This document shows positions 1 to 64,000 of a stretch of DNA of 64,000 nucleotides, piece after piece. How positions within the stretch are numbered: the first letter of the stretch is position 1; each line of letters opens with the position of its first letter. The DNA is from Candidatus Omnitrophota bacterium (GTDB taxonomy: Bacteria > Omnitrophota > Gorgyraeia > Tantalellales > Tantalellaceae): contig WJMG01000075.1 in assembly GCA_014728075.1 (NCBI GenBank), forward strand, positions 4,262 through 68,261. The letters are read 5' to 3'. The notes beneath the pieces are model-generated. The model searched no databases. It saw only the letters and a program-made list of their open reading frames with translations, and had not been told where the DNA came from. Made by a program: the position numbers and the translations under genes.

Positions 1-37
1 TTTTCCAACACACTGCCACATAAGGCTTTACACAGAA

Positions 38-448
38 TTATCCCGGCTCGTGCATACCGATAAGAGAGTCCAGGGTTATGCTCTTTAACTCCCCGGCTAC
101 CCCCTTCTCAATTTTGTCCAGTTTTTTCTTCAGCTTACATACCTTTAAATAGGGGCATCGCTCCCCTTTAAAGACATGTTCGTTCATCTCAAAAGGCCCC
201 TGGAATATCTCCATTAGCCTGAAAAGGGAGATCTCCCCGGGGGGTACAGCCAGTTTGAAACCTCCCCCTTTCCCTTTTATGGAGACCAATATGCCTTTCT
301 TGTTCAGTATCTGGAGTATCTTCCTGGTAAAAGGCCGCGGGACATCAAGCTTTTCCGTCAGGCTGGTTACAGACACGACGCCTTTCTCCCCGGCTATGCA
401 GCTCAGAGCCCTGATCGCGTAATCCGTATCTCTGGTAAGTAACTTCAT
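38..448 (-). CDS. Rrf2 family transcriptional regulator
   Basis: 136 aa; N-terminal winged HTH (TDYAIRAL...) and GGGF motif typical of Rrf2/IscR-like regulators; distal gene of ndh-doxX operon. Confidence 0.8.
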   Translation of the reverse strand: MKLLTRDTDYAIRALSCIAGEKGVVSVTSLTEKLDVPRPFTRKILQILNKKGILVSIKGKGGGFKLAVPPGEISLFRLMEIFQGPFEMNEHVFKGERCPYLKVCKLKKKLDKIEKGVAGELKSITLDSLIGMHEPG

Positions 449-462
449 GTGAACGGCCCGTG

Positions 463-891
463 TTAAAGTTTATCAAAAAGTGAGATCTTCCCCGCCCCGG
501 TAAATATAACGGCAACACAGCAGGCCAGGATCAAAAGCGGGTACTCAAAACCATTATTCGCCATAAAAAGACCGTTCCAGTGCACTTTGAATATCGCTAC
601 GGCCATAACGGAACCTATGAAAAAAGCGCTCAGCCTGGGAAGCACGCCCAGGACCAGCAAAGCTCCTCCGACGGTTTCGGATAAGCCCACTATCCACGCC
701 CAGACCACCGGGGGTTGGAACCCCAGGCTCTTTACAAAGCCCGAAAACCCTTCTATACCGGGACCTCCCCATAATCCCAGGACCTTCTGCAGCCCGTGAG
801 CGGCAATTATGATCCCCAGCGTGAGCCTTAAAATAAAAATACCGGCGTCAACAGGTTTAATGTCAGACATTGTCCCCTCCTTGTTCGGCAT
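463..891 (-). CDS. DoxX family membrane protein
   Basis: 142 aa, 4 predicted TM helices, DoxX-like hydrophobic pattern (GLQKVLG...GGALLVLG). Confidence 0.7.
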   Translation of the reverse strand: MPNKEGTMSDIKPVDAGIFILRLTLGIIIAAHGLQKVLGLWGGPGIEGFSGFVKSLGFQPPVVWAWIVGLSETVGGALLVLGVLPRLSAFFIGSVMAVAIFKVHWNGLFMANNGFEYPLLILACCVAVIFTGAGKISLFDKL

Positions 892-2074
892 GTTTTTTCT
901 TAAAGAGATAACCGCACCAGTCTCTTATTATATCTATTTTACAGGTAAAAGGCGCTCTGTAAATACTTACCGCGTAATGAAGAGCGTATCCCGCGGGCCC
1001 GGCTACGGGTACCCCCATCACCAGGCCGGGCGCTTTACCCGTGGCGAACGGCACCAGATATCCAAGATCGGCCGCTTTATAAGGCCTCATACGCTTTGCC
1101 TTTAAGGAATTTACAAGGTTGGCGGCGGCGGTCCTTCCCTGACCCATGGCGAACATAACGGCCAGACGCAAAGGTTTGGACCTTCCCTGAGAGAAGAACG
1201 CCGCGCTGTCCCCGGCAATGAATATATTGCCGGATTCCTCTCCCGCGGAATAAGGCCTCAAAAAGGAGTTTACCTTTATCCTGGACTTTTCCTGGTCAAG
1301 GCCAAAATTATCCACGGCTTCAGAGGAGCGTACACCGGCGGACCACACACACATGCAGTTCTCTATGCGGCTCCCGTCCTCCAATACTGCCGCGCCTTCA
1401 TCCACATCCGAAAGCCCGGAATCCGTCATTATTTCCAGCCCGATCCTTTCAAGTTCCTTACGGGCGCTGCGCCGTATCCAGGCGGGGGTCATGGAAAGTA
1501 TTTCCGGGGCCTTTTCGAGAAGCACGATCCTGAAAGGCTTCCCGGCGCGAACGAGCAAATGATATATATTGGTAGCGGCTTCGATCCCCGTATAACCGCC
1601 TCCCGCTACCGCTACATTGACTTTCGGAAAAGCCCGGCACCTTCGAAGAACTTCGCCCTTTATACGCTCGGCATCGGCACAACTGTAAAGTTTAAAGCAT
1701 TTATCCCTGATCTTCCGCTGCCCGAAAAAGTTCGTCTCCGCCCCGGTACAAACGGCAAGCTTTTCATATCCGAAGTCTCCTTCGGATGTCACGATCTTCC
1801 GGGACCGGACATCAGACGCTTTTACTTCCGCGCGCAAAAAATCCGCGCCTGTATTTCTGCACAGCCCTCTCAGTGAATAGCTAAGGCCGGAGGCGGAAAC
1901 CCTTCCGCTTATGATGTCGGGGAGCAGGGGAAGAAACTCGAAATTTTCCTTTCGGTCCACGAGAAGGACATCTCCTTCGGAAAGTACTCCTTTCCCGAAG
2001 CGGGAAAGATGCCTTAAAACGCTCACGCCCGCGAACCCTCCTCCCAGAACTATTATTTTATAATTTCGCCTCAT
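863..2074 (-). CDS. ndh: type II NADH:quinone oxidoreductase / FAD-dependent pyridine nucleotide-disulfide oxidoreductase
   Basis: N-terminal Rossmann motif KIIVLGGGFAG and second GG motif VAVAGGGYTGIE. Start set at MRRNYK (ATG 2074) rather than the track start 2107. Confidence 0.75.
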   Translation of the reverse strand: MRRNYKIIVLGGGFAGVSVLRHLSRFGKGVLSEGDVLLVDRKENFEFLPLLPDIISGRVSASGLSYSLRGLCRNTGADFLRAEVKASDVRSRKIVTSEGDFGYEKLAVCTGAETNFFGQRKIRDKCFKLYSCADAERIKGEVLRRCRAFPKVNVAVAGGGYTGIEAATNIYHLLVRAGKPFRIVLLEKAPEILSMTPAWIRRSARKELERIGLEIMTDSGLSDVDEGAAVLEDGSRIENCMCVWSAGVRSSEAVDNFGLDQEKSRIKVNSFLRPYSAGEESGNIFIAGDSAAFFSQGRSKPLRLAVMFAMGQGRTAAANLVNSLKAKRMRPYKAADLGYLVPFATGKAPGLVMGVPVAGPAGYALHYAVSIYRAPFTCKIDIIRDWCGYLFKKKHAEQGGDNV

Positions 2075-2996
2075 GTATTTTCCCCCGCATATATTCCAGA
2101 ACTTCAACCGCCGCGACGGGCAATTTCCCGGTCACGAGCGCCGCCTCGTCCAGAAGCCGTTCGGCACGGTCCAGACATTTAGTCAAAAAACCGTCAGAGA
2201 CCAAAAGCGAAGAAAGCTCTTCCGTTCTTTCTTTTCTAAACGCCGGGTCCCCGGCGTATACGGCGTCAACCATCTCCCTGCTTCCCGCTCCGCCTTCTCT
2301 GGCGAACGCGATGACAGGAAGCGTAACTATCCCGTTCGCCGCGTCCTTGAACGCTTCTTTATCGGTATAGCTGCCCGCCATATCGAGACAGTCATCAAGG
2401 ATCTGATAAGAAGTTCCAAGCAATATCCCGAACTTCTCCGATTCAAGCGCATCCGGCCCGTGCCCGCTTCGCATTATCGAAGCCACCTTGCACGCTCCGC
2501 CGAAAAGCGAACCCGTCTTCAGGCGGATCATTCCCATGTATTCCTCCTCGGTAAGCCCCAGGTCCCATTTCCGTTCCTGCTGGAGGAGTTCGCCCTTTAT
2601 CACTCCGGAAAGGGCCGCGTTGACCTCTTTCCATATCCTTTCGTCCTCGAGGCCGGCCAGCACCGAAAAACCTGTCGAAAAAAGAAGGTCCCCCAGAAGA
2701 ACCCTGGATACCGTATCCGCGCCGTCCGGGCCTGGACGACCTCGTCTTCTCATTGAGGCGTTGTCAATTATGTCATCGTGGACCAGTGTGGCGTAATGGA
2801 ACAGCTCAATTGAAGCCGCCGCCATCATCTCCTGTTCCCCCGCGCCCCCCGCAAACCCGAGAAAAAGACGCGCCCTCAGTTTCTTGCCGTTTCTGATCGC
2901 TTTCAGGAGAAAAGCGGCATCTCTGTCCGTGAGACCTTCCGCGCGCAGGACATCTTCCAGATAAAGATCCAGCCTGTTCAGGAAATTTTCGGACAT
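2058..2996 (-). CDS. polyprenyl diphosphate synthase (trans-isoprenyl diphosphate synthase)
   Basis: First aspartate-rich motif LVHDDIIDNASMRRGRP and second DD motif (ILDDCLD); 312 aa. Confidence 0.85.
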   Translation of the reverse strand: MSENFLNRLDLYLEDVLRAEGLTDRDAAFLLKAIRNGKKLRARLFLGFAGGAGEQEMMAAASIELFHYATLVHDDIIDNASMRRRGRPGPDGADTVSRVLLGDLLFSTGFSVLAGLEDERIWKEVNAALSGVIKGELLQQERKWDLGLTEEEYMGMIRLKTGSLFGGACKVASIMRSGHGPDALESEKFGILLGTSYQILDDCLDMAGSYTDKEAFKDAANGIVTLPVIAFAREGGAGSREMVDAVYAGDPAFRKERTEELSSLLVSDGFLTKCLDRAERLLDEAALVTGKLPVAAVEVLEYMRGKIHEAKL

Positions 2997-3895
2997 GATC
3001 CTCCGAAGAAAAAAGATAAGACTATAACTATACCGGCCGCGGTGTGAAGCCCCACCGTCAATTTACTGGCCTTATTGTATTCCGCGAACCCGCCGGAGAG
3101 ATCCCTTAAAAGAGATGCCGCCCTGTACCCGAGGATAAAAAAAGGCAGACAGACCAGAGCGGACACCGGAAAGAGGCCGTATAATACATTCAGGACGGTA
3201 AAACACGCCGCCATGCCTACAGGAACAATATAAAGGATCCAGGCTTTTCGCCTGCCCGCGGCGGTCATCAGGTTCTTTTTACCGGCCTCCGTGTCGGTCT
3301 TTATGTCCGGCACTTCGTTGCATAATATTACGGCAAGCACCAGAAAACCTATGGGCAATGACACCAGAAACGGCTCCGGCCCCAGCATGCCGGTGAATAT
3401 CAAAAAACTTCCTGCCGAAAGCAGGGGACCGAACAGAAGGAAAATAACGGCTTCCCCTCCCCTTCTGTAAGCCAGTTTTAACGGAGGCGCCGTATATCCG
3501 ACAGCAAGGACGCCTCCCGCGAGCATAAATAAAAGGATCCTGTAATCGAAGACTACAAGGAAAAGAGCCAGTCCTGAGGCAAAAGAGAGCGCCATGAGGA
3601 GCTTCCCCCAGAAAAGCACCCGGCGCGGGCTTGCCTGGCCCCGGGCTATGAGGCCGGACCCGCCGAAAAAGGCGCTTCTTCCCGATCCGATGCCGTCGGC
3701 GCCGCTTTTATGGTCCCAGTAATTATTGATCGCGTTCGCCCCGAGATGAGCGAAAGCCGTGCCCGCCAACCCCAGAAAAAGGACCAGCGGGTAAAGGGCA
3801 TAACCCCTGTAATGAGCGAAACCGGCGCCCGCCAAAAACGGGATAAGGCTGGCCGGCAGGAAATTCGCCCTTGTTATCTTTGGGAATAAAAACAT
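2978..3895 (-). CDS. UbiA family prenyltransferase (MenA-like 1,4-dihydroxy-2-naphthoate polyprenyltransferase)
   Basis: Multi-TM protein with NAINNYWDHKSGAD motif (NxxxDxxxD) of UbiA/MenA. Adjacent to the polyprenyl synthase and ndh, giving a menaquinone context. Confidence 0.7.
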   Translation of the reverse strand: MFLFPKITRANFLPASLIPFLAGAGFAHYRGYALYPLVLFLGLAGTAFAHLGANAINNYWDHKSGADGIGSGRSAFFGGSGLIARGQASPRRVLFWGKLLMALSFASGLALFLVVFDYRILLFMLAGGVLAVGYTAPPLKLAYRRGGEAVIFLLFGPLLSAGSFLIFTGMLGPEPFLVSLPIGFLVLAVILCNEVPDIKTDTEAGKKNLMTAAGRRKAWILYIVPVGMAACFTVLNVLYGLFPVSALVCLPFFILGYRAASLLRDLSGGFAEYNKASKLTVGLHTAAGIVIVLSFFFGGSCPKIS

Positions 3896-3914
3896 ATTTC
3901 GGGGTATTGCCTGC

Positions 3915-4397
3915 TCACAACCCTGTTTCTCTCTGCATATCCACTATATTGTGGCCCCGGTAAACGATCTCCCCCTCGCTGTTAACCGCTATTACCGCGG
4001 GGATACCCCTCACGCGGTAAGCGGAAGCGACCCTGCCGTCGAGATCAAGCGCCATCGGATACTTTATCCCCGTCCTCTCCACGAACGAAGCCACTTTAGC
4101 GGGGCTTTCCTGTATATTCACACCGATGATCCCGACGCTGTCGCCTTTATCGGTGTAATAATCGTTTACTTCCGGGATCTCCCTCACGCAGTAAGGGCAC
4201 CAGCTGGCTCCGAAGACCAGTACCGCGGCTTCTTTTGTCTTCAGGACTTCCGAAAGGGATATTTCGTTCCCGGCGAGGTCCTTAAGAGTGAAGTCAGGCG
4301 CTTTTCCGGCTCCACCCAGCCCCTGTGTATCCGCGGGAGTGCACGCGCTTAGAACGCAGACCGATAATACGGCTATGGTAAAAAGTTTAAGTTTCAT
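3915..4397 (-). CDS. TlpA/ResA-like thiol-disulfide oxidoreductase lipoprotein
   Basis: Lipoprotein signal peptide (LSVCVLSAC) and WCPYC thioredoxin active site. Confidence 0.8.
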   Translation of the reverse strand: MKLKLFTIAVLSVCVLSACTPADTQGLGGAGKAPDFTLKDLAGNEISLSEVLKTKEAAVLVFGASWCPYCVREIPEVNDYYTDKGDSVGIIGVNIQESPAKVASFVERTGIKYPMALDLDGRVASAYRVRGIPAVIAVNSEGEIVYRGHNIVDMQRETGL

Positions 4398-4476
4398 ATA
4401 TCTCCTCCTTTAGGATAAATAAGCCCGTTCCCGGCACTCAAACCCGGACCGGGCCTTAACCCGCCTTGATATCTCA

Positions 4477-5175
4477 TCATAAACTCAGCATTCCGGCTTT
4501 GTAAATATAATATTCCCCGAGTAAAATCAATAACAGGGCGAAAATTTTCTGTACCGCTTTCATCGCTTTCTCCGACCTGGGAAGGGAAGAAACTATCCCC
4601 GCGAAAGTTCCGATAACTATCAGAACAACGCCGAACCCGAGAGCGAAAGTAAAAAGCAGCGAGACCCCCAGAACCGGATTCTGGGTGGTTGCCACAAAAG
4701 CGAGCAAAGCCCCCAGCACCGCCGCGGCGCAGGGAGAGGCCACGAACCCGGAGGCGACACCCATAAAGAACACCGAAAGAGGGTGCCCGCTCTTTCCGGG
4801 CTTTCCGGCCCCCGCTCTTGCCAGCAGCAAAGTGGGAAGCGGGATCACATCAACAAGCGCCAGCGCAAAAAATATCATCACATTACCGACGACCAAATAT
4901 ACCAGGGGGTTGGTCTGGAACTGACCGAAAAGCTTTCCGGTCAAGGCCGCGGCGGCGCCCAGCGCGGAAAATGTGACCGCCATGCCCATGACATAGCTTA
5001 CCGAAAGGATAAAGTTCCTGGCCCTTGAGGAATCCCTGCCGGTACCTATCACGCCTACTATAATGGGTATCAACGGATAGACACATGGAGTGAAAGATGT
5101 GGCGAGGCCGCCGAGAAACACGGCTATGAAAGTGACCGGAGAAGGATTGTTCAGGTAATACGAAATATCCTGCAT
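4477..5175 (-). CDS. ccdA: cytochrome c-type biogenesis protein CcdA (DsbD transmembrane domain)
   Basis: Two conserved Cys in TM helices (FTPCVYPLIP, SPCAAAVL). Start set at MQDISYY (ATG 5175) with a GGAAAGGTGA Shine-Dalgarno sequence. Confidence 0.85.
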   Translation of the reverse strand: MQDISYYLNNPSPVTFIAVFLGGLATSFTPCVYPLIPIIVGVIGTGRDSSRARNFILSVSYVMGMAVTFSALGAAAALTGKLFGQFQTNPLVYLVVGNVMIFFALALVDVIPLPTLLLARAGAGKPGKSGHPLSVFFMGVASGFVASPCAAAVLGALLAFVATTQNPVLGVSLLFTFALGFGVVLIVIGTFAGIVSSLPRSEKAMKAVQKIFALLLILLGEYYIYKAGMLSL

Positions 5176-5231
5176 AAAATCACCTTTCCAAGAAAACACT
5201 CAGGGTTCAGGTACAGGTTCGGTTCCTCATT

Positions 5232-5867
5232 TCACTTGAATATCGTTCCGGTCTGTGCCGACCAGAAAAGTATATCGAGTTCATCCATGGGGATATCTAT
5301 ACTCCTGGAAAAACCCTCCAGTTTTTTTTCCAATTCAAAATAGCATTTCCTCGATATGCATACCGGTCTTTCGTCCACCAGCCCGTAACGGAGCATGTTC
5401 TTTATTATATGGACATCGAGTATAGCCAGGTCACGGCCGAAACCGATATTCCTCAGAAAATGACTGGCTTCCTTGTATCCGATACCCTTGATGTTCCTGA
5501 CAAGCCAGTCCCTGGTAGCCTTTATGTCCTTTTCGTCTATTCTCTCCTTTATGCGTATGTTCCCTTCCCTGGTCAAGCGCTCCCGGGTCTCGAAGATATA
5601 ACCGGCCTTATTGTTGGGGAACCTTACGGCTTTAAGCCCCTCCCGTATATCTTCCCTGCTTCCGGAAAAAAGCGCCCCGCTTTCAGCGAGCCCGGAAACT
5701 GCCCGGTCGCAGTATACCGCTTTGGACTGCGGTGTGCAGATACAGAAACAAAGCTCGGCGAATATATCCCGTTCGTCACCCTGCCACACTCTTTTGAAAT
5801 CTCTGAGCCTTTCCTTTATGGCTTCTTTCTTTTGCGCGTACTGTTCAAGTAGTTCTTTCATCATCAC
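5232..5867 (-). CDS. Ogg2-type 8-oxoguanine DNA glycosylase/AP lyase (HhH-GPD)
   Basis: About 210 aa, helix-hairpin-helix with catalytic Lys (IKGIGYKEASHFLRNIG) followed by Asp. Size and pattern match archaeal/Thermotoga-type Ogg. Confidence 0.6.
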   Translation of the reverse strand: MMMKELLEQYAQKKEAIKERLRDFKRVWQGDERDIFAELCFCICTPQSKAVYCDRAVSGLAESGALFSGSREDIREGLKAVRFPNNKAGYIFETRERLTREGNIRIKERIDEKDIKATRDWLVRNIKGIGYKEASHFLRNIGFGRDLAILDVHIIKNMLRYGLVDERPVCISRKCYFELEKKLEGFSRSIDIPMDELDILFWSAQTGTIFK

Positions 5868-6048
5868 ACATCTTCATGAGCTCGCGGGCGAGCTTCATGT
5901 GACCTTTTTCCTCTTCTGCTATCGAGTAAAGGACCTTTCTTATTTCCGGGTCCTCGACCTGTTCGGCGTAATGCCCGTAGAAGGCCTTCGCCCTCTCCTC
6001 GTGAACGAATATCTCCCTGAAATCCGCGTGCAGCATGTCAATATTCAT
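5845..6048 (-). CDS. ferritin-like (rubrerythrin-family) half-domain protein, C-terminal half
   Basis: 67 aa; resembles the C-terminal two helices of the neighbouring rubrerythrin-like protein (FY...V.DP..R..L.SIAEEEKGH.KLAREL, E-x-x-H metal-ligand motif). The ATG overlaps the stop of the upstream 80-aa ORF. Confidence 0.45.
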   Translation of the reverse strand: MNIDMLHADFREIFVHEERAKAFYGHYAEQVEDPEIRKVLYSIAEEEKGHMKLARELMKMCDDERTT

Positions 6049-6280
6049 TTCTGGGGTCCTTTTCTATATTCTTAATAAGGCCTTCAACTGTCTCCTTATG
6101 CCTGGAGGAATCGTTATAGAGCCGCGTAAGGATCTTCTTCATCTTTTGAGCTTTTTCGGCGGGAACGCCTTCGGCGTGATCCAGTATCCCCTTGGAAAAA
6201 TTCGCCAGTGTCGTGACCATTCCCTCCTCCACATAAACTACCTCGTTAAGACCGGCAAGAAGCCTTTCCCTGGATATCAT
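6038..6280 (-). CDS. ferritin-like half-domain protein, N-terminal half (translationally coupled to trxB)
   Basis: 80 aa from ATG 6280, which overlaps the trxB stop (ATGA). Two predicted helices with acidic residues; together with the 67-aa ORF it is about 147 aa, the size of one ferritin-like domain. Confidence 0.4.
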   Translation of the reverse strand: MISRERLLAGLNEVVYVEEGMVTTLANFSKGILDHAEGVPAEKAQKMKKILTRLYNDSSRHKETVEGLIKNIEKDPRNEY

Positions 6281-7197
6281 GCCCACCCCCTGTTCCTCGC
6301 CAGATAGCTGAAAGCCCCTAAAGCTGCCTTGGCTCCCTCTCCGGCGGCTATTATTATCTGTTTTTCCGGAATATCCGTGACATCTCCGGCCGCGTATATG
6401 CCTTCAACGCTCGTCTCGTTCCGAAAGTTCACTTTTATCTCTCCAGAACCGTTCTTTTCAACGGCGCTTTCGAACTCCGAATTAGGGATAAGGCCTACCT
6501 CGACGAAAACACCTTCTACGGCTAAATCCCGCCTGCCCGCGGGAGTCTGGACGCTTACCCCGCCGACCAGGCCATTACCGGATATCTCCAGTATCGTGCT
6601 GGAGTTCATAACGGTCACCTTATCCGAAGACATCACCTTTTCCCTTATTACCGCGTCACCGCCCGGTTCTTCGGTGTTATTTACAAGATAGACATGGTCC
6701 GCTATCCTTATAAGCTGGAGCGCGGCTTCCAGAGCGGAATTCCCGCCTCCGGCGACAACGACCTTTTTCCCCGCGAAAAGGGGAGCGTCGCAGGTCGCGC
6801 AATAAGTCACTCCCCTGTTACGGAACTCCTTTTCCCCCGGAACGCCCATTTCCCTGGACCTCTTGCCGGAAGCGATAATGACCGTCCTTGCCGCGTAATA
6901 CGCTTCCTCCGTCCCCACCTTCACTACGCCGCCGTCCTTGAGTATGGAAACGGCCTTTTCCCCTTCTCTCATCTCCACGGCGTATTTTTTCATGTGTTCT
7001 TCGAATTTCGCCGCAAGCTCGTTGCCGGTTATGAACTGGTATCCTGCATAGTTCTCTATTTCCCCGCTCCAGGCGGCCTGTCCGCCTATATCAAGAGATA
7101 CTACCAGAAGGTCCATCTTTTTCCTGGCGGCGTATATCGCCGCCGTAATTCCCGCCGGACCGGCGCCTATTATGATAAGGTCGTAAATTTTATCCAT
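6277..7197 (-). CDS. trxB: thioredoxin-disulfide reductase
   Basis: 306 aa, FAD motif IIGAGPAG, redox-active CATCD motif, NADPH-binding GGGNSA. Confidence 0.9.
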   Translation of the reverse strand: MDKIYDLIIIGAGPAGITAAIYAARKKMDLLVVSLDIGGQAAWSGEIENYAGYQFITGNELAAKFEEHMKKYAVEMREGEKAVSILKDGGVVKVGTEEAYYAARTVIIASGKRSREMGVPGEKEFRNRGVTYCATCDAPLFAGKKVVVAGGGNSALEAALQLIRIADHVYLVNNTEEPGGDAVIREKVMSSDKVTVMNSSTILEISGNGLVGGVSVQTPAGRRDLAVEGVFVEVGLIPNSEFESAVEKNGSGEIKVNFRNETSVEGIYAAGDVTDIPEKQIIIAAGEGAKAALGAFSYLARNRGWA

Positions 7198-7430
7198 GGG
7201 ATACGGCCCCGGGCCGTCAGAGGCCCCGCGCTTTCTCTATCCTGGTTTATCGAACCCTGCGATGACCTCGCCCTCAGTGTCGATAACGGGAACTCTTATC
7301 TGCCCGATATCCTGACCACCTCCTCTACGGCGGAGGGGTCATCCCCCACATCCACGGATCCGTATTGGATATTTTTTAGTCAAAATACCTCTTGAATTTC
7401 CCGCAGGACGAACAGACAGAAGTAATGTGT

Positions 7431-7922
7431 TTAACCTTCTTCACGGTCACAACCTCCCTTAAGGGAGCAAAGCCGGCTCAAATGTTCCTTTTCTTCCGAG
7501 ATCAGCCTCTCTACAAGGCCACGGTCGCTCTCCGGGACCATATTTTTCATTTCCTGGTAAAAGAGAATTGAATCTTTCTCGAACCCTATCCCCAGGGTTA
7601 TACCTTCGGCGTAATCGGATACCGACCCCGCTACTTCCGCGCCCTTGCCTTTTCTGGTAAATACATACTGGGAAGCAAGGGCGTTCATGTACGCGAAATA
7701 CTCTTCCGGGTAGGCTTCCCGGGGTTCATAATCACAGGCCCCTTTGAATATCTTTTCAAAAACGGAAATATGCTGTTCTTCAGCTTCGGCGAGTTCCTTA
7801 AAAGCTTTTCTGGCCTCGGGTTCACCGGTCTTGCCGGCGAGGGCCATATAAAACTCCTTTCCGTTCTTCTCTATCTGTATGCCGAGTTCCACTATTTCAC
7901 ACGCGGAAAAACTGTCAGCCAT
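7431..7922 (-). CDS. rubrerythrin-family ferritin-like diiron protein (no rubredoxin domain)
   Basis: 163 aa with two E-x-x-H motifs (AEAEEQH, SEEKEH) in a four-helix-bundle pattern. Confidence 0.7.
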   Translation of the reverse strand: MADSFSACEIVELGIQIEKNGKEFYMALAGKTGEPEARKAFKELAEAEEQHISVFEKIFKGACDYEPREAYPEEYFAYMNALASQYVFTRKGKGAEVAGSVSDYAEGITLGIGFEKDSILFYQEMKNMVPESDRGLVERLISEEKEHLSRLCSLKGGCDREEG

Positions 7923-8024
7923 ATCATCCTCCGGTAATAGCGTTCAGCGGCAGGCGTTAACACGGGCAAATAAAGAAAACAGCGCGGCCTCAACCCGGCG
8001 CTTAACGCCTGACGCTTGACGCCG

Positions 8025-8600
8025 TTAATAATTCTCAGCCAGAACTTCGTAATAAGACTGCGGATGTTTACACGCGGGGCAGACTTTTGGCGCTTCCTCC
8101 GATTCATGCACGAATCCGCAATTGCGGCAATGCCATTTCACGGGCCGGTCCTTTTTGAAGACCTTCTCCTCTTTGACATTTGCCAGAAGGGCCCTGTACC
8201 GGGCTTCGTGTTCCTTCTCCACCTTGGCTATTTCCCTGTAAGTCTCGGCTATCTCGGGGAACCCCTCTTCTTCGGCGTCCTTGGCGAAATTCTGATAAAG
8301 AACGGTCCATTCCTCTTTCTCGCCGTCCGCGGCGGCTTCCAGATTAGCGGCGGTATCCCCGATCACACCTGCCGGATATCCCGCTGTTATCTCCGCCATC
8401 CCGCCTTCAAGGAATTTGAAGAACCTTTTAGCGTGTTCTTTTTCGTTCTCCGCCGTTTCCGCGAATACAGCGGCTATCTGCTCGTAACCGCCCTTTTTTG
8501 CCACGCTGGCGAAATAAGTGTACCTGTTCCTGGCCTGGGATTCCCCGGCGAAAGAAGCCAACAGGTTCTTTTCCGTTTTCGTTCCTTTTACGCTTGCCAT
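8025..8600 (-). CDS. rbr: rubrerythrin
   Basis: 191 aa; N-terminal diiron ferritin-like domain ([10 protein letters not shown]) plus C-terminal rubredoxin-like CxxC...CxxC (CRNCGF...CPACKHP). Confidence 0.95.
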
Positions 8601-8791
8601 TTTTCCTCCTTTAATGAGACCACAACTTATGAAACGATAGTGAACATAAGTTGTGCTGTCGAATTAAACCCTTCACCCTTCCCGCATGTACCCGCAGGCT
8701 TTTAAAAGGCGCGGGGCCGCTCTATAACACGGGCCTCCTTTGTTTAGGACCGGAAGCCTGTCACCCGGAACCGGATACCCGGCACCTGGCG

Positions 8792-9217
8792 CTATACGCT
8801 GTTTTTCCACAACATATGGACCGTACAGAACTCCCTTACCTCCGCGATATCGTCTTTAGAGACGCAGCAGAAATGAGCTTCGGGCTTGTCGCCGGGCTTG
8901 AGCTCTTTTCTCAGGACACTGTCCTTTGTAAGTACTTCGATACACTTGATGTAATGTTCGTCGGTCATCGGGTGTTCGGTACTTCCTACCTTGACCTTGA
9001 TACAGACATTGTCCTCCCCGCAGGAATCGCAGGTACAGGTCGCGCTGCCTTCGTCTTCGACAACGGGGACATGCTTTTCCTGACCTTCATCCTCGGTCTT
9101 TGCTTCGAGTTTTTTCATCGGCTGGTCACAGCAGACAAGCGCCGGCTGGCCCTCGTTCACTATCTCAACCACATTTCCGCATACTTCACACCTGTAAAGT
9201 TCTCTTAATTGTGTCAT
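8792..9217 (-). CDS. dfx: desulfoferrodoxin (2Fe superoxide reductase)
   Basis: N-terminal desulforedoxin CEVCGN...CC, then the KHVP neelaredoxin centre-II motif and C-terminal His/Cys ligands. Confidence 0.95.
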   Translation of the reverse strand: MTQLRELYRCEVCGNVVEIVNEGQPALVCCDQPMKKLEAKTEDEGQEKHVPVVEDEGSATCTCDSCGEDNVCIKVKVGSTEHPMTDEHYIKCIEVLTKDSVLRKELKPGDKPEAHFCCVSKDDIAEVREFCTVHMLWKNSV

Positions 9218-9289
9218 TACGCGCCTCCTTATACTCTGGCGTTCAGCGTAAAGAGTACAGAGTATAGTCTGAATACTACACGCTGCACG

Positions 9290-10465
9290 CTATACTCTTT
9301 CGGTCAATTCTCCCTTCACCTTCTCCTTTATCTCATCAAGCCGTTCCTTGCGGGGAACATACTGGACCTTTAAACTCTCCATCATTTCGAACCCGCAGGA
9401 AGAAAGCACCTCGTTTATTCCGGGTATACTCTGGCCGCCCCATCCGTATGAACCGAATGCCATGGCTTTTCTGTTCCTGGGAGAAAGGCCTTTAAGATAT
9501 GTCAAGAAAGACCCCACCGTCGGCAGCATGCCGTTATTGAGGGTGGGTGAACCCACGCATATGTACCTGGAATCAAGAACATGGGTCATTATATCCGAAA
9601 TATGGCATGTCCTGAGGTTCTCTATCCTGGATACAATGCCTTTTTCCTCAAAAGCCTCCTGGAGGGAGTAAGCTATCTTTCCGGTAGAACCCCACATCGT
9701 GTCGTAGACAATGACCGCTTTATCGACGGATTCGTTAGCGGACCACTTGCCGTAAAGCTCCAGTATCTTATCGATGTTCCTGCGCCATATGAGACCGTGG
9801 CTCGGAGCTATCATGTCCACATCCAGGCCGGCGACCGCCTCAAGGGCTCTTTGGACCTGGTTTCCGTAAGGCAGTACTATGTTCGCGTAATATTTCGCGG
9901 CCTCGGACCTCACGATATCCCATCCTATCTCGTCGTCGAACCTTTCCTCCGAAGCTATATGCTGGCCGAAAGCGTCGTTAGGTATCAGAAGCCTGTCCCG
10001 GGGAACATAAGTGGCCATTGAATCGGGCCAGTGCACCATTTGTGTCAGAACAAAACTCAGGTCCCTTTTCCCTATATTTAGAGAATCCCCCGTGTTCACG
10101 ACCTTTATATCCCATCCGGAGGTATCGTAATGGAATTTCAGGCCTTTTTCCCCGTTAGGGGATGTGACAACGGTAGCCTCCGGGCAGATTTCCATTATCC
10201 GGGGCAGGGAACCCGAATGGTCCATTTCCACATGGTTACAGACCACATAATCGATCTTCGATGGGTCCGCTATTTTTTTGATCCTCTCGAGCATTTCATC
10301 GAAAAGGTAGTACTTGACGGTGTCTACGAGGACCAGTTTCTCATCCTTTATGAGATAGGAATTATAAGTGGATCCTCTCTGGGTAAGGTAGCCGTGGAAA
10401 TTCCTGAGGTCCCAGTCGATCCCCCCTACCCAGAAAATATCCTTTTTTATTTCAAGAGCTTTCAT
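9290..10465 (-). CDS. fprA: flavodiiron protein (FprA / rubredoxin:oxygen oxidoreductase family)
   Basis: 391 aa; metallo-beta-lactamase-like diiron domain (HVEMDHSG) followed by a flavodoxin-like domain. Confidence 0.9.
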   Translation of the reverse strand: MKALEIKKDIFWVGGIDWDLRNFHGYLTQRGSTYNSYLIKDEKLVLVDTVKYYLFDEMLERIKKIADPSKIDYVVCNHVEMDHSGSLPRIMEICPEATVVTSPNGEKGLKFHYDTSGWDIKVVNTGDSLNIGKRDLSFVLTQMVHWPDSMATYVPRDRLLIPNDAFGQHIASEERFDDEIGWDIVRSEAAKYYANIVLPYGNQVQRALEAVAGLDVDMIAPSHGLIWRRNIDKILELYGKWSANESVDKAVIVYDTMWGSTGKIAYSLQEAFEEKGIVSRIENLRTCHISDIMTHVLDSRYICVGSPTLNNGMLPTVGSFLTYLKGLSPRNRKAMAFGSYGWGGQSIPGINEVLSSCGFEMMESLKVQYVPRKERLDEIKEKVKGELTERV

Positions 10466-10484
10466 GGGTCCTTCTCCCTGACGC

Positions 10485-10994
10485 TCATTCCGCAGCAGGC
10501 GGACTGTACACTCTTTGAGACAGTTCCTTATCCAGCATCAGCAGGCCGTTCCCGTCTTTCCCGACGAGCTTGAACTTCTGGATAAGTTCGGTGGCGTTGG
10601 CCTCCTCTTCTACCTGCTCGGTCACGAACCATTGCAGGAATATCTCCGTCGCCCTGTCCTTCTCTTCAACGGCCTGTGAGACAAGGTCGTTTATGAGGGA
10701 GGTTACCAGCTTTTCATGCTCAAGCGTTTTTTCGAAAAGGTCCAGTGCCGAAGAAAAATCCTGAGGAGGTTCTTCTATGGCCTCAAGCAGGACCCTCCCT
10801 CCCCGCTGGGTAACATACCCGTACATCTTCTGGGCGTGGGAAAGCTCTTCCTGCACCTGCACATTGAACCAGTTGGCCACACCGTTAAGGCCCAGTTCCG
10901 TGGCGAAAGACGACATCCCCATATATAGGTACGCCGAATAAATTTCCCTGTTTATCTGATGATTGATACTTTTGACCATTTTATCGCTTATCAT
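10485..10994 (-). CDS. ftn: non-heme ferritin
   Basis: 169 aa ferritin-like domain (NHQINREIYSAYLY...QEELSHAQK). Confidence 0.9.
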   Translation of the reverse strand: MISDKMVKSINHQINREIYSAYLYMGMSSFATELGLNGVANWFNVQVQEELSHAQKMYGYVTQRGGRVLLEAIEEPPQDFSSALDLFEKTLEHEKLVTSLINDLVSQAVEEKDRATEIFLQWFVTEQVEEEANATELIQKFKLVGKDGNGLLMLDKELSQRVYSPPAAE

Positions 10995-11017
10995 ATCGGG
11001 CTCCCTGTCTTAATTCT

Positions 11018-11155
11018 CTAAACTGCCTCGAACTGATCTTTTCCCACTCCGCATTCGGGACAAGTCCAGTCATCGGGAAGGTCCGCAAAAGCCACATTAT
11101 CGTTTTCCGCCGGATCGTACACATACCCGCAAACAAGACATTTGTACTTTTCCAT
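11018..11155 (-). CDS. rub: rubredoxin
   Basis: 45-aa ORF absent from the supplied track (under 60 aa): [45 protein letters not shown], with canonical CxxCG...CPxCG knuckles. AAGGAGG Shine-Dalgarno 7 nt upstream. Confidence 0.85.
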
Positions 11156-11337
11156 TTTTCCTCCTTGGGATCCATATAGTATGTTGATAAATATAACACC
11201 GTATTGATATCATTATCTATCCTATACCAACGGCCCCTTATTTTCCACCATAATCTGTATTAATTAGCCCCGTATCCCCTCGTATTCCGAGAGCGGTACG
11301 GGGCTAATCGATCACCGTGAGCAGTTTCGCGTCTTGC

Positions 11338-11409
11338 TCAGGACATAATACTGCAGCCTTCTTTACAGTGCGACACCGGACGCAGCATGAACTTTTTCGT
11401 GAAATTCAT
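11338..11409 (-). CDS. candidate 23-aa small ORF / leader peptide (MNFTKKFMLRPVSHCKEGCSIMS)
   Basis: AAGGAGG Shine-Dalgarno 5 nt upstream of the ATG; sits between a sigma70-like promoter and a long hairpin upstream of rubredoxin. Confidence 0.25.
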   Translation of the reverse strand: MNFTKKFMLRPVSHCKEGCSIMS

Positions 11410-11444
11410 ATTCGCCTCCTTTTGTTTTATTGTCCTTTTACTTA

Positions 11445-11471
11445 ATGATACCATATTAGTATCTTTTGTCA
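11445..11471 (-). promoter_or_regulatory. sigma70-like promoter (TTGACA - 16 nt - TATCAT) reading towards the small ORF/rubredoxin/ferritin
   Basis: Consensus -35 hexamer and near-consensus -10 on the minus strand. Confidence 0.4.
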
Positions 11472-11482
11472 AGGGGAAAATA

Positions 11483-11674
11483 TCATATTTTTGACGGATT
11501 ACACAGGTTTTCTTTCTTGTGAGCGGCCCTTCCGCAGTTCTTGCAGTAATACCTGGACTCCCTCACAAGGTCCTTTATCCTCCCCAGGTCCCTATCCAGT
11601 ATTATCTGGCATATGTGGTTCTTCTCGTGGCAGGACCGTGACGATCTGCACGCGTGGACATATTTAATGGACAC
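11483..11674 (-). CDS. small Cys-rich protein (possible zinc-ribbon), function unknown
   Basis: 63 aa with six Cys including a CKNCG knuckle. Confidence 0.4.
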   Translation of the reverse strand: MSIKYVHACRSSRSCHEKNHICQIILDRDLGRIKDLVRESRYYCKNCGRAAHKKENLCNPSKI

Positions 11675-11800
11675 GGAAGCCTCCTTTGTTCCCGTTCTTA
11701 CCCCGGTCGCGGATATTTGCTTTTATGCTTCGACGCTTAGCTAAAGCTCCGTTGAGACGGTACCGTCAAATTGCGGGGCCTCATTAAAAATCAACGCTTC

Positions 11801-12007
11801 CTATCGGCAACCACACTTATTTTCTTCCCCTGCACCCAGTTTCCTTAGTATGGCCATAGCGGGGCACCAGTTAGTAAATGCGGATTGAAAAAGATTAATA
11901 CCCACAAAGGCCGTGAACCATAACCATCTCAAGTCTACATAATGAGCCAGCAAAATGCTAATAATAATAAAAAAACCCGCCATGCCCCTTAAAATTCTTT
12001 CGATCAT
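11801..12007 (-). CDS. DUF2892 (YgaP-like) inner-membrane protein
   Basis: 68 aa, two TM helices, conserved GINLFQSAFTNWCP motif of DUF2892. Confidence 0.7.
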   Translation of the reverse strand: MIERILRGMAGFFIIISILLAHYVDLRWLWFTAFVGINLFQSAFTNWCPAMAILRKLGAGEENKCGCR

Positions 12008-12098
12008 TGTTCGCCTCCTTCAACACACAAGTTGCAAGAAAAAGTATATCCTCCGGCTGAACCAACCACCCAGAAAAATACCTATTTCTTTTTCCTTA

Positions 12099-13391
12099 TC
12101 AAAAACTATATCTCAGCCTCGCGTAGACATTCTTGTTCTTCCTTACGCTTCCGAATTCCGTCCAGGAATCCCGCCCGAAAGGCAGGTTCGCGCCTACCGT
12201 CAGGTTCCAGGAATCCGTGGCGTCCCAGGAAAGCGAAGGCCTTATGTAGGCGTCCATATCGGACGGCGAGAAAAAAGCAAAGACCGTGGCTTTTACGGTC
12301 TGATTGGCGAAAAATTTTGTTATCCTGCTGGTCACTACATGCCTGAACTCGTCCCATCTGTAATCCATGGGCAGAAGAGCTTTCCTGTATTCCCCGTAGT
12401 CCAGGGTCTGTTCCAGGTAATACTGGAACCCTACCCTCAGGTCGTTCCCCAGGTCCTTTTCGTAACCAAGAAGATACTTCATCATTGAGTTCTGTATCGT
12501 CCTGATATCCCCGTCAGGGTCTTCCGGAGAATAGTAATAAGATACTTCGGCGCTACCTATCCCGCCCATTACCGGACCCCTCAAACTGCCGCCGTAAGCG
12601 TCCAGCCTCTGGTGGTATATCTGGTGACCGGCCTCGTTCTTATAACTCGAAGGGGACGGGTCGAAGCCCCTGTAATAATAAAGGGCCCACTCGTAACTTT
12701 TGATGTTCTTGTAAGCCCGGGCGGCGTACACGAAATTCTTAGGCGTTTCGGAGGGTTCTACCACATGAAGCTCCGAGCTTCTTCCGGCTATCCCTCCCTC
12801 GAAACTGTCGAAAAAACTCACCCTGTCCCCCGTAGGCACATCGTTGGGCTCAAAAAAAGGAATGAACGCGAAGTCAATATTGAACCATTCCGGGTAAACC
12901 ATGATCCGAAGCGCATCGTTAGGTTTTTTCAGGTATTCGTCATCCCGTCCGATAAAGAAAGAGACATAGTCTTTGGGGAACAGATCGTTCAGGAAAAGAT
13001 AGTCTCCCGTTCCCCAGGTAAGCACCTGCCGGCCCGCCCTGATATCCACTATATCCAGAGGAGTGAATACGGCGTTGAGCTCCCTCAGGTCCGTAAGCAC
13101 TTTTCCTCCGTAATAAAAGTCCAGCACGAAATCACATTTTGACTCAATGGCCGTCTGCCATTCCGCAAGGATATTATCACCCGAAAAGTAATAGTCGGCT
13201 CTGAGCTGAAGCCTGGCCTCGGCCATATTGTATTGACGGTGCTTAACATCGTCCGAACCGAACCCGGGCGCGAACGCCTCTTCCAGGAAACCGTGTATTT
13301 CCGGGAACTCAAACTCCTCCGCTTCCGCGTTGACCGTCAAAAAAACACAGACGATCATCAGAAATGCCATGGTAAAACCCGATCTTTTCAT
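12099..13391 (-). CDS. outer-membrane beta-barrel protein (signal peptide, C-terminal aromatic residue)
   Basis: 430 aa, cleavable signal peptide, alternating amphipathic strands, terminal ...RLRYSF. Clustered with LolA-like and MMPL genes. Confidence 0.55.
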   Translation of the reverse strand: MKRSGFTMAFLMIVCVFLTVNAEAEEFEFPEIHGFLEEAFAPGFGSDDVKHRQYNMAEARLQLRADYYFSGDNILAEWQTAIESKCDFVLDFYYGGKVLTDLRELNAVFTPLDIVDIRAGRQVLTWGTGDYLFLNDLFPKDYVSFFIGRDDEYLKKPNDALRIMVYPEWFNIDFAFIPFFEPNDVPTGDRVSFFDSFEGGIAGRSSELHVVEPSETPKNFVYAARAYKNIKSYEWALYYYRGFDPSPSSYKNEAGHQIYHQRLDAYGGSLRGPVMGGIGSAEVSYYYSPEDPDGDIRTIQNSMMKYLLGYEKDLGNDLRVGFQYYLEQTLDYGEYRKALLPMDYRWDEFRHVVTSRITKFFANQTVKATVFAFFSPSDMDAYIRPSLSWDATDSWNLTVGANLPFGRDSWTEFGSVRKNKNVYARLRYSF

Positions 13392-13485
13392 ATTTTCCCT
13401 CGTAAAAGCAGCGATTGTGAATTCATCAACGGTCTTGAGCCGGGATCCAAAAGCGTGAACCCCTGCACCCCTCCCGGCCCGTACT

Positions 13486-14268
13486 CTACCTGATATACCT
13501 CCTCGGAGGCCTTCTAAGATACCTTTCGGTAAAAATGTCCTCTTCCAGGCCTATATCGTAATCTATATCAGAGAACTCCGAAACTGTATTTCCTCCGGTA
13601 TTCAGGTCACTGGCCTTCATCTTGACCACCGTCGGATATCCTTCAATATCCTTTATTTCCAGCGCTTCTATCGTCTTGTAAAGTTTTCCCCTTTTATCAT
13701 ACAGCTCGGCCCTGACGGGTACGAAATTATCCTTATTTACCCATGTAACGAAATAAGAGAATTCTACCTCTCCCGGCTCCCTGGGGGTACTTCTTATCTT
13801 ATATTTTCCGTCTTCTTCTCCTTCCAGTTCGTGTGTATCCTCTTCCGGTCCTCTTCCGGATATCTCCTCGTACGCGAAATGAGACCCTACGAAACTCGAT
13901 CTTTTATCGCTCGCGGCCACACGCCTGACCAGGTCCAGCGCCGGCAGGTAAAGCCATCTGTCGTCATCCTCGCCGGGCTTCTTCCATACAAGATACGACA
14001 TCCCCTCGACATCGCTTGGACGGTGAAAATACACATAGAACCTCTGGGGACCGTTATCCTCGTGGTCATACCTCAATATGGTCATATACCTTTCCCTCGT
14101 CCTTCCCAGGGAATCTGTTATGACCATATTGACATCCGCCCTTCCGTCCTTGCCCTGATAGTACGAAGCTGCGCTGGCTTTCCGCACTATCTCATCCGCC
14201 GTGAGCGCGTACGCCGCTCCCGAAACAAAGAGCGCTAAAGTTATTGTTATCGCCGTTATTTTCCTCAT
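13486..14268 (-). CDS. LolA-like outer-membrane lipoprotein-sorting/carrier family protein
   Basis: 260 aa, signal peptide, sequence pattern of LolA_like proteins that accompany MMPL/RND exporters. Confidence 0.6.
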   Translation of the reverse strand: MRKITAITITLALFVSGAAYALTADEIVRKASAASYYQGKDGRADVNMVITDSLGRTRERYMTILRYDHEDNGPQRFYVYFHRPSDVEGMSYLVWKKPGEDDDRWLYLPALDLVRRVAASDKRSSFVGSHFAYEEISGRGPEEDTHELEGEEDGKYKIRSTPREPGEVEFSYFVTWVNKDNFVPVRAELYDKRGKLYKTIEALEIKDIEGYPTVVKMKASDLNTGGNTVSEFSDIDYDIGLEEDIFTERYLRRPPRRYIR

Positions 14269-14361
14269 CTCTCCTCCTTAGCATTATAGTTGCTCATAGC
14301 GCGCCGGGGACCGAGGGGCTTTCTGCCTCTTCACCCCGCGCCCCTGTACCCTGTACGCTGT

Positions 14362-16869
14362 TCACTCGCCGCTGACACATATCTTACGCTTTGAAACAAT
14401 ATTACACATTCCCGCCATAGCCCCTATTACCCCTATACTTATGACCGTGGTCGTCTTCCAGGAGGCAATGGAATATCCTCCAAGCACATAAGCTACACCC
14501 GAAGCCACTATTATACCGAAAATCACACAATAAGAACATCTGCAGGAAGGGTTTTTTCTCTCGTCGAATATCACCCCGGGCATAGCGGAGATCAAAGCGG
14601 GAAGGATGAACAAGGTTCCGATACTGGAAGCCACCATTATAAGGAACATGAAAACACCCACCGTTTTATACGGGACCAGGGGCGCCGCCAGAAGCGGAAG
14701 GAAACCTATCGATATTATAAGCGCGTTCCTCAGTATGGCGCGCGAAGGTTCCCGGAACATCTCCTTGGCCGTGCTTTCCCAGGAAGCCTTGCCGGCGTCT
14801 ATCTCGCGGGCTCTTTGCAGAAAATGTATCGCGAAATCTATCGACAACCCGAGAGTAAGGGCCGAAAGGACGGCTACGGGCATATCGTAGTTCTTTCCGG
14901 AATATCCCAGGAGACTGTAGATAAAGACTATGGTAACGGTAAGCGGTATCATGGAAACCAGGCCTCTTACCGGAGACCTGAAAAGAAAGACCATCATAAA
15001 AAGAACGATCAGGAAACTGCCCATGAAATTCCTCAGCATACCCACGACCATTCTGTCCTGCCAAACCACATTTATGTAAGTAAGTCCCGCCCATCCTTTT
15101 TTGATATCGAACGGCGGAGGATCATCCGAAATGTAGTCGGACACCTGGCGCTCCACCCTGCTCATGTCCACATTATCCCCTGAAGTAAGCTGGATCCAGA
15201 TATTGACCTTGGAATAATCGGGAGTAACAAAATGCCAGAGATCATCGGGCTTGTGAGAGTTCTGGAAAGAGATCAGGCTCTGGGCCACGGCCGGCTTTGT
15301 CGGAGGCACCACACTGTTCTTCCTGTCACCGCCCAGCAGCTCGTAATATATCTTTTTAGCGACATCCGCCAGAGAGGTGGATTTCCCCACGGCGCCTTCC
15401 TCGCCGAGGTATTCCTGCAGATCTTCGATGTATCTCAGCATGTCCGGTTCTTTAAAGACCTCCCCGTCACCGTCCGCGGCTTCCAGGACGAGATAAGCCA
15501 TATATGTCCCCCCGAAATGCTCGTTAAGGACTTCGTCGGCAACCCTTATTTCGTGGCCGGGGGTAAACCACTTGACCGGATTATCGTTTATGACTATTTT
15601 GGAGATCCCAAAGGCGGAAAAGCCCACAAGGAAGACGGTAACGGCAAGCACCACTTTCCATCTCCTAAGGGCCGTCCTTTCGGTGAATTTCAGAAAAGCG
15701 TTCATGGCCCCTTCTTCGTGGTGCTCCTCACGGGCGCCGAAACCTTTCAGGGACGAGGCTTTCGTTAAAGATACGGCAGCGGGTATAAAAGTCATCGTAA
15801 GAAGCCAGGCCAGCATCACACCGAAAGCGACAAAAACACCGAAGACCTGCACAGGGGGTATTTCGGCAAAGGCCAGCGAAAAGAACCCGGCGGTAGTGGT
15901 AAGCGAAGTGAAAAGCATGGGCATAAAAAGATCGTCTATGGTGTCCAGCACCGCCTTTTTCCTGTCCCCGGCCTGCCTGTATTTCTCATAGAACTCACTC
16001 AGGATATGGACAGAATCCAGAACGGCGATCGGCATGAGAAAAATAGGTATCATTGAACTCATTATGTGTACGGTAAAACCCAGGCCTATGAGCGTTCCCA
16101 TGGTCACGATAACGGTGATACCGGCAAGGAAAAGCGGCGACATCACCAGCCTGGGATTCTTAAAGAAAGCCAGCATCAGCAGGAATATTATCAGCATTGC
16201 CAGCGGCGCGGATATCGCCATCTGTTTGAACATCTCGAAACCGAAGGTATCTTCGGCTACCGGCAGTCCGGTTATATAATAATCCTCGCTCCCCGGATAT
16301 TCGGAAATGATCTGTTTTATCTCACCGGAAATGCGGTAACTCATGTCTTTTTTCTCTATCGGCACATACACGCTGAGCGCTTTGCCGTTCTCGGAAACCA
16401 GGGTCCCGTAAAAGAGCGGGTTCTCCATAGCTCTTTTTCTTATCTTGAGAGCCTCTTCCTTATCGTAAGGAGGCTGCCCCATAAGCCATTTGAACCTTAC
16501 AGCTCCCGGGCCGGCCTGCTCGATATCGTCTTTAGTGGAAAGGCTTATCAATTCGTGGGAGATAACCCCCTCTACGCCTTTTATCCTTTCCGTGATCTTA
16601 TATACTTTTTCGAGGGTCGATGGGTTGAATACGCCTTCCGGATGGTCCTCGTTGACCACCCCCAGCACTATGAGGTCATACAGGCCGAATTCCTCCTTAA
16701 CGCGGTGATGGAAAACCCTTGCCTCTTCGTTCCCGGGGAGCATGTTCTCGGGGTCAGTGTCCACTTTCATCTTAGGGAACTGGATAAGACTGACGAAGAC
16801 CAGGACCGCTATGATACCCATAACGACCTTAGGCCTGTCCACGGAGAATTTTATGATACGCCTGAACAT
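14362..16869 (-). CDS. RND-superfamily exporter, MMPL family (HpnN-like)
   Basis: 835 aa, 12 TM helices in two 6-TM bundles with two large periplasmic loops. Confidence 0.85.
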   Translation of the reverse strand: MFRRIIKFSVDRPKVVMGIIAVLVFVSLIQFPKMKVDTDPENMLPGNEEARVFHHRVKEEFGLYDLIVLGVVNEDHPEGVFNPSTLEKVYKITERIKGVEGVISHELISLSTKDDIEQAGPGAVRFKWLMGQPPYDKEEALKIRKRAMENPLFYGTLVSENGKALSVYVPIEKKDMSYRISGEIKQIISEYPGSEDYYITGLPVAEDTFGFEMFKQMAISAPLAMLIIFLLMLAFFKNPRLVMSPLFLAGITVIVTMGTLIGLGFTVHIMSSMIPIFLMPIAVLDSVHILSEFYEKYRQAGDRKKAVLDTIDDLFMPMLFTSLTTTAGFFSLAFAEIPPVQVFGVFVAFGVMLAWLLTMTFIPAAVSLTKASSLKGFGAREEHHEEGAMNAFLKFTERTALRRWKVVLAVTVFLVGFSAFGISKIVINDNPVKWFTPGHEIRVADEVLNEHFGGTYMAYLVLEAADGDGEVFKEPDMLRYIEDLQEYLGEEGAVGKSTSLADVAKKIYYELLGGDRKNSVVPPTKPAVAQSLISFQNSHKPDDLWHFVTPDYSKVNIWIQLTSGDNVDMSRVERQVSDYISDDPPPFDIKKGWAGLTYINVVWQDRMVVGMLRNFMGSFLIVLFMMVFLFRSPVRGLVSMIPLTVTIVFIYSLLGYSGKNYDMPVAVLSALTLGLSIDFAIHFLQRAREIDAGKASWESTAKEMFREPSRAILRNALIISIGFLPLLAAPLVPYKTVGVFMFLIMVASSIGTLFILPALISAMPGVIFDERKNPSCRCSYCVIFGIIVASGVAYVLGGYSIASWKTTTVISIGVIGAMAGMCNIVSKRKICVSGE

Positions 16870-16879
16870 ATGGTCTCCT

Positions 16880-17179
16880 TTACCCGTTACAGCACTTCCT
16901 TATACAGGTCATTAATTTTAATATCTCTTTTTTCTTTATGAAATAATACACCTCATTGGAGATCTTGTCCTTGCCGAGAACGCCTTTCCCGAACATCCTT
17001 GACAGATGCTGTGAGGTGATCGACTGCTTCAGGCCGAGCTCGTCCTGTATCTGACGGACATTCATGCTGCCTTTATTCTCAAGAAGCGATATTATCGCCA
17101 GCCTTACCGGATGCGCCACGGAACGCATGACCTCGGCGGCTTCCTCGAAAGGATATGCATTTTTATTGTTCTTCGCCAT
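16880..17179 (-). CDS. ArsR/SmtB family transcriptional regulator
   Basis: 99 aa; HTH (VAHPVRLAIISLLENKGSMNVRQIQDELGLKQSITSQHLSRM) and C-terminal Cys cluster. Confidence 0.85.
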   Translation of the reverse strand: MAKNNKNAYPFEEAAEVMRSVAHPVRLAIISLLENKGSMNVRQIQDELGLKQSITSQHLSRMFGKGVLGKDKISNEVYYFIKKKEILKLMTCIRKCCNG

Positions 17180-17473
17180 TGCCGCGCCCTCCCTTGAATT
17201 ACAATATTAGTGTATTCTAATTTTCTGTTTTTGTCAAGAGGTATTCCGTTCTCCGCGCCGTATCCGGCTGAGGCGCCTTCCTTCCTCCGCGCCGTATTTT
17301 TCCGGCCCGGGGACAAGCACACTGTTTACGGGCGCCCCAAAGCCCTCTTCCTGCGAAACCTTCTGAAAAAGGGCCTTTCAGACTGCGTCACTCTGATACT
17401 CCTTTCACACAGAGTTTACGGGAAGGCCTGCCTCTGCTCCGGCCTTCAGGCCCTGAAAAAAAACACATTGTTG

Positions 17474-17502
17474 TTGACAAGTATTTTTACTTGTTTTATA
17501 CT
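17474..17502 (+). promoter_or_regulatory. consensus sigma70 promoter TTGACA - 17 nt - TATACT
   Basis: Perfect -35 hexamer, 17-nt spacer and 5/6 -10 hexamer, upstream of two small plus-strand ORFs. Confidence 0.55.
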
Positions 17503-17546
17503 TGGTACATAAGGCACTAAAAACCGCTTTTTTTCAGAAAGGATGA

Positions 17547-17693
17547 CATGAAATACCTTACTGTTATCGAGGTTATCTGTGACGCCGCCGACGAAGAAGA
17601 AGCGTATCACACGGCGGGCGAGTTCCTTAAAGGGAGCGAGGATCTTGTTGTTTCTATGACCTGCAGGACGGCGCCTCTGCAGGTCAAATAAGC
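17547..17693 (+). CDS. hypothetical small acidic protein (48 aa)
   Basis: MKYLTVIEVICDAADEEEAYHTAGEFLKGSEDLVVSMTCRTAPLQVK; AAAGGA Shine-Dalgarno, not in the track (under 60 aa), downstream of a strong promoter. Confidence 0.3.
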
Positions 17694-17727
17694 CTATCGG
17701 TTGGTTTTAAAAATGAGGGGGCATCCG

Positions 17728-17919
17728 ATGATCAAGAAAAGATACATTCAGGCGTGTGAACTCGGGGGTTCGATCTACGGCAAAAGGTCAGCAGGGAAAA
17801 AGGTCAGCCCGCTTCACAACGAAAAGGTCAACAAGAAAGATGTAGCGGATATCTACAATAAATTCTACAAGAACCAGGTCACTGCCCTGTACAAAGCCAT
17901 TCACGGCAGGAATATATAG
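17728..17919 (+). CDS. hypothetical small basic protein (63 aa)
   Basis: GAGGGGG Shine-Dalgarno 7 nt upstream of ATG 17728; MIKKRYIQACELGGSIYGKRSAGKK...; ends just before a bidirectional terminator. Confidence 0.4.
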   Translation: MIKKRYIQACELGGSIYGKRSAGKKVSPLHNEKVNKKDVADIYNKFYKNQVTALYKAIHGRNI

Positions 17920-17925
17920 ACCCAA

Positions 17926-17965
17926 AAAAGGGCCCGGTAACGATAGTTCCCGGGCCCTTTTTTAC
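17926..17965. terminator. bidirectional rho-independent terminator (AAAAAAGGGCCCGG...CCGGGCCCTTTTTT)
   Basis: GC-rich 8-bp stem flanked by an A-run and a T-run; serves the small-ORF pair (+) and the convergent LTXXQ gene (-). Confidence 0.8.
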
Positions 17966-18006
17966 AGCTCAAACGCAATATAGAAACCTTTCCGGTTTTT
18001 ATATTT

Positions 18007-18471
18007 TTATCTTTTGCATTTTTTGCCTTTCTTCTCTTCCCTGCAAAGGTCTTTCATCTCCTCGTATTGTTCTTTGCTGAGTATCTGCTTTAATTCCGCG
18101 CATGCAGCCGCTACTTTTTTAGCCTTTGCTTTCTTTATGTCGTACTTCTTATCTATCAGACCGTCTACTTTATCCAGGTCGATCTTGTCTTTCCACATCT
18201 CTTTCTTTATGTCAAGATAGACCAGGTCCTTTTCCGCGTCCCTGGTTATGACCTCTTTTTTCAGATCGTACTTCATTTTCTTGAGCTTTTCGTACTGGTC
18301 AGCGGAAAGGTCCAGTTCCTTTTTGTTCATTAGAGCTACCTTTATCTTTTTAAGGACCTTGTCCTCCCATCCCATTTTCGAGCAATGGCCGCCGGCGTAC
18401 GAAACGCCGCCGAAAACGAAAGATAAGACCAAAACGGTTACCGCGGCGCACTTGATTATCTTTCCAGACAT
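18007..18471 (-). CDS. periplasmic LTXXQ-motif protein (CpxP/Spy/ZraP family)
   Basis: Signal peptide from MSGKII; repeated LSADQYEKLKKM / LSKEQYEEMKDL motifs, lysine-rich helical protein. Confidence 0.65.
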   Translation of the reverse strand: MSGKIIKCAAVTVLVLSFVFGGVSYAGGHCSKMGWEDKVLKKIKVALMNKKELDLSADQYEKLKKMKYDLKKEVITRDAEKDLVYLDIKKEMWKDKIDLDKVDGLIDKKYDIKKAKAKKVAAACAELKQILSKEQYEEMKDLCREEKKGKKCKR

Positions 18472-18525
18472 TTTCTCCTCCTTTACCGGTTTGTGTTCAA
18501 GATACCCTTTAGCCAATATCAAAGT

Positions 18526-19134
18526 TTACCCTGTACCCAGCACATAGGCAAGTACGGCATCCGCCTGCTTGGCCGCCGCGACGCTGACCCCGGGAGATAA
18601 AGGGGGCTTCTGCGCTGTATCCGAAGAAAGATCTCCCACCAGGACCAGACCTTTTTTCAGGTTTCTCACCCTTATCCCGTCAGTATCACCGTATCCGGAT
18701 ATGCCCGAGGCAGAGACCACGAACTTACCTGTATTCATCAGAGCGGCTATCAGTTTTGATTTATATTCGGCCGCGTCGAACGCTTCCACCACAATATCAC
18801 ATTCCCCGAAAACCGCCATAATGTCGGGAGATTCCAGCTTTCGGCAGACCGCCTCTATCTCTACATCACGGTTGATCCTCAAAAGATTGGCCTTAAGGGC
18901 TTCCACTTTACTATCACCAACCTGGTCCTCAAAATAGAACTGCCGGTTGAGATTCGATAACTCGACCCGGTCGAAATCAACTATGAGAAATCTCCTGAAA
19001 CCCGACCTTACGAGACAGGCGGCGCAATTCGACCCCAAACCCCCTGCCCCGGCTATGCCCACCCTCACGGCCTGTATCTTTTTCAGGTTCTCTTCACCTA
19101 TATATCCGGCTATGGCTTTTTCGAAATTGTTCAT
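18526..19134 (-). CDS. thiF: ThiF/MoeB-family E1-like adenylyltransferase (sulfur carrier ThiS adenylyltransferase)
   Basis: Rossmann motif VGIAGAGGLGS; start set at MNNFEK with a GAGGT Shine-Dalgarno sequence; last gene of the thi operon. Confidence 0.8.
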   Translation of the reverse strand: MNNFEKAIAGYIGEENLKKIQAVRVGIAGAGGLGSNCAACLVRSGFRRFLIVDFDRVELSNLNRQFYFEDQVGDSKVEALKANLLRINRDVEIEAVCRKLESPDIMAVFGECDIVVEAFDAAEYKSKLIAALMNTGKFVVSASGISGYGDTDGIRVRNLKKGLVLVGDLSSDTAQKPPLSPGVSVAAAKQADAVLAYVLGTG

Positions 19135-19216
19135 GATATTACTGACCTCTGACCACAGACCACGGACCACTTGCTATTATATTAAAATATGCGGTCTGTC
19201 GGCCGATGTCTGTCAT

Positions 19217-20329
19217 CTAAATATCCATCCAGTCCTTTAATACGGGCTGATACCCTTTTTCCTTAAGCATCGCGCGTATCTCAGCCACATCCCTTCTGTC
19301 CGCTATGTCGAACTGCGTGATGTACGGCCCGTCCGGGGCCTTGAGGGTGTGACCACCCACGGCGGTAGTAGACCCCGCGGACATACGCGTAACCCCGAGA
19401 GGTATGAGGTTCTCACGGAACCGGGCGCCTTCTCTTGTTGAAAGCGTTATTCCAACCCTGGGAAGGAATATCCTGAAAGCGGTTAAGATCTGCGCGACTT
19501 CCACCTCCGATACGGTACACGCCGGCAGGAAATCTCCGGAACAGGGCCTGAGGCGCGGCACGGATACGCTTATCTCGGCCGCGGGGAACTCTTTCTGCAG
19601 ATAAGCGGCATGCAGTCCGGTAAAGAATACCTCTTTTCTCCAGTCGTTCAGACCCAGCAAAGCGCCTATATTAATGGTCCTCATTCCCGCTCTGCCCGCC
19701 CTTTCGGGGGCTTCCAGACGGAATTCATAATTCTTTTTAACTCCCGACACATGCACTTTGTCGTATACGCCACGGTCATAGACTTCCTGATATATGGTAA
19801 GACCGTCAACACCCGCGCTTATGAGCTCCCTGTATTCTTCTCCGGAGAGCGCGTATACTTCTATCGATATGGAACTGAAATATGCCTTAAGGACCCCGAC
19901 ACATTCCTTTATATAAGATACGGGACTTGCTTTTCTGGACCCGCCCGTAAGGATAAGCAGGTGTTTCAGGCCCGTGGAAGAAATGAACTCCGCCTCTTTT
20001 TCAACTTCCTCAAGGGTAAGCTTTCTGCCGGCCCTTACGCCGCGCGAACTGAATCCGCAATAGGCGCAATCGTTCTCGCAATGATCGGCAAGGTACATGG
20101 GAGTATAAAGCTGTATCACCCTTCCGAAATTCTTCAAGGTCAAACGGTGAGCCCTCTGAGCCATCTCTTCAATAAGACCTTCCGCGGCCGGGGAAAGCAT
20201 CGCCAGAAAGTCCTTCTCTCCCGGCCTGCCTGAACGGACGGCCCGTTCAACATGCTTTACGGACACTGAATCCAGAAACGCTTCCAGATCCGTATTGTCA
20301 TATTTATCATATATGGGAATAAAGCTCAT
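19217..20329 (-). CDS. thiH: 2-iminoacetate synthase ThiH (radical SAM)
   Basis: CENDCAYCGF radical-SAM motif, about 370 aa, thi operon context. Confidence 0.85.
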   Translation of the reverse strand: MSFIPIYDKYDNTDLEAFLDSVSVKHVERAVRSGRPGEKDFLAMLSPAAEGLIEEMAQRAHRLTLKNFGRVIQLYTPMYLADHCENDCAYCGFSSRGVRAGRKLTLEEVEKEAEFISSTGLKHLLILTGGSRKASPVSYIKECVGVLKAYFSSISIEVYALSGEEYRELISAGVDGLTIYQEVYDRGVYDKVHVSGVKKNYEFRLEAPERAGRAGMRTINIGALLGLNDWRKEVFFTGLHAAYLQKEFPAAEISVSVPRLRPCSGDFLPACTVSEVEVAQILTAFRIFLPRVGITLSTREGARFRENLIPLGVTRMSAGSTTAVGGHTLKAPDGPYITQFDIADRRDVAEIRAMLKEKGYQPVLKDWMDI

Positions 20330-20427
20330 GATCTTTGATCTCCGAAGCACTGACGACGGGCCAAATACTTATACTGCAAAAACATGTGGCAGGTAGCCCG
20401 TGGTCTGCCGGTATTTCTTCTTCGCAA

Positions 20428-21198
20428 TTAGCCTCTCAAAAAACCCGTAAGAGGGGAAGAGGCTTCCGCTTCCTTTGTCTTCGGGCCCTTTCCCGCAAGA
20501 TAAGCGAGCCTCCCCGCTTTCACCGCGAGAGAAAAAGCTTCCGCCATGGAAACGGGATCTTCCGAAGCGGCGAGCGCCGTATTGACGAGCACGGCGGCAC
20601 AACCCAGTTCCATACATTCCGCGGCTTCCGACGGGCTTCCTATTCCGGCGTCCACTATGACCGGAAGCGCTATCTCCTCTACCAGTATCTCCACGAGCTC
20701 CCGGGTCCTTAAGCCCCGGTTGGTACCTATAGGGGCTCCCAGAGGCATTATCGCCGCGGCGCCGGCATCCTGCATTCTCCTGGCTGCCGTAAGGTCCGGG
20801 TTCATGTAAGGAAGCACCGTAAACCCTTCACCCGCCAGGATCTCCACGGTTTTCAGGGTTTCGGTATTATCGGGCAGAAGGTACTTGTTATCGGCTATCA
20901 CTTCCACCTTTATCCAGCTGCCGCATCCCGCCGCCCGGGCCAGCCTGGCTATCCTCACCGCTTCTTCGGCATTACGGGCTCCCGATGTATTGGGCATAAG
21001 TATACATCTTTCGGGTATATGGTCCAGGATGTTCTCGTCTTCGGAGTCCGCGTCAACGCGCCTCAAGGCGACGGTAACGACCTCCGCGCCGGACCTTTCG
21101 AGAACTTCCCTGACAAGTGATTTCCTCGCGAATTTGCCCGTCCCCACGAACAACCTGCTGGCAAGTTCCTTTCCGCCTATATTAAGAAGATCTGACAT
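20428..21198 (-). CDS. thiG: thiazole synthase ThiG
   Basis: [24 protein letters not shown]-terminus characteristic of ThiG; AAGGAG Shine-Dalgarno sequence. Confidence 0.9.
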
Positions 21199-21259
21199 GG
21201 TAACTCCTTTTTCAGGTTTAGGTTTAGGAGGCATTCGGCCTGTATTTTCTGGACCTGCC

Positions 21260-21886
21260 CTAAAGACTTATTCTCTCTTTAAATTCTCTTACCTTTCCCC
21301 CGATATCCCCGGCCTGCGTTATGGCTCTTATGACCGCGATATTGCGCACTCCCTTATTTATCAAAATATCAATATTTTTCATATCGATCCCGCCGATGAA
21401 AATAACCGGCTTTTCGGCTGTCCCAAGGACCTCTTCAACATTATCGGCACCTATATGATAATCCTTGGTCCTCGTTTCGAATATCGGCCCGAACGCTATA
21501 TAGTCAATGTCCTTTTTATTCGCGTCGCCGAACTGTTCGACCGAATGCGTAGACAGCCCGATCATCTTTTCCCCGCCGAGGATCTCCCGGGTCTTCTCAA
21601 TCGTATATTTCTCCGCGTCTTCCTGACCCAGATGAACACCGTCGGCGTCAAGTTCAGCGGCTAAAAAGGGATCGTCGTTCACTATGAACTTAACGCCCTT
21701 TTCCCTGCAGACTCTCAAAAGTTGGGACCCCAGAGCCTTAAGCTCATCACGGGTCTTGCCCTTCTCCCGCATCTGCAGTATATCTATACCGGCTTCTATC
21801 GCCTCCAGCGCGACTTCAAGGGTGCTTCTACCGTTAGAGTGTTCTTCAGATGTAACGAAGTACAGATTCGAGTTATCAGGGTTCAT
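21260..21886 (-). CDS. thiE: thiamine-phosphate synthase ThiE
   Basis: TIM-barrel ThiE motifs ([22 protein letters not shown]). Confidence 0.85.
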
Positions 21887-21955
21887 GGTATTATGTTTAG
21901 GTCCAGAAGGCATTCGGCCTGTATTTTCTGGAGAGGGGGGATCTGCCCAAAGGGC

Positions 21956-22153
21956 TTATCCCCCTCCAACGAAGCTGATTATTTCTATATTATCGCTCTC
22001 GTTAATTATCACCTCTGCCCATTTATCCTTCTCAACGACCGAAAGGTTATATTCAATAACTATATTATCAGGGATGAGTTCTTTGCTCTCGACAAGAGAC
22101 AACAAAGTACCCCCTTCGAATTCCTGTTCTTTTCCGTTTATGCGTATCTTCAT
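21956..22153 (-). CDS. thiS: sulfur carrier protein ThiS
   Basis: 65 aa from MKIRINGK to the C-terminal GG. Confidence 0.8.
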   Translation of the reverse strand: MKIRINGKEQEFEGGTLLSLVESKELIPDNIVIEYNLSVVEKDKWAEVIINESDNIEIISFVGGG

Positions 22154-22231
22154 AGTTTCACTTCTAAAACAATATGTTAGGTTTAGGAAGAGCCTGCAGA
22201 CCAAAGGTCTGATGAGTCTCAAACTGGACCC

Positions 22232-22370
22232 ACAACAAAAGAACTCCCTGCTTTTTCCGCGCAGGGAGTTCTTTTGTTTTCTCCTCCCTACGCCGGCATT
22301 AACCGGATCAGGTCAACGGGTAATCCGACTTCATCGGAACTCTCAGAAGGACCAGCCTCCTCCCCGGGAT
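22232..22370 (-). ncRNA. TPP (thiamine pyrophosphate) riboswitch with terminator expression platform
   Basis: Minus-sense sequence carries the conserved GGGGAG...CUGAGA...ACCC...UGACCUGAUCCGGUUAAUGCCGGCGUAGGGA core. It is followed by hairpin AAAAGAACUCCCUGC/GCAGGGAGUUCUUUU plus a U-rich tail, about 80 nt upstream of thiS. Confidence 0.85.
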
Positions 22371-22505
22371 ATCTTTTTTTTCACATATTATAAAGGACCT
22401 CCCGGTCATATCCTGTCGAGCGGCCTTTATCCAAGACCTCAAAAAAACCGAAGATCCTCAAATGAAATTAGACCATAATACTACAGTAAAGTCAATATAT
22501 TGATA

Positions 22506-23855
22506 TCACTCTTTCTCTTTCAAGTAGCTGTCCATGGCCCTGGCGGCGCGTTTCCCGGCGCCCATCGCCAATATAACTGTCGCGGATCCCGTGACTATAT
22601 CACCGCCGGCAAAAATATCCCCGACGCTCGTCCTTCCTTCAGGATCAGCCTCAATATAGCCTTTCCCGTTAAGCTTTAATCCTTTTATAGTACTTAAGAG
22701 AAGTGGATTGGGTCCGCTTCCTATAGCCACGATGACCGTATCGGCGGGGATTTCGAACTCCGAATTCTCCAAAGGCACGGGCCGCCTCCTTCCGCTTTCG
22801 TCGGGAGGGCCGAGCTCGTTCCTCGTACAGACCAGGGTTTTTGCCGCGCCTTGAGGACCCGCGAGTATTTTCGCGGGAGAAGAGAGAAAAAGGAATTTTA
22901 CGCCTTCCTCACGGGCGTGGGTTATTTCATCCCTGCGCGCGGGCATCTCTTTTTCGGTGCGCCTGTAAACTACGGTAACTTCGCCTGCTCCGCACCTCAA
23001 AGCGCTGCGTGCGGAATCCATGGCCACATTCCCCCCCCCTACGACCACGGCCTTACGCCCGACATTAACGGGGGTATCGTATTCGGGGAATTTGTATGCT
23101 TTCATGAGGTTTATCCTGGTCAGGAATTCGTTCGCCGAATAGACGCCTTTCAGGTTCTCTCCTTCTATCCCCAGAAAATAAGGAAGCCCGGCGCCGGAAC
23201 TTATGTAAAAGGCCTTGAACCCTTCTCTCCTGAGGTCCTCTATGGTCTTTATCTTCCCTATTACATAATTAAGTTTTATCTCTACTCCTTTGCCCCGGAT
23301 ATTATCCACTTCCCCCGCGACTATCCCGTTGGGCAGCCTGAATTCCGGTATACCGTAAGCCAAGACGCCTCCGGCCTTATGCAGGGCCTCAAAAACCGTG
23401 ACCCTGTAGCCTTTTTCCGCCAGATCGGCCGCGCAGGTAAGCCCTCCCGGGCCGGATCCTATTACCGCGACGGCGGGGCCCTCCGGCTTCTTTTCGCTCG
23501 CTCTCTTAACGGAAAATTCAGAGGCAAATCTTTCCAGGGCCCCGATATTGATAGGCTTTCCCGTCTTGTTCAGCACACAACGGACTTCACACTGATCCTC
23601 CTGGGGGCAGACCCTCCCGCAGACGGCCGGCAGGTTGCTGGTCTCGCCGATAACGGAGACGGCTTTTTCGAATTTTTTTTCTTTTATCGCCCTGATAAAA
23701 CCGGGTATGTTTATCTCCGCGGGACATCCTTTCACACAGGGAGGATCAGGGCACTGAAGACATCGGGACGCTTCCCTTACGGCTTCTTCTTCGGTGTAAC
23801 CATAAGGAACCTCATTGAAGTTCTTTACCCTGTCTTTCGGACATTGTTCTCTCAT
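22506..23855 (-). CDS. nfnB: NfnB / sulfide-dehydrogenase-alpha-like subunit (glutamate-synthase-small-subunit family, FAD/NADPH, 2x[4Fe-4S])
   Basis: 449 aa; N-terminal Cys clusters (CLQCPDPPCVKGCP, CGRVCP), two dinucleotide-binding motifs (VIGSGPGG, VVGGGNVAMD). Confidence 0.8.
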   Translation of the reverse strand: MREQCPKDRVKNFNEVPYGYTEEEAVREASRCLQCPDPPCVKGCPAEINIPGFIRAIKEKKFEKAVSVIGETSNLPAVCGRVCPQEDQCEVRCVLNKTGKPINIGALERFASEFSVKRASEKKPEGPAVAVIGSGPGGLTCAADLAEKGYRVTVFEALHKAGGVLAYGIPEFRLPNGIVAGEVDNIRGKGVEIKLNYVIGKIKTIEDLRREGFKAFYISSGAGLPYFLGIEGENLKGVYSANEFLTRINLMKAYKFPEYDTPVNVGRKAVVVGGGNVAMDSARSALRCGAGEVTVVYRRTEKEMPARRDEITHAREEGVKFLFLSSPAKILAGPQGAAKTLVCTRNELGPPDESGRRRPVPLENSEFEIPADTVIVAIGSGPNPLLLSTIKGLKLNGKGYIEADPEGRTSVGDIFAGGDIVTGSATVILAMGAGKRAARAMDSYLKEKE

Positions 23856-23926
23856 GACTTGAACACCAGAACACGAAGTCTCAAGGATGACCTATAATGT
23901 ATTCCCTGATCTGTTGTTTTTCCTTT

Positions 23927-24781
23927 TTACTTTCCCCTTCCCGCCGAAGGCGGGACAAGGCCTATCCTGCATTTATGCTCGAGAGCTTGCCGCTCTTTTT
24001 CCACATAACTGCTCACCCTTCTGCCGAGATCCTCAAAATCGACTTTGCTGGCGTCGAAATCAGGCCCGTCGTAACAGGCGAATCTCTTTTCGCCGCCGTA
24101 CAATATCCTGCAGCATCCGCACATGCCGGTGCCGTCGACCATGAGAGCATTAAGCGATACTCTTGTTTCCAGGTTCTCCGACAGGGTCATTCCGCTTACG
24201 GCTTTCATCATGGCCACCGGGCCTACCACAAAAGCCAGATCGTACTTTTTCTTTGTGAGGAGGCCTCCGAGAACATCGGTCACGAAGCCTTTCCGGCCGT
24301 ACGACCCGTCATCGGTGGTGACATGAACTTCACGGCAGAATTCTTTGAGCTCTTTTTCGCAAAGAACGAGTTCTTTCGTTCGAAAACCGGCAATAACCTC
24401 GACTTCCGAACCGTTACCGGCGAAAAGCCTGGCAACGGGATATGCTTCCGCGACCCCTACCCCTCCGCCTACCACTATAACTTTTCCGTACCCCGCCCCG
24501 GAAACCCTGTGGCCCAGAGGCCCGGCGATATCCGCCACATGACCGCCCTCCCCCAGAGAGCAAAGTTTACGGGTGCTTACGCCCACCGCCTGGCAAACGA
24601 CCGAAACCGTACCTCTTTCCGGATCCATGTCGTGTATAGTCAGGGGAAACCGCTCGCCTTTTTCATCCACTCGAAGGACGAGGAACTGTCCCGGCCCCGC
24701 GGCGGCGGCAATGTCCGGAGCATGGAACTCCACAAGGCAGGTTTCAGAGTTAAGCTGTTCTTTTGAGAGTATTTTGAACAT
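23927..24781 (-). CDS. nfnA: NfnA / sulfide-dehydrogenase-beta-like ferredoxin-NADP reductase subunit (FAD, 2Fe-2S)
   Basis: 284 aa PyrK-like; C-terminal CGCC...C cluster motif (TGMCGCCRILYGGEKRFAC). Confidence 0.8.
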   Translation of the reverse strand: MFKILSKEQLNSETCLVEFHAPDIAAAAGPGQFLVLRVDEKGERFPLTIHDMDPERGTVSVVCQAVGVSTRKLCSLGEGGHVADIAGPLGHRVSGAGYGKVIVVGGGVGVAEAYPVARLFAGNGSEVEVIAGFRTKELVLCEKELKEFCREVHVTTDDGSYGRKGFVTDVLGGLLTKKKYDLAFVVGPVAMMKAVSGMTLSENLETRVSLNALMVDGTGMCGCCRILYGGEKRFACYDGPDFDASKVDFEDLGRRVSSYVEKERQALEHKCRIGLVPPSAGRGK

Positions 24782-25776
24782 CAGAGCCTCTCTAAAACGG
24801 CATCGGTAAAGCCGCCGGTGGTACCCTTTCCCCCGAGATCAGGAGTGAGGCGGTCTTTTGTAGACAGAACATCCTCCAGGGCGGATCGTATGTTCCCCGC
24901 TCTCTCTCCCATGCCTATATGATCGAGCATAAGGGCGGAGGCAAGTATCAGCGAGGAAGGGTTCGCTATGTTCTTTCCGGCTATATCCGGGGCCGATCCG
25001 TGTACCGCTTCGAAGATAGCCGCGTCGTTCCCGATATTGGCCCCCGGGGTCAACCCCAGCCCTCCCACCAGACCGGCGCAAAGATCGGAAATAATATCAC
25101 CGAAAAGATTGGTGGTCACGATCACATCGAACTGTCCCGGATCCATTACCAGCTGCATGCAGCAATTATCGACAAGCATCTCCGCCGTCTCAATATCGGG
25201 ATATTCGGGCGCGATCTCACGGGAAGTCTTAAGGAACAGGCCCGAAGTGGACTTTAGTATATTGGCCTTGTTGACCACGGTCACTTTCTTTCTTCCCTTT
25301 TTTCTGGCGGTTTCGTAAGCGAATTTGAGAACACGGCGGCATCCTTCCCTGGTTACTACGCTTACGGCGGTGGCTTCCCCTTCCTCGGAAACATGCTGCC
25401 CCACGCCCGAATACATACCCTGGGTATTTTCCCTTATGGTGATTATATCGACCCCTTCGTATCTGGACAATGTCCCGGGGAAAGACCTGGCCGGCCTGAG
25501 GTTCGCGTAAAGGTCGAACATTTTGCGCAGCGTAACATTTACGGAAGTAAAGCCTTCACCTATGGGCGTTGTCAAAGGCCCCTTGAGAACTATCCTGTTC
25601 CGCTCGATGGATTCTATGGTCTCCCGCGGTATAAGGTCTTTGCCCTCATCCAGCGCGCTCCGGCCCGCGACAGCCGTTTCGTATTCCAGTCCCGCACCCG
25701 CCTTTTCAAGGACCTTCAGGGCCGCGTCGACTATCGAAGGACCTATACCGTCGCCCGGTATCACGGTTATCTTCAT
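24781..25776 (-). CDS. isocitrate/homoisocitrate dehydrogenase family (NAD-dependent IDH-like)
   Basis: 331 aa, IRENTQGMYSG and NLFGDIISDLCAGLVGGLGL motifs of beta-decarboxylating dehydrogenases. Confidence 0.75.
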   Translation of the reverse strand: MKITVIPGDGIGPSIVDAALKVLEKAGAGLEYETAVAGRSALDEGKDLIPRETIESIERNRIVLKGPLTTPIGEGFTSVNVTLRKMFDLYANLRPARSFPGTLSRYEGVDIITIRENTQGMYSGVGQHVSEEGEATAVSVVTREGCRRVLKFAYETARKKGRKKVTVVNKANILKSTSGLFLKTSREIAPEYPDIETAEMLVDNCCMQLVMDPGQFDVIVTTNLFGDIISDLCAGLVGGLGLTPGANIGNDAAIFEAVHGSAPDIAGKNIANPSSLILASALMLDHIGMGERAGNIRSALEDVLSTKDRLTPDLGGKGTTGGFTDAVLERL

Positions 25777-26047
25777 CTCATCCCTTTCGGTTCGGGAACT
25801 TTTAAATTTACGCCTTGGTTTCCCTGGAAATGCCGGCGCTCAAAAGATCCCTAACAAAAACGCCCAGGCGGTGCTTTTCCGTAACGCCGCACGCATGAGC
25901 GTTTATCTTAATGCTTATGCCGGAAAAGGAGAAATCCTTCACCGTATATTTCCCGGCGGGTCACCTGCGTCACAATAATGTCTCGAACGGGCAATTCTGG
26001 CAAGCAAATACGCAACCCCCTGTAAGGCATACGGCATCCGCCTTGCT

Positions 26048-27217
26048 CTAGAGGACATCTTCGAGCAGGCGCTTTATCTCGGTCTCGGAGAACTGATCCA
26101 AACCCTCGAGCGAGGCCCTTACTTTAACGGTGTTCTGCGCCATTGCGTCCGTATCGGGGTTATCTATTCCTATCCCGCCCAGAGACGAGGGCAGGCCGAT
26201 AGAGATCAGAAAGGCCCGCGTAAGCTCTATCGCTTCCTTCGCCGCCTCTTCCGGCGGGTCTTCGGGTGATATCCCCCAGACATTTCTGCCGTAACGGGCG
26301 ATCTTTTCGGGGCCGTATTTTTCCGCCATCCTGGACATAAAGGCCGGCAAAAGTATAGCGAGCCCCGCGCCGTGGCTTATATCGTAGACGGCGCTTATTT
26401 CATGCTCTATCATGTGGAGCGTCCAGTCGGCGATCTTGCCTTTACCCAGAAGGCCGTTCAACGCGAGGGTGGATGTCCACATTATATTGGCCCTGGCCCC
26501 GTAATCACGGGGAGATTCCACGCATACCGGCCCGTATTCTATACACACCCGGAGGAGGCCCTCGGCGATGGCGTCCTGTGCGGCCGCGTCCATCTCGAAA
26601 GGCGTCAGATAGGACTCAAATATATGGGCCATTATATCGGCTATACCGGCAGCGGTATGGTACCTGTTGACCGAAAAGGTATAAACGGGGTCCAAAATGG
26701 AAAAGACCGGCTGCAAACAGGGAGAGATCAGGGGCACCTTTCTCTTCGAGCCTTCCCTGGAGATCACGGTGTTAGGGTTCATCTCCGTGCCTGTCGCGGC
26801 AAGAGTAAGCACCGTTCCCAGGGGCAAAGCCTCTGCGGGGCATTCCCCTCCTTCAAAAAAATCCCAGACATCACCTTCGTATGGGACGCCGGCAGCGATC
26901 GCCTTTGCCGCGTCTATTACGCTTCCTCCGCCCACCGGCAAAAGAAAATCTATTTTCTCGCTCCTGCATATATCAATACCTTCGTAAACGCTTTCCAGCC
27001 GGGGGTTAGGCTTTATCCCGGAAAGGTCCGTATATTCGACTCCCGCCTTATCCACCTGCTCAAGGACCTCGTCGAGTATACCGTTCTTTTTCACGCTCCC
27101 GCCGCCTGTGACCACAAGGACCCTTTTAGCCCTTTTCTTGAGCTCTCCGGAAAGGTTGCAGACCTGCCCTTTGCCGAAATAGACGCAGGTCGGATTGAAA
27201 AAGATGAAATTCTGCAT
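26048..27217 (-). CDS. iron-containing (group III) alcohol dehydrogenase
   Basis: 389 aa, GGGS NAD-binding motif, His-rich iron site (HMIEH...H), similarity to BdhA/YqhD family. Confidence 0.85.
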   Translation of the reverse strand: MQNFIFFNPTCVYFGKGQVCNLSGELKKRAKRVLVVTGGGSVKKNGILDEVLEQVDKAGVEYTDLSGIKPNPRLESVYEGIDICRSEKIDFLLPVGGGSVIDAAKAIAAGVPYEGDVWDFFEGGECPAEALPLGTVLTLAATGTEMNPNTVISREGSKRKVPLISPCLQPVFSILDPVYTFSVNRYHTAAGIADIMAHIFESYLTPFEMDAAAQDAIAEGLLRVCIEYGPVCVESPRDYGARANIMWTSTLALNGLLGKGKIADWTLHMIEHEISAVYDISHGAGLAILLPAFMSRMAEKYGPEKIARYGRNVWGISPEDPPEEAAKEAIELTRAFLISIGLPSSLGGIGIDNPDTDAMAQNTVKVRASLEGLDQFSETEIKRLLEDVL

Positions 27218-27234
27218 ATCGGTTCTCCGGGGGG

Positions 27235-27618
27235 CTAAAGCTCTTTCTCTTCCTCCTCCTGGGGAGGTCCGGTCTTGGAAAGGAAAAAATCAATAAGGTA
27301 GTCCAGGCCCATGGTCTTGGGGATGAATCCGTCCGCGCCCAGCCTCTCGGCCTCGTCCATAAAATCCTGATCGTCGTATCCGCTGAACATGTATACGGGC
27401 ATGGAAGGATGTTCTCTTTTTATCTTTTCAAGCAAAGGAAAGCTTGTGCCCTTTTCGAGCATTATGTCCAGCAGGACAAATTCATATTCCGGTCCGAAGG
27501 CCTTTTCTGCCTCTTCCAGGGTGGAAGTCACATCCACTTTATAGCCTCTGCGCCCCATAAAATCGGATATCAATTCCCCCATACCGGCCTGGTCTTCCAG
27601 TAAAAGGATCTTCTTCAT
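27235..27618 (-). CDS. single-domain response regulator (CheY-like receiver)
   Basis: 127 aa; ILLLEDQ...LLDIMLE with phospho-acceptor Asp, downstream S/T and K. Confidence 0.75.
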   Translation of the reverse strand: MKKILLLEDQAGMGELISDFMGRRGYKVDVTSTLEEAEKAFGPEYEFVLLDIMLEKGTSFPLLEKIKREHPSMPVYMFSGYDDQDFMDEAERLGADGFIPKTMGLDYLIDFFLSKTGPPQEEEEKEL

Positions 27619-27654
27619 ATAAAACCCGGCTTGTCCGTGCGGACGATATGTTCT

Positions 27655-28062
27655 TTATTTTATCGACAGGTACTTGAGAAGAGCCTGCTTTGTCTGCGAC
27701 CCGACTATACCGTCAACTTTTAGACCGTGGTCCGCCTGGAACTCCCTGATCGCCCTTTTTGATTTGTTCCCGATCTTGCCGTCTATAGGCCCGTAATAAT
27801 AACCCGCGTTCTTTAACGCTTTCTGGATCTCTCTCTTCGACATGCTTATATCACGCGTAGAGGAAGGATCGGTCGCTGCCGGGGCCACAAAGGTCACGCT
27901 TTCGGAAGTTTCGGAAACCTGGTTCTCGAGCGATTGCTGCTCTCTTTCCATGCTGTTGACGCGGCTTTCCAGGGAATCCACTCTTTCTTCTAGGCCTGAC
28001 TGGAAGATAGCACATCCCGAAACAAGGGGCAGAACCGTAAGAATAGCCAATAACCTTTTCAT
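27655..28062 (-). CDS. lipoprotein with coiled-coil and C-terminal peptidoglycan-binding domain
   Basis: Lipobox LVSGC; C-terminal PG_binding_1-like YYYGPIDGKIGNKSKRAIREFQADHGLKVDGIVGSQT. Confidence 0.6.
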   Translation of the reverse strand: MKRLLAILTVLPLVSGCAIFQSGLEERVDSLESRVNSMEREQQSLENQVSETSESVTFVAPAATDPSSTRDISMSKREIQKALKNAGYYYGPIDGKIGNKSKRAIREFQADHGLKVDGIVGSQTKQALLKYLSIK

Positions 28063-28157
28063 GCTTCCTCCTTATATTGTTTTTCCGGTAACAAGTTGCC
28101 GTTACATACAATATTATATTATACAGGATGAGTTTGCAACAGAAATCTGGGAAAGTG

Positions 28158-29600
28158 TCACATGGAAGGAAGAGCGCTTTCGCCCATAAGGAACCTGTCG
28201 ATATTATAAGCCGCTTTCCGCCCTTCGGATATCGCCCAGACTACAAGCGACTGACCTCTGCGCATATCGCCGGCGGAAAAGACCTTGTCCCTGGATGTCC
28301 TGAAAGAGTCGTCGGTCTTAACATTACCTCTCTCGTCAAGTTCAAGCCCGAGATCGGAAACAAGGCCTCCGTGCTCGGGGTGTACGAAACCTATGGCCAG
28401 GAGGGCCATATCGGCTTCCAGGCGGAATCCGCTTCCCGGAACCTCTTTCATCACCGGGCAGGCCCCTTCTGTTTTTTCGAACTCGACACGAACGCATTCA
28501 AGGGCCGTGAGCTTCCCCCCGGAACCGATAAACTTTTTCGTGAGGACCGACCACTCTCTTTCACTGCCTTCCTCGTGGCTCGAGGATGTCTTAAGGATAA
28601 GGGGGTAAGAAGGCCAGGGGTAGGCGTCCGTCCGGCATTCCTCCGGCCTGGGCATCACCTCTATCTGGACCACACAGGAAGCTCCCTGCCTGTTGGCCGT
28701 CCCGACACAATCGCTGCCCGTGTCCCCGCCGCCTATAACTACAACTTTTTTCCCGGCGGCATCTATGGATTCTTTTTCATCCGGGCCTTCCCCGGAAACA
28801 CGCTTGTTTGACTGGGTGAGGTAATCCATCGCGAAATGAATACCCTCCAGGGCCCTTCCCTCGATATCAAGGTCACGCGGGGTCCTGGACCCTATGGCCA
28901 GACAGACGGCGTCAAAATCATCCAGCAAATCACCGGACCGGTAATCCCTGCCGACCTTAACCGAAGTCCTGAAATCTATCCCTTCCTGCCTGAGAAGATC
29001 AAGCCTTCTTTCAACTATCCGTTTTTCAAGCTTGAAATCGGGTATACCGTATCTCAAAAGCCCGCCCGGCTTATCGTCCTTTTCGAAGACGGTGACGCTG
29101 TGCCCGGCCCTGTTAAGCTGCTGCGCGCACGAAAGGCCGGCGGGCCCCGAACCTACAACGGCGACTTTTTTCCCGGTCCGCTGTCCGGGAGGCTTTGGTT
29201 TGATAATACCTTTCTCGAAAGCGTATTCTATCGCGTCAAGCTCGTTCTCGCGTATAGTTACGGGGTCATCGTTTATCCCCAGGACACAGGAATACTCGCA
29301 CGGGGCGGGGCATATCCTGCCCGTCATCTCAGGAAGGTTGTTGGTAGCGTCCAGGAGCTCGAAAGCCTTATCCCGGCAACCCTCGAAAATAAGGTCGTTC
29401 CATTCCGGTATATAGTTTCCCACCGGGCACGCCCAATGGCAGAAAGGCGTGCCGCAATCCATGCACCTTGCCGCCTGTTCACCGGACTCCTCTCCGCTGC
29501 GCATAATATTGACATACTTGTAATCTTTGACCCTTTCGCACACGGGCCTGTACCCTGCCGTTTTTCTTCCTATTTTCATGAACCCTTTAGGGTCTCCCAT
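28158..29600 (-). CDS. gltD: glutamate synthase (NADPH) small subunit
   Basis: Start set at MGDPKGFMKIGRK (ATG 29600); Cys clusters CMDCGTPFC, CPAPCE; FAD/NADPH motifs VVGSGPAGLS and VIGGGDTGSD. Confidence 0.85.
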   Translation of the reverse strand: MGDPKGFMKIGRKTAGYRPVCERVKDYKYVNIMRSGEESGEQAARCMDCGTPFCHWACPVGNYIPEWNDLIFEGCRDKAFELLDATNNLPEMTGRICPAPCEYSCVLGINDDPVTIRENELDAIEYAFEKGIIKPKPPGQRTGKKVAVVGSGPAGLSCAQQLNRAGHSVTVFEKDDKPGGLLRYGIPDFKLEKRIVERRLDLLRQEGIDFRTSVKVGRDYRSGDLLDDFDAVCLAIGSRTPRDLDIEGRALEGIHFAMDYLTQSNKRVSGEGPDEKESIDAAGKKVVVIGGGDTGSDCVGTANRQGASCVVQIEVMPRPEECRTDAYPWPSYPLILKTSSSHEEGSEREWSVLTKKFIGSGGKLTALECVRVEFEKTEGACPVMKEVPGSGFRLEADMALLAIGFVHPEHGGLVSDLGLELDERGNVKTDDSFRTSRDKVFSAGDMRRGQSLVVWAISEGRKAAYNIDRFLMGESALPSM

Positions 29601-29778
29601 AACTGCTGCTCCTTCTTGCGTGTCATTCCCGCATGCTCTAAGCGGAGGCCGGACAAAAGTATTATTTTGATGGGATCCCCGCTCGACCCCGCTGGCCGAT
29701 TCCCCTCTGGCCGCGGCACTTTCCCGGCAACCTATACCCCCGGTCGCGGGAATGGTAATTTCTGTTCCTTCTTTTCCA

Positions 29779-32700
29779 TTATCCGTCAAATGTTTCCGCC
29801 AGGCCCAGTTTTTCCTCCATCTTCCTGGCTTCGAGTACCCGCTTATACTCTATGGGCATTACCTTAACAAAACGCCCGATAGCCTCGTGCATGTTATCCA
29901 GTATTTTTTTCGCTTTCTCGCTTCCCGTGTAATTCAGATGGTTATGCAGAAGATTATGTATGGTCTCCCTGTCCCCTTCTTCAGGTTCCTCCAGATCCAC
30001 CATGTCCATATTGCATTTCGCCGGGAAAGAACCGTCTTCGTCGTAAATGTAGGCTATGCCTCCCGACATCCCGGCACCGAAATTCCTGCCGGTCGGACCT
30101 ATTATGACCGCCCTCCCGCCTGTCATGTATTCGCATCCGTGGTCCCCGACCCCCTCTGCCACGGCGTAAACACCCGAATTCCTGATACAGAACCTTTCTC
30201 CCGCGACGCCTTTTATGTAAGCTTCACCGGAGATAGCCCCGTAAAAGGTCGTGTTCCCTATTATTATGTTCTGTCCGGGATCGTAATCCGATCTTTTCCC
30301 GGGGTAAATTACGATCTTTCCCCCGGACATGCCTTTGCCTACATAATCGTTAGCCAGGCCCTCAAGCTCGAAAGTTATACCTTTAGCCAGCCACGCGCCA
30401 AAACTCTGTCCCGCTTCTCCCCGGAACCTGCAGTGGATAGTACCTTCCGGAAGACCCCGTTCGCCGTGTTCCATACATACGGCACCGGAAAGCATGGCGC
30501 CGGTAGTCCTGTTCACATTCCTTATAGGAAGTTCTATTTCGACCTTCTCCTCGTTCTTCACGGCCTTTTCCGCAAGCGATATAAGCTCCCTGTCGAGCAC
30601 CGAATCGATACAGTGGTCCTGGGCCCTCTCGCACCTGGTCCCCACCTCCGGGGCGACCTGCGGTTTATAAAGTATCCTCGAAAGGTCCAGGCCCCTCGCT
30701 TTTTCGGGGATGATGTCCCTGTTCACTTCAAGAAGGTCGGTTCTTCCTATCAGCTCGTCAAGCTTTCTTATTCCCAGTTCGGCCATTATCTCCCTGAGTT
30801 CCCGTATAACGAAACGCATATAGGTCTCCACATATTCCGGACGGCCCCTGAACCTTTTCTGGAGCAGGTCGTCCTGAGTAGCAACACCCACGGAACAGTT
30901 ATTGAGATTGCAATGCCTCAGCATAACACACCCGACCGTTATAAGCGCGGCGGTACAGAAACCGTACTCTTCGGCGCCGAGCATAGCCGCCACGGCGACA
31001 TCCCTTCCCGTCCTCATCTGGCCATCGGTCTGGAGCCGCACCCGGCTCCTGAGATCGTTCAGGACGAGCGTCTGGTGTGTCTCGGAAAGCCCTAATTCCC
31101 AGGGGAGTCCGGCATGCCGTATGGAGCTCTTGGGCGAGGCGCCGGTTCCGCCGTCCGCGCCGGAAATAAGTATCATGTCGGCGTGTCCTTTGGCCACGCC
31201 CGCGGCGATGGTACCTACGCCCACTTCCGATACGAGCTTAACGCTTATACGCGCGCCCGGATTGGTGTTCTTCAGGTCAAATATCAGCTGGGCCAGGTCT
31301 TCTATGGAATAGATATCGTGATGCGGCGGAGGGGATATGAGAGTAACCCCGGGAGTAGTATACCTGGTCCTGGCTATGACCGCGCTTACTTTATGACCGG
31401 GGAGCTGGCCGCCCTCGCCCGGCTTGGCTCCCTGAGCTATTTTTATCTGCAGTTCGTCCGAATTGACCATATAATTGGTGGTAACACCGAATCTGCCTGA
31501 AGCCACCTGTTTTATCGCGCTTCTGGCCGAATCCCCGTTAGGCATGGGAACGAACCTCGCGGGATCCTCCCCGCCTTCTCCCGTATTGGATCTGCCTCCG
31601 AGGCGGTTCATCGCTATTGCCAGCGATTCGTGAGCTCCCCTGGATATGGACCCGAAGCTCATCGCGCCCGTGGCGAACCTCTTCACTATTTCTCCCTCGG
31701 GCTCGACCTCTTCCAGGGGCACCGGCGTGTTCTTTCTGAACTTCAGCAAGCTTCTCAGCGTAACGGGCGTATCGGACTGGTCGTTTATCATTTCGGAGAA
31801 AGACCTGTATTTCCGATAATCGGAGTTCCAGACCGCGTCCTGCAGTGCCGCTATCGACTCAGGGTTCCATAGATGTTTTTCCCCGTCCTTTTTCCACTGA
31901 TATATGCCTCCCGTGACAAGATTGTCCGTTTTGAGCGTTTCCACTTCAGGAAAAGCTTCCTTGTGCCTGCTCAGCGTTTCCCGCGCTATCGTGTCGATAT
32001 CCGCTCCGCCTATCCTCGAAGGGGTTCCCGTAAAACATCTGTCGACAACCTCCTCCCCAAGGCCAATAGCCTCGAATATCTGCGCCCCCCTGTAGCTTTT
32101 AAGCGTAGATATGCCCATCTTGGAAAGTATTTTCATTATACCCTTGTTGACCGCCTTACGGTAATTCAAGTGCGCGGTCCCTGCATCGGAACGCAGCCTC
32201 TTTTCCCCGACAAGTTCCGAAACGGCCTTTAGCGCGAGATAAGGGTTCACGCAATCCGCCCCGTAACCGAAAAGAAGGGCGAAATGATGCACTTCCCTGG
32301 GTTCTCCGCTTTCTACGATAAGACCAATCCTGGAGCGAAGGGCCTTTTTAACGAGGAACTGGTGAACGGCCCCGGCGGCCAGAAGCGCGGGAAGGGCGGC
32401 ATGCTCCCTGTCGACGCCCCTGTCGCTTAAAATGACGAAACTATAGCCGTCCTCGATGGCTTTTTCCGCGTCAAGGCATACCCTGTCGAGAGCCTGTTTG
32501 AAAGCTTTTTTATCAGAGGCGTTGAACAGGGTGGATATTGTGGCTGTTCTGAACCCTTTTTCGTCTATCCCCCTGATCTTTTCAAGCTCGTGGTCCATAA
32601 GCACAGGCTCTTTTATCCTGAGTTTATGGGCGTGTTCCGGCGTTTCCCCCAGTATGTTCTTCTGTGACCCCACATAACTTTCCAGGCTCATCACGACCTC

Positions 32701-34311
32701 TTCCCTTATGGGATCTATGGCGGGATTGGTAACCTGGGCGAAAAGCTGCTTGAAATAATTATAGAGGACCTGCGAATGTTTCGAAAGTATCGCGTGAGGC
32801 GTATCGTTCCCCATCGCGCCGATAGGCTCTTTACCTTCCCTGGCCATAGGGACTATTATCTCTTTAAGGTCTTCCCGGGAATACCCGAACGACTTGAGCA
32901 GTGAAGTCACCTCCTCTTTCTCTTCTTTGGCCGGCCCACCGGAGGACAGGTCATCCATTTCAACAAGATTGTCCCTGACCCACCTGCCGTAATCCTGCCG
33001 CCCGCAGACATCTTTCTTTACATCTTTGTCCTCTATTATCTTTCCGGCTTCGGTATCGATAAAAAATATCTTTCCGGGTTCGAGCCTGCCCGACTTGAGT
33101 ATGTCGGCGGGATCGATATCCAGCACTCCCACCTCGGAAGCCATTACGACGGTATCGTCCTTGGTAACTATGTACCGGGCGGGTCTAAGACCGTTACGGT
33201 CGAGCACGGCGCCTATCCTGGTGCCGTCCGTAGCGGCGATGGCCGCCGGTCCGTCCCATGGTTCCATGAAACAGGAATGGAATTTATAAAAATCCCTTAG
33301 CTCCTTATCCATGAGATCATTATGCTCCCAGGCGCCGGGAACGAGCATCAGCATGACATGGGGCAGGGACCTTCCTGAAAGCTCCAGGAGCTCGAAAACA
33401 TTATCTATCGTGGCGGAATCACTGCCGCCTTCGACTATAACGGGTTTTATCTTCTCCAGGTCCCGTCCGAAATCGCCGCTTTCGAGAAGCCCTTCGCGGG
33501 CGCGCATCCAGTTTATGTTGCCCCTTAAAGTGTTTATCTCTCCGTTATGGGCAAGAAAGCGGAAAGGCTGGGCGAGGTCCCATGTAGGGAAAGTGTTCGT
33601 ACTGTACCGGGAGTGCACAAGAGCCAGGGACGAAACGACATCTTTCTCCCTGAGGTCGACAAAGTAATCTTTTACCTGATGCGGCATCAGCAGACCCTTG
33701 TAGCTCAATGTCCTGGAAGAAAGATTGGTTATGTAGAAAAAGGACTTCTGTTCAATAGTCGAAGCCTTAACCTGTTTTTCAGCTATCCTCCTGATAACAT
33801 AAAGCTTCCGTTCGAAGTCCATTATCGCGTTTACCGACCCGCCCGCTTTTATGATAGGCTGTTTGATGACCGGCTGGGTCTCGAGGGCGCCTTTGCCTAT
33901 GATCGAATCGTCCACGGGAACTTCTCTCCAGCCCAGAAATTCCTGTCCTTCTTCCTTTACGGCCTTTTCCAGGGTTTTCTCGCAAAAATCCCTGTCTTCC
34001 GGCTCTTCCGGAAGGAAAACAAGCCCGGTCCCGTATTCCCCCGCCGCAGGAAGCTCTATTCCCAGCGTTTTGACGGACCTTCGAAGAAAAGCGTCCGGCA
34101 TCTGTATAAGTATCCCCGCGCCGTCACCGGTCTCGGGATCAGCGCCTACCGCCCCTCTGTGGCTCATGTGCTCAAGGACATTTATGGCTTTGCTGATTAT
34201 GTCGTAAGACCTCTCTCCTTTTACATTGCAGACAAACCCTACACCGCAGCTGTCGTGCTCGAAAAAAGGGTCGTAAAGGCCCTGTTTCGGAGGTAAATGC
34301 TTAAATCCCAT
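29779..34311 (-). CDS. gltB: glutamate synthase large subunit
   Basis: 1510 aa; N-terminal Ntn amidotransferase (FEHDSCGVGF), FMN and 3Fe-4S domains, C-terminal GXGXG beta-helix. Confidence 0.95.
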   Translation of the reverse strand: MGFKHLPPKQGLYDPFFEHDSCGVGFVCNVKGERSYDIISKAINVLEHMSHRGAVGADPETGDGAGILIQMPDAFLRRSVKTLGIELPAAGEYGTGLVFLPEEPEDRDFCEKTLEKAVKEEGQEFLGWREVPVDDSIIGKGALETQPVIKQPIIKAGGSVNAIMDFERKLYVIRRIAEKQVKASTIEQKSFFYITNLSSRTLSYKGLLMPHQVKDYFVDLREKDVVSSLALVHSRYSTNTFPTWDLAQPFRFLAHNGEINTLRGNINWMRAREGLLESGDFGRDLEKIKPVIVEGGSDSATIDNVFELLELSGRSLPHVMLMLVPGAWEHNDLMDKELRDFYKFHSCFMEPWDGPAAIAATDGTRIGAVLDRNGLRPARYIVTKDDTVVMASEVGVLDIDPADILKSGRLEPGKIFFIDTEAGKIIEDKDVKKDVCGRQDYGRWVRDNLVEMDDLSSGGPAKEEKEEVTSLLKSFGYSREDLKEIIVPMAREGKEPIGAMGNDTPHAILSKHSQVLYNYFKQLFAQVTNPAIDPIREEVVMSLESYVGSQKNILGETPEHAHKLRIKEPVLMDHELEKIRGIDEKGFRTATISTLFNASDKKAFKQALDRVCLDAEKAIEDGYSFVILSDRGVDREHAALPALLAAGAVHQFLVKKALRSRIGLIVESGEPREVHHFALLFGYGADCVNPYLALKAVSELVGEKRLRSDAGTAHLNYRKAVNKGIMKILSKMGISTLKSYRGAQIFEAIGLGEEVVDRCFTGTPSRIGGADIDTIARETLSRHKEAFPEVETLKTDNLVTGGIYQWKKDGEKHLWNPESIAALQDAVWNSDYRKYRSFSEMINDQSDTPVTLRSLLKFRKNTPVPLEEVEPEGEIVKRFATGAMSFGSISRGAHESLAIAMNRLGGRSNTGEGGEDPARFVPMPNGDSARSAIKQVASGRFGVTTNYMVNSDELQIKIAQGAKPGEGGQLPGHKVSAVIARTRYTTPGVTLISPPPHHDIYSIEDLAQLIFDLKNTNPGARISVKLVSEVGVGTIAAGVAKGHADMILISGADGGTGASPKSSIRHAGLPWELGLSETHQTLVLNDLRSRVRLQTDGQMRTGRDVAVAAMLGAEEYGFCTAALITVGCVMLRHCNLNNCSVGVATQDDLLQKRFRGRPEYVETYMRFVIRELREIMAELGIRKLDELIGRTDLLEVNRDIIPEKARGLDLSRILYKPQVAPEVGTRCERAQDHCIDSVLDRELISLAEKAVKNEEKVEIELPIRNVNRTTGAMLSGAVCMEHGERGLPEGTIHCRFRGEAGQSFGAWLAKGITFELEGLANDYVGKGMSGGKIVIYPGKRSDYDPGQNIIIGNTTFYGAISGEAYIKGVAGERFCIRNSGVYAVAEGVGDHGCEYMTGGRAVIIGPTGRNFGAGMSGGIAYIYDEDGSFPAKCNMDMVDLEEPEEGDRETIHNLLHNHLNYTGSEKAKKILDNMHEAIGRFVKVMPIEYKRVLEARKMEEKLGLAETFDG

Positions 34312-34328
34312 CGGTCACCTTTTCCGGT

Positions 34329-34550
34329 TCAAATTCTGTACTTTTTGACATCTATCCCGAGCTTCCGTATCTTCAGCCTGAGAGTATTCCTGTTTATTCC
34401 CAGAAGCTTCGCGGCGATCGACTGGTTGCCGAAAGCCCTTTTCAGGGCTTTTTCAATAAGCAGTTTTTCAGTACCGCTGATCACCCTGTCGTAAACGCAT
34501 CCCGTATCCGCCGCCGAAAAAACCTCATCGATATTAATATCTTCCCTCAT
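34329..34550 (-). CDS. Fis-family helix-turn-helix DNA-binding protein
   Basis: 73 aa; C-terminal HTH_8 (EKALKRAFGNQSIAAKLLGINRNTLRLKIRKLGI); first gene of the unit containing gltB. Confidence 0.6.
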   Translation of the reverse strand: MREDINIDEVFSAADTGCVYDRVISGTEKLLIEKALKRAFGNQSIAAKLLGINRNTLRLKIRKLGIDVKKYRI

Positions 34551-34628
34551 AACGCTCTCCTGGAATTAGGTTAGTGTTGAACGGTATTTCCAGGACTCCG
34601 CGAACAGGTCTTTTGTATTTCGCCCTTG

Positions 34629-34669
34629 AAATAAAAAAAGCCTTACCAAGCGTCGGAGCTTGATAAGGC
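34629..34669 (-). terminator. rho-independent terminator inside the leader of the fis-like/gltB unit
   Basis: Minus-sense GCCUUAUCAAGC-uccgac-GCUUGGUAAGGC (12-bp stem) followed by UUUUUUUAUUU. Confidence 0.6.
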
Positions 34670-34787
34670 GTCTTTGCCTTAAAGCGAAGTCTTACAGACC
34701 TTTATGAAGCCTAAAAACTCATCGATGAGCATCGGAACTCCCGGGACCGCCCGGTCCCCGGTTCGGTACAGCTTCACTCAGGTGCCC

Positions 34788-34816
34788 ATTCTACCATTCA
34801 TAAATACATATGTCAA
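34788..34816 (-). promoter_or_regulatory. sigma70-like promoter TTGACA - 17 nt - TAGAAT
   Basis: Consensus -35, 17-nt spacer, 5/6 -10; fires towards the terminator and the fis-like gene. Confidence 0.5.
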
Positions 34817-34851
34817 TATGTAAATCCGGCGGTTTTTGAGCCTTTTTAGGC

Positions 34852-35571
34852 TTATAATCGCTCATTTTCCGACCGGTATCGCATTATGTTCTCGAAGTTA
34901 CGGCATATCCTATAGGCCTCATTTTCAAGAGTTTTTCTGAAGTTTTTCTCATCTTCAAGTAATTTTCCGGCCTTTTCAGAGTATTCCTTTCCCTCTTCGG
35001 AATATTCCTTTATCCACCTTTTCACCATCTCCGAAGTAACCTCGAAATGAAATTGAAGCCCGTAGGCATGATCTCCGATCCGGAAGGCCTGGTTGGGACA
35101 GAGCTCTCCGGCAGCGAGGGCCTCCCCATCAGGCGGAATATCGAAAGTATCCTCGTGCCACTGAAAGACCCTCATCACCTCTCCCATTCCGCTGAAAAGA
35201 GGGTCTTCTCTGCCCTTTTCGGTCAATTCCGCGGTATAATAGCCTATCTCGGGTACAGGAGACCTTTTTACGGCCGCGCCGAAAGTTTTTGCCAGCAGCT
35301 GTGCCCCGAGACAGATGCCCATAAACGGTATTCCGCGGTCCGCGGCTTTTCGGATGAACTTACACTCTTCGGACAGGTAAGGGTATTTTCCCTCTTCGTA
35401 AACATTCATGGGCCCTCCGAGGACGATAATACCGTCAGTGCCTTCGGGACTTTGCGGCAGCCTGTCTCCCTGATAAAGGTCTATTGTCACGGAGGGATGA
35501 TCCGCGTTATCGAAAAAGTCCCCTATAAGCCCCGGGCCCTCAATGGAAATGTTCTTTATGTAAATTATCAT
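34852..35571 (-). CDS. class I glutamine amidotransferase-like protein
   Basis: 239 aa; catalytic-triad context GICLGAQLL and HED. Confidence 0.8.
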   Translation of the reverse strand: MIIYIKNISIEGPGLIGDFFDNADHPSVTIDLYQGDRLPQSPEGTDGIIVLGGPMNVYEEGKYPYLSEECKFIRKAADRGIPFMGICLGAQLLAKTFGAAVKRSPVPEIGYYTAELTEKGREDPLFSGMGEVMRVFQWHEDTFDIPPDGEALAAGELCPNQAFRIGDHAYGLQFHFEVTSEMVKRWIKEYSEEGKEYSEKAGKLLEDEKNFRKTLENEAYRICRNFENIMRYRSENERL

Positions 35572-35672
35572 ATGGCCCTTCTAACGGCCGCAGGCCACTG
35601 ACAGCAGACAACATATTTTCATACGCGGTCCTTTGTCGGTGGCCCGTTGCCGGCGGATCTTCTTCTATATTA

Positions 35673-36014
35673 CTACCCTATCGCCTCGTGCCCGGTCTCT
35701 CCGGTCCGTATGCGGATGCAATCGGCGAGATCCAGGACGAGTATCTTCCCGTCCCCTATATTTCCGGTCCTCGCTCCTTTTACGATAGCGTCTATAGTAG
35801 GCTGGACGAACTCCTTGTTCACCGCTATCTCAAGCCTTATCTTCTTGAGAAGGTTCACTTCGTGGACCACGCCCCTGTATGTCTCGGTAAAACCTTTCTG
35901 CTGGCCGCAACCGAGCGCGTTAGTAACTGTCATCTTATGTATGTCCGCCTCAAAAAGCGCTTTTTTGACATCGGGCAGCTTGTGAGGCTGTATCATCGCT
36001 ACTATCAACTTCAT
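35673..36014 (-). CDS. glnK: nitrogen regulatory protein P-II
   Basis: 113 aa from [10 protein letters not shown]; T-loop (GFTETYRG) and B-loop (TGNIGDGKI); AAGGAG Shine-Dalgarno sequence. Confidence 0.9.
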
Positions 36015-36091
36015 GGCGATCACTCCTTGTTCAGTTATTAGTTAAGAGCCTCCGGACCGGACCGGTTCTTTCTCCGGACCCGTACTCTGAA

Positions 36092-37438
36092 CTACTGCGT
36101 TGTAAAGATCTGGAAACCCGAATACGCCTCCATGCCGTGTTCGGTTATGTCCAGGCCTTTGAGTTCTTCTTCCCTCGAGACCCTGAGCCCGATAACCGCG
36201 TTGATGGTCTTGAAAACAACTGTCATGGCTACCAGGACGAACGCTACTACGGCAAAAGCGCCGAGCGCCTGTATGCCGAGCTGTTCAAATCCCCCTCCGT
36301 GCAATAGGCCGTCACGGGCAAGCCCCAGAGCTTTACGCCCGAATATACCTACGGCGAGGGTCCCCCAGATACCGTTGACCATATGCACGGGGACAGCGCC
36401 TACCGGATCGTCTATCTGGACCCTGTCAAGGAACAAGGTCGCGGCTACTACCAGTATACCCCCGATGGCCCCTATCAGAAGAGCTTCGGCAGGTATGACA
36501 TACGCGCATGGCGCCGTTATGGCCACAAGGCCGGCCAGAGCGCCGTTCATGGTCATGGTCAGATCGGGCTTTCCGCACTTTTTCCAGGCGTAGAACATTG
36601 CCACGAGAGCTCCGCTGACGGCCGAAAGGTTCGTGTTAACGGCAACCTTGGCTATAAGGCTTCCGTCACCGACAGCAAGCGTGGATCCCGGGTTGAACCC
36701 GAACCAGGCAAACCACAGTATAAGGGCTCCCAGCGAGGCCAGGGCCATGGAATGCCCTTCTATGGCATTGGCCGAACCGTCCTTATTGTATTTACCTATT
36801 CTCGGGCCCAGCACCATGGTCCCTACCAGCGCGGCCGTGCCGCCGACGGCGTGTACCACCGCGGATCCCGCGAAATCGCCGAAACCCAGCCCGGCGAGCC
36901 AGCCGCCGCCCCAGACCCAGTGGCCTACGAAGGGGTACACGGCAGCCGATATAATGAAAGAATACATGAGATACGCTTTGAACTTCATCCTTCCCGCGAT
37001 GCCTCCCGCGACTATGGTCGCGGCCGCTCCGCAAAATACGGCGTGGAAGAACCAGGTAGCCTCAAGCGGAAGCGCGCCTTCGTGTGCGGCGTTTATGAGC
37101 ATCCATCCTTCCCAGCCCATGAAACCGTTTCCCTTGCCGAACATTATGGCGTACCCGAACATGAAAAATCCCATTGAAGCCATGCAGAAGTCCAGAAAGT
37201 TGTTCATCAGGACATTACATACATTCTTCGTCCTCAACAGACCCGCTTCAAGCATACCGAAACCGGCCTGCATGATAAAGACCATAAAGGCCGCTATCAT
37301 CACCCAAAGGGTATCGATACCGGTAGTAGTGGCATACTTTTCCGTTCCCTCGGCCAGGGCGGGCCCGGCGAGAAAGCCGAACGCGAAAGCGGCAGAGGCG
37401 GCAGCGAATACCGTTCTTCTTAACCATCCCCTCTTCAT
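36092..37438 (-). CDS. amtB: ammonium transporter Amt
   Basis: 448 aa, signal peptide plus 11 TM helices, Amt signature. Confidence 0.95.
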   Translation of the reverse strand: MKRGWLRRTVFAAASAAFAFGFLAGPALAEGTEKYATTTGIDTLWVMIAAFMVFIMQAGFGMLEAGLLRTKNVCNVLMNNFLDFCMASMGFFMFGYAIMFGKGNGFMGWEGWMLINAAHEGALPLEATWFFHAVFCGAAATIVAGGIAGRMKFKAYLMYSFIISAAVYPFVGHWVWGGGWLAGLGFGDFAGSAVVHAVGGTAALVGTMVLGPRIGKYNKDGSANAIEGHSMALASLGALILWFAWFGFNPGSTLAVGDGSLIAKVAVNTNLSAVSGALVAMFYAWKKCGKPDLTMTMNGALAGLVAITAPCAYVIPAEALLIGAIGGILVVAATLFLDRVQIDDPVGAVPVHMVNGIWGTLAVGIFGRKALGLARDGLLHGGGFEQLGIQALGAFAVVAFVLVAMTVVFKTINAVIGLRVSREEELKGLDITEHGMEAYSGFQIFTTQ

Positions 37439-37459
37439 CTCTCTCCTCCTTTTCGGTTA

Positions 37460-37503
37460 AAAAAGATAAGGCGCCTTCCGGCCTACACGGCCAAAAGACG
37501 CCT
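37460..37503 (-). terminator. terminator-like hairpin with U-tract in the amtB(1) leader
   Basis: Minus-sense GGCG..GGCCGUGUAGGCC..CGCC followed by UUAUCUUUUUU, about 40 nt upstream of the amtB ATG. Confidence 0.4.
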
Positions 37504-37531
37504 TCGTCGTTACCATTACCCGTAATATCGC

Positions 37532-37582
37532 GCACATCACTGTGCTTGATAATACAAGTAAACCGGGGATGGTTATGGTAAC
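37532..37582 (-). promoter_or_regulatory. conserved nitrogen-operon upstream element, copy 1
   Basis: About 50 nt shared with copy 2 at 40648..40702: GTTACC-N9-CCGGNTTTACTTGTATTATC(A/G)AGCAC-N6-GTGC. Confidence 0.5.
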
Positions 37583-37659
37583 TTTTATTTAAGGTTTGTT
37601 CGTAAAGGAGACCGGAACAGCCCGGAACTATACCCCGTTCTCTTTATCCGATACTCTTT

Positions 37660-38001
37660 TTAACCTATCGCCTCACTTCCCGTCTCCCCTGTCCTTATCC
37701 TTACACATTCCGCGAGATCCATAACAAAGATCTTCCCGTCTCCTATATTGCCCGTCCTCGCCCCTTTTACGATAGCGTCTATAGTGGGCTGGACGAAGTC
37801 CTTGTTAACCGCTATCTCCAGCCTTATCTTCTTGAGAAGGTTCACTTCGTGGACCACGCCCCTGTATGTCTCGGTAAAACCCTTCTGCTGGCCGCAGCCG
37901 AGGGCGTTGGTGACCGTCATCTTGAAGACCTCGGCCTCGTACAAAGCCTTCTTAACATCGGGCAGTTTGTGCGGCTGTATCATCGCTACTATAAGTTTCA
38001 T
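37660..38001 (-). CDS. glnK: nitrogen regulatory protein P-II (second copy)
   Basis: 113 aa from MKLIVAMIQ; AAGGAGGG Shine-Dalgarno sequence. Confidence 0.9.
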
Positions 38002-38013
38002 GACCACCCTCCT

Positions 38014-39360
38014 TTATTTGGATTCTGTCGCGAATATCTGGAACCCGGCATAGGACTCCATACCGTGTTCGCCTATATCCAGCCCTTTAAGCTGTTCCTC
38101 ATCGGAAGCCCTCAGGCCCATGGTCAGCTTAATAATACCGAAAAGCGCGAAGGCGGCCCCGAAAGTCCACAGAAAAACCGAACCCACACCTACGGCCTGC
38201 GTTATTAACTGGGACAGACCTCCACCGAAGAAAAGGCCGTTGGCTCCCCCGTAGGCCTCCTGGGCGAACAGCCCGACGGCAAGGGTGCCCCAGGCTCCGC
38301 ATACGCCGTGTACGGAGACCGCGCCGACGGGATCGTCGATCCTGAGGACCTTGTCGATGAACTCGACGCTGAAAACTACCAGTATCCCGGCTACCGCACC
38401 TATGATGATCGCGCTGGAGGGAGATACATTGGCGCAACCCGCGGTTATTCCGACAAGCCCGGCCAGCGCGCCGTTAAGCGACATACTGACATCCGGCTTA
38501 CCGAACTGCAGCCAGACCGTTATCATGGCCGCCACCGCGCCCGCGGCCGCCGCAAGATTGGTAGTAACCGCTATTACCGCTATGCTCAGGTCGGTACCGG
38601 CCGTCGTACTGCCGGCGTTGAAACCGAACCATCCGAACCACAATATGAACACACCGAGCGCGGCAAGAGGTATGTTATGGCCCTGTATGGCGTTGGATGA
38701 CCCGTCACTGTTATACTTACCGAGTCTTGGCCCCAGAAGCAGGGCTCCGGCGAGAGCCGCCCATCCGCCTACCGAATGCACTACGGTGGACCCGGCAAAA
38801 TCGATCATTCCTTTCGCCGAAAGCCATCCGCCTCCCCATATCCAGTGCCCCACTACCGGATATATAACAGCGGTAAGAAAAGCGCTGTAGGCCAGATAGG
38901 AAGAGAACTTGGTCCTTTCCGCCATCGCTCCCGAAACGATAGTGGCCGCGGTCGCCGCGAACACCGCCTGGAAGATCCAGAAAGTGAACTGCCAGAGACC
39001 GTCGGCGGTCGACGGGTCGGCACTGCTTAAAAAGAAACCGCTCTTTCCGAAAAGCCCGAAAGCGCTCGCCCCGAACATTATCGCGAAACCCACGGCCCAG
39101 TAAGCCAGTGAACCTACGGCGAAATCCATAAGGTTCTTCATCATTATGTTACACGCGTTCTTGGCCCTGGTAAACCCGGTTTCCACCATCGCGAAACCGG
39201 CCTGCATGAAAAACACCAGTATCGCGGCGAGAAGGGTCCACACGGTGTCGATAGCCACCGCGTTGGAAGCCGCTGTGGCCCCGTCATCCCCCCACGCCCG
39301 CGGCACCAGACCAAGGACCAGAGCCGGCATTATCCTGAGTATTTTACTTAACATCTTCAT
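38014..39360 (-). CDS. amtB: ammonium transporter Amt (second copy)
   Basis: 448 aa; paralogue of 36092..37438. Confidence 0.95.
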   Translation of the reverse strand: MKMLSKILRIMPALVLGLVPRAWGDDGATAASNAVAIDTVWTLLAAILVFFMQAGFAMVETGFTRAKNACNIMMKNLMDFAVGSLAYWAVGFAIMFGASAFGLFGKSGFFLSSADPSTADGLWQFTFWIFQAVFAATAATIVSGAMAERTKFSSYLAYSAFLTAVIYPVVGHWIWGGGWLSAKGMIDFAGSTVVHSVGGWAALAGALLLGPRLGKYNSDGSSNAIQGHNIPLAALGVFILWFGWFGFNAGSTTAGTDLSIAVIAVTTNLAAAAGAVAAMITVWLQFGKPDVSMSLNGALAGLVGITAGCANVSPSSAIIIGAVAGILVVFSVEFIDKVLRIDDPVGAVSVHGVCGAWGTLAVGLFAQEAYGGANGLFFGGGLSQLITQAVGVGSVFLWTFGAAFALFGIIKLTMGLRASDEEQLKGLDIGEHGMESYAGFQIFATESK

Positions 39361-39394
39361 GATATCCTCCTTCCCGTATCCTAATGGTACAGGA

Positions 39395-40222
39395 TCAATA
39401 AGAGAATCCTAATGTCACCCCGCCGAAGAACTCGTTCTCCTGCGCGTCGTTATAGGTATCCCTGTCCAGTATTACCGAATAGGAAACATTGGGCACCAGA
39501 TAAAAATGGTTGAAGAACGGTATTGTAACATCAAGCGACAAAAGCATATCGCTCCATCCGTGTTTATCCGTCCACTGTTCGTAATTGTAGCCGAAGGCAG
39601 CGCCTATATCGGCCGTGATATCGTTCCCCAGGTCAAAAGTATGTCCGCCGCCGAACTGGAGATATGAACCGTGGCCGGCTTCGACATCCCAGTACCAGGT
39701 AAAGAAAGGCTGGAGGAGAATGTCGTAAGAAGTTCCCACAAAGACCTCATGGGAAGTGGCTCCCTTCTCATCCAGGTCCATGTTGGGAAAAGTGTAAAAG
39801 GTATATCCCATCGAAATGCTCCACGGGTCCAGCGCCTCCGCGTCTTCAACGCCCATGTAACCCATCATCTCTCCGACGGAAAACTCGTAACTGGCTGTAT
39901 AATCAAGTTCAGTAAGCTCCTGGTACGACCCGTTCGCCTTGTCGCGGCTCATGCTGTAGTTCCCCCAGAGATCCAGAGTGAACCCGTATTTTGACAGGTT
40001 GACATCGAACTGCATTACCGGGGCGTCGACCAGGTTCTGCCCTCTCCAGATGTACTTGCTCATGAAAGCGGTGCTTGCGTCAAGATCGGGCATGCCCTCC
40101 GGCTTCGCGGGCAGATAATCCTCCTCCATGTCAAGTACGGCATGAGCGCTCGCGCACATTAAGGTAATCCCCGCAAAAAGCGTGAACGCCCTCAAAAAGA
40201 TCTTTTTCCTGAAACTGCACAT
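39395..40222 (-). CDS. putative outer-membrane porin (beta-barrel)
   Basis: Start at MCSFRKK with AAGGAGGG Shine-Dalgarno; signal peptide; alternating aromatic/hydrophilic strands; ends GFSY. Confidence 0.5.
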   Translation of the reverse strand: MCSFRKKIFLRAFTLFAGITLMCASAHAVLDMEEDYLPAKPEGMPDLDASTAFMSKYIWRGQNLVDAPVMQFDVNLSKYGFTLDLWGNYSMSRDKANGSYQELTELDYTASYEFSVGEMMGYMGVEDAEALDPWSISMGYTFYTFPNMDLDEKGATSHEVFVGTSYDILLQPFFTWYWDVEAGHGSYLQFGGGHTFDLGNDITADIGAAFGYNYEQWTDKHGWSDMLLSLDVTIPFFNHFYLVPNVSYSVILDRDTYNDAQENEFFGGVTLGFSY

Positions 40223-40518
40223 GATACCCTCCTTCTTTTCGTTTTCGAGAGACTTTCTCCCCCTGATATGTAACATTCTTCCACCGACATGACCTCCAGG
40301 TCAAGCATTTTGATCCCTTTTCCGAACATGCGCTCGAAGTCAGATGTGATCCTCGGCAACTCCTCTCCCGTAACATATGCTTCTATTCTGACATCGAACC
40401 ATATTTCGGGGATTTCACCGAAGTCGAGGACCAGCATCCTTTTCACTCCGGCCCCGGAAAGTCTTGAAAGGACCGGGTCCAGCTCGGAGCGTTCGCACCT
40501 TAACTCGATCTTCTTCAT
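40192..40518 (-). CDS. small PII-like (GlnB-fold-like) protein, function unknown
   Basis: 108 aa from MKKIELRCERSELDPVLSRLSGAGVKRMLVLDFGE (AGGAGGGGAAGG Shine-Dalgarno sequence); the N-terminal pattern mirrors GlnB. The 3' end overlaps the porin start by 31 nt. Confidence 0.4.
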   Translation of the reverse strand: MKKIELRCERSELDPVLSRLSGAGVKRMLVLDFGEIPEIWFDVRIEAYVTGEELPRITSDFERMFGKGIKMLDLEVMSVEECYISGGESLSKTKRRRVSCAVSGKRSF

Positions 40519-40532
40519 CCTTCCCCTCCTTT

Positions 40533-40580
40533 CTTTAAAAAAAAGCGCCCTGCCCCTTCCCGAATCTCCGGAAAGAGAGG
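40533..40580 (-). terminator. hairpin plus U8 tract in the leader of the PII-like/porin/amtB operon
   Basis: Minus-sense CUCUUUCC-ggagauucg-GGAAGGGG ... GGGCGCUUUUUUUU, about 20 nt upstream of the Shine-Dalgarno sequence. Confidence 0.35.
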
Positions 40581-40647
40581 ACGCCCTTGTCAAAAAAGAC
40601 ATTCCTCCCGGAACGCCTTTGTCTGATAACATCTTTGTGTTCTTTTA

Positions 40648-40702
40648 CCGTGCACTGCTACGTGCTCGATAATACAAGTAAATCCGGATACTTTCCGGTA
40701 AC
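40648..40702 (-). promoter_or_regulatory. conserved nitrogen-operon upstream element, copy 2
   Basis: See copy 1; contains CCGGATTTACTTGTATTATCGAGCACGTAGCAGTGCACGG. Confidence 0.5.
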
Positions 40703-41223
40703 TACATAAGCTCTTCCTTGAGCGCCGAGCATTTTTCCCTTATGTTCTTAGTTATCTTCCCCACCATTACATGCGAAACCCCTATTTTATCGCCTATCTC
40801 CCTGGTGGTGTAACCTTCCAACCTGTAGAAAAACACATTCTTTTCCCTTTCCGTGAACATTGACTCCGTTTCGTCCAGAAGAAGGTATATCTCCAGGGTC
40901 CCCGTATCCTTTGTATAACTATCGGAGACCAGGGTATCCTCGATGGTGATATCCTCCTCGATAGGGGTATACATGCTGATGGAATTCCTGTCCACGCTCT
41001 TGCATATTTTCCTTATATAGTTCTTCAGGAAGAAATATGACCCCTGAAGTATATAGCTGTCGGTCTTTCCTTCCAGCTCGCCGTTCTCGAACCTTAGCCA
41101 GAGGTCAAGAAGGGCTTCCTGAAAGAAATCGTCCTCGTCGCAGTAAGAATATCTGTTCCTTACCTTGTACGAAATAGCTCTTATCCTGGGCGAATATTTT
41201 GCGAGAACATCTTCGTAGCTCAT
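40702..41223 (-). CDS. RNA polymerase sigma factor, sigma-70 family (ECF-sized)
   Basis: 173 aa from MSYEDVL; region 2 (FFQEALLDLWLRF) and region 4 HTH (REKNVFFYRLEGYTTREIGDKIGVSHVMV). Confidence 0.7.
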   Translation of the reverse strand: MSYEDVLAKYSPRIRAISYKVRNRYSYCDEDDFFQEALLDLWLRFENGELEGKTDSYILQGSYFFLKNYIRKICKSVDRNSISMYTPIEEDITIEDTLVSDSYTKDTGTLEIYLLLDETESMFTEREKNVFFYRLEGYTTREIGDKIGVSHVMVGKITKNIREKCSALKEELM

Positions 41224-41254
41224 CCTGACCACCTCCTTTTTTGGCTTTATAAAG

Positions 41255-41300
41255 AAAAAGCCCTTTCGGGTCCTTTTCAGGACCCGAAAGGGCTTCGATG
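41255..41300 (-). terminator. rho-independent terminator after the GAF-ANTAR gene
   Basis: Minus-sense GAAGCCCUUUCGGGUCC-ugaaaa-GGACCCGAAAGGGCUU followed by UUUUCUUUAU. Confidence 0.75.
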
Positions 41301-41440
41301 CCTTAACCCGGCCGCGGGCTTTATGAACTAAAAAAGAGGCTTCCATTCCGGTAAGCCTCTTCGCGTTTTGTACATCCGTGTACGACTTTTATTATACTAC
41401 TTTCCCGGATCAAAGTCAACAACTATCGTCTTTCACAAGG

Positions 41441-42148
41441 TCACTTTTTACCGCCCGATATCTCGAAGGACAGTATAACGGCCTCTGCCACTTCCTTCAT
41501 GGAAATACGCTTGTTCATGCTGGACTTCCTCAAGAGCTTGTATGCCTCGTCCTCGGAAAGGTCCTGCTGCCTCATCAGAATACCCTTTGCTTTCTCGACC
41601 TTTTTCCTGGTCTCGAGCTCTTCCTGGATCACTTTGGTCTTTACCATCAGTTCTGTATTCTCTATCGCTACAGCCGCCTGGTTGGCGACGGCGCTCAGAA
41701 GTTCAATATCACTTTTGGTAAAATCGTGTTTCTCGACCGTGTAAACATTTATAACGCCTATGACCTTTTCCTTGACCATCATAGGCACGCTTAACATCGA
41801 AATAAGGCCTTCTTTCTTCGCGAGCTGCTTTTCCTTATACCTGTCGTCCTGGGAAACATCCTTTATAACAAGCGGCTCGGCTTCTTCGGCTACCAGGCCC
41901 ACTATACCCTCCCCCACCTTTATGGCCCTTTCTTTCAGATATTCCTGGCTCATTGCCTGCGTTGCCCTTATCCTGAGTTCCCCGGCTTCTTCGTCGAGAA
42001 GCCAGAGAGCGCATATTTCGGCCCCCATGACACCCGCGGTGAGATTAACGATCAGCTTAAGTATATCCTCGAGGTAAAGGTCGCTGGTTATAGCGTGGCT
42101 TATCCTGGTCAAGGTCGAAAGATATTCTTTTTCAGAAGATTTCGGCAT
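41441..42148 (-). CDS. GAF-ANTAR RNA-binding antitermination regulator
   Basis: 235 aa; N-terminal GAF domain, C-terminal ANTAR motif (AKGILMRQQDLSEDEAYKLLRKSSMNKRISMKEVAEAVI). Confidence 0.8.
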   Translation of the reverse strand: MPKSSEKEYLSTLTRISHAITSDLYLEDILKLIVNLTAGVMGAEICALWLLDEEAGELRIRATQAMSQEYLKERAIKVGEGIVGLVAEEAEPLVIKDVSQDDRYKEKQLAKKEGLISMLSVPMMVKEKVIGVINVYTVEKHDFTKSDIELLSAVANQAAVAIENTELMVKTKVIQEELETRKKVEKAKGILMRQQDLSEDEAYKLLRKSSMNKRISMKEVAEAVILSFEISGGKK

Positions 42149-42264
42149 GATTTTTCCCCGGTTTAAATATTTATCGCTGCCCTGTCCTCGGGCATTCTCG
42201 AAACATATCCCCCGCTTTCACCCGGGCTTCTTCGCCGCGGAAGTTCCCGGGACATTCCGAGTTT

Positions 42265-42297
42265 ATGAGTTACGGGCGCAAAGCGCCCGTAACTCAT
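42265..42297. repeat. 33-nt perfect palindrome ATGAGTTACGGGCGC-AAA-GCGCCCGTAACTCAT
   Basis: 15-bp perfect inverted repeat with a 3-nt centre, 9 nt past the glnN stop codon and upstream of the GAF-ANTAR gene. Confidence 0.8.
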
Positions 42298-42306
42298 GTG
42301 CTCATT

Positions 42307-44400
42307 TTACATCATGAAGAGCATTTCCGCGTAAGACGGGAGCGGCCAGATCTCGTCCGGAAGAAGTTCTTCCAGACGGTCGACGGCTACTCTGAGCTCG
42401 TTCATAGCGTCTATCTTTTCGGAAGCCTTGCCTCCAAGAGCGGCTTCGAGTTCCTTTATACCCTTGAGCATCTTCTCGGTCTCGCCGCCTACTTCCTTGA
42501 GAAGGTCCATAGTACCGTCCGACTTGCACCCGCATGTTTTCATGTCATCTATGGTCCCCGCGAGCGAAGACTGGTACTCCAGGGCTATGGGAACTATCAT
42601 TGTCCTGGCCATTTTGAGCGCGACACTGGCTTCGATAGTAATGGTCTCTTCATACTGCTCCTCGTAGATATCGTGCCTTGAAGCCAGCTCCTCGGGTGTG
42701 AGGACTTTATGTTTCTTGAACATCTCGATCACTTTAGGATCTTTTGTAGCTTCGAGAGCCGCTTCGGTGTTCCTCAGGTTCGGAAGCCCTCTCTTTTCGG
42801 CTTCCTTGTGCCAGTCTTCGGTATAATTATCACCGTTGAAGAGTATTCTTTTATGTTTTTTGACTATACCCTGAAGCACGACCTGTAGAGCTTCGTTAAA
42901 ATCCTTACCGGATTTCACATCAGACTCGAGTTCCGTGCATATCTCATCGAGAGCATCCGCGACTATAGTGTTAAGCACGATGTTAGGCCCGGCGCAGCTC
43001 TGGTTGGATCCCGGCGCCCGGAACTCGAACTTATTCCCCGTAAAGGCGAAGGGGCTCGTCCTGTTCCTGTCAGTCACATCTTTGGGAAGCTGCGGCAGGG
43101 AATCCACCCCGAGTTCAAGGAGATCCGCCTGCTTTGAGCTTTTTGCGCCACCCTTTTCTATCTGGTCGATTATATCCGTAAGCTGGTCTCCCAGAAATAT
43201 GGACAGTATCGCCGGCGGAGCCTCGTTAGCGCCCAGCCTGTGGTCGTTACCGGCGGTAGCTACCGAAGCTCTAAGCATCGGCGCGTTAGTATCGATCGCC
43301 TTCATGAGCGCGCATATCATGGTAAGGAACTTGGCGTTCTCGTGCGGATTATCCCCCGGGGAAAGCCAGTTCTTGCCGTCCGGACCGACCACCGACCAGT
43401 TGTTATGCTTACCCGATCCATTGACCCCGGCGTATGGTTTTTCGTGAAGAAGGCATACAAAACCGTGCTTTTCCGCCACCTTTTTCAGCGTCTCCATACA
43501 TATCATGTTGTGATCTATCGAAAGGTTCTGCTCCTCAAAAACCGGAGCTATCTCGAACTGCGCCGGACAGACCTCGTTGTGACGGGTCTTTGCCGGTATA
43601 CCCAGCCTCCAGAGCTCCCTGTCCAGATCGTCCATAAAGGACATGACCCTTGTCCTGATAGCTCCGAAGTAATGATCGTCCATCTGCTGGTGTTTAGCCG
43701 GGGCGCTGCCGAAAAGGGTCCTTCCCGTCTGTATCAGGTCAAGCCTGGCTTCGTAAAACGACCTGTCGACAAGAAAATATTCCTGTTCGGGGCCGAGGGT
43801 GGCGTAAGCTCTCTTGTCTTTAGTGTCTATACCGAAAAGCCCAGCCAGGCGGCATACCTGTTTTGAGAGAGCCGCGACCGACCTTAAAAGAGGTGTCTTC
43901 TTGTCAAGCGCTACCCCTGTATAGGAATAGAAAGCCGTCGGGATGCACAGGGTCGCCCCTATTTCCCCTTTCTTTATGAAAGCGGGCGAAGTCGGGTCCC
44001 ATGCGGTATACCCTCTGGCTTCGAAGGTAGCCCTGAGCCCTCCGGACGGAAAACTTGAAGCGTCCGGCTCGCCTTTAATAAGCTCATTGCCGGAAAATTT
44101 CATAATAACGCCGCCTTCCTGGTCCGGCTCTATGAAAGAATCGTGTTTTTCGGCCGTCGCCCCCGTGAGCGGCTGGAACCAGTGGGTAAAATGGGTCGCG
44201 CCCTTAGCGACCGCCCAGGTCTTCATGGCGTCGGCGACCTCGTCGGCTATGGAAGGGTCTATCGTCTTGCCTTCCTTTATTGTCGCGATAAGCGAACCAT
44301 ACGCTTTTTCCGAAAGGTAATTGCGCATGTTCTTGATGCTGAAAACATTCTCGCCGTAAATATCCGCTACCGACCTTACTCCCATTTCTTCCTTACACAT
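42307..44400 (-). CDS. glnN: glutamine synthetase type III
   Basis: About 697 aa from MCKEEMGV (AAGGAGG Shine-Dalgarno sequence); length and conserved segments typical of GSIII (GlnN). Confidence 0.9.
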   Translation of the reverse strand: MCKEEMGVRSVADIYGENVFSIKNMRNYLSEKAYGSLIATIKEGKTIDPSIADEVADAMKTWAVAKGATHFTHWFQPLTGATAEKHDSFIEPDQEGGVIMKFSGNELIKGEPDASSFPSGGLRATFEARGYTAWDPTSPAFIKKGEIGATLCIPTAFYSYTGVALDKKTPLLRSVAALSKQVCRLAGLFGIDTKDKRAYATLGPEQEYFLVDRSFYEARLDLIQTGRTLFGSAPAKHQQMDDHYFGAIRTRVMSFMDDLDRELWRLGIPAKTRHNEVCPAQFEIAPVFEEQNLSIDHNMICMETLKKVAEKHGFVCLLHEKPYAGVNGSGKHNNWSVVGPDGKNWLSPGDNPHENAKFLTMICALMKAIDTNAPMLRASVATAGNDHRLGANEAPPAILSIFLGDQLTDIIDQIEKGGAKSSKQADLLELGVDSLPQLPKDVTDRNRTSPFAFTGNKFEFRAPGSNQSCAGPNIVLNTIVADALDEICTELESDVKSGKDFNEALQVVLQGIVKKHKRILFNGDNYTEDWHKEAEKRGLPNLRNTEAALEATKDPKVIEMFKKHKVLTPEELASRHDIYEEQYEETITIEASVALKMARTMIVPIALEYQSSLAGTIDDMKTCGCKSDGTMDLLKEVGGETEKMLKGIKELEAALGGKASEKIDAMNELRVAVDRLEELLPDEIWPLPSYAEMLFMM

Positions 44401-44448
44401 GACTACCTCCTTGGATTGTATGACACACACTAAATTTTACTCTTTTTC

Positions 44449-44584
44449 GCCTGAAAAAGAAAGAACATCCTTTCCGGGCCGCTATAAAAGAAGCCTTAAA
44501 AGGATGTTCTTCCCTGAACTTCCCGTTTATCCCTCACAACAAAGTGGGGGTAAAAAGAAAAGGCACTCCCGTAAAAGGAATGCC
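44449..44584 (-). promoter_or_regulatory. glnN leader with two terminator-like hairpins (candidate attenuator)
   Basis: Hairpin 1 GGCAUUCC-uuuuac-GGGAGUGCC plus UUUUCUUUUU (44551..44584). Hairpin 2 AGAACAUCCUUUU...AAAGGAUGUUCUU plus UCUUUUUC (44449..44510). Confidence 0.5.
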
Positions 44585-44690
44585 TCTTTGCTTTCAAATC
44601 CGCACTGCTTCGTGCAGTTTTTATTTTACCCTATTCCTGAATTTTGTCAACATCTTTTTTTGCCCGCTTTTCCCGCTTCTTCTGCCTGCC

Positions 44691-45392
44691 TTTTGTACCG
44701 GGTTCCGACCCCACTTTGTACCGGGTACGAACATAAAGCTGTAGCTGTCCCCTCAGTTTTTTGAAAGAATTACATCAAAAAAGTTGTATCTAATAGTGAG
44801 GGGGGATATTTATACGATCGTGTAAAAATCAACACAACCAACAGGAGGTGCTCAAAATGTCCAGAACGAAAAGAATACTTATCGACAACAGTTATTACCA
44901 CATAATAAACAGGGGAAATCGAAAAAAAGAGATCTTCAAACATGGATCAGATTACAGGCATTTTCTCTCTCTACTTAAAAAGGCGAAGAAAAAACATAAA
45001 GTAAAGATAAACGCTTACTGCTTAATGCCGAACCATATACATATCATCGCTTATATCCGGGAAGCAAAGACCATCTCCAGCTTAATGCACTATGTTTCCC
45101 GAAATTACGCCTCGTATTTTAATTCCAGATATGAAAAAGTAGGCCATCTTTGGCAAAGCAGGTTCAAGAGTTATCCTCTTCTCACGGAAGAATATTTGAT
45201 ACATGTGGCCAATTATATTGAAATAAACCCGGTAAAAGCAAAGATAGTGGATGACCCATCAAAATACACCTGGAGCAGTTACAATGAAAGATGCCTTATG
45301 CAAAAACAGTATCTTCTGGATCCTATTACGGTATAGGGACAGGTACAAGTTCAGATCGGTACCCGGTACAAAGCTGACACGGTACCCGGTAC
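44691..45392 (+). mobile_element. REP-RAYT-REP unit (REP-associated tyrosine transposase flanked by inverted REP sequences)
   Basis: IS200-like Y1 transposase ORF bracketed by inverted copies of a ~45-bp element GGGGACAG(G/C)TAC..-N8-GTACCCGGTACAAAG. Confidence 0.7.
44857..45336 (+). CDS. REP-associated tyrosine transposase (IS200/IS605 TnpA-like, Y1 HUH)
   Basis: 159 aa from ATG 44857 (AGGAGG Shine-Dalgarno sequence); HUH motif NHIHII and a downstream Tyr-containing helix (YVSRNYASYFN). Confidence 0.8.
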   Translation: MSRTKRILIDNSYYHIINRGNRKKEIFKHGSDYRHFLSLLKKAKKKHKVKINAYCLMPNHIHIIAYIREAKTISSLMHYVSRNYASYFNSRYEKVGHLWQSRFKSYPLLTEEYLIHVANYIEINPVKAKIVDDPSKYTWSSYNERCLMQKQYLLDPITV

Positions 45393-45399
45393 TGTTTTG

Positions 45400-45714
45400 T
45401 TACTTCCGTATCATCACCAGCACCATCTTAACCCTTTCCGGCGCACTCACGGAATGAGGGACATCCGCCGGCATTATTATGGACTCGCCCGCCGATAGCC
45501 CGTGCTTCTCACCGGCTATGGTGACTTCCGCGCGGCCGTCCACCACATTGACAAGAGCATCGAAAGGCGCGGTGTGCTCACTGAGCCCCTGATCCTTGTC
45601 AAAAGCGAAAACCGTAACGGTACTTTCCTTGTCTATTATCGCCCTGCTGACCACGGACCCTTCCTGGTAATCTATAAGGTCGCCGTATTTGAACACTTTA
45701 GCTTTTATATCCAT
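45400..45714 (-). CDS. cupin domain protein
   Basis: 104 aa from MDIKAKV (AAGGAG Shine-Dalgarno sequence); conserved-barrel cupin pattern (G...H..P.D). Confidence 0.65.
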   Translation of the reverse strand: MDIKAKVFKYGDLIDYQEGSVVSRAIIDKESTVTVFAFDKDQGLSEHTAPFDALVNVVDGRAEVTIAGEKHGLSAGESIIMPADVPHSVSAPERVKMVLVMIRK

Positions 45715-45805
45715 TTCAACTCCTTTCCACAGCGTCGAGCGTAAAGAAAACCCCGCCGGTCCGATACGGCGATACATCTCACCTCTTCAAGCTGAACGCT
45801 AAGGG

Positions 45806-46660
45806 TTAGATCCATTTCTCCTCTTTTACATCACCGTTTATGCCAACCACTATCTTCTTTACGGGAACTTTCCGCTGCGCTCTCCCAACAGCTTCCTCAG
45901 CTAATGCTAAAAGGCCTCCACAGCAGGGAACTTCCATTATCATAACCGTAAGCGTATTTATAAGCGCCCCATCTATCATTGAAACGAGCTTCTCGAGATA
46001 CACCTCCCGGCCCGTATCGAGCTTGGGACAAGCTATTGCAAGGGCTTTCCCCTTCAGGTAGTTTCCGTGAAAATCACCCAGGGAATAAGCGACACAGTCG
46101 GCCGACAGCACAAGGTCTTTTTTCTTAAGAAAAGGCGCGGCCGCGGGGATAAGGTGCAGCTGGACCGGCCACTGGCCCAGTTCTGAACTTCCGTCCCCTC
46201 TTTTTCCGGATATCGCCGGGGATTTTTTTGAAAGCCGCATTGTCCGGGATCCGGGACACCCCGAAAACTTCTCTTCCGGCCTCTCATTTTTCTGTTCACC
46301 CGTTCCGTCCTCCGGGATCCCGATGCCCTCGCGCCTCAAAAACTCAACAGCCGTCTTCAGGTATCCTTCTTCCCCGTGGGCTCTCAGATGGTCAAGATGC
46401 GCTTTTATGACATTGGCCCCCTGCTTTACGATATTCCGCATCACCTTTTCCTCGTCGTAGGCTTCGGCTTCCCTTTCCTCTACGGTTATAGCGCCCACCG
46501 GACATTTCCCGATACAGGCACCCAGCCCGTCGCAGAAAAGATCGCTTATCAGCCTGGCCTTGCCGTCGATCATCTGTATAGCGCCTTCCGGGCAGTTCGG
46601 TATACATTCGCCGCAGCCGTTACACTTTTTCTCGTTTATTTGTATTATCTTTCTTTTCAT
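45806..46660 (-). CDS. 4Fe-4S dicluster domain iron-sulfur protein with uncharacterised C-terminal domain
   Basis: Two CxxCxxC...CP ferredoxin motifs at the N-terminus (CNGCGECIPNCP, CDGLGACIGKCP) and a Cys-containing C-terminal domain (PCCGG). Confidence 0.55.
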   Translation of the reverse strand: MKRKIIQINEKKCNGCGECIPNCPEGAIQMIDGKARLISDLFCDGLGACIGKCPVGAITVEEREAEAYDEEKVMRNIVKQGANVIKAHLDHLRAHGEEGYLKTAVEFLRREGIGIPEDGTGEQKNERPEEKFSGCPGSRTMRLSKKSPAISGKRGDGSSELGQWPVQLHLIPAAAPFLKKKDLVLSADCVAYSLGDFHGNYLKGKALAIACPKLDTGREVYLEKLVSMIDGALINTLTVMIMEVPCCGGLLALAEEAVGRAQRKVPVKKIVVGINGDVKEEKWI

Positions 46661-47072
46661 GGGTATTCTCCGTGTCTTCCAGAAGATCTCTGACCGTTAT
46701 ATTCCTGAATTCATCTGCCAGTTTCTTTTCTATCTTCTTCAACCTTTTTCTCAGAGGGCAGGTCGAGCGATTCGGACATACTCTCTTCCGGAACATGCAC
46801 TCTGATATCTGTATGTCGCCCTGGTAAAGTTCGATCAGTTCGCTTACTGAAATATCACCGGGCTTCTTTACCAGCCTGACCCCTCCTCCGGCGCCCTCCC
46901 TGGAAACCAGATATCCCTCCCGCACCAGGTCCTGGAGTATCCGCCTGACAAAATGCAAAGGGATATCCTGTCTTTCGGATATTTCTCTTGATGAGACCAC
47001 CGATTCTTTCCGGCCCGCGAGGTATACGATCGCCCTGACGGCGTAATCTGTATTTTTATTCAACAGGTTCAT
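46620..47072 (-). CDS. Rrf2 family transcriptional regulator (three-Cys, likely Fe-S binding)
   Basis: 150 aa; wHTH N-terminus (TDYAVRAIVYLA) and C-x5-C-x5-C cluster (ECMFRKRVCPNRSTCP) like IscR/NsrR. Confidence 0.85.
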   Translation of the reverse strand: MNLLNKNTDYAVRAIVYLAGRKESVVSSREISERQDIPLHFVRRILQDLVREGYLVSREGAGGGVRLVKKPGDISVSELIELYQGDIQISECMFRKRVCPNRSTCPLRKRLKKIEKKLADEFRNITVRDLLEDTENTHEKKDNTNKREKV

Positions 47073-47086
47073 GCGTCCTCCGACGC

Positions 47087-47115
47087 TTAACTAACACTAG
47101 TTTACTCCTAGTTAA
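47087..47115. promoter_or_regulatory. candidate Rrf2 operator (TTAACTAACACTAGTTTACTCCTAGTTAA)
   Basis: Inverted repeat AACTA-N4-TAGTT and outer TTAACTA...TAGTTAA, 15-45 nt upstream of the Rrf2 start. Confidence 0.35.
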
Positions 47116-47177
47116 AGGCAAAGTCAAGTCTTTTTTTGATGATTATCCGGTCAAAAAACAGGTATCAGCAGGAAGGC

Positions 47178-47636
47178 CTAAAAGGCGGAGAATAATTGTT
47201 CTTTAACGATGTCCAGAATATCTGATATTCTGGATTTTACTGTTTCGGAGAGATCAAGGTCATATCCCGTGTTCTCGGGCTGTACACCGATCACGGTTAT
47301 CCCGCAGTCGATCCCGAGCTTTTCGGCCAGCGTGAGGGTCTCGAGAAGCGCCATGCCGTGGGTCGAAACACTGTCGGAAAGATCGGCCTTTTTGATATCG
47401 CCCGGGCCGAACACCCGGATATCGCCCGGTTCAAGGTTCATGTCCGCGGCATCGATTATAATGGCCCGGCCTCCCTCGGGAAGGTATTTCAAAAGGTCCA
47501 TACCCGATATATCGGCTCCGTGCAGCTCGACATCGGGAGGGAATTTTTCCTTCTTGAGCTCGTCTATGACGCGCATTCCTATTCCGTCATCGCCCCGCAA
47601 TATGGAACCGACACCGATTATGAGGGTTTTTTTCAT
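47178..47636 (-). CDS. hydrogenase maturation protease
   Basis: 152 aa HyaD/HybD/FrhD family (IIGVGSILRGDDGIG...). Confidence 0.85.
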   Translation of the reverse strand: MKKTLIIGVGSILRGDDGIGMRVIDELKKEKFPPDVELHGADISGMDLLKYLPEGGRAIIIDAADMNLEPGDIRVFGPGDIKKADLSDSVSTHGMALLETLTLAEKLGIDCGITVIGVQPENTGYDLDLSETVKSRISDILDIVKEQLFSAF

Positions 47637-47721
47637 AACAACTAAAAGGCACAGGTAAAGGCAGAGGCATAGAAAAAGGTATTATTTCTTTACCTTTACC
47701 TATGCCTCTATCCGAGCTCTC

Positions 47722-49062
47722 TTATACGAACTTTACATCCAGAAGATGGCAGGAGCAGGAAATGCAGGGATCGTAAGCCCTTACCAGCATTTCCGAGAGA
47801 AGCGTTATCTCCTCTTCCGACTTGCCGATGATCTCCGGTATCAGCTTCTTCATATCAAGGTCCACATTGGCAAGGTTCTGGTTCGTTGGTATACAGCAGT
47901 TCGCTTCGGTAACCACGGCTTTTTCGTCGGCCGTGTAGTCGTGGATAAGAAGGCCCCTCGGCACTTCCACGGCGCCTACTCCCCTTCCCTTCTTCACTTT
48001 GAAAGAAGGCCATTCGTCCCTGGTGGGCCAGGATGTCACAACATCATCGTAATCCACCCCGTTCTCCAGGAAATGGTCTATTATCCTTATCGCGTCGTAA
48101 GTACAATGCGCTATCTCGACCACCTGGGCTACGGTGTTCATGAACGGGTTGTAACAGGGAGCCTTCAAGCCCAGCTCTTCCGCGACGGCCTTGGCCTCGT
48201 CGTTAAGCTGTCCGCTGTTTATATTGAACCTCGCGAGGGCACCCACCATGTAGGAGTCCCGCTTGTTACGCGAATGCTTGGCCGTTGAATGGGCGGCATG
48301 GTACTCGTGGACTATTTCCATATAGTCCCCGGGCTTTACCGTGCCCGAAATATCGCTCGTCGTAAGTTCCCCTTCGTAGAACGCGTATTCGTCGGGATGC
48401 GTTAACGCCACATATTCCGTCTCCCTTTCGAAGTCGGGAAGCTTCACGGATTTGAATATCTCGACTGTCTCTTTCAGGTCGTCAAGCTGCCCGGTGAAGA
48501 TCTCCTTCATCTTTTCCAGTTCTTTTTTCGAAGGCAGCTTGGTCCACCCCCTCGGGCATACGCTGATAGGATGGGTATGCCTTCCGGCCATTATATCGCA
48601 CATGTCACTGTACTGGCGTTTCATACGAAGAGCCCTAAGCACCACATCTTTATGGGTCTTTATGAGAGGGACCACGCTCGGAGCCCCGAGCGCGTCCGGA
48701 GCCACCAGAAAATACGCGTGAAGAAGATGGCTGTCAAGGGTCTCGAGGTGAAGTATCAGCTTCCTGAAAAGTTTGGTCTGCTCGCTCACCTCGTAGCCCA
48801 TGGCCCCTTCCGCGGCCTGCACCGAGGCCATGCAATGGCCCGTCGAACAGATACCGCATATCCTGGAAGTTATATGCTGGACCTCAAAAAGGGACCTTCC
48901 TCTTACCATGGCCTCGAAAAAGCGGGGCGCCTCGACTATTTCCAACTGGCACTTTTCCAGCTTCCCCTCTTTCACATTGACCACGATGTTCCCGTGGCCC
49001 TCCACCCTGGTTATATACTCGACATTTATGTTCAGGTCTTTTTTGGCAAGTTCTCCGCTCAT
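47722..49062 (-). CDS. hydA: [NiFe]-hydrogenase large subunit, group 3 (sulfhydrogenase alpha-like)
   Basis: N-terminal RICGICSTGH and C-terminal DPCISCSCH Ni-binding motifs (Cys, not Sec) followed by a short cleavable extension. Confidence 0.9.
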   Translation of the reverse strand: MSGELAKKDLNINVEYITRVEGHGNIVVNVKEGKLEKCQLEIVEAPRFFEAMVRGRSLFEVQHITSRICGICSTGHCMASVQAAEGAMGYEVSEQTKLFRKLILHLETLDSHLLHAYFLVAPDALGAPSVVPLIKTHKDVVLRALRMKRQYSDMCDIMAGRHTHPISVCPRGWTKLPSKKELEKMKEIFTGQLDDLKETVEIFKSVKLPDFERETEYVALTHPDEYAFYEGELTTSDISGTVKPGDYMEIVHEYHAAHSTAKHSRNKRDSYMVGALARFNINSGQLNDEAKAVAEELGLKAPCYNPFMNTVAQVVEIAHCTYDAIRIIDHFLENGVDYDDVVTSWPTRDEWPSFKVKKGRGVGAVEVPRGLLIHDYTADEKAVVTEANCCIPTNQNLANVDLDMKKLIPEIIGKSEEEITLLSEMLVRAYDPCISCSCHLLDVKFV

Positions 49063-49829
49063 TTCTTCTCAGCCTCCTTTTCGGCGTCCATCCTGCACCT
49101 GTTGTAGAGATCGAACTTTTCGGTGATATCGTCTATAGTGTACCCGTACTTCTCGAGAAGCTCGGTCTGTCCCTGCTCGGCGGGATCATCGAGCAATCCC
49201 CGGCAGGAATAACAGGTATTCCCCCAGCTCGGGCACCAAGCGCCGCATCCGGCCCGGGTCACCGGCCCCATGCATACCTGCCCTTTCTCGAAAAGACAGA
49301 CATTCTCCTTGAGCTTACACTCGACGCATACCGGATAATCCGGCGGGGTATATCCCTTGCCGAGAAGGATGCTCTTGACGGCCTTAATGGTCTCGTCGTT
49401 ATTGCTGGGGCAACCGTGTATGAAATGATCCACCTTCACCACTTCGTGGACAGGCCTCGGCCAGCCCGCCTCCAGATGGGAATCTCTTCCCTTGTAAACG
49501 ATCTCTTTAGCTTCTTCGTCGGAAAAACGCCTCCTCAGGCCGTTAACTCCCCCGAGCGAGGCGCACGATCCGTAGGCAATTACTATCTTGGCGTTCTCCC
49601 GTATCTTCCTGACCCTTTCCTCGTCGTGTTTCCGCGTGATCGAGCCTTCCACAAAAGCTATATCGTATTCGTCGCTGCGCTCTGACATCGCTTCCCGGAA
49701 ACTCACTATTTCGCAGTGCTCGAGGAGGCCCAGAAAATTCTCGTTAAGATATGTCAGCTGCAGCTGACATCCTTCGCAGTCCGCGAAATCAAAAAACGCT
49801 ATGCGCACTTTCTTTTTATCTTCGCTCAT
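49059..49829 (-). CDS. hydD: [NiFe]-hydrogenase small subunit, group 3 (delta)
   Basis: 256 aa; N-terminal proximal-cluster motif (FADCEGCQ), no Tat signal, so a cytoplasmic enzyme. Confidence 0.85.
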   Translation of the reverse strand: MSEDKKKVRIAFFDFADCEGCQLQLTYLNENFLGLLEHCEIVSFREAMSERSDEYDIAFVEGSITRKHDEERVRKIRENAKIVIAYGSCASLGGVNGLRRRFSDEEAKEIVYKGRDSHLEAGWPRPVHEVVKVDHFIHGCPSNNDETIKAVKSILLGKGYTPPDYPVCVECKLKENVCLFEKGQVCMGPVTRAGCGAWCPSWGNTCYSCRGLLDDPAEQGQTELLEKYGYTIDDITEKFDLYNRCRMDAEKEAEKK

Positions 49830-50686
49830 AATGCCTCCTCCAATCCTTTTATCTCGTCATAAGTAAATGTAGGCCCGTCCTGGCAGACATAATTGTCGTT
49901 TATCTGGCAGTGCCCGCATTTCCCGAGTCCGCACTTCATCCTTCTCTCCAGCGAAAGTACTATGTGCTTCTCGGCGAGGTCCTTTTTAAGAAGCTCCGCC
50001 ACGACGAATTTGTACATGATCGGAGGCCCTACCACTACCGCGTAGGTCCTGTTGACATCAAGGTCCACGCCCGGTATGAGGGTGGTAATTACCCCTACAT
50101 TGCCCTTCCAGTCGGGAGCGGCCTTGTCCACCGTACACGCGTAATTTATATCGGCCATCTTCTCCCATTCGGCTATCTCGTCCGTAAAAAGCCGGTCTTT
50201 GGGCTCTTTACAGCCCAGGAGTATATTGACATCTCCGAAATCCCTTCTGCGGTCTATGACGAAGTTTATCAAACTCCTCAAAGGTACCAGGCCTATGCCC
50301 CCGGCCACGAAAAGAAGGTCGTTACCTTTAAGGTCATCCACCGGAAAAGGCCTTCCGAAGGGACCTCTTACTCCTATCTTGTCGCCTTCCCCTAGTTTAT
50401 GCATCTGCTCGGTAAAAGTGCCTACCTTTCTCACCACCACCTCGAAAGTGCTTTTGTCCTCTTTCGTGGGAGAGGAGGACACCGATATGGGCGCCTCTCC
50501 GATACCGAACAGGGAGAACTGCACGAACTGGCCCGGCATGTGGCCCAGCTCCTTCCCGCCTTCCAGCCTGATCTCGAAGAACTTCTCGTTCTCGGTCATC
50601 TGACACGCCTTCACTATAGTCCCCTCAACGGGAGAATACAGCGGGTCTATTGTAATGACTTTTTTATTTTCGCTGCAATTACACAT
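49826..50686 (-). CDS. hydG: sulfhydrogenase gamma-like subunit (FAD/NAD(P)-binding, 2Fe-2S)
   Basis: 286 aa PyrK/SudB-like with C-terminal CGLGKCGHC cluster. Confidence 0.8.
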   Translation of the reverse strand: MCNCSENKKVITIDPLYSPVEGTIVKACQMTENEKFFEIRLEGGKELGHMPGQFVQFSLFGIGEAPISVSSSPTKEDKSTFEVVVRKVGTFTEQMHKLGEGDKIGVRGPFGRPFPVDDLKGNDLLFVAGGIGLVPLRSLINFVIDRRRDFGDVNILLGCKEPKDRLFTDEIAEWEKMADINYACTVDKAAPDWKGNVGVITTLIPGVDLDVNRTYAVVVGPPIMYKFVVAELLKKDLAEKHIVLSLERRMKCGLGKCGHCQINDNYVCQDGPTFTYDEIKGLEEAL

Positions 50687-51722
50687 CCTGTTCTCCTTTT
50701 GCTAGGTCGTTAACGGTTTCTATCAGACTTATTTTGGCCATACAGGTCCTGGTGCACCGGCCGCATCCCGTGCAGAAGAACTTATCGTGTTTTCTTACGG
50801 GGTAATCGAATTTCCTGTAGTAACGATGTCTCTGACGGGAGGATCTTTCTTCGCGGAAGTTCTCGCCGCCGGCGACCTCCGCGAACTCGTTAAGCTGACA
50901 GGAATCCCATACACGGCCCCTCTCTCCGCCGGACATGTCGAGTTTGACATCGTCGTAGACATCGAAACAGTAACAGGTAGGGCAAACGGCCGTACAGTTG
51001 CCGCAGGACACGCAGCGCCTGCCCACATCGTCCCATACACCGGTATTGTTGTAGGACTTCTCGAAAAGCGGCTGAAGCTCCTTATACCCGGGATTGAGGG
51101 CCCTTTTGAACTTAGGCAGTTTCTTCTCCCGAAGGTCTTTGAGCTCTTTTTTTATCGCGTCCTGGTCAGCTTCTTTAAATATATTCCCGGAACCGATTAT
51201 CGCGTCGCCTTGTTTTGAATTTACATGAAGTATGTATTTATCCCCGGCATCCGTCATCATTATATCGTAGCCCGCCTTAGGAACATGGGTGTCCATGGTC
51301 ACGCAGGTGGCGTACTCGTCGCACGGGAACATGCATTCGTAGCCTATTATCGTTACATTCTTTCTTCTCTTCTTGTAATAGGGGTCGGCCGGATCTTTAT
51401 GGAAGACCACATCCAGGCACTCCAGTCCGTCTATGTCGCAGGTATGCATACCGAAGATCACCGTGGGTTCCATCTCTATGGAAGTGTCCTTCATCGATAC
51501 TTCTCCCATGTCGAATTTTCCCAGGGACTCTTTTTGAGGCATGATATATTTTTTCGGGGGAATGATCGTGGGTATGTACTCAAGGGACATATCTTCGCCC
51601 CCGGAAATATCGGCGAAAACAAAAAGGTTCTCTTTTTTCACCGGGGCGACGACCCTGTGCTTCTCCTTGAGGAGGTCTATGAATTTGCCCAGGTCGTCCT
51701 TTGCCAGGTAAACATATCTCAT
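50679..51722 (-). CDS. hydB: sulfhydrogenase beta-like subunit (4Fe-4S)
   Basis: 347 aa with C-terminal CxxCxxC..CP ferredoxin motifs. Confidence 0.8.
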   Translation of the reverse strand: MRYVYLAKDDLGKFIDLLKEKHRVVAPVKKENLFVFADISGGEDMSLEYIPTIIPPKKYIMPQKESLGKFDMGEVSMKDTSIEMEPTVIFGMHTCDIDGLECLDVVFHKDPADPYYKKRRKNVTIIGYECMFPCDEYATCVTMDTHVPKAGYDIMMTDAGDKYILHVNSKQGDAIIGSGNIFKEADQDAIKKELKDLREKKLPKFKRALNPGYKELQPLFEKSYNNTGVWDDVGRRCVSCGNCTAVCPTCYCFDVYDDVKLDMSGGERGRVWDSCQLNEFAEVAGGENFREERSSRQRHRYYRKFDYPVRKHDKFFCTGCGRCTRTCMAKISLIETVNDLAKGEQDV

Positions 51723-52390
51723 GCGTTTTTCTCCTTTTTGATTTTTATCTCATCCTTGATCCAGTCAATAAAACCGTCTATGCCATCTCCTGTCCTGCAG
51801 GATATCTCGAGTATTTTTATCCCGGGATTGACCTTTTTTATACTTTCCCTGCAGTATTGCGCGTCAAAATCCAGATAAGGCAGCAGGTCCGTCTTGTTTA
51901 TTATGGCCAACTTTCCCTCTTCTATGAGAAGAGGATATTTGGAAGGCTTGTCGTGACCTTCCGCGGTACTTAGAAACGCTATCTTCATATCCTCCCCGAG
52001 ATCGAACTCGGCCGGACATACGAGGTTACCGACATTCTCCACTACGATAAGGTCGGTGCCTGCAAGGTCGATCCCCTTCATCGCGCTGTCTATGAGCTGG
52101 GCATCGATGTGGCACGCGTTACCGGTGTTTATCTGAACTACCGGAAGCCCCAGGGCATCCATTCTTTCGGCGTCCCTGGAAGTAAAACAATCCCCTGTAA
52201 GAACGACGAAGGCTATCCCCTCTTCCCGAAGAAGAGGCCCTGTTCTCTCCAGAAACGCGGTCTTACCCGCGCCGGGGGAAGATATTATATTTATCATAAG
52301 GGTGCCTTGCGCGTCAAGGCGTTTCCTTATGCTTTGCGCTACATCGTCGTTCGCTCTCAGGATATTCTCTTTTATCACCTTAAACGCCAT
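51719..52390 (-). CDS. hypB: hydrogenase nickel incorporation GTPase HypB
   Basis: P-loop SPGAGKT and G-domain motifs. Confidence 0.9.
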   Translation of the reverse strand: MAFKVIKENILRANDDVAQSIRKRLDAQGTLMINIISSPGAGKTAFLERTGPLLREEGIAFVVLTGDCFTSRDAERMDALGLPVVQINTGNACHIDAQLIDSAMKGIDLAGTDLIVVENVGNLVCPAEFDLGEDMKIAFLSTAEGHDKPSKYPLLIEEGKLAIINKTDLLPYLDFDAQYCRESIKKVNPGIKILEISCRTGDGIDGFIDWIKDEIKIKKEKNA

Positions 52391-52411
52391 CTTTTTCCCT
52401 CTCCCGACCGT

Positions 52412-52759
52412 TCACCGATCACTGTACTCTATTTTCGATATCGTGAACTCCTTGCCGGATGTTATTTCTGTATCACTTTTCCCGCAACTCCCGCAGGTGA
52501 AGTCCATCTCTTCAACTTCCCTCTCGGTCGAACAGTTGCGGCATCTGACCTTTAGCGGAAGGACCTTTATCTCAAGTTCGGCCCTTCGGAGCTTCCGGCT
52601 TCTGGGAGTCCCTTTAAAGCCCGTTTCAAGTATCTCCGGCACTATATAATGCATTTTGCCGACCTCGAGGCATATCTTTTTCACATTTCCTATCCCGGGG
52701 TCCTTTACGACCGGCTCCAGCGTTTTCACTATATTTTCTGCAAATTTGATCTCATGCAT
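52412..52759 (-). CDS. hypA: hydrogenase nickel insertion protein HypA
   Basis: MHEIKF N-terminus and C-terminal CxxC...CxxC zinc site. Confidence 0.85.
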   Translation of the reverse strand: MHEIKFAENIVKTLEPVVKDPGIGNVKKICLEVGKMHYIVPEILETGFKGTPRSRKLRRAELEIKVLPLKVRCRNCSTEREVEEMDFTCGSCGKSDTEITSGKEFTISKIEYSDR

Positions 52760-52840
52760 TATCCTGCTTCCCCCGGCCGAAGAATAGTACAAAGCGTAAA
52801 ATCCTCAGCTCTTTACACTACGCGCCATTTTCTTGCTTTA

Positions 52841-53845
52841 CTAACAGATCCTCGGCAGCTGTTCGCCCGTTAACATATCGATTATCCTGGCGACCCCGTA
52901 TTTTGTCCTGACACAGACCTTTCCCGGGTTTTCGCCGGTAACTTCGCCGATCACGGCCGCCTCGCGCCCGTATTCGCAGGATCTAAGGGCCGCCAGGACT
53001 TCCTTCCCGGCCGCCGGGTCTACCATCATCACCGCTTTTCCTTCGTTGGCCATATAAAGCGGATCAAGCCCCAGAAGTTCGCACCCCCCTCTTACCGCGT
53101 CCGATACAGGTATACTCGCCTCTTCCAGCGTTATCCCCAGCGCGGTCCCCCGGACAGCTTCGTTAAGTGTCGTGGCCAGGCCGCCTCGCGTAGGATCACG
53201 CATAAAATCCACACCGGGAACATCACGAACAAGGGCTCCCAGCATTCCGTTAAGCGGAGCGCAATCGCTCTCGAGAGGGGTATCGAATTCCAGCCCTTTG
53301 CGTTTACTGAGAACGGCAAGCCCGTGATCCCCGAGAGTTCCCGTGACGATCACCTTATGGCCGGCCCTGATCTTCCCGGCCGAAGGCCTGGACTCCGAGG
53401 TAAAGACCCCTATACCCGAAGTATTTATGAACAAGCCGTCAGCTTCTCCCCTCCCCACGACTTTAGTATCCCCGGCTACTATTTTAACCCCGGCCTCGTT
53501 CGCGGCGGAGGCCATTGAAACAACTATTCTCTCAAGCTCTTCAAGTGAAAAACCTTCCTCAATTATGAACCCGCAGCTTATGTACCTGGCTTCCGCTCCC
53601 TGAACGGCGAGATCGTTCACCGTACCGCATATCGCGAGCTTGCCTATATCTCCTCCCGGAAAGAACACCGGCTTTATGACGAACGAATCTGTCGTAAAAG
53701 CTATTTCCCCGCTTTCGACAGCTACAACGGCCGAATCCTCCGTCCTCTCCAGGACCTCGTTGCCCAGTTCCCTGAAGAAAAGGCCCTTTATAAGCTCGTA
53801 TGTCTTTTTCCCGCCCGATCCGTGGGCAAGCGTTATTCGTTCCAT
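52841..53845 (-). CDS. hypE: hydrogenase maturation protein HypE
   Basis: 334 aa PurM-like; C-terminal ...PRIC. Confidence 0.9.
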   Translation of the reverse strand: MERITLAHGSGGKKTYELIKGLFFRELGNEVLERTEDSAVVAVESGEIAFTTDSFVIKPVFFPGGDIGKLAICGTVNDLAVQGAEARYISCGFIIEEGFSLEELERIVVSMASAANEAGVKIVAGDTKVVGRGEADGLFINTSGIGVFTSESRPSAGKIRAGHKVIVTGTLGDHGLAVLSKRKGLEFDTPLESDCAPLNGMLGALVRDVPGVDFMRDPTRGGLATTLNEAVRGTALGITLEEASIPVSDAVRGGCELLGLDPLYMANEGKAVMMVDPAAGKEVLAALRSCEYGREAAVIGEVTGENPGKVCVRTKYGVARIIDMLTGEQLPRIC

Positions 53846-53974
53846 CGTATTCCTTCGGAATAAAGTTACAATTTACAGACTACAAGGAAAAAGCAGACCA
53901 TCAAATTAAAATAACTATCCCGAAAAAAGCATCTATTTCTTTTTCCTTTTTCCTTGTAACTTTTTCCTTTTAGT

Positions 53975-55060
53975 CTAATTTCCGTATTTATACCATGCGG
54001 CGCAGGCGCCTTCGCTTGAGACCATGCAGGCGCCTTTTGGACCTTCCGGAATACAGGCCTTCCCGAAAAGAGGACAATCCGACGGGTCCTTAGCTCCTCT
54101 TAATATGTCCCCGCAAATACATCCGGGGAATTCCGCCGACGGCGGAACATCCACCTTGAACCTTACCCCGGCGTCAAGACCGGAATATTCTTTTCTGAGC
54201 TTCAGCCCGCTGTCAGGGATCATTCCCAGCCCTCTCCACTCAGCGTCACAGGGCTCAAAAACCCGGTCTATTATCGCGCAGGCCTTTCTGTTCCCTTCTT
54301 CCCTGACGGCGCGCCGGTAAGCATTTACCAGGCGCGGCCGGCCTTCTTCATGGGACTCTACCAGAAAATATATCGCGGAAAGCACATCGGCCGGCTCGAA
54401 CCCGGACACACAGCAAGAAACGCCGAGATCGTTCACTATCGGCCTGTATATCCCGGTGCCCGTTATCGTACTTACATGCCCCGGACAGATAAGGGCGTCT
54501 ATCCTGGAATCCTCGCCGGAAAGAACGGCCTTAAGCGCGGCGGGCATTGTCTTGTTCAACGAAAGAACGAAAAAATTATCGATATTCTCCTTTTTCGCCT
54601 GCAATACCGCGGCGGCGGCGGTAGGAGCTGTCGTCTCGAACCCTATACTCAGGAAAATAAAATCCTTATCCTTCTCTTCGGCCGCAAAAGACAGGGCGTC
54701 GTGCACCGAGTAGACCGTTCTTACATCCGCTCCCCCGGCCCGCGCCTTTTCCAGGCTGCTCCGGGAACCGGGCACACTGAACATATCCCCGAAAGTGCAG
54801 AGAACGGTGTTCCCGCATTCTGAAAGAGCTATGGCTCTGTCCATGTCCGAAATGGAAGTAACGCAAACGGGGCATCCCGGCCCGGATATCAGATTGATAT
54901 TATCACCGACAAGTTCATGAATACCATGCTTCCTTATGGACATGGTATGCCCTCCGCAGACTTCCATTATGTTCAGCTGTTTCGAGGAGAGTCCCTTTAT
55001 CCTGGAGGAAATTTCCCCGACGAGCCCGGCGTCCCTGTACTCATCAAGATATTTAAGCAT
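53975..55060 (-). CDS. hypD: hydrogenase maturation protein HypD
   Basis: CGGHT, GPGCPVC and CPVC Fe-S motifs; start set at MLKYLDEY. Confidence 0.9.
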   Translation of the reverse strand: MLKYLDEYRDAGLVGEISSRIKGLSSKQLNIMEVCGGHTMSIRKHGIHELVGDNINLISGPGCPVCVTSISDMDRAIALSECGNTVLCTFGDMFSVPGSRSSLEKARAGGADVRTVYSVHDALSFAAEEKDKDFIFLSIGFETTAPTAAAAVLQAKKENIDNFFVLSLNKTMPAALKAVLSGEDSRIDALICPGHVSTITGTGIYRPIVNDLGVSCCVSGFEPADVLSAIYFLVESHEEGRPRLVNAYRRAVREEGNRKACAIIDRVFEPCDAEWRGLGMIPDSGLKLRKEYSGLDAGVRFKVDVPPSAEFPGCICGDILRGAKDPSDCPLFGKACIPEGPKGACMVSSEGACAAWYKYGN

Positions 55061-55274
55061 CCCGACCGCCCTTTTTGAAAAAATCCAGGGTGAACTTCGC
55101 TCTTTCCTCGTCGACTTTCTGTATGGCGTATCCGGCATGGACCAGAACATACTCTCCCGGGGCCGGGTCATCTATAAGGTCCGTTGAAACGGGCCTTTTT
55201 ATCCCCGACAGTTCAATAACCGCGGTATTATCGTTCCTGACCTCAAGAATTTTACCGGGGACGCTCCAACACAT
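55053..55274 (-). CDS. hypC: hydrogenase maturation protein HypC
   Basis: 73 aa starting MCWSVPGKI (the MC(L/W)(A/S)VP signature); overlaps hypD start by 8 nt. Confidence 0.85.
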   Translation of the reverse strand: MCWSVPGKILEVRNDNTAVIELSGIKRPVSTDLIDDPAPGEYVLVHAGYAIQKVDEERAKFTLDFFKKGGRDA

Positions 55275-55340
55275 ATATCGATCTCCTGTCACCTTATTTT
55301 ATTTCGCGTACCGCTGCACGAGGCTCCCGTCACGCATCAG

Positions 55341-56423
55341 TTACATACTCGCGGCTATCACTGCCTGGCCTACGGATATCCCGAGATCGGTCGGAGAGTA
55401 TCTTTTATGAGTAAAAAGCTCCAGGCCCGATCCTTCAAATCTTTTTTTTACATATTCCAGCAGGTATTTGTTCTGGAAACATCCTCCGGAAACAACTACT
55501 TTCCGGACCCCTGTCCTTCGCGATATCCCTTCAGAAACCCGGTAAACGATCTCTCCCATCGTATTGTGAAAACGGGCGCTCACCTCTCCCGGAGACAGGC
55601 CCCTTTCCAGGTCGCGGGAGATCTCCCGGACCATGGGAAAAACATCGATCTCGTTACCGGACAGATCATAGTTATATGATCCTTCGATGCCCGGAAAGGC
55701 CGCTTTTTCAAGTTCAATGGCGGCTTCCGCCTCATAGGAGGAAGAATCGCGTATACCCGCTATGGATGACACCGCGTCAAAAAGGCGCCCGGCACTGGAA
55801 GTAAGGGGACAATTAATATCTTTATCTATCATTTCCCTTATAAAGGAAACCTTTTCCGGGCCTATCCTGTCAAAAAGAGGCGTCCTGATCCGGGCCATAT
55901 CACTGCCATATGCTTTAACGAGATAGGAGACCGCCATCCTCCATCCTTGCCGGGCGGCTATATCCCCTCCCGGCTGGGGCACATATTTAAAATGATATTC
56001 CCTGCTGAAATCTTTTCTGTCGCAAACGAGAAATTCCCCGCCCCATGCCCTTTCGTCCGTCCCGTAACCTGTACCGTCGAAAGAGACCCCTACTACTTTT
56101 TCCTCAAGACCGTTATCTTCCATGCAGGAAACCACATGAGCGAAATGATGCTGCACCTTAACGAGCCTTGCTCCTTCGATCTCGCCCCGGAAAGATTCCG
56201 CCAGGCGGGTTGAACCGTAATCCGGATGCAGATCACAGACCAGGCATAAAGGTCCTTTCCGGTCAGCGGGAAGGTGTTCTCTTATACCGGCCTCATAATC
56301 CTTAAGGACCCTTATGTCAGCAAGGTCTTCCAAAGGGGCGCTGACATAAAACTTTTTACCGTCCCTGACCGCGAAAGATGTTTTGTTCTGTGCTCCCAAA
56401 GCTATTATCTTCTTCATCTCCAT
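55341..56423 (-). CDS. hypF: HypF-like carbamoyltransferase, Kae1-like domain only
   Basis: 360 aa; HypF C-terminal signature VQHHFAHVVSCMEDNG and LGAQNKTSF Kae1 start. No room upstream for the acylphosphatase, Zn-finger or YrdC domains, because rex overlaps. Confidence 0.7.
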   Translation of the reverse strand: MEMKKIIALGAQNKTSFAVRDGKKFYVSAPLEDLADIRVLKDYEAGIREHLPADRKGPLCLVCDLHPDYGSTRLAESFRGEIEGARLVKVQHHFAHVVSCMEDNGLEEKVVGVSFDGTGYGTDERAWGGEFLVCDRKDFSREYHFKYVPQPGGDIAARQGWRMAVSYLVKAYGSDMARIRTPLFDRIGPEKVSFIREMIDKDINCPLTSSAGRLFDAVSSIAGIRDSSSYEAEAAIELEKAAFPGIEGSYNYDLSGNEIDVFPMVREISRDLERGLSPGEVSARFHNTMGEIVYRVSEGISRRTGVRKVVVSGGCFQNKYLLEYVKKRFEGSGLELFTHKRYSPTDLGISVGQAVIAASM

Positions 56424-57055
56424 CCGCCGTTCCCGCTTGCAAGAAAATAAGCGAGTATTTCCAGTTCCCTGGAAAGATCAACATTATTAACCTTGATCTT
56501 CCCGGGCACATCAAGATTGACAGGCGCAAAGTTCAATATGCATTTTATACCGGAATCCACGAGCACATCAGCCGCTTTCTGGGCTTCTCCGGCGGGAACG
56601 GCGATTATGGCCATGGGTATACCGTTCTCCTTGACGGCTTCACGCAGTTTTGCGAAACTTTCAACTTTAACGCCTTTTACGGAAGCACCTACAAGATCTT
56701 CAGAAACATCAAAAGCGGAGACTATGTCTAGGCCCTGTTCAGTGAACCCTGAGTAGGAAAGAAGCGCTTCCCCCAGATGCCCGACCCCTACCAGAGCGAC
56801 CTTCCACCGCTTATCTTTTCCCACGATCCTCTCGAGGGCCTTCTTCAACTCCAGGACATTATATCCCGAACCGCTCACGCCGAACTGGCCGAAATATCCG
56901 AGGTCTTTCCTTACCTGAGCGTCGCTCAGGTTCGTTCTCTCACCAAGTTCCGAAGAAGAAACCGTTCTTATGTTGAATTCGGAAAGTTCGGTCACTTCCC
57001 TCAGGTATATGAAAAGACGCTTTACGGTCGTCTCGGGTATACGCTTGGTGGCCAT
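56414..57055 (-). CDS. rex: redox-sensing transcriptional repressor Rex
   Basis: 213 aa; wHTH N-terminus and NAD(H)-binding Rossmann (VALVGVGHLGEALL). Confidence 0.85.
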   Translation of the reverse strand: MATKRIPETTVKRLFIYLREVTELSEFNIRTVSSSELGERTNLSDAQVRKDLGYFGQFGVSGSGYNVLELKKALERIVGKDKRWKVALVGVGHLGEALLSYSGFTEQGLDIVSAFDVSEDLVGASVKGVKVESFAKLREAVKENGIPMAIIAVPAGEAQKAADVLVDSGIKCILNFAPVNLDVPGKIKVNNVDLSRELEILAYFLASGNGGWR

Positions 57056-57228
57056 CGATGCCTTCAGTTCGTTACTTTTTTCACAAAGTTCGTTCTTAAT
57101 TTCACAAAGATGAATATATACCTTTTAATATAAAAAGTCAAGTATATCGCAGCGGGCGCGAGGAATGGGGCTAATCAGCTTTCAGACATCAGACATAAGC
57201 TGTCAGTCTCCGGCAGGCTGTGATGGGT

Positions 57229-57267
57229 GGGGACAGGTACCGCCTTGGCTGCGTACCCGGTACAAAG
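57229..57267 (+). repeat. REP-like element copy c
   Basis: GGGGACAGGTACCGCC-N8-GTACCCGGTACAAAG; same family as the RAYT-flanking REPs. Confidence 0.7.
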
Positions 57268-57268
57268 A

Positions 57269-59101
57269 TCAAGTCCTTTTCCTTTTTCCCAGGAGTATAA
57301 TGTCCCTCAGGCCGGCCTCGTCCTCCGCATCCATCCATTTTTTCTCAAACGCGGGATCTTCCACTATCTGGGCAATGGCGGAGAGCGCCCTCAAATGAAA
57401 AGGCCTTTCGTCCCTGGACCCTGCGATAACGAAAACCGCGTTCACACCGCTGTGGGCTCCGGGAAAGAAAATACCCTGCCGGCACCTGGCGATAAAAAGC
57501 AGGAACTGGTGCTCGCCGTTAACTATTATATGCGGAATGGCCAGTCCGGGCTTGAGCACGGTACTTGCCTGCTCCTCCCTGTCAAGAAGAAGCCTGAAAA
57601 CCTCCGAGGGAGAACAGTCCAGGCGACTGGCTATCTCGACGGCTATATCCCGAAAAAAATCCTCGGCGGTCATTTTGTTCGGTATATCGACCACGACACA
57701 TTCCTCGACTATCCTGTCAAAACGGTCTTTTTCTATATTATCCCTCTCCCTTATAATATCCCTCAGTTCCGTTTCAAGCGAGATATCCATGAACTCCTTG
57801 GCCGCGACCCTTTCGATAAGGTGCAGAAAAGCGAAATCTTTTTTTCCTCTCTGTCTTCCGTAGAACCAGTAAACGCTTAGGCCCGCCGCGAAAAGAAAAG
57901 ACCCCAGTATGAGCGCCGCTTTGCCTATATTAACTACCAGAAGCCAGCAGCCGAAAACACCGGCTATCTGCAGCCAGGGATAAAAAGGCGCCCTGAATTT
58001 GGGCTGGTAATTACGCACACCGCTTTCCCTCATAACTATTACGCACAGGCAGGAAAATATAAAGGTGAAGATCAGGACCGTAGAGGCTACTTTCACCAGG
58101 AGATCGAGTTTAAGGAAAAGCGCGCTTGCCATAAGTATTCCGGTAAGAAGAATAGCCGCGAAAGGTGTGCTTGTCTTCCTGTTTATCTTACCGAAGGCTG
58201 GAGGAAGCAGCCTGTCCCGGCTTAAAGCCAGCGGATAGCGTGAAGCAGACATTATCCCGGCGTTGGCCGTTGATATAAAAGCCAGTATGGCGGCAAAACC
58301 CAGAGCGATCCTTCCCGGGTGGTTTAAAAAGGCTTCCGCGCCGTCGGAAATAGGCGTCAGCGACTTGTCAAGTTCCCCGGAATCCAGAACCCCGCTTGTA
58401 ACATAGACCACAAGAGCGTAAACCACCGTTATCAAAACAAGAGAAAGTATCATGCCTCTGGGCACCGTCTTTCCGGGATCCTGCACCTCTTCAGCTATGC
58501 TGGCTATCTTCAAAAGGCCTCCGTAGGATACGAACACGAAACCGGCCGCGGAAAAAACGGGCACCATGCCGTACGGCGCGAAGGGTCGCAGGTTCGCGTG
58601 ATCTACCGCGGGAAACCCTTTCACTACATAAAAGGACAGTATACCGAGAAGAAGCACCACTATCGCTACCTGCACGCGGCTGGCTTCTTTTACTCCTACA
58701 AGGTTCAACGCGACAAAAAGCACACAAAGGCCAAGAGCGATGTATTTGATATCCCAGGGAACCACGGCGGAGGTAAAGGCCGCCATCCCTATAAGGGCGA
58801 AAGAGCTTTTGAGAGTTATGGACATCCATGTCAAAAGACCGTTTATGGTGCCGAGGGCGGGGCCCATGCTCCGTGTAACATAAAAATAGGTCCCTCCCGC
58901 CCTGGGCATAGCGGAAGCCAGTTCAGCCTGGCTGAGCATACCTGTCATAGCCAGAAGTCCCGCGAGCAGATAAGACACTATAACGGCCGGTCCCGCCATC
59001 GCGTGCGCAAGACCGGGAAGTATGAAAAGGCCCGAGCTTATCATCGCGCCGGAAGCGATACAGAAAACATCCAGCAATTTCAGTTCTCTTTTGAGTTCCA
59101 T
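57269..59101 (-). CDS. APC-family amino acid permease fused to a C-terminal PTS EIIA(Ntr/Fru type-2)-like domain
   Basis: 12 TM helices from MELKRELKLLDVF; C-terminal soluble domain with the LAIPH active-site-His context of PTS_EIIA_2. Confidence 0.7.
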   Translation of the reverse strand: MELKRELKLLDVFCIASGAMISSGLFILPGLAHAMAGPAVIVSYLLAGLLAMTGMLSQAELASAMPRAGGTYFYVTRSMGPALGTINGLLTWMSITLKSSFALIGMAAFTSAVVPWDIKYIALGLCVLFVALNLVGVKEASRVQVAIVVLLLGILSFYVVKGFPAVDHANLRPFAPYGMVPVFSAAGFVFVSYGGLLKIASIAEEVQDPGKTVPRGMILSLVLITVVYALVVYVTSGVLDSGELDKSLTPISDGAEAFLNHPGRIALGFAAILAFISTANAGIMSASRYPLALSRDRLLPPAFGKINRKTSTPFAAILLTGILMASALFLKLDLLVKVASTVLIFTFIFSCLCVIVMRESGVRNYQPKFRAPFYPWLQIAGVFGCWLLVVNIGKAALILGSFLFAAGLSVYWFYGRQRGKKDFAFLHLIERVAAKEFMDISLETELRDIIRERDNIEKDRFDRIVEECVVVDIPNKMTAEDFFRDIAVEIASRLDCSPSEVFRLLLDREEQASTVLKPGLAIPHIIVNGEHQFLLFIARCRQGIFFPGAHSGVNAVFVIAGSRDERPFHLRALSAIAQIVEDPAFEKKWMDAEDEAGLRDIILLGKRKRT

Positions 59102-59267
59102 GTCTTGAATCCTTCCGAATATTTTTAACGGCAAACATTAAGAAGATCTTAGCTGGAGGTCATAGCCGTTTGGAAAGCGTCAAAGTGTCATCCCTCGGCC
59201 TAACCTCGCTTGTGTCAAAGTGTCAAAGTAAAACCAGACGATAGAATCACATATTCAAGGCACAGTA

Positions 59268-59323
59268 GGCCTTTCGCCCTTCGCCTTTTGCCTTTCGCCC
59301 TTCGCCTCTCGCCTCGTCCCCCC
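59268..59323. repeat. 21-bp tandem repeat (CCTTTCGCCCTTCGCC...), about 2.5 units
   Basis: Direct tandem copies in the divergent permease/GT2 promoter region. Confidence 0.7.
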
Positions 59324-59445
59324 GATCCTTACTGAATGTACTAAAATTATACCTTATTACTCCCAAATAACAAGCAAAGCTTCCGGAACGATAATCCTTT
59401 GCCAAAACCGGAATGTACTATATAATATTGCGAAAGGTATTTCCC

Positions 59446-60180
59446 ATGAATAAGCTAAAAGAACTTTCGGTATTTTTTCCCGCGTACAACGAGGAAGGCA
59501 ACATAAAGGATACGGTTTCAAAAGCCCTTTCCTTTCTGCCCGATATCTCGGAAACCTTCGAGGTCATTATTGTCAATGACGGCTCCATCGACGGTACGCC
59601 ACGCGTAGCCGGGGAGCTCGCGGCGGAATTCCCTCAGGTCAGACTGGTAAACCATGACCATAACAGGGGCTACGGAGCAGCTGTGCGAACGGGTTTTTCC
59701 GAATCCAGATACGGCTATATCTTTTTCACCGACGGGGACGGCCAGTTCGATATCCGTGAACTGCGGGATTTTCTCCCCCTTATATCCGAATGCGACATCG
59801 TAGCCGGATACAGGATCAGACGGAACGACCCTTTCTACCGCCTGATAAACGCGAAAGCGTACAACCTTCTGGTCCGCCTGCTCTTCGGGTTAAAAGTCCG
59901 TGATATAGACTGCGCCTTCAAGATAATAAGGAAAAAAGTAGTTGATTCCCTTGAACTCAAGAGCGAAAGCCAGTTCGTAAGCGCCGAGTTCCTGGTCAAA
60001 GCCCGAAAAAAAGGCTTCACCATAAAACAGAAAGGCGCTCACCACTTTCCCCGCAAGGAAGGGGCTCCCACGGGTAACAGCATATCTGCGATAGTGAATT
60101 CCTTCCGTGAACTTTTCGCTCTGCGGGGAGAGTTGTCGCGAAAGGAAAACAATGAAAATTCTCAGGGCTTACGAAAATAA
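59446..60180 (+). CDS. family 2 glycosyltransferase (polyprenyl-phosphate sugar transferase, DPM1/ArnC-like)
   Basis: FFPAYNEEGNI ... VIIVNDGSIDGT ... DGDGQ motifs. Confidence 0.85.
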   Translation: MNKLKELSVFFPAYNEEGNIKDTVSKALSFLPDISETFEVIIVNDGSIDGTPRVAGELAAEFPQVRLVNHDHNRGYGAAVRTGFSESRYGYIFFTDGDGQFDIRELRDFLPLISECDIVAGYRIRRNDPFYRLINAKAYNLLVRLLFGLKVRDIDCAFKIIRKKVVDSLELKSESQFVSAEFLVKARKKGFTIKQKGAHHFPRKEGAPTGNSISAIVNSFRELFALRGELSRKENNENSQGLRK

Positions 60181-61531
60181 GATCTCGCCGGACATTCTGA
60201 TCATCCTCACGGTCTCTTCGATCGTTCTCTTATGGAACCTCGGAACCGGCAGCCTGTGCTCATGGGACGAAGGATTATACGGCGGGGTTACCCGTGAAAT
60301 AATACATACGGGTAACTGGATAGACCTTAGGTGGGCCGGGCAGCCCTGGAGCGATAAACCCCCTCTTTACATGTGGGTAACGGCTCTTTTCTCGAGGGTC
60401 CTAGGATTAAATGAGTTGTCCGTAAGGTTGTTTTCGGCGCTTGCCGGCGTAGGGACGGTTCTGCTCACTTACCTTACGGCTCTTAAGCTTTACTCCAGGA
60501 AAGAAGCCTTTTCCTCAGCCCTGGTCCTTCTTTCAACCTGGGCTTTCCTATGGTCCTCTAAAATGGGCATGCTTGACATTCCCATGACCTTTTTTATCGC
60601 GCTCGCGATATGCCTTTTCGAATACGGAAAAGACAACAGGCTATGCCTTTTCCTCTCCCCTCTGGCTTTTACGGGAGCCTTCCTGACCAAAGGTATGGGC
60701 GCCATGCTCATACCGCTGATACTGGGGCTTTATATCCTTATATCAGGCAGGATAAAAATCCTCAAAGACCCGGCTCTGATCTGCGGTACTATTACCGCTC
60801 TGGCGCTTTCGGCGATATGGCCTCTCGCGGCCGCGGGAGCTTACGGCAAAGAGTTTATCGATGACTATTTCCTAAAACATCTGGTCACCAGGACAACAAA
60901 AGCCGTTGAAGGCCACACGGGAGGGCTCTTCACCTATTTCGGCGTTCTGCCTAATAAGGGGCGGCCATGGGCAGGTATAGGCCTCGCCCTCTCTCCTCTG
61001 CTCATCTGGAGGACCATACGCTTCCGCGAAAAAGAGCACCTGCTTCCGCTCGTGTGGACCTTTACAGTGCTTCTTCTCTTCAGCGCGGTCCGCACCAAAC
61101 TGCACTGGTATGTGATGCCCGTCTACCCGGCGCTGGCGATCATCACCGGATGGGGCGCCGCAAAGCTCTTGAAAAGCCGCGTTTTCATAATGATGCCTCT
61201 TCTCTGCGCCCTTTCTCTTTTTTATCTTGCGACGGAAAAAAACATCTTTGATCTCGACTATTCCCCGGAGACAAAAATGTTCGCCGAAAGCGCTTTGAAC
61301 CTCGGGGAATGCGGCAAACCTCTCTATGCCTACAAGGTCAGCGATCCGGGGCTTCAGTTCTACCTGACCGGAAAAACGCTTCGCGTATACGATACCGAAA
61401 AGATAAAATTAACGATGAGATCCGGCAAGAATTATGTGGTCACGAACAGAAGAGAACTTAAACACCTGAAAGGCGAGCCTTACAGCATTGTACTCGAAGA
61501 GGATAACTTCGTGCTGATACGGAGTGAGTAG
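60152..61531 (+). CDS. GT-C family glycosyltransferase (family 39 / ArnT-PMT-like)
   Basis: About 460 aa, multi-TM; first periplasmic-loop motif SWDEGLYG and downstream KPPLYMW. Confidence 0.8.
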   Translation: MKILRAYENKISPDILIILTVSSIVLLWNLGTGSLCSWDEGLYGGVTREIIHTGNWIDLRWAGQPWSDKPPLYMWVTALFSRVLGLNELSVRLFSALAGVGTVLLTYLTALKLYSRKEAFSSALVLLSTWAFLWSSKMGMLDIPMTFFIALAICLFEYGKDNRLCLFLSPLAFTGAFLTKGMGAMLIPLILGLYILISGRIKILKDPALICGTITALALSAIWPLAAAGAYGKEFIDDYFLKHLVTRTTKAVEGHTGGLFTYFGVLPNKGRPWAGIGLALSPLLIWRTIRFREKEHLLPLVWTFTVLLLFSAVRTKLHWYVMPVYPALAIITGWGAAKLLKSRVFIMMPLLCALSLFYLATEKNIFDLDYSPETKMFAESALNLGECGKPLYAYKVSDPGLQFYLTGKTLRVYDTEKIKLTMRSGKNYVVTNRRELKHLKGEPYSIVLEEDNFVLIRSE

Positions 61532-61551
61532 CCGGTTTACCGCCGCAACCG

Positions 61552-61588
61552 TTGTACCGGGTACGAAGGCAAGGCGGTACCTGTCCCC
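61552..61588 (-). repeat. REP-like element copy d (inverted relative to copy c)
   Basis: Reverse complement reads GGGGACAGGTACCGCCTTGCCTTCGTACCCGGTACAA. Confidence 0.7.
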
Positions 61589-61606
61589 GCCCCTTCATCG
61601 TGATAT

Positions 61607-62593
61607 TCACATGAACCTGATCTTCTTTCCGGCACCCCGCTTGAGCGCCTTTCTGTAGATAAGGTCAGCTACAACTATATCCTGCACAGCCAGCCCGGTG
61701 GAATCAAATACGGTTATTTCTGTTTCTTTAAGCCTTCCTTTCTTTTTTCCTGATACTATCTCCCCTATATCAGCATATACATTTCTCCTTGTAATGCTCT
61801 TTCTCCGCAGCGGAACATTGATCTCCCCGCTATGGGAAGCCTGCTCCCATGAGTCCACCACAAGCCTCGAATGCTTAAGGATAGACGGCTCCAGCTCCTG
61901 TTTCCCCGGGGCGTCGGCGCCTATGGCGTTTATGTGAGCGCCTTCTTTAAGCCAGGAAAGCTTCACGATGGGCTTTCTGGCGGGTGTCGTCGTCACTATT
62001 ATATCGGCCCCTTTTACACATTCCCGAGGGGTCCCCGCAGGCAAAAGATCAACACCTCTTACCTTTACGCTGCTGCAGAAGTTTTCGGCCTCTTTGCCGG
62101 TTTTTCCCCAGACCCTCGCCTCCTTAATGACGCGAACCGCCGCAAGCGCTTCCAGCTGTGAACAAGCCTGTCTGCCGCATCCAACGAGAGCGACCGTCTC
62201 CGAGGCCTTTGCCGACATATATTCGGCAGCGACCCCGCCCGCGGCTCCCGTCCTCAGCGCGGTCGCGAGAGTAGCGTCCATAACCGCCAGGGGGAAACCA
62301 CTACGGGGGTCGCTCAATATCATGAGCCCCATGACCGTGGGGAGCCCCTTTCTCCTGTTCCCGGGATGCACATTGACCCACTTTATTCCGGCCCTATCCA
62401 CCGCTTCGTCATATACGGGCATGGCCCTCAGGTCTCCGTTGTGTTTTTTGAAGTACAGATAAACTTTAGGCGGCATCTGGACCTTTCCTCTTCCGTAATC
62501 CTTAAAACCCTTTTCCACTGCCTTTACGGCATCTTTTATAGAGACCAGTTTTTTTATCGTTTTCTGATCGATGATAAGAGTGTGTTTGTTCAT
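61607..62593 (-). CDS. ornithine cyclodeaminase / mu-crystallin family protein
   Basis: 328 aa, NAD-binding VGCGRQA motif, OCD/mu-crystallin sequence pattern. Confidence 0.75.
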   Translation of the reverse strand: MNKHTLIIDQKTIKKLVSIKDAVKAVEKGFKDYGRGKVQMPPKVYLYFKKHNGDLRAMPVYDEAVDRAGIKWVNVHPGNRRKGLPTVMGLMILSDPRSGFPLAVMDATLATALRTGAAGGVAAEYMSAKASETVALVGCGRQACSQLEALAAVRVIKEARVWGKTGKEAENFCSSVKVRGVDLLPAGTPRECVKGADIIVTTTPARKPIVKLSWLKEGAHINAIGADAPGKQELEPSILKHSRLVVDSWEQASHSGEINVPLRRKSITRRNVYADIGEIVSGKKKGRLKETEITVFDSTGLAVQDIVVADLIYRKALKRGAGKKIRFM

Positions 62594-62695
62594 AAGTGTC
62601 CCCGTTGCACAGATAAAGGCACAGGCAGAGATATAGATATTGGTTGCTCCAGGATACTGTTTCTTTACCTTTACCTATACCCGCACCTTAAATAA

Positions 62696-64000
62696 TTACT
62701 TCCCATGGATCTTCCGCGCTATCCTTAATCGCCTGTCGTAGTCCCTGACCATTTTTATCACCACCCCGCTCAGCCCCAGAAGCGCTACGAGGTTCGGAAA
62801 AGCCATAAAGGCATTGGCTATATCGGCCAGGTTCCAGATAAATTCCAGTTTAACTACAGCCCCCACCGGTATCAAAACACAATAAATCCATTTATAAGCT
62901 CTTACTGCTTTTTCCCCTAAGAGGTAATACACACACCTGTCCCCGTAATAAGACCAGGCGATGGTAGTGGAAAGCGCGAAAAAGACAAGTCCGAAACCTA
63001 CGACGATATCTCCTCCCACTCCTCCCATTGAATGATTGAAAGCGGACGCGGTAAGAGTGGCGCCGTTGAGGCCGGTCGACCATTTTCCTGATACGATTAT
63101 TACAAGAGCCGTAAGAGTACATATGACCAGCGTATCCACGAACGGTCCCAGCATGGCGACAAGGCCTTCGCGCACGGGTTCGTTCTCCCTGGCGGCCGCG
63201 TGAGCGATCGGCGCCGACCCCAGGCCCGCCTCGTTGGAAAAAAGACCGCGGGCTATGCCCATCCTCATCGTGTAAAGTACAGCCGACCCGGCAAATCCTC
63301 CGGCAGCGGCGGTAGGCGTGACGGCGTGACGGCATATCAGACAGAATGCCGGCGCTATCTTTTCGGCGTTGGCGATAAGGATATATAACGCACTTAAAAA
63401 ATACACACCGCACATCAACGGCACTATTACCTGTGTTACACCGGCTATTCTCCTTATACCGCCCACTATCACAAGCCACACGAGCACTGCCAGAACGACG
63501 CCAGTTATCGCGGGCGCAACGCCGGCGGAACTTTCCAGAACATCCGCGACCGAATTCGACTGTACCATATTGCCTATGAAAAGCGCCGTTACCATCCCGC
63601 AAAACGCGAATATAACGGCAAGCCACCTGGCGTTCATACCCTTTTCAAGATAATACATGGGACCCCCGGCTACTTTCCCGCGGGCGTCGAACTGCCTGTA
63701 TTTCAAGGAAAGAGCGCACGAAGCGAATTTGAGCCCCATACCGAAAAAGCCGGTTATCCACATCCAGAAGACGGCCCCGGGTCCTCCCAGGGCTACGGCA
63801 GTAGCTACTCCCGCTATGTTCCCGGTCCCTATGGTAGCTGATAAGGCTGTGCTGAGAGCCTGAAAATGCCTGATCTCTCCCTTGTGCCTGGGGTCTTCAA
63901 AGTGCCCCAGGGTAACCCTGACGGCGTGGAAGAATTCCCGGACCTGGATGAACCGGGAACGAAAAGAATAATATATTCCCGTACCGAGAAGCAGCGCCAT
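62696..64000 (-). CDS. sodium:alanine (AGCS family) symporter, N-terminus probably beyond the window
   Basis: Multi-TM; GTGNIAGVATAVALGGPGAVFWMW signature of alanine/glycine:cation symporters; ORF runs to the window edge. Confidence 0.85.
   Translation of the reverse strand: MALLLGTGIYYSFRSRFIQVREFFHAVRVTLGHFEDPRHKGEIRHFQALSTALSATIGTGNIAGVATAVALGGPGAVFWMWITGFFGMGLKFASCALSLKYRQFDARGKVAGGPMYYLEKGMNARWLAVIFAFCGMVTALFIGNMVQSNSVADVLESSAGVAPAITGVVLAVLVWLVIVGGIRRIAGVTQVIVPLMCGVYFLSALYILIANAEKIAPAFCLICRHAVTPTAAAGGFAGSAVLYTMRMGIARGLFSNEAGLGSAPIAHAAARENEPVREGLVAMLGPFVDTLVICTLTALVIIVSGKWSTGLNGATLTASAFNHSMGGVGGDIVVGFGLVFFALSTTIAWSYYGDRCVYYLLGEKAVRAYKWIYCVLIPVGAVVKLEFIWNLADIANAFMAFPNLVALLGLSGVVIKMVRDYDRRLRIARKIHGK

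Follow-up and report, generated by a model that had tools for sequence, protein, structure and literature searches.

ANTAR-mediated antitermination of nitrogen genes is already established in principle, through EutV, NasR, GnfR and a set of predictions from 2012. In the EutV/EutW system of Enterococcus faecalis, the eut leaders carry two hairpins, P1 and P2, with hexaloops that have a G at the fourth position (G4); an intrinsic terminator follows, and its 5' arm shares sequence with the 3' arm of P2 (PMC3369931, PMC8934654). The P1 and P2 loops of eutP are spaced 24 nt apart (A29/A53; PMC3369931). According to its structure, EutV contacts three closing pairs and makes no specific contact to the A at loop position 1 (A1) (PMC8934654), whereas mutation of A1 did impair the function of both EutV and NasR (PMC3369931). 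EutV is a phosphorylated response regulator and the genes under its control serve ethanolamine use.

Other ANTAR systems are closer to the present case in the genes that they control. NasR of Klebsiella oxytoca, a proteobacterium, is a one-component ANTAR protein with a NIT domain that binds nitrate/nitrite, and it acts on the nasF leader, where a P1 hexaloop and a terminator form a single attenuator ahead of a nitrogen-assimilation operon (PMC3369936). In Geobacter sulfurreducens, the nitrogen genes of the GnfK/GnfR system (glnK, amtB, nif) have premature terminators after the promoter, and the conserved GnfR site CAGGCAANGGCGCC is located upstream of the terminator and overlaps it (PMC2995071). 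Predicted ANTAR sites precede PII, ammonium transporter and glutamate/glutamine synthase genes in Desulfotomaculum reducens, D. acetoxidans and Pelobacter carbinolicus (Ramesh et al. 2012, PMC3369931); in D. acetoxidans there are 13 such sites in six transcription units, and more than one site per unit was thus already predicted (PMC3369931). Control of nitrogen genes, glutamine synthetase among them, by ANTAR proteins has precedent (PMC3369931, PMC3369936). According to the literature consulted, which dates from 2012 and 2020 on this point, no GAF-ANTAR regulator had been characterised.

The locus described here lies within a 64,000-nucleotide stretch of DNA, referred to below as the window, and contains glnN, which encodes a type III glutamine synthetase (GSIII). 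We propose that the glnN leader is probably a protein-dependent ANTAR-type transcription attenuator, present in two copies in series. The original prediction had described the architecture of an attenuator and left the mechanism unnamed. The ANTAR-type identity is added here: judged from its sequence, the hairpin at the predicted +1 is the P1 element of an ANTAR target.

Leader layout and the first proposed attenuator unit

The promoter, the first unit and the start of glnN comprise the following features.

44650..44645, minus strand: -35 hexamer TTGACA of the glnN promoter (sequence read directly, coordinates recomputed)
44628..44623, minus strand: -10 hexamer TAAAAT, with a 16-nt spacer to the -35
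44617..44600, minus strand: P1 hairpin CUGCAC-GAAGCA-GUGCGG, 6 bp, hexaloop 44611..44606, -8.1 kcal/mol
44595..44578, minus strand: P2, candidate antiterminator hairpin GAAAGC-AAAGAG-GCAUUC, hexaloop 44589..44584 (A1/G4)
44588..44558, minus strand: T1 terminator AAGAGGCAUUCC/GGGAGUGCCUUUU, 13 pairs (stem also given as AAGAGGCAUUCCU/GGGAGUGCCUUUU), followed by CUUUUU to 44552, -17.7 kcal/mol
44410..44406, minus strand: ribosome-binding site (RBS) GGAGG ahead of the glnN ATG
44400..44398, minus strand: glnN start codon ATG
42307..44400, minus strand: glnN, GSIII (Pfam GSIII_N 3e-78, Gln-synt_C, Gln-synt_C-ter)

The sigma70-like promoter of the original prediction, TTGACA-16-TAAAAT on the minus strand, was found where it had been placed and matches the consensus at 11/12 positions. 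Only two sigma70-like promoters of at least 9/12 were identified between 42000 and 46000 (shuffle mean 4.3), and that of glnN was the sole one to reach 11/12. Its spacing places the predicted transcription start at about 44617..44615. On inspection by eye, no sigma54 -24/-12 promoter was seen in the leader. A perfect TTGACA followed after 16–17 nt by TAnnnT also precedes the ANTAR-type glnN leaders of relatives. The other elements claimed for this leader, namely the GCAC-GAAGCA-GTGC hairpin at +1 and, between the promoter and the glnN ATG, a pair of terminator hairpins each followed by a U-run, were confirmed as well. A protein of a Candidatus Omnitrophica MAG (P0001, 692 aa) matches the glnN product at 100% identity. 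The NCBI record of this identical protein begins 15 nt further in, at the ATG at 44385, which leaves the leader unaffected. A direct repeat upstream of the -35, consisting of two copies of ACCCGGTACAAA, was considered as a regulator site and dropped; it is better explained as REP elements on either side of a REP-associated tyrosine transposase (RAYT).

The P1 loop, GAAGCA, has a G at position 1 as well as at position 4. The motif GCAC-RNNGNN-GTGC occurs three times in the window compared with 0.06 expected occurrences, and all three open the 5' end of a nitrogen leader. P2 alone folds at just -1.5 kcal/mol, with five pairs and one mismatch, and its loop and 3' arm (44589..44578) fall within the 5' arm of T1 (44588..44577), a terminator that was picked up by our terminator scan. 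The starts of the P1 and P2 loops are 22 nt apart, compared with 24 nt in eutP and 17–24 nt in close relatives. The first unit thus combines the features of dual-hexaloop ANTAR targets, with two hexaloop hairpins before a terminator, overlap of P2 with this terminator, constrained spacing and a cognate ANTAR protein. It differs from the eut leaders in the G1 of P1, in the two G-C pairs plus mismatch of P2, and in that a single leader contains two serial attenuators. All four hexaloops of the glnN leader (GAAGCA, AAAGAG, UUUGUU and AGGGAA, the latter two in the second unit) have G4. The strict rule of A1 in both hairpins fails, with A1 in P2 and P2', G1 in P1 and U1 in P1'. Since EutV makes no specific contact with A1 in its structure with RNA, the G1 of P1 may be tolerated.

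For comparison we used seven close relatives with 84–88% GS identity, obtained through the protein database and contig look-ups; scans of genome and metagenome contigs with the GS protein returned relatives of at most 72% identity, which were too distant for leader alignment. The promoter, P1, P2/T1 and P2'/T2 were kept in 7/7 of these relatives, giving a tandem layout in 8/8 leaders with the conserved order of consensus promoter, 5' hairpin, terminator 1, terminator 2 and RBS. As this layout also recurs in more distant glnN leaders, the attenuator architecture of the original prediction is supported. G4 is invariant in both P1 and P2 of all eight close leaders. The P1 stem is paired in 8/8, with an outer pair that covaries between GC, AU and GU, and both P1 and T1 carry compensatory changes; T1 is paired in 94.8% of cells and has two compensatory positions. 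Loop position 1 of P1 is A in five leaders and G in three (the present leader and two of the seven relatives). The P2 core, GC-RARGAR-GC, is invariant in all eight leaders and shows no covariation; it contributes only two invariant G-C pairs, together with the mismatch and flanking A-U pairs.

The second unit and other leaders of the nitrogen cluster

Downstream of T1, three further elements make up the second unit.

44550..44531, minus strand: P1'-like hairpin CCCCCAC-UUUGUU-GUGAGGG, non-canonical loop with U1 and G4, -8.6 kcal/mol
44523..44502, minus strand: P2', candidate antiterminator hairpin GGAAGUUC-AGGGAA-GAACAUCC, hexaloop 44515..44510 (A1/G4), -7.7 kcal/mol
44513..44459, minus strand: T2 terminator GGAAGAACAUCCUUUU...GAAAGGAUGUUCUUUC, long stem with a small inner hairpin, followed by UUUUUC to 44453, -28.1 kcal/mol

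The 3' arm of P2' (44509..44502) sits within the 5' arm of T2 (44513..44498), and the P1' and P2' loops are 28 nt apart. T2 is missed by the simple terminator scan solely because its loop exceeds 8 nt.

The same layout as at glnN is shown by four further leaders of this nitrogen cluster, which precede a sigma factor gene, a porin-amtB-glnK unit, an amtB-glnK unit and gltB.

41251..41419, minus strand: leader B, before an ECF-like sigma gene; TTGACT-17-TATAAT, P1 GUAC-ACGGAU-GUAC, P2 GC-GAAGAG-GC with T1
40537..40665, minus strand: leader C, before a small ORF, a porin-like gene, amtB and glnK; P1 GCAC-GUAGCA-GUGC, P2 GAC-AAAGGC-GUU with T1
37459..37545, minus strand: leader D, before a second amtB-glnK pair; GCAC-AGUGAU-GUGC, UAUU-ACGGGU-AAUG, P2 GAC-GAAGGC-GUC with a terminator
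34633..34816, minus strand: leader E, before a Fis-type HTH gene and gltB; TTGACA-17-TAGAAT, hexaloop hairpins, P2 UAAGGC-AAAGAC-GCCUUA

Tandem attenuators are present here too: leader B continues with CCC-GCGGCC-GGG and then GGC-AUCGAA-GCC with T2, and leader C has a second unit formed by GAC-AAGGGC-GUC with T2. The P1 of leader C also has G at loop position 1, and in leader E the 3' arm of P2 forms the opening 6 nt of a 12-bp terminator. Together, the five leaders contain eight or nine terminators inside 10 kb. The GnfR site CAGGCAANGGCGCC can be written as a GGC-AANGGC-GCC hexaloop, which nearly matches GAC-AAAGGC-GUY of leaders C and D and GGC-AAAGAC-GCC of leader E.

We assessed these hairpins against background in two ways. 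A strict A1/G4 hexaloop overlapping the glnN terminators arises by chance in 1.6% and 2.8% of shuffles of the 30 nt upstream, respectively. Under a relaxed rule that accepts R1/G4 loops on stems of 3 bp or more, the shuffle background is high, at 6–77% per terminator, which makes this rule weak when used alone; T1 of leader B fails the overlap descriptor, the P2 of this leader having only 2 bp. An overlapping hexaloop hairpin accompanies 5/6 of the scanner-detected terminators of nitrogen leaders, compared with 5/63 elsewhere in the window (Fisher p = 1.3e-4).

The second approach used a covariance model (R1) built from six glnN leaders of other organisms only and run unfiltered on both strands of the window. 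Its top match was glnN P1-P2 with 16.1 bits and a window-wide E-value that is marginal at 0.076 (3.6e-4 within the leader), and the next-ranked matches were leaders C and D. The five nitrogen leaders account for 5 of the 12 matches (binomial p ~3e-8). When applied to related loci, the same model identified 24 sites, every one on the glnN strand, and their helices covary, with 97.5% of cells paired and 22 double-sided changes compared with 5.4 in shuffles. A broader model (R2) ranked glnN P1-P2 second (E 0.34, again marginal), behind a chance match in the hypE coding sequence; R2 is biased towards GGGC-AAUGAU-GUCC, and single-match E-values were not relied on for either model.

In the most serious alternative, only P1-P2-T1 is under ANTAR control and T2 is a constitutive fail-safe or insulator terminator, is read through at a fixed rate owing to a self-forming P2', or is the target of another factor. 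Consistent with this, model R1 gives the second unit, which has no canonical P1, a score of just 4.2 bits, P2' is fairly stable by itself at -7.7 kcal/mol, and P1' is not conserved as a hexaloop hairpin in two relatives (L070 and L073). However, P2' has a strict A1/G4 hexaloop and a 3' arm that coincides with the T2 5' arm, and a hairpin with an A/G1-G4 loop abuts the second terminator in every close relative. In L070 and L073 this hairpin retains the form GUUC-(A..G..)-GAAC, and in the remaining relatives GGAU-RAYGAC-GUCC is found at the same place. Two to three successive hexaloop-plus-terminator units, several of them without a separate P1, also occur in four other relatives (L002, L004, L009 and L048), and leaders B and C of the window are likewise built from serial units. 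We therefore regard a different role for T2 as unlikely and favour ANTAR control of both units.

The GAF-ANTAR protein and the proposed mechanism

The next gene downstream of glnN, after a gap of 159 nt, encodes a candidate regulator.

41441..42148, minus strand: GAF-ANTAR one-component regulator, 235 aa (Pfam GAF 3e-25, ANTAR 2e-21)

Its Pfam scores were 75.9 bits for ANTAR (cutoff 27.3) and 89.7 bits for GAF, and an exact look-up of the protein returned no record. The protein has the features of the three-helix ANTAR family (PF03861), including the conserved aromatic residue and methionine, a coiled-coil linker and, in this case, an N-terminal GAF sensor. The ANTAR domain aligns to EutV (6wsh, 1e-11), Rv1626 and NasR (2e-7). 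In the alignment it retains 11/13 of the EutV RNA-contact residues (contacts from PMC8934654), among them the G4-stacking tyrosine and the essential methionine (equivalent to Tyr164 and Met172) and most of the basic contact residues; Arg142, Lys143, Lys147, Lys149, Arg168, Asn173 and Arg175 are also among the retained equivalents. The GAF domain is nearest to those of PtsP/EI-Ntr (3ci6, 8e-18; PRK11061, 1e-20) and NifA (1e-19), and the EI-Ntr GAF domain binds glutamine (PMC4848567).

A GAF-ANTAR gene is present in 6/7 close relatives, directly downstream of glnN in five and two genes further in L070. The contig of L073 stops just after glnN, so this count rests on the six contigs that extend past it. 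In more distant relatives, the gene lies directly upstream of glnN.

The regulator and its targets set this locus apart from the described systems. It is a one-component GAF-ANTAR protein, unlike EutV, and its proposed targets are GSIII and a nitrogen-assimilation cluster rather than ethanolamine genes. GnfR is a kinase-activated REC-ANTAR protein under a sigma54/GnfM cascade, whereas here we find a GAF sensor and sigma70-like promoters in Omnitrophica. A GAF domain also takes the place of the NIT domain of NasR. The regulons predicted by Ramesh et al. (2012) resemble the present cluster in having several ANTAR sites per genome before nitrogen genes; those belong to Firmicutes and Deltaproteobacteria and their regulators are unassigned, whereas here an adjacent GAF-ANTAR gene is conserved across the clade along with the tandem layout in 8/8 leaders.

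Based on these comparisons, we propose that in the default state T1, and then T2, would halt transcription ahead of glnN. An active GAF-ANTAR dimer would bind both hexaloops of the first unit, where G4 would stack against the conserved tyrosine. Clamping of P2 would prevent the base of T1 from forming beside the U-tract, and RNA polymerase would read through; P2' and T2 would behave in the same way. P2 and P2', which can form only in place of the terminators that they overlap, are far weaker than these. Serial attenuators would be expected to lower leakiness and sharpen the response. Because the GAF domain is similar to that of NifA and to the glutamine-binding one of EI-Ntr, the most likely signal is the nitrogen status of the cell (glutamine and/or 2-oxoglutarate), and read-through would occur when nitrogen is limiting; both the ligand and the direction of the response are suggested by domain similarity only. 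The GAF-ANTAR protein probably controls the four additional leaders before the ECF-like sigma gene, the two amtB-glnK units and gltB. Since its gene sits just downstream of glnN, feedback of the protein on its own synthesis is probable as well.

Other readings of the leader and its significance

A second alternative is that the hairpins are non-regulatory for glnN and instead stop transcription that enters from upstream or runs antisense, the REP/RAYT region being one conceivable source, or mark out a short sRNA, with the glnN promoter located downstream of T2. The -10-like hexamers TAAAAT (44439..44434) and TACAAT do lie between T2 and the RBS, and a mobile-element-like RAYT with REP copies is located just upstream. 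However, neither hexamer has a usable -35 and the promoter scan was empty in this region, whereas the 11/12 promoter lies directly before P1 in an arrangement that is kept in relatives without RAYT. Moreover, a consensus promoter separated from the sole downstream gene by two terminators, each overlapped by a conserved alternative hairpin, is the signature of attenuation. We consider this alternative quite improbable. Plus-strand ORFs across the leader (44399..44764 and 44544..44744) had no Pfam match.

We give least credence to an RNA-only or translation-coupled attenuator (a riboswitch for glutamine or another ligand, a T-box or a leader peptide): the 225-nt leader does fold better than its shuffles (-77.1 kcal/mol compared with -55.9 +/- 4.6; z = -4.6; 0/200 shuffles as stable) and glutamine riboswitches are known upstream of cyanobacterial nitrogen genes, but the leader has no Rfam match at the gathering threshold and no riboswitch or T-box family even at E <= 10, the eight close leaders share no multi-helix aptamer beyond small hairpins, and the sole leader AUG, within the T2 3' arm, is not properly spaced from an RBS and opens no Gln-rich peptide or run of regulatory codons.

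Rfam matches in 44300..44900 at E <= 10 were limited to chance-level plastid, miRNA and lncRNA families. No ANTAR-target family of Rfam gave a match in the whole window at the gathering threshold or in 44300..44900 at E <= 10. The only gathering-threshold match in the window was a TPP riboswitch located elsewhere.

At the level of sequence, the glnN leader adds a new and well-supported case to a known mechanism of nitrogen control, and the hairpins of the long glnN 5' UTR would be annotated as ANTAR-regulated attenuators rather than as terminators of an upstream gene. The locus offers a compact, conserved test case, in which the regulator adjoins its target and a two-attenuator design is kept across an uncultured Omnitrophica clade. 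It also supplies defined RNAs and a protein of 235 aa with which the GAF ligand, and the reason for serial attenuators, could be examined in vitro.

More tentatively, the GAF-ANTAR protein may sense glutamine/2-oxoglutarate directly and alone set the nitrogen regulon of these Omnitrophica through serial attenuators, some of which, namely the second units, would work with a single hexaloop hairpin in place of the dual motif; besides glnN and gltB, the regulon may include both amtB-glnK units and an ECF-like sigma factor dedicated to it. We regard this wider proposal as possible rather than probable. If true, it would provide the first functional model for the GAF-ANTAR class, as well as a variant of RNA recognition in which A or G at loop position 1 is tolerated, one hairpin is enough, and two to three serial attenuators give a switch-like response.

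Predicted hairpins of the glnN leader

For the leader of glnN, which encodes a type III glutamine synthetase, the original prediction had described a promoter, a hairpin at the predicted +1 and two consecutive terminator-like hairpins, and our analysis recovered each of these elements.

44650..44645 and 44628..44623, minus strand: promoter, TTGACA and TAAAAT with a 16-nt spacer
44617..44600, minus strand: 6-bp hairpin at the predicted +1, CUGCAC-GAAGCA-GUGCGG
44588..44552, minus strand: terminator T1, 13 pairs plus U-run, -17.7 kcal/mol
44513..44453, minus strand: terminator T2, long stem plus U-run, -28.1 kcal/mol
44400, minus strand: glnN ATG, preceded by GGAGG, 3' of T2

With 11 of 12 consensus positions matched, the promoter is the top promoter-like site in 42000..46000. 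The fold stability of the 225-nt leader lies 4.6 standard deviations beyond dinucleotide shuffles. The glnN protein is identical (100%) to a Candidatus Omnitrophica MAG protein, in which the start is annotated 5 codons further in.

The antiterminators AmiR, NasR, EutV and GnfR bind RNA through ANTAR, their output domain. The defined RNA target of ANTAR comprises two hexaloop hairpins, P1 and P2, each loop having A in its first and G in its fourth position (A1/G4); the P2 3' arm overlaps the 5' arm of an intrinsic terminator (PMC3369931, PMC3369936). Judged by its sequence, the +1 hairpin (loop GAAGCA) is the predicted P1 of such a target. A candidate P2 with an A1/G4 hexaloop, GAAAGC-AAAGAG-GCAUUC (44595..44578, minus strand), begins 4 nt past P1, and its loop and 3' arm are contained in the T1 5' arm. 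The P2 fold (-1.5 kcal/mol) is far weaker than that of T1, and a protein clamp would therefore be needed for P2 to form. The P1-P2 loop-to-loop distance is 22 nt, compared with 24 nt in eutP. In the second unit, P2' (GGAAGUUC-AGGGAA-GAACAUCC; 44523..44502, minus strand; A1/G4; -7.7 kcal/mol) has its 3' arm within the T2 5' arm and is preceded by P1' (CCCCCAC-UUUGUU-GUGAGGG), a hexaloop hairpin with G4 but U1.

The match to the canonical target is imperfect: the glnN P1 loop carries G1 rather than A1 (it is one of three with G among the eight close leaders), P2 has only two invariant G-C pairs and the second unit is without a conserved canonical P1. The EutV-RNA structure has no specific contact to A1 (PMC8934654); EutV and NasR function is impaired by A1 mutations (PMC3369931).

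The GAF-ANTAR protein and other leaders of the nitrogen cluster

The gene glnN heads a minus-strand nitrogen cluster, which continues as follows.

41441..42148, minus strand: GAF-ANTAR protein gene, next after glnN
40702..41223, minus strand: ECF-like sigma factor (TIGR02937, 57 bits), after the GAF-ANTAR gene
Minus strand, then in order: small ORF, porin-like ORF, amtB, PII gene
Minus strand, then in order: second amtB and PII gene, glutamine amidotransferase
Minus strand, end of the listed cluster: small Fis-type HTH protein, then gltB

The ANTAR domain of the encoded protein aligns with EutV (E 1e-11), Rv1626 and NasR, and retains equivalents of EutV Arg142, Lys143, Glu146, Lys147, Lys149, Glu160, Tyr164, Arg168, Met172, Asn173 and Arg175. 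In EutV, Tyr164 stacks on the hexaloop G4 and Met172 is essential (PMC8934654). For the GAF domain, the nearest counterparts are those of PtsP/EI-Ntr (3ci6, 8e-18; PRK11061, 1e-20) and NifA (1e-19); the EI-Ntr GAF domain binds glutamine (PMC4848567). Three distant loci (L004, L014 and L016) encode an extra GAF-only paralogue, absent from the window, directly 5' of the GAF-ANTAR gene and about 30% identical to the GAF half.

Between glnN and the GAF-ANTAR gene, 10 nt past the glnN stop, lies a perfect 15-bp hairpin (AUGAGUUACGGGCGC-UUU-GCGCCCGUAACUCAU, 42265..42297) with no U-tract on the minus strand, which could have a role in processing or stability, or act as a terminator that is weak or bidirectional. 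The corresponding spacer in relatives is only 12-127 nt.

Four other leaders of the cluster (B to E) share the glnN layout, two of them with two terminators. Leader B (41251..41419, minus strand), 5' of the ECF-like sigma gene, combines a sigma70-like promoter of its own with two hexaloop-plus-terminator units in a row. The placing of this in-cluster sigma gene behind them suggests a cascade in which the ANTAR protein acts on the sigma factor and the latter on further promoters. Leaders C (porin-like-amtB-glnK) and D (second amtB-glnK) are paralogous, with 75% identity over about 130 nt (40600..40730 and 37480..37610, minus strand). They have in common an upstream block, AGTTACC...CCGGNTTTACTTGTATTATC, that lacks a good sigma70 -35; it may be the type of promoter that the sigma factor of the cluster itself recognises. 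Leader E (34633..34816, minus strand) contains a textbook ANTAR P2, UAAGGC-AAAGAC-GCCUUA, the 3' arm of which supplies the opening 6 nt of a perfect 12-bp terminator. This leader precedes gltB, with a gene for a 73-aa Fis/NtrC-type HTH protein (34329..34550, minus strand) in between.

Other elements were also identified. A REP-associated tyrosine transposase gene (44848..45336, plus strand; NCBIfam NF047646, 80.6 bits, cutoff 80) has inverted pairs of the palindrome GTACCCGGTAC on either side (44690..44728 and 45359..45392), and one REP doublet precedes the glnN -35 hexamer by just ~40 nt. The palindrome has 12 matches in the window against 0.68 expected, with further copies at 57253, 61554 and, with one mismatch, 14346. 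At gathering score, Rfam returned nothing in the whole window beyond a TPP riboswitch (22268..22376, minus strand; RF00059, 73.3 bits, E 1.5e-12).

Chance expectation and conservation

With the terminator held fixed and the 30 nt upstream shuffled, a strict A1/G4 overlapping hairpin arose in 1.6% of shuffles for T1 and 2.8% for T2; the relaxed R1/G4 rule (position 1 as R) gave far higher backgrounds. Using a single uniform terminator scanner throughout the window, we found the overlapping hairpin at five of six nitrogen-leader terminators versus 5 of 63 elsewhere (Fisher p = 1.3e-4). The motif GCAC-RNNGNN-GTGC occurs three times in the window (0.06 expected), and on each occasion a nitrogen leader begins with it at the 5' end.

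We also searched both window strands, unfiltered, with a P1-P2 covariance model built solely from six glnN leaders of other organisms. Its top match was the glnN P1-P2 (16.1 bits, with a marginal single-hit E of 0.076), followed by leaders C and D, and 5 of its 12 matches fell within the five nitrogen leaders (p about 3e-8). The top match of a broader model was a site inside hypE, a GGGC-AACGAG-GUCC hexaloop in the N-terminal coding region (53752..53789, minus strand; 17 bits), which is probably a chance match and a useful gauge of model noise. Taken item by item the evidence for ANTAR targets is moderate, and in combination it is strong.

The protein database yielded seven close relatives (84-88% GS identity). 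The GAF-ANTAR gene directly follows glnN in five, four of which share further downstream genes; in L070 it lies two genes further along, and the L073 contig stops just past glnN. Each of the seven leaders retains the promoter and P1 (RCAC-hexaloop-GUGY), together with a P2 (GC-RARGAR-GC) that overlaps T1 and another hexaloop hairpin that overlaps T2. In the unit 1 alignment, P1 is paired in 8/8 sequences and its outer pair covaries; T1 is 94.8% paired and shows compensatory changes at two positions. Neither loop varies at G4. The P2 core does not vary either and is thus uninformative for covariation.

In distant relatives (Omnitrophota, Elusimicrobia and PVC MAGs with a GS identity of 72% or less), a GAF-ANTAR gene often lies immediately 5' of glnN. 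Their leaders feature TTGACA-17-TATAnT promoters and one to three consecutive units in which a GGRC-AAWGRN-GUCC hexaloop hairpin abuts a terminator. The 24 sites that the model from six glnN leaders found in these loci all share the strand of glnN; both helices covary, with 97.5% of cells paired and 22 double-sided changes versus 5.4 in shuffles. Two or three consecutive units were seen at L004 (3715..3877), L009, L048 and L002. Because the apical loop of the L004 terminator is itself an A1/G4 hexaloop (AAUGAA), its upper part could be a second ANTAR-binding hairpin. In L010, an Omnitrophota MAG, the GS homologue match (4001..7053) spans 3053 nt instead of ~2090, which suggests an insertion in glnN, possibly an intein or another element.

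Proposed control of glnN and its known counterparts

By sequence comparison, the promoter, the terminators, the predicted mutually exclusive hexaloop hairpins and the adjacent ANTAR protein with its intact RNA-contact residues were all shown to be conserved. On these grounds we consider it quite probable that the glnN leader is an ANTAR-type attenuator, and hold with somewhat less confidence that T2 is also under ANTAR control. By default, transcription would end at T1 and T2. An active GAF-ANTAR dimer would bind P1 and P2 (and P2'), shortening the terminator stems and parting them from their U-tracts, so that polymerase would read into glnN. The GAF domain would report nitrogen status, glutamine and/or 2-oxoglutarate being the most likely signal; we infer the GAF ligand and the direction of control from domain similarity alone. 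Two serial attenuators would allow less leak and a sharper response. In this clade 12-159 nt separate glnN from the GAF-ANTAR gene that follows it, and the regulator is probably co-transcribed with glnN and autoregulated.

The closest known systems are EutV with the eut leaders, NasR with nasF, GnfR in Geobacter and the nitrogen regulons predicted in Desulfotomaculum and Pelobacter. The Geobacter GnfR site CAGGCAANGGCGCC (PMC2995071) is essentially the same as the hexaloop of leaders C, D and E. ANTAR control of glutamine synthetase genes has already been predicted (PMC3369931, PMC3369936), and for the Desulfotomaculum and Pelobacter regulons several sites per transcription unit were noted (PMC3369931). 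GAF-ANTAR proteins are described as uncharacterised in papers of 2012 and 2020. The glnN cluster would represent a clean, conserved GAF-ANTAR regulon with serial attenuators, and is hence of moderate interest.

Follow-up and report, generated by a model that had tools for sequence, protein, structure and literature searches.

The locus at positions 44691-45392 of the window, by which we mean the whole 64-kb stretch of DNA that was analysed, is probably a TIRtron, that is, a host-resident (domesticated), single-copy Y1 HUH enzyme of the TIRYT branch together with functionally linked, cognate non-autonomous repeats. The enzyme itself is a tail-less Omnitrophota member of the TIRYT/TIRtron class, which has been described but is little studied. 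Its small gene is bracketed by inverted arms of a modular repeat, and further copies of this repeat are found elsewhere in the window and in related lineages.

Enzyme Gene and Genomic Context

The enzyme gene is flanked on the left by glnN, which encodes a type III glutamine synthetase (42307-44400, minus strand), and on the right by a convergent cupin gene (45400-45777, minus strand). The gene and the two repeat arms that enclose it comprise the following features.

44691-44752, minus strand: left inverted arm (nhmmer E 7e-11)
44752-44741, minus strand: head of the left arm, GGGGACAGCTAC, followed by a 12-nt spacer
44728-44718, minus strand: core of the left arm, GTACCCGGTAC, followed by a 12-nt spacer
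44705-44695, minus strand: degenerate core of the left arm, GAACCCGGTAC, followed by AAAAG
44753-44856, plus strand: 5′ region of the enzyme gene, from the head to the ATG, about 104-105 nt
44857-45336, plus strand: ORF of the TIRYT-type Y1 HUH enzyme, 159 aa, with ATG start and intact reading frame
45335-45392, plus strand: right inverted arm (E 3.5e-11)
from 45335, plus strand: head of the right arm, AGGGACAGGTAC, overlapping the TAG stop of the enzyme gene by 2 nt and followed by a 12-nt spacer
45359-45369, plus strand: core of the right arm, GTACCCGGTAC, followed by a 12-nt spacer
45382-45392, plus strand: second core of the right arm

A ribosome-binding site, AGGAGGTG, is located at 44843-44850, 7 nt before the enzyme ATG. 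The promoter scan made no confident call in the 5′ region (44753-44856), and the Rfam search found no family in or near the enzyme locus. A database protein 100% identical to the ORF product bears the label “hypothetical protein GF408_06430”. An earlier, sequence-only reading of this DNA had described the gene as the only one on the plus strand in its region, and this is indeed the case: it is the sole plus-strand gene amid ~24 consecutive minus-strand genes, the long ORFs from ~34.8 to ~59.1 kb being otherwise all on the minus strand.

With 36.7% GC against 51.4% for the window (sd 3.7% in 480-nt windows), the enzyme ORF is the lowest such stretch in the 64 kb. This suggests either foreign origin or unusual constraint, and it is more in keeping with a recent horizontal acquisition than with long domestication. 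The gene neighbourhood also differs in each lineage examined and, taken together with the low GC, this means that the whole unit may have arrived horizontally. As for signs of mobility, the window holds one copy of the enzyme gene, the eight contigs with the homologue P0035 all represent one locus, and in the contigs examined each homologue has a single locus. No tnpB is present nearby. Among 72,556 plasmids, just 30 carry a distant relative, in all cases below 40% identity, and one phage record has one.

Protein Fold and Active Site

The window protein matches the Pfam family Y1_Tnp (PF01797; E 4.6e-16) and, barely above its cut-off, the NCBIfam model REP_Tyr_transpos (80.6 bits, cut-off 80), which bears out the earlier proposal that the gene encodes a Y1 HUH enzyme of the RAYT superfamily. 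With the NCBIfam IS200 model it reaches 22.6 bits, below the cut-off of 55. E. coli TnpArep (4ER8) is its only sequence match in the PDB. The same structure is the best PDB fold match of the AlphaFold model (pLDDT 89.9, with 33 homologues as input), at a TM-score of 0.78 across 159 columns, i.e., the whole length. The TnpA proteins of IS608 and ISDra2 reach a TM-score of only about 0.55, and the top 30 Foldseek PDB matches of the model are all Y1 transposases.

The active site was assigned by alignment to E. coli TnpArep, whose catalytic residues are H59/H61, Y115 and N119 (PMC3479197). The HUH motif is H60-I-H62 (N59-H60-I61-H62), which aligns to H59-M60-H61 of E. coli. The catalytic tyrosine is Y120 in YIEINP, which aligns to Y115 and lies within a predicted helix (112-122). 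NHIHII had been named correctly as the HUH motif (H60 and H62) in the sequence-only reading; the stretch YVSRNYASYF, offered there as the tyrosine motif, belongs to a non-catalytic region. Other motif residues are W99-Q100 as well as N124 and P125 of YIEINP. Across 33 homologues of 40-59% identity, H60, W99, Q100, Y120, N124 and P125 are invariant, and H62 is kept in 32 of the 33. All catalytic motifs are present in the window protein, and the fold predicted for it is that of TnpArep.

The likeness to the E. coli TnpArep/REP/BIME REPtron (4ER8; PMC3479197; Nunvar 2010, PMC2817692) extends from the predicted fold to the HUH motif and catalytic tyrosine at equivalent positions, the Y---NP motif, and the arrangement of a single-copy gene between inverted extragenic repeats, which are also dispersed and able to cluster regularly. 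On the other hand, the two proteins are 24% identical, and neither H123 nor the C-terminal E161 region of TnpArep has a counterpart in the window protein, where A128 stands at the position of H123. The repeats differ as well: the window units have neither the GTAG tag nor the bulged hairpin of REP, and repeat clusters here are direct 23-bp tandem arrays, whereas the REPs of TnpArep alternate in orientation. With the TnpA proteins of the IS200/IS605 family (IS608, ISDra2), the window protein shares the HUH/Y1 catalytic core and, judged from this core, would be expected to share the ssDNA chemistry. Unlike that family, it carries Y---NP instead of Y---Q, and its locus has no subterminal left-end and right-end hairpins, has no tnpB and is not multicopy.

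Assignment to the TIRYT Branch

Class 2 TnpA-Y1 proteins, which are RAYTs in the broad sense, are distinguished from IS200 by the signature Y---NP in place of Y---Q (Quentin 2018, PMC6006769). The window protein displays this signature as Y120-I-E-I-N124-P125. Class 2 genes are also characterized by few copies per genome; the 64-kb window has one. Subclass 2.1, which equals Bertels group 1, is characterized by the motifs NHVH, W[EQ] and YIELNP, a median length of 238 aa and an HTH-like C-terminal tail (Quentin 2018, PMC6006769). Its members are the TIRYTs of Di Nocera et al. (2013), and their flanking inverted repeats share GGGGWSAS (PMC3733652). In the window protein, the TIRYT motif set NH[VYF]H / W[EQ] / YIELNP reads NHIH / WQ / YIEINP, with one conservative difference in each of two motifs.

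BLASTP comparisons were made with reference proteins taken from Additional file 5 of Di Nocera 2013 (PMC3733652). Nine main-group TIRYTs gave 30-39% identity and 97-125 bits, while the canonical RAYTs (E. coli b228, S. maltophilia 2816 and P. fluorescens 4255) gave 21-24% and 41-48 bits. Because both bits and identity are far higher for TIRYTs than for RAYTs, we regard the window protein as TIRYT-type. Its best similarity among known systems is thus to the TIRYT/TIRtron class (PMC3733652; subclass 2.1, PMC6006769; group 1, PMC5581495), with gbm 2474, dau 2153, gsu 2396, sml 4509 and others in this range, and it shares with TIRYTs the motifs YH(I/V)xNRGN, CLMPNHxH, GHLWQxRFK, Y(I/V)ExNP and WSS. 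At positions typical of RAYTs, the RAYT-specific N-terminal Thr of E. coli aligns to Ile16 of the window protein, and the RAYT motif NP(L/V)(R/K)xG reads NPVKAK; many homologues read NPVRAG.

The window protein, at 159 aa, ends with the core, and the published TIRYTs transcribed from Additional file 5 measure 216-238 aa. The closest ~90 database clusters, mostly from Omnitrophota, are also ~160 aa long, so the short form is a clade feature rather than a recent truncation. Tail-bearing homologues of 202-223 aa occur at 43-45% identity to the window protein. Unlike the published TIRYTs, therefore, the window protein and a large Omnitrophota clade of ~160-aa proteins have no HTH-like C-terminal tail ending in GRPKK. 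A literature search found no biochemical study of any TIRYT, and the class is little mentioned.

Architecture and Copies of the Repeat Unit

The claim made from the sequence, that inverted repeat copies enclose the gene, is confirmed by the two arms (44695-44751 and 45336-45392), which are 57 nt long, 75% complementary and 584 nt apart. From the gene outward, each arm is built of a head, GGGGACAG(G/C)TAC, a 12-nt spacer, the core GTACCCGGTAC, another 12-nt spacer and a second core, and the cores stand in 23-bp phase, one module being a spacer plus a core. The dimensions first put forward, an element of ~45 bp with an 8-nt spacer between head and core, need revision: each arm of a head and two cores spans 58 nt, and the spacer measures 12 nt.

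As in TIRYT loci, the 3′ end of the gene extends into one of the flanking repeats; the outer end of this repeat, the right arm, is 7 nt short of the stop codon (45400) of the convergent cupin gene. The inverted flanking repeats also share GGGGWSAS with those of TIRYT genes. The left head, GGGGACAG, fits this consensus, and the right head, AGGGACAG, departs from it at the first G, owing to its overlap with the TAG stop. In the window units the GT[AG]G tag is missing, and GTAC stands in its position.

A profile of the 39-nt unit detected exactly four full units in the 64-kb window, each with E ~1e-11.

44714-44752, minus strand: full unit in the left arm
45335-45373, plus strand: full unit in the right arm
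57229-57267, plus strand: solo unit of head, one core and AAAG (E 2.5e-11), intergenic, abutting the stop of a permease/EIIA gene (57269-59134, minus strand)
61550-61588, minus strand: solo unit of head, one core and AACG (E 8e-12), between the convergent 3′ ends of 60107-61531 (plus strand) and 61607-62593 (minus strand)

Allowing at most one mismatch, the core GTACCCGGTAC has 12 strand-matches in the window against 0.68 expected, and none of 100 shuffles reached 12. The pattern TGTACC-N23-TGTCCC, one-mismatch matches counted, occurs 5 times against 0.16 expected. The repeat is dispersed; uniqueness of the element to this locus, which the sequence-only reading had named as a finding that would speak against it, is thus not observed. 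A fifth exact match to TGTACC-N23-TGTCCC (49139-49173, plus strand) lies inside a coding ORF of the hydrogenase cluster (49059-49829, minus strand; Oxidored_q6 domain), at about residues 219-231 and outside the Pfam-matched part. Its spacer is unlike that of the other units, and the match may be due to chance or be an intragenic relic.

Both TIRYT repeats and those described here form a moderately abundant dispersed family of singles, dimers and clusters. The present family differs from known TIRYT repeats in being modular, with a head and up to five cores in 23-bp phase. Quentin et al. detected no REP-like repeats for subclass 2.1 (PMC6006769), whereas a dispersed repeat family is evident here.

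Repeats in Related Lineages

Repeats were sought in a collection with one genome per species (596 Gb) and in a metagenome scan. The head-spacer-core arrangement was found in two other Omnitrophota MAGs, at four loci in STC_70 and three in SO_2017_LW3_37, and the metagenome scan gave three matches, two of which are the same sites as L005 and L007. All 11 head-bearing sites in STC_70, SO_2017_LW3_37 and the metagenome contigs are situated between ORFs. At head-bearing sites of the relatives, the 23-bp module is present one to five times in tandem, and the flanks retrieved with these solo arrays contained no enzyme gene. One locus is represented in two data sets with identical flanks (L005:6895-7021 and L018:about 320-400), and the two versions are 46 bp, or two 23-bp modules, apart; the difference could be a real unit-precise change, replication slippage, or short-read assembly collapse of the repeat. 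A head and core with an 8-nt spacer in Geomonas edaphica (L002:2121-2151), in an 8-kb locus with no enzyme gene, was treated as a chance match, since ~1 random match is expected for the pattern in 596 Gb. Geobacter and Geomonas species carry TIRYTs (gbm 2474).

The link between repeat and gene was followed across the loci of eight homologues with 43-52% identity (L009, L010, L012, L019, L020, L023, L027 and L028). In L009, L010, L012 and L028 (47-52% identity), the gene is bracketed head-inward by TGTACC-N23-TGTCCC units, and the gap between TGTACC and TGTCCC is 23 in every such match, with 18-26 permitted in the search. L019 and L027 have the outer box GGGACG at 22 nt instead. L023, the locus of a tail-bearing enzyme, carries inverted GGGGACAGGCAACTTT repeats whose heads point outward, and the L020 locus has no such repeat beside the gene. 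Tandem TGTCCC boxes are spaced 23-24 nt, and the distance between the last TGTCCC box and the start codon is 62-65 nt in four lineages, compared with 105 nt in the window. Apart from the repeats, the enzyme gene is antiparallel to both neighbours, within co-oriented housekeeping runs, in seven of nine lineages (the window, L009, L010, L012, L019, L027 and L028), L020 and L023 being the exceptions.

Folding of the Repeats

As ssDNA, the four window units have predicted folding energies of −4.3 to −7.8 kcal/mol (z −0.6 to +1.0 versus shuffles). This is the level of shuffled sequence, and we therefore do not regard the window arms as stable hairpins of the classic REP kind. Several copies in relatives are predicted to be more structured. 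These include a perfect 34-nt two-core palindrome (L008:4791-4828; −22.7 kcal/mol, z −6.3), a solo hairpin in L019 (z −5.7), and head-to-head inverted doublets in L028 (4800-4930; about 1400-1460), for which long hairpins are predicted (−24.7 kcal/mol, z −4.9). By this prediction the L028 doublets are REPIN-like: they are arranged like the gene flanks but lack the enzyme gene, and the likeness to REPINs (Bertels and Rainey 2011, PMC3116915) lies in these inverted doublets. Unlike REPINs, the solo copies of the window are singlets, and the enzyme falls outside RAYT groups 2 and 3.

No stem is common to the homologous lineages; the two boxes and their spacing are kept instead. Because boxes and gap recur across lineages in this way, the two boxes and the ~23-nt register, and not a hairpin, are the conserved features. 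Furthermore, as the window units lack stable hairpins, recognition here probably proceeds more via linear sequence than in the classic REP, and a mechanism that relies on hairpins, as in known Y1 enzymes, may not apply to units devoid of significant ssDNA structure.

Position Relative to the glnN Promoter and Leader

An 11/12 sigma-70-like promoter, TTGACA-16 nt-TAAAAT, is located at 44650-44623 (minus strand), between the outer end of the left arm (44691) and the glnN start (44400); transcription of glnN is predicted to begin near 44616. Alignment of the upstream regions of L025 and L026, whose GlnN proteins are 88% and 85% identical, shows similarity from ~44662 towards glnN, a stretch that takes in the promoter and ribosome-binding site as well as one small and two terminator-like hairpins. 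Beyond ~44662 there is no similarity to L025 or L026, the neighbouring genes differ, and neither relative has such an element upstream of glnN. As the left arm is separated from glnN by the promoter and the entire leader, both of which are kept in these element-free relatives, the element stands upstream of the conserved promoter and not inside the glnN leader, where it had been placed initially. It does not interrupt the leader, so no effect on glnN attenuation is to be assumed; it may still act on more distant upstream sites or on transcriptional read-through out of the cupin gene. Inspection by eye found no sigma-54 promoter for glnN. A search among the closest glnN relatives (85-88% identity) found no empty insertion site; these have other upstream genes, so that the comparison does not define the insertion boundaries.

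The glnN leader (~215 nt; region 44403-44650, minus strand) has features of its own, all kept in L025 and L026: a small hairpin at 44619-44604, and terminator-like hairpins with T-runs at 44588-44558 and 44511-44461. A GAF-ANTAR regulator gene (41441-42148, minus strand) lies just downstream of glnN, likewise in L025 and L026, which suggests that glnN is under ANTAR-type antitermination control. The leader has no Rfam family match. Elsewhere in the window, a TPP riboswitch (RF00059) was found at 22268-22376 (minus strand; 73.3 bits, E 1.5e-12).

Proposed Mechanism and Alternative Explanations

E. coli TnpArep cleaves and rejoins REP single strands in vitro (PMC3479197). By analogy, the window enzyme would recognise the ~35-nt unit via its two conserved boxes at fixed spacing, Y120 would nick ssDNA to form a 5′-phosphotyrosine link, and the enzyme would then rejoin the strands. 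Strand transfer of this kind may seed new solo units and add or remove 23-bp modules. We infer the action of the enzyme on these repeats from its kinship with TnpArep. A more specific proposal is that the tail-less Omnitrophota enzymes read the linear bipartite site TGTACC-N23-TGTCCC with a 23-nt ruler, rather than a hairpin, and drive unit-precise gain and loss of 23-bp modules; we consider this rather unlikely.

Several other explanations of the locus can be weighed against the TIRtron. In a classic REPtron, a canonical RAYT of the E. coli/Pseudomonas type would bind a GT[AG]G-tagged REP hairpin and spread REPs or REPINs. In canonical RAYT systems (subclasses 2.2 and 2.5), the repeat is a stable imperfect hairpin whose 5′ foot bears the GT[AG]G tag (Nunvar 2010, PMC2817692). 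Such repeats usually exceed 100 copies in a genome; the 64-kb window has two solo units. The window units do open, on the other strand, with GTAC followed by a 7-bp imperfect stem (CGGGTAC...GTACCTG), and true palindromic copies exist in the relatives L008, L019 and L028; yet the GT[AG]G tag is absent, the four window units are not folded more stably than shuffled sequence, and it is the boxes and spacing, not a stem, that are conserved among lineages. Likewise, the protein scores just above the cut-off of REP_Tyr_transpos and has E. coli TnpArep as its closest solved structure, but its identity to canonical RAYTs (21-24%) is lower than that to TIRYTs (30-39%), the RAYT Thr is replaced by Ile16, and NP(L/V)(R/K)xG by NPVKAK. 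Inverted dispersed repeats flanking the gene would be found under this explanation as well, which on balance is very unlikely. Of the arrangement named in the sequence-only reading, a classic REP-RAYT-REP, one part stands, namely a RAYT-superfamily enzyme between inverted dispersed repeats; the word “classic” does not, in view of the TIRYT affinity, the GGGGWSAS heads, the missing GT[AG]G and the folding at the level of shuffles.

It is also conceivable, though unlikely, that the 700-bp gene with its inverted ends is an autonomous insertion sequence of the IS200/IS605 type or similar, mobile and recent, the solo units being MITE-like derivatives or scars. Such an origin would agree with the inverted repeats that bound the unit, with an ORF GC 15 points under its surroundings, with a different chromosomal neighbourhood in every lineage examined, and with the standing of Bertels group 1 as the most IS-like RAYT group after group 6 (PMC5581495). 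It is at odds with Y---NP in place of the IS200 Y---Q and the sub-threshold IS200 score (22.6 bits, cut-off 55), with one gene copy in 64 kb and no tnpB, with solo units outnumbering gene copies, and with the near absence of relatives from plasmids and phages. Moreover, with heads directed towards the gene and outward-running arrays that vary in length, the element has no defined termini. Lastly, the repeats might be host cis-elements, either terminators or 23-bp-spaced sites for a host protein, functionally unlinked to an enzyme that is adjacent by coincidence. This we regard as most improbable: the bipartite unit brackets the gene, inverted, in five independent lineages with different neighbours, its variable part changes together with the protein, and in four lineages a constant 62-65 nt separates the head from the start codon. 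In its favour are the extragenic position of all copies, most of which abut gene 3′ ends, the terminator-like site that a scan calls in the right arm, and the recurrence of the 23-bp phase (in core arrays, in the TGTACC-TGTCCC gap and in tandem TGTCCC boxes), which resembles a protein-binding register on duplex DNA. A TIRtron with enzyme and repeats functionally linked is the explanation that we prefer.

Implications

In the annotation of the source genome, a gene called “hypothetical protein” can be recognised as that of a RAYT-family enzyme. TIRYTs (subclass 2.1, group 1) form the largest branch of the RAYT superfamily. If the reading of a linear site holds true, it would mean hairpin-independent recognition for a Y1 HUH enzyme and would provide the first mechanistic handle on TIRYTs. 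The locus and its relatives constitute a compact test case, combining a minimal, tail-less enzyme of 159 aa, a precisely spaced two-box repeat and natural variation in module number. Although ordinary as a class, they offer a convenient entry to an unstudied group of enzymes.

Follow-up and report, generated by a model that had tools for sequence, protein, structure and literature searches.

Two spacers on the minus strand of the window analyzed here, a 64,000-nt stretch of DNA from a Candidatus Omnitrophota bacterium, contain a related sequence with hairpin-forming potential. One separates the genes for the large subunit of a NiFe hydrogenase (hydA) and a HycI-type hydrogenase maturation protease (hycI), and the other those for a sodium:alanine symporter and an ornithine cyclodeaminase (OCD)/mu-crystallin family protein (Table 1; hereinafter copies A and B). 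The earlier note on this DNA had described them as a repeated, structured intercistronic element with a pseudoknot-like topology, and the locus accordingly raises the question of whether it harbors a conserved cis-regulatory RNA of these operons or a sequence of some other kind. The minus-strand sequences of both spacers read as that note had given them, and each indeed lies between the stop codon of one gene and the ATG of the next co-directional one. The HydA encoded in the window is 100% identical to a protein from a Candidatus Omnitrophica MAG.

Table 1. Copies A and B of the intercistronic element, their parts, and the genes on either side (positions are those of the window).
Feature	Position	Strand	Sequence or location	Remarks
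Copy A	47637..47721	−	Whole hydA-hycI spacer, nearly all of it element	Nested hairpin, −34.8 kcal/mol, z = −4.6
Copy A, 5′ (purine) arm	47688..47713	−	GGATAGA GGCATA GGTAAA GGTAAA G	3 regular GGYANA units and 1 degenerate unit
Copy A, loop	47673..47687	−	AAATAATACCTTTTT	15 nt; inner part pairs with the last purine unit
Copy A, 3′ (pyrimidine) arm	47648..47672	−	CTATGC CTCTGC CTTTAC CTGTGC C	4 units
Copy B	62594..62695	−	Entire spacer between the Na:alanine symporter and OCD/mu-crystallin family genes	
Copy B, 5′ (purine) arm	62663..62687	−	GGTGCG GGTATA GGTAAA GGTAAA G	
Copy B, loop	62637..62662	−	Starts AAACAGTA (G-AAACAG)	26 nt
Copy B, 3′ (pyrimidine) arm	62607..62636	−	CTATAT CTCTGC CTGTGC CTTTAT CTGTGC	
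NiFe hydrogenase large subunit, group 3b-type hydBGDA operon	47722..49062	−	Upstream of copy A	PF00374
HycI-type hydrogenase maturation protease	47178..47636	−	Downstream of copy A	PF01750
Sodium:alanine symporter	62696..64000	−	Upstream of copy B	PF01235; runs off the window end
Ornithine cyclodeaminase (OCD)/mu-crystallin family	61607..62593	−	Downstream of copy B	PF02423

That the two spacers share a true repeat is clear from three observations. They have a 19-nt block in common (ATAGGTAAAGGTAAAGAAA, identical in A and B, as had been noticed before); the 16-mer ATAGGTAAAGGTAAAG occurs exactly twice in the 64 kb; and a two-arm pattern, in which an array of purine-rich 6-nt units faces a complementary pyrimidine-rich array, matches copies A and B alone in the window, against 0.00 matches expected from 100 shuffles. 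The repeat is therefore not due to chance. The 5′ and 3′ arms hold 3–4 and 4 units, respectively, in copy A, and 4 and 5 units in copy B, and the loop of copy A reads G-AAATAATACCTTTTT-C, starting with a G and an A-rich stretch and ending T-rich before the C. Weaker matches at 47108-47123 and 60641-60659 were judged not to be elements, and no rRNA match was detected in the window.

We then turn to the a-b-a′-b′ pseudoknot that had been drawn for copy A. In a fold of 101 nt, its helix a (nt 22–31) and helix b (nt 31–38) overlap by 1 nt and its strands a′ and b′ are 1 nt apart; with a loop 1 of −1 nt and a loop 3 of 1 nt the two helices cannot coexist, and the topology is thereby already refuted. 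It is an artefact of arms with a 6-nt periodicity, which pair in registers shifted by whole units, such that a/a′ and b/b′ are two alternative pairing registers of the same arms. At minimum free energy, copy A adopts a simple nested hairpin (Table 1), and forcing the b-b′ pairing merely yields a different nested hairpin in a shifted register at −33.7 kcal/mol; this second register is possible because the 3′ arm has one unit more than the 5′ arm. The fold of copy B is no better than that of shuffled sequence (z = −0.78), and the GU wobble through which its pairing was said to be kept is ordinary unit variation (TTTACC versus TTTATC) with no compensatory change. A scan against Rfam recovered no family at the gathering threshold for either copy; at permissive E-values it returned generic long hairpins (miRNA precursors) scoring 12–21 bits against cut-offs of 62–100.

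Hence, what stands of the earlier reading is a real, repeated, hairpin-forming intercistronic element, whereas neither its pseudoknot nor its role as a conserved cis-regulatory RNA of these operons does. A regulator in which an H-type pseudoknot governs the translation of a downstream gene devoid of a Shine-Dalgarno sequence could nevertheless draw on several properties of the window copies: the fold of copy A is far more stable than those of shuffled sequence, in both copies the mRNA-sense strand gives a more stable fold than its antisense counterpart (−34.8 versus −26.5 kcal/mol in A and −28.2 versus −18.8 kcal/mol in B), and neither downstream ATG is preceded by a GGAG, GAGG, or AGGA tetramer. 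This last point had been correctly observed; however, it does not set the copies apart, since only 25 of the 61 ORFs in the window have a core tetramer and 59% lack one.

A regulator of hydrogenase maturation would also be expected at the same junction in related operons. We compared seven relatives' loci, amounting together to ~100 kb, with the same hyp/hyd gene order and with HydA proteins 78–85% identical to that of the window. The element is absent from the hydA-hycI spacer and from the rest of the locus in all seven of these Omnitrophota; there, hydA and hycI either overlap or lie 5, 14, 145, or 234 nt apart, with unrelated sequence between them. The anticipated conservation in relatives is thus missing at hydA-hycI, and the absence from the orthologous loci indicates that this MAG's lineage acquired the element and that it is not ancestral to the operon.

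Outside this operon, in contrast, the element is widespread. A scan with the two-arm pattern of one genome per prokaryotic species, for which we estimate ~4 chance matches, recovered at least 119 matching stretches in genomes of roughly ten phyla, many MAGs having several copies. The carriers among the matches listed include Desulfuromonadota/Geobacteraceae, Nitrospirota, Nitrospinota, Omnitrophota, Elusimicrobiota, KSB1, Latescibacterota, Ignavibacteria, WOR-3, and Clostridia, and a scan of viral contigs added three that carry the element. The possibility that only the two window copies exist, which had been named as an objection to the element, consequently fails. Cultured strains of Geobacter and Geomobilimonas also carry such elements.

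The 129 elements taken from 120 genome loci and the window have a shared architecture: a 5′ array of 2–7 GGYANA units, a loop that is first A-rich and then T-rich, and a 3′ array of complementary TNTRCC units, which can be summarized as CA-(GGTARA)n-G+A-rich-T-rich+C-(TYTACC)n-TG. GGTAAA is the commonest unit (392 occurrences), followed by GGTAGA (209), GGCAAA (64), GGTATA (46), and rarer variants, and the loops span 7–50 nt with a median of 19. In terms of gene neighborhood, 74 elements lie between co-directional genes, 13 between convergent, and 6 between divergent ones, at a median of 11.5 nt past the upstream stop codon and 22.5 nt ahead of the next start. Both window copies share this spacer-filling, co-directional placement near a stop codon, have at least two units in each arm with the purine array first, and are multicopy; they are members of this family. 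The same orthologous spacer can retain the element across species while unit number, unit order, and loop change, as in the sets L013/L044, L045/L070/L102, L040/L057, L043/L105, and L064/L080. At one locus (L113), two elements 2.9 kb apart, each flanked by GTGAGCGAAGCGAACGAATACC, suggested a composite transposon; we rejected this, as ordinary operon genes lie between them and the motif proved to be a short insert within one arm.

These family-wide data tell further against the pseudoknotted regulator. The genes that follow the element are unrelated to one another and belong to many phyla, and the transcribed strand is not favored: of the elements between co-directional genes, it has the more stable fold in 37, as does the opposite strand in another 37. 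With the helices mutually exclusive and the element missing from all seven orthologous spacers examined, we regard this reading as highly improbable.

The pattern of constraint on the units is distinctive. Positions 1, 2, 4, and 6 are almost invariant, position 3 is a pyrimidine, and position 5 is free. Across the stem, position 5 shows no covariation (observed/expected: A-T 112/111, G-T 73/65, A-C 54/50, G-C 24/29), from which it seems that selection acts on the unit motif rather than on perfect pairing. Likewise, upon shuffling the unit order in one arm the real order was not better paired, and if anything worse (mean rank 0.66, on ranks that are coarse). Apart from the two facing arrays, nothing in the family thus bears the mark of selection for an RNA structure; the 6-nt unit, on the other hand, is under strong selection or is the product of a strong generating rule.

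An alternative is replication slippage, whereby neutral, microsatellite-like palindromes would have grown at existing hairpins with neither shared origin nor function. The differences in unit number and order between orthologous copies are as this would predict, and other short-unit arrays (heptamers) are present in the same window. However, adjacent units are no more alike than chance (AA 164, AG 100, GA 98, GG 53), which argues against simple slippage; a single unit type is used across about ten phyla; and the two arrays have a strict polarity. On these grounds, and given the tight association of the arrays with one protein family described below, we consider neutral growth very unlikely.

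The same observations lend themselves better to the main rival of the explanation that we favor (see below), namely that the arrays are putative binding sites of a multimeric protein, each subunit of which would recognize one GGYA-A unit in dsDNA or in single-stranded RNA or DNA, with the hairpin as a by-product. Near-invariance at four of six positions with position 5 free, the lack of covariation, and a unit order without a slippage signature, as expected for independent units, speak in its favor, and orthologous spacers keep the element in spite of altered unit number, order, and loop. Conservation of the unit without covariation in fact fits a protein-binding array at least as well as a stem for RNase III. 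Among arrays up to 80 nt apart, the purine-first order is found in 129 cases and the reverse in 0, which is also in keeping with such sites, in a sample that was selected for purine-first order and in which ~7 pairs are independent; a scan of viral contigs for the pyrimidine-first arrangement gave coding-like or chance matches only, in a comparison that, at three contigs per arrangement, is not rigorous. Candidate readers are a nucleoid-associated protein (IHF/HU), as was guessed for comparable repeats of Geobacter metallireducens (Aklujkar et al., 2009; PMC2700814), or a pentameric protein of the PF05635 family discussed below. On the other side, a spacing of 6 bp is out of phase with the DNA helix.

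The flanks of the elements bear on two further possibilities. Across the family they are A-rich, ending in CA, on the 5′ side and TG followed by a T-rich stretch on the 3′ side, and are hence inverted rather than direct, with no target-site duplication seen. The T-rich 3′ flank, together with CCTTTTAGTTGTT directly after copy A and the excess of convergent over divergent placements (13 versus 6), could suggest that less of the next cistron is transcribed because the element acts as a partial intrinsic terminator, or attenuator. Yet a consensus terminator scan did not call either copy, copy B is without a T tract, the stems are long, AT-rich, and interrupted with large loops, and most copies lie within operons ~20 nt ahead of a gene that needs to be expressed; moreover, the loop of the full-length form contains a whole gene. 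We thus view termination as an unlikely function, and, like the pseudoknot and neutral-slippage readings, it fits the data poorly.

The full-length form is illustrated by a Nitrospirota MAG (L037), in which a five-unit purine array and a five-unit pyrimidine array ~370 bp apart enclose a gene coding for a protein of 121 aa. This protein belongs to the PF05635 family (23S rRNA intervening sequence protein, E = 1.5e-33; TIGR02436, four helix bundle protein, E = 2.2e-32), matches the retroelement protein Avd weakly, below the threshold, and has a homologue of solved structure deposited as five chains (PDB: 2GSC). Using the L037 protein as query we fetched 80 metagenomic loci, of which 74 had enough flanking sequence, and found hexamer arrays within ~100 nt of the PF05635 gene in 72 of the 74. 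A pyrimidine array lies downstream in 65, a purine array upstream in 50, and both are present in 44, against a background of 36 (pyrimidine) and 32 (purine) of 894 control windows from the same loci. The genes are co-oriented with their neighbors; the purine array ends a median of 12 nt (often only 1–3 nt) before the ATG, and the pyrimidine array begins a median of 15 nt past the stop codon. These positions on either side of the ORF place it in the loop of the same hairpin. Some PF05635 clades use unit variants such as GGTTGA or GGCTAA.

Several features connect this cassette to the window copies, the loop starts of which (GAAATAAT and GAAACAGT) match cassette leaders such as GAAATAAGGA-ATG and GAAACAATAAGG; in particular, the GAAATAA that begins the loop of copy A matches the leader ahead of PF05635 ORFs in full-length cassettes. 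Both an ORF-bearing element (L188) and an ORF-less one (L082) are found immediately ahead of thiC. Profile searches in six frames found no PF05635 homologue in the 64-kb window, and profile searches of ~0.9 Mb of genome loci plus the window recovered just one PF05635 gene, versus ~130 ORF-less hairpins. With loops of 15 and 26 nt and no PF05635 gene in the window, copies A and B are at most ORF-less derivatives. Presumably the ORF-less copies arose from ORF-bearing ones, a direction that is not proven where the former outnumber the latter by ~130 to 1; the PF05635 gene might instead insert into pre-existing hairpins. To our knowledge, PF05635 proteins have no known transposition activity.

The explanation that we favor, with a probability of roughly 0.6, is that both window copies are miniatures, without an ORF, of a dispersed selfish element of the intervening-sequence type, the stem of which is either cut by RNase III or forms a processing or stability point. 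The full-length form of this element carries in its loop a PF05635/TIGR02436 gene of ~120 aa read along the surrounding operon; the ATG of this gene closely follows the purine array, and its stop codon closely precedes the pyrimidine array. Having been acquired in the two window spacers within the lineage leading to this MAG, the element would endow the polycistronic hyd and symporter-OCD mRNAs with a long, imperfect nested hairpin that may slip between registers. By analogy with the rRNA intervening sequences of Coxiella, Leptospira, and Salmonella, this stem would most likely be cut by RNase III; otherwise, the spacer would serve as a processing or stability point between cistrons and not as a sensor or switch. 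The expression of hycI might be influenced in this manner, and if the stems are RNase III sites, the expression of neighboring cistrons would be uncoupled.

Relative to this selfish hairpin, reading of the arrays unit by unit by a protein gains from the five chains of the 2GSC homologue, and it is opposed by the position of the elements after stop codons within operons and by the sense ORF in the loop, both of which suit a logic at the level of RNA over one at the level of DNA, and by the lack of a PF05635 gene in the window. We consequently deem it rather improbable as the principal explanation. A broader proposal would unite the two lines of evidence: the hexamer-array hairpins and the PF05635 gene may constitute one cross-phylum mobile element, mostly ORF-less, in the transcribed operon spacers of at least 10 phyla, with the 23S rRNA intervening sequences as its rRNA-borne special case and with arms built of 6-nt units because each subunit of a pentameric Avd-like protein, or of a host factor, reads one of them. 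We offer this only tentatively, at less than even odds; if true, it would provide the long-orphan PF05635/TIGR02436 family with a nucleic-acid ligand and a role.

For the window itself, these results remove a false lead: in place of a pseudoknotted regulator of hydrogenase maturation, there are probably just two insertions of a selfish hairpin. The feature as such is an ordinary insertion, and the wider interest lies in the family and in its tie to an orphan protein. Many uncultured phyla of anaerobes have intercistronic spacers that bear the signature (GGYANA)n-loop-(TNTRCC)n, and gene callers and RNA-motif searches should be aware of this grammar, which produces strong yet meaningless signals of 'structured RNA'. 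The combination of strict unit conservation with a lack of covariation is unusual and points to a putative reader of 6-nt units. The PF05635 association brings together the Geobacter hexanucleotide repeats, the origin of the 23S rRNA intervening sequences, and the function of a large protein family related to Avd. In the literature that we searched, we found no report linking PF05635/S23p to tandem-repeat flanks outside rRNA or describing a cross-phylum spread; full-text searches with the repeat strings returned only unrelated primers and microsatellites, and those for intergenic palindromic hexanucleotide repeats only reviews of REPs and MITEs.

Among the known systems with which the family may be compared, the REP/BIME and MITE-type palindromes (REP, ERIC, Correia, Chunjie) often occur within operons after stop codons and can stabilize or process mRNA. 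REPs are GC-rich palindromes of 20–40 bp that bear GTAG or CGTC at one end and are associated with RAYT transposases, whereas MITEs have fixed terminal repeats and target-site duplications. The present elements resemble all of these in being multicopy, hairpin-forming, and mostly extragenic. However, the arms do not have the build of a REP/BIME palindrome, being about one-third GC and periodic, with GTAG found only inside GGTAGA units. Unlike those of MITEs, the arms are arrays of variable length and order composed of a degenerate 6-nt unit, with no evident duplication; the Chunjie MITE of G. uraniireducens, with its 178–235 bp, fixed 21-bp terminal repeats, and 9-bp direct repeats, was rejected as a match for the hexamer arrays.

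The closest match in build is the intervening sequence (IVS) of 23S rRNA. That of Coxiella burnetii, which has been called selfish, comprises a 28-bp stem of terminal repeats with an S23p (PF05635) ORF in the loop, and upstream of the ORF tandem GACAGAT heptamers, the number of which varies between strains and at the first of which RNase III cuts; the Salmonella and Leptospira counterparts are excised by RNase III, and short ORF-less forms exist, for example in Salmonella (PMC4990558). Like the IVSs, the elements described here have terminal inverted repeats that can form a long stem, as is the case for both window copies, and the full-length hexamer cassettes have a sense PF05635 ORF in the loop with purine-rich repeats just upstream. 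They differ in lying in operon spacers of mRNAs rather than in helix 25 or 45 of 23S rRNA and in having arms made wholly of 6-nt units, and the window copies further lack the ORF. Cleavage by RNase III, established for the rRNA IVSs, is for the hexamer elements a prediction from this resemblance.

The closest match in unit type comes from Geobacter. In G. bemidjiensis, 'hexanucleotide repeats [TCTYWA]n TCT' (Gbem_R6001-R6034) were listed at 34 places with no function proposed, mostly between co-directional genes (e.g., dnaN-recF, murG-murC, accB-accC, nifEN-nifX, and hypF-hypC); several are pairs on opposite strands 20–90 nt apart, and one adjoins a gene annotated as 'ribosomal protein S23, putative' (Aklujkar et al., 2010; PMC2996986, Table S6 and Figure S6). 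These share with our family the inverted, purine-then-pyrimidine build of 6-nt units in spacers, but their unit is YCTYWA (AGATAA-type) and not CCTNTA (AGGTAA-type), and they were described from one genome without a link to PF05635 or hairpins (PMC2996986). In G. metallireducens, paired tandem repeats on opposite strands were classified (classes 1–4) as 'global regulator binding sites', IHF/HU being an untested guess (Aklujkar et al., 2009; PMC2700814). Here too 3–5 units (of 5–8 nt) face an array on the opposite strand at a variable distance, in multiple intergenic copies, whereas the units (GTTGCTYN, TCTCCGTS, MTYCTGA, and CCYTC) are distinct from those of the window family. The element thus combines a known build, that of the intervening sequence, with a known type of unit, that of the Geobacter repeats; what is new is its location and its spread across many phyla.

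An element of the hexamer-array type, in which a (GGYANA)n purine array and a (TNTRCC)n pyrimidine array flank a loop, was also recovered in the hydrogenase operon of a Nitrospinota MAG, where it adjoins a homologue (42% identity) of HydA, the NiFe hydrogenase large subunit encoded in the window. The 258-aa ORF on the other side of this element is presumably the hydrogenase small-subunit gene; hence, a hydrogenase operon has also been colonised in a second phylum, at a spacer different from that occupied in the window. Typical elements are likewise present in three predicted viral contigs from IMG/VR (L122, L123 and L124), of which L124, a 13-kb contig, carries three copies; its copy at 12651-12695 shares its flanks with the one copy that L122 and L123 each carry.

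In 16 Geobacteraceae/Desulfuromonadales loci, one arm of the array is interrupted by GTGAGCGAAGCGAACGAATACC, a conserved, roughly 22-nt module placed without exception at a TACC/GGTA unit boundary and retained at orthologous sites in three species. The module contains GCGAAGC, a very stable DNA mini-hairpin motif.

Among the metagenomic cassettes, in which hexamer arrays flank a gene of the 23S rRNA intervening-sequence (IVS) protein family PF05635, several (L140, L149, L159, L167 and L185) lie directly upstream of genes whose products start with M..LVTGG(A/C)GFIG, a start of the NAD-dependent epimerase/dehydratase type, which suggests that these cassettes prefer polysaccharide-biosynthesis operons. 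Some clades (L146, L156, L142 and L155) show a variant layout: unlike the single-hairpin cassette, with the PF05635 gene within one loop, they have a complete purine-pyrimidine hairpin on either side of the gene, and a conserved ...GCGAAGCCTCGC immediately 5' of its ORF.

Within the window, the hyp cluster holds a complex inverted repeat of GGAAAA-type units, with AAGGAAAAAGGAAAAAG, CTTTTTCCTTGTAGTC further downstream and a nested second pair, GTTACAA/TTGTAAC. This repeat is possibly related to the hexamer element, though diverged from it. A TPP riboswitch was also detected, whose end is overlapped by a perfect 18-bp inverted repeat (22234-22278) that may be its expression-platform terminator. 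The window has 61 greedy ORFs of 100 aa or more; by a crude count over the full set, with start codons uncurated, only 25 have GGAG, GAGG or AGGA at -20 to -4. Shine-Dalgarno use seems low in this Omnitrophica MAG.

Coordinates of repeat elements and other features in the window and in loci from other genomes
Feature	Source	Position	Strand	Setting or score
Inverted repeat, arms of tandem 7-nt units	window	7935-8027	-	directly upstream of rubrerythrin gene 7431-7922
TPP riboswitch (RF00059)	window	22268-22376	-	73.3 bits, E = 1.5e-12
Complex inverted repeat	window	53862-53976	-	between genes 53975-55171 and 52841-53845
Tandem YTTCGCC array, six 7-nt units	window	59270-59314	+	spacer between 57269-59134 (-) and 59413-60180 (+)
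Hexamer-array element	L026 (Nitrospinota MAG)	2936-2992		between 258-aa ORF and HydA homologue
Hexamer-array elements	L124	4820-4876, 6050-6102, 12651-12695
GTGAGCGAAGCGAACGAATACC module	L113	2974-2996, 6002-6024
GTGAGCGAAGCGAACGAATACC module	L045, L070, L102

Two further window arrays are built of heptamers. The YTTCGCC array has no facing array nearby. The repeat upstream of the rubrerythrin gene has both arms, GCGTCAA GCGTCAG GCGTTAA and, after a 41-nt loop, TTAACGC CTGCCGC TGAACGC; it resembles the hexamer element in build but differs in its unit, and is reminiscent of the heptamer repeats in the Coxiella IVS and in G. metallireducens.
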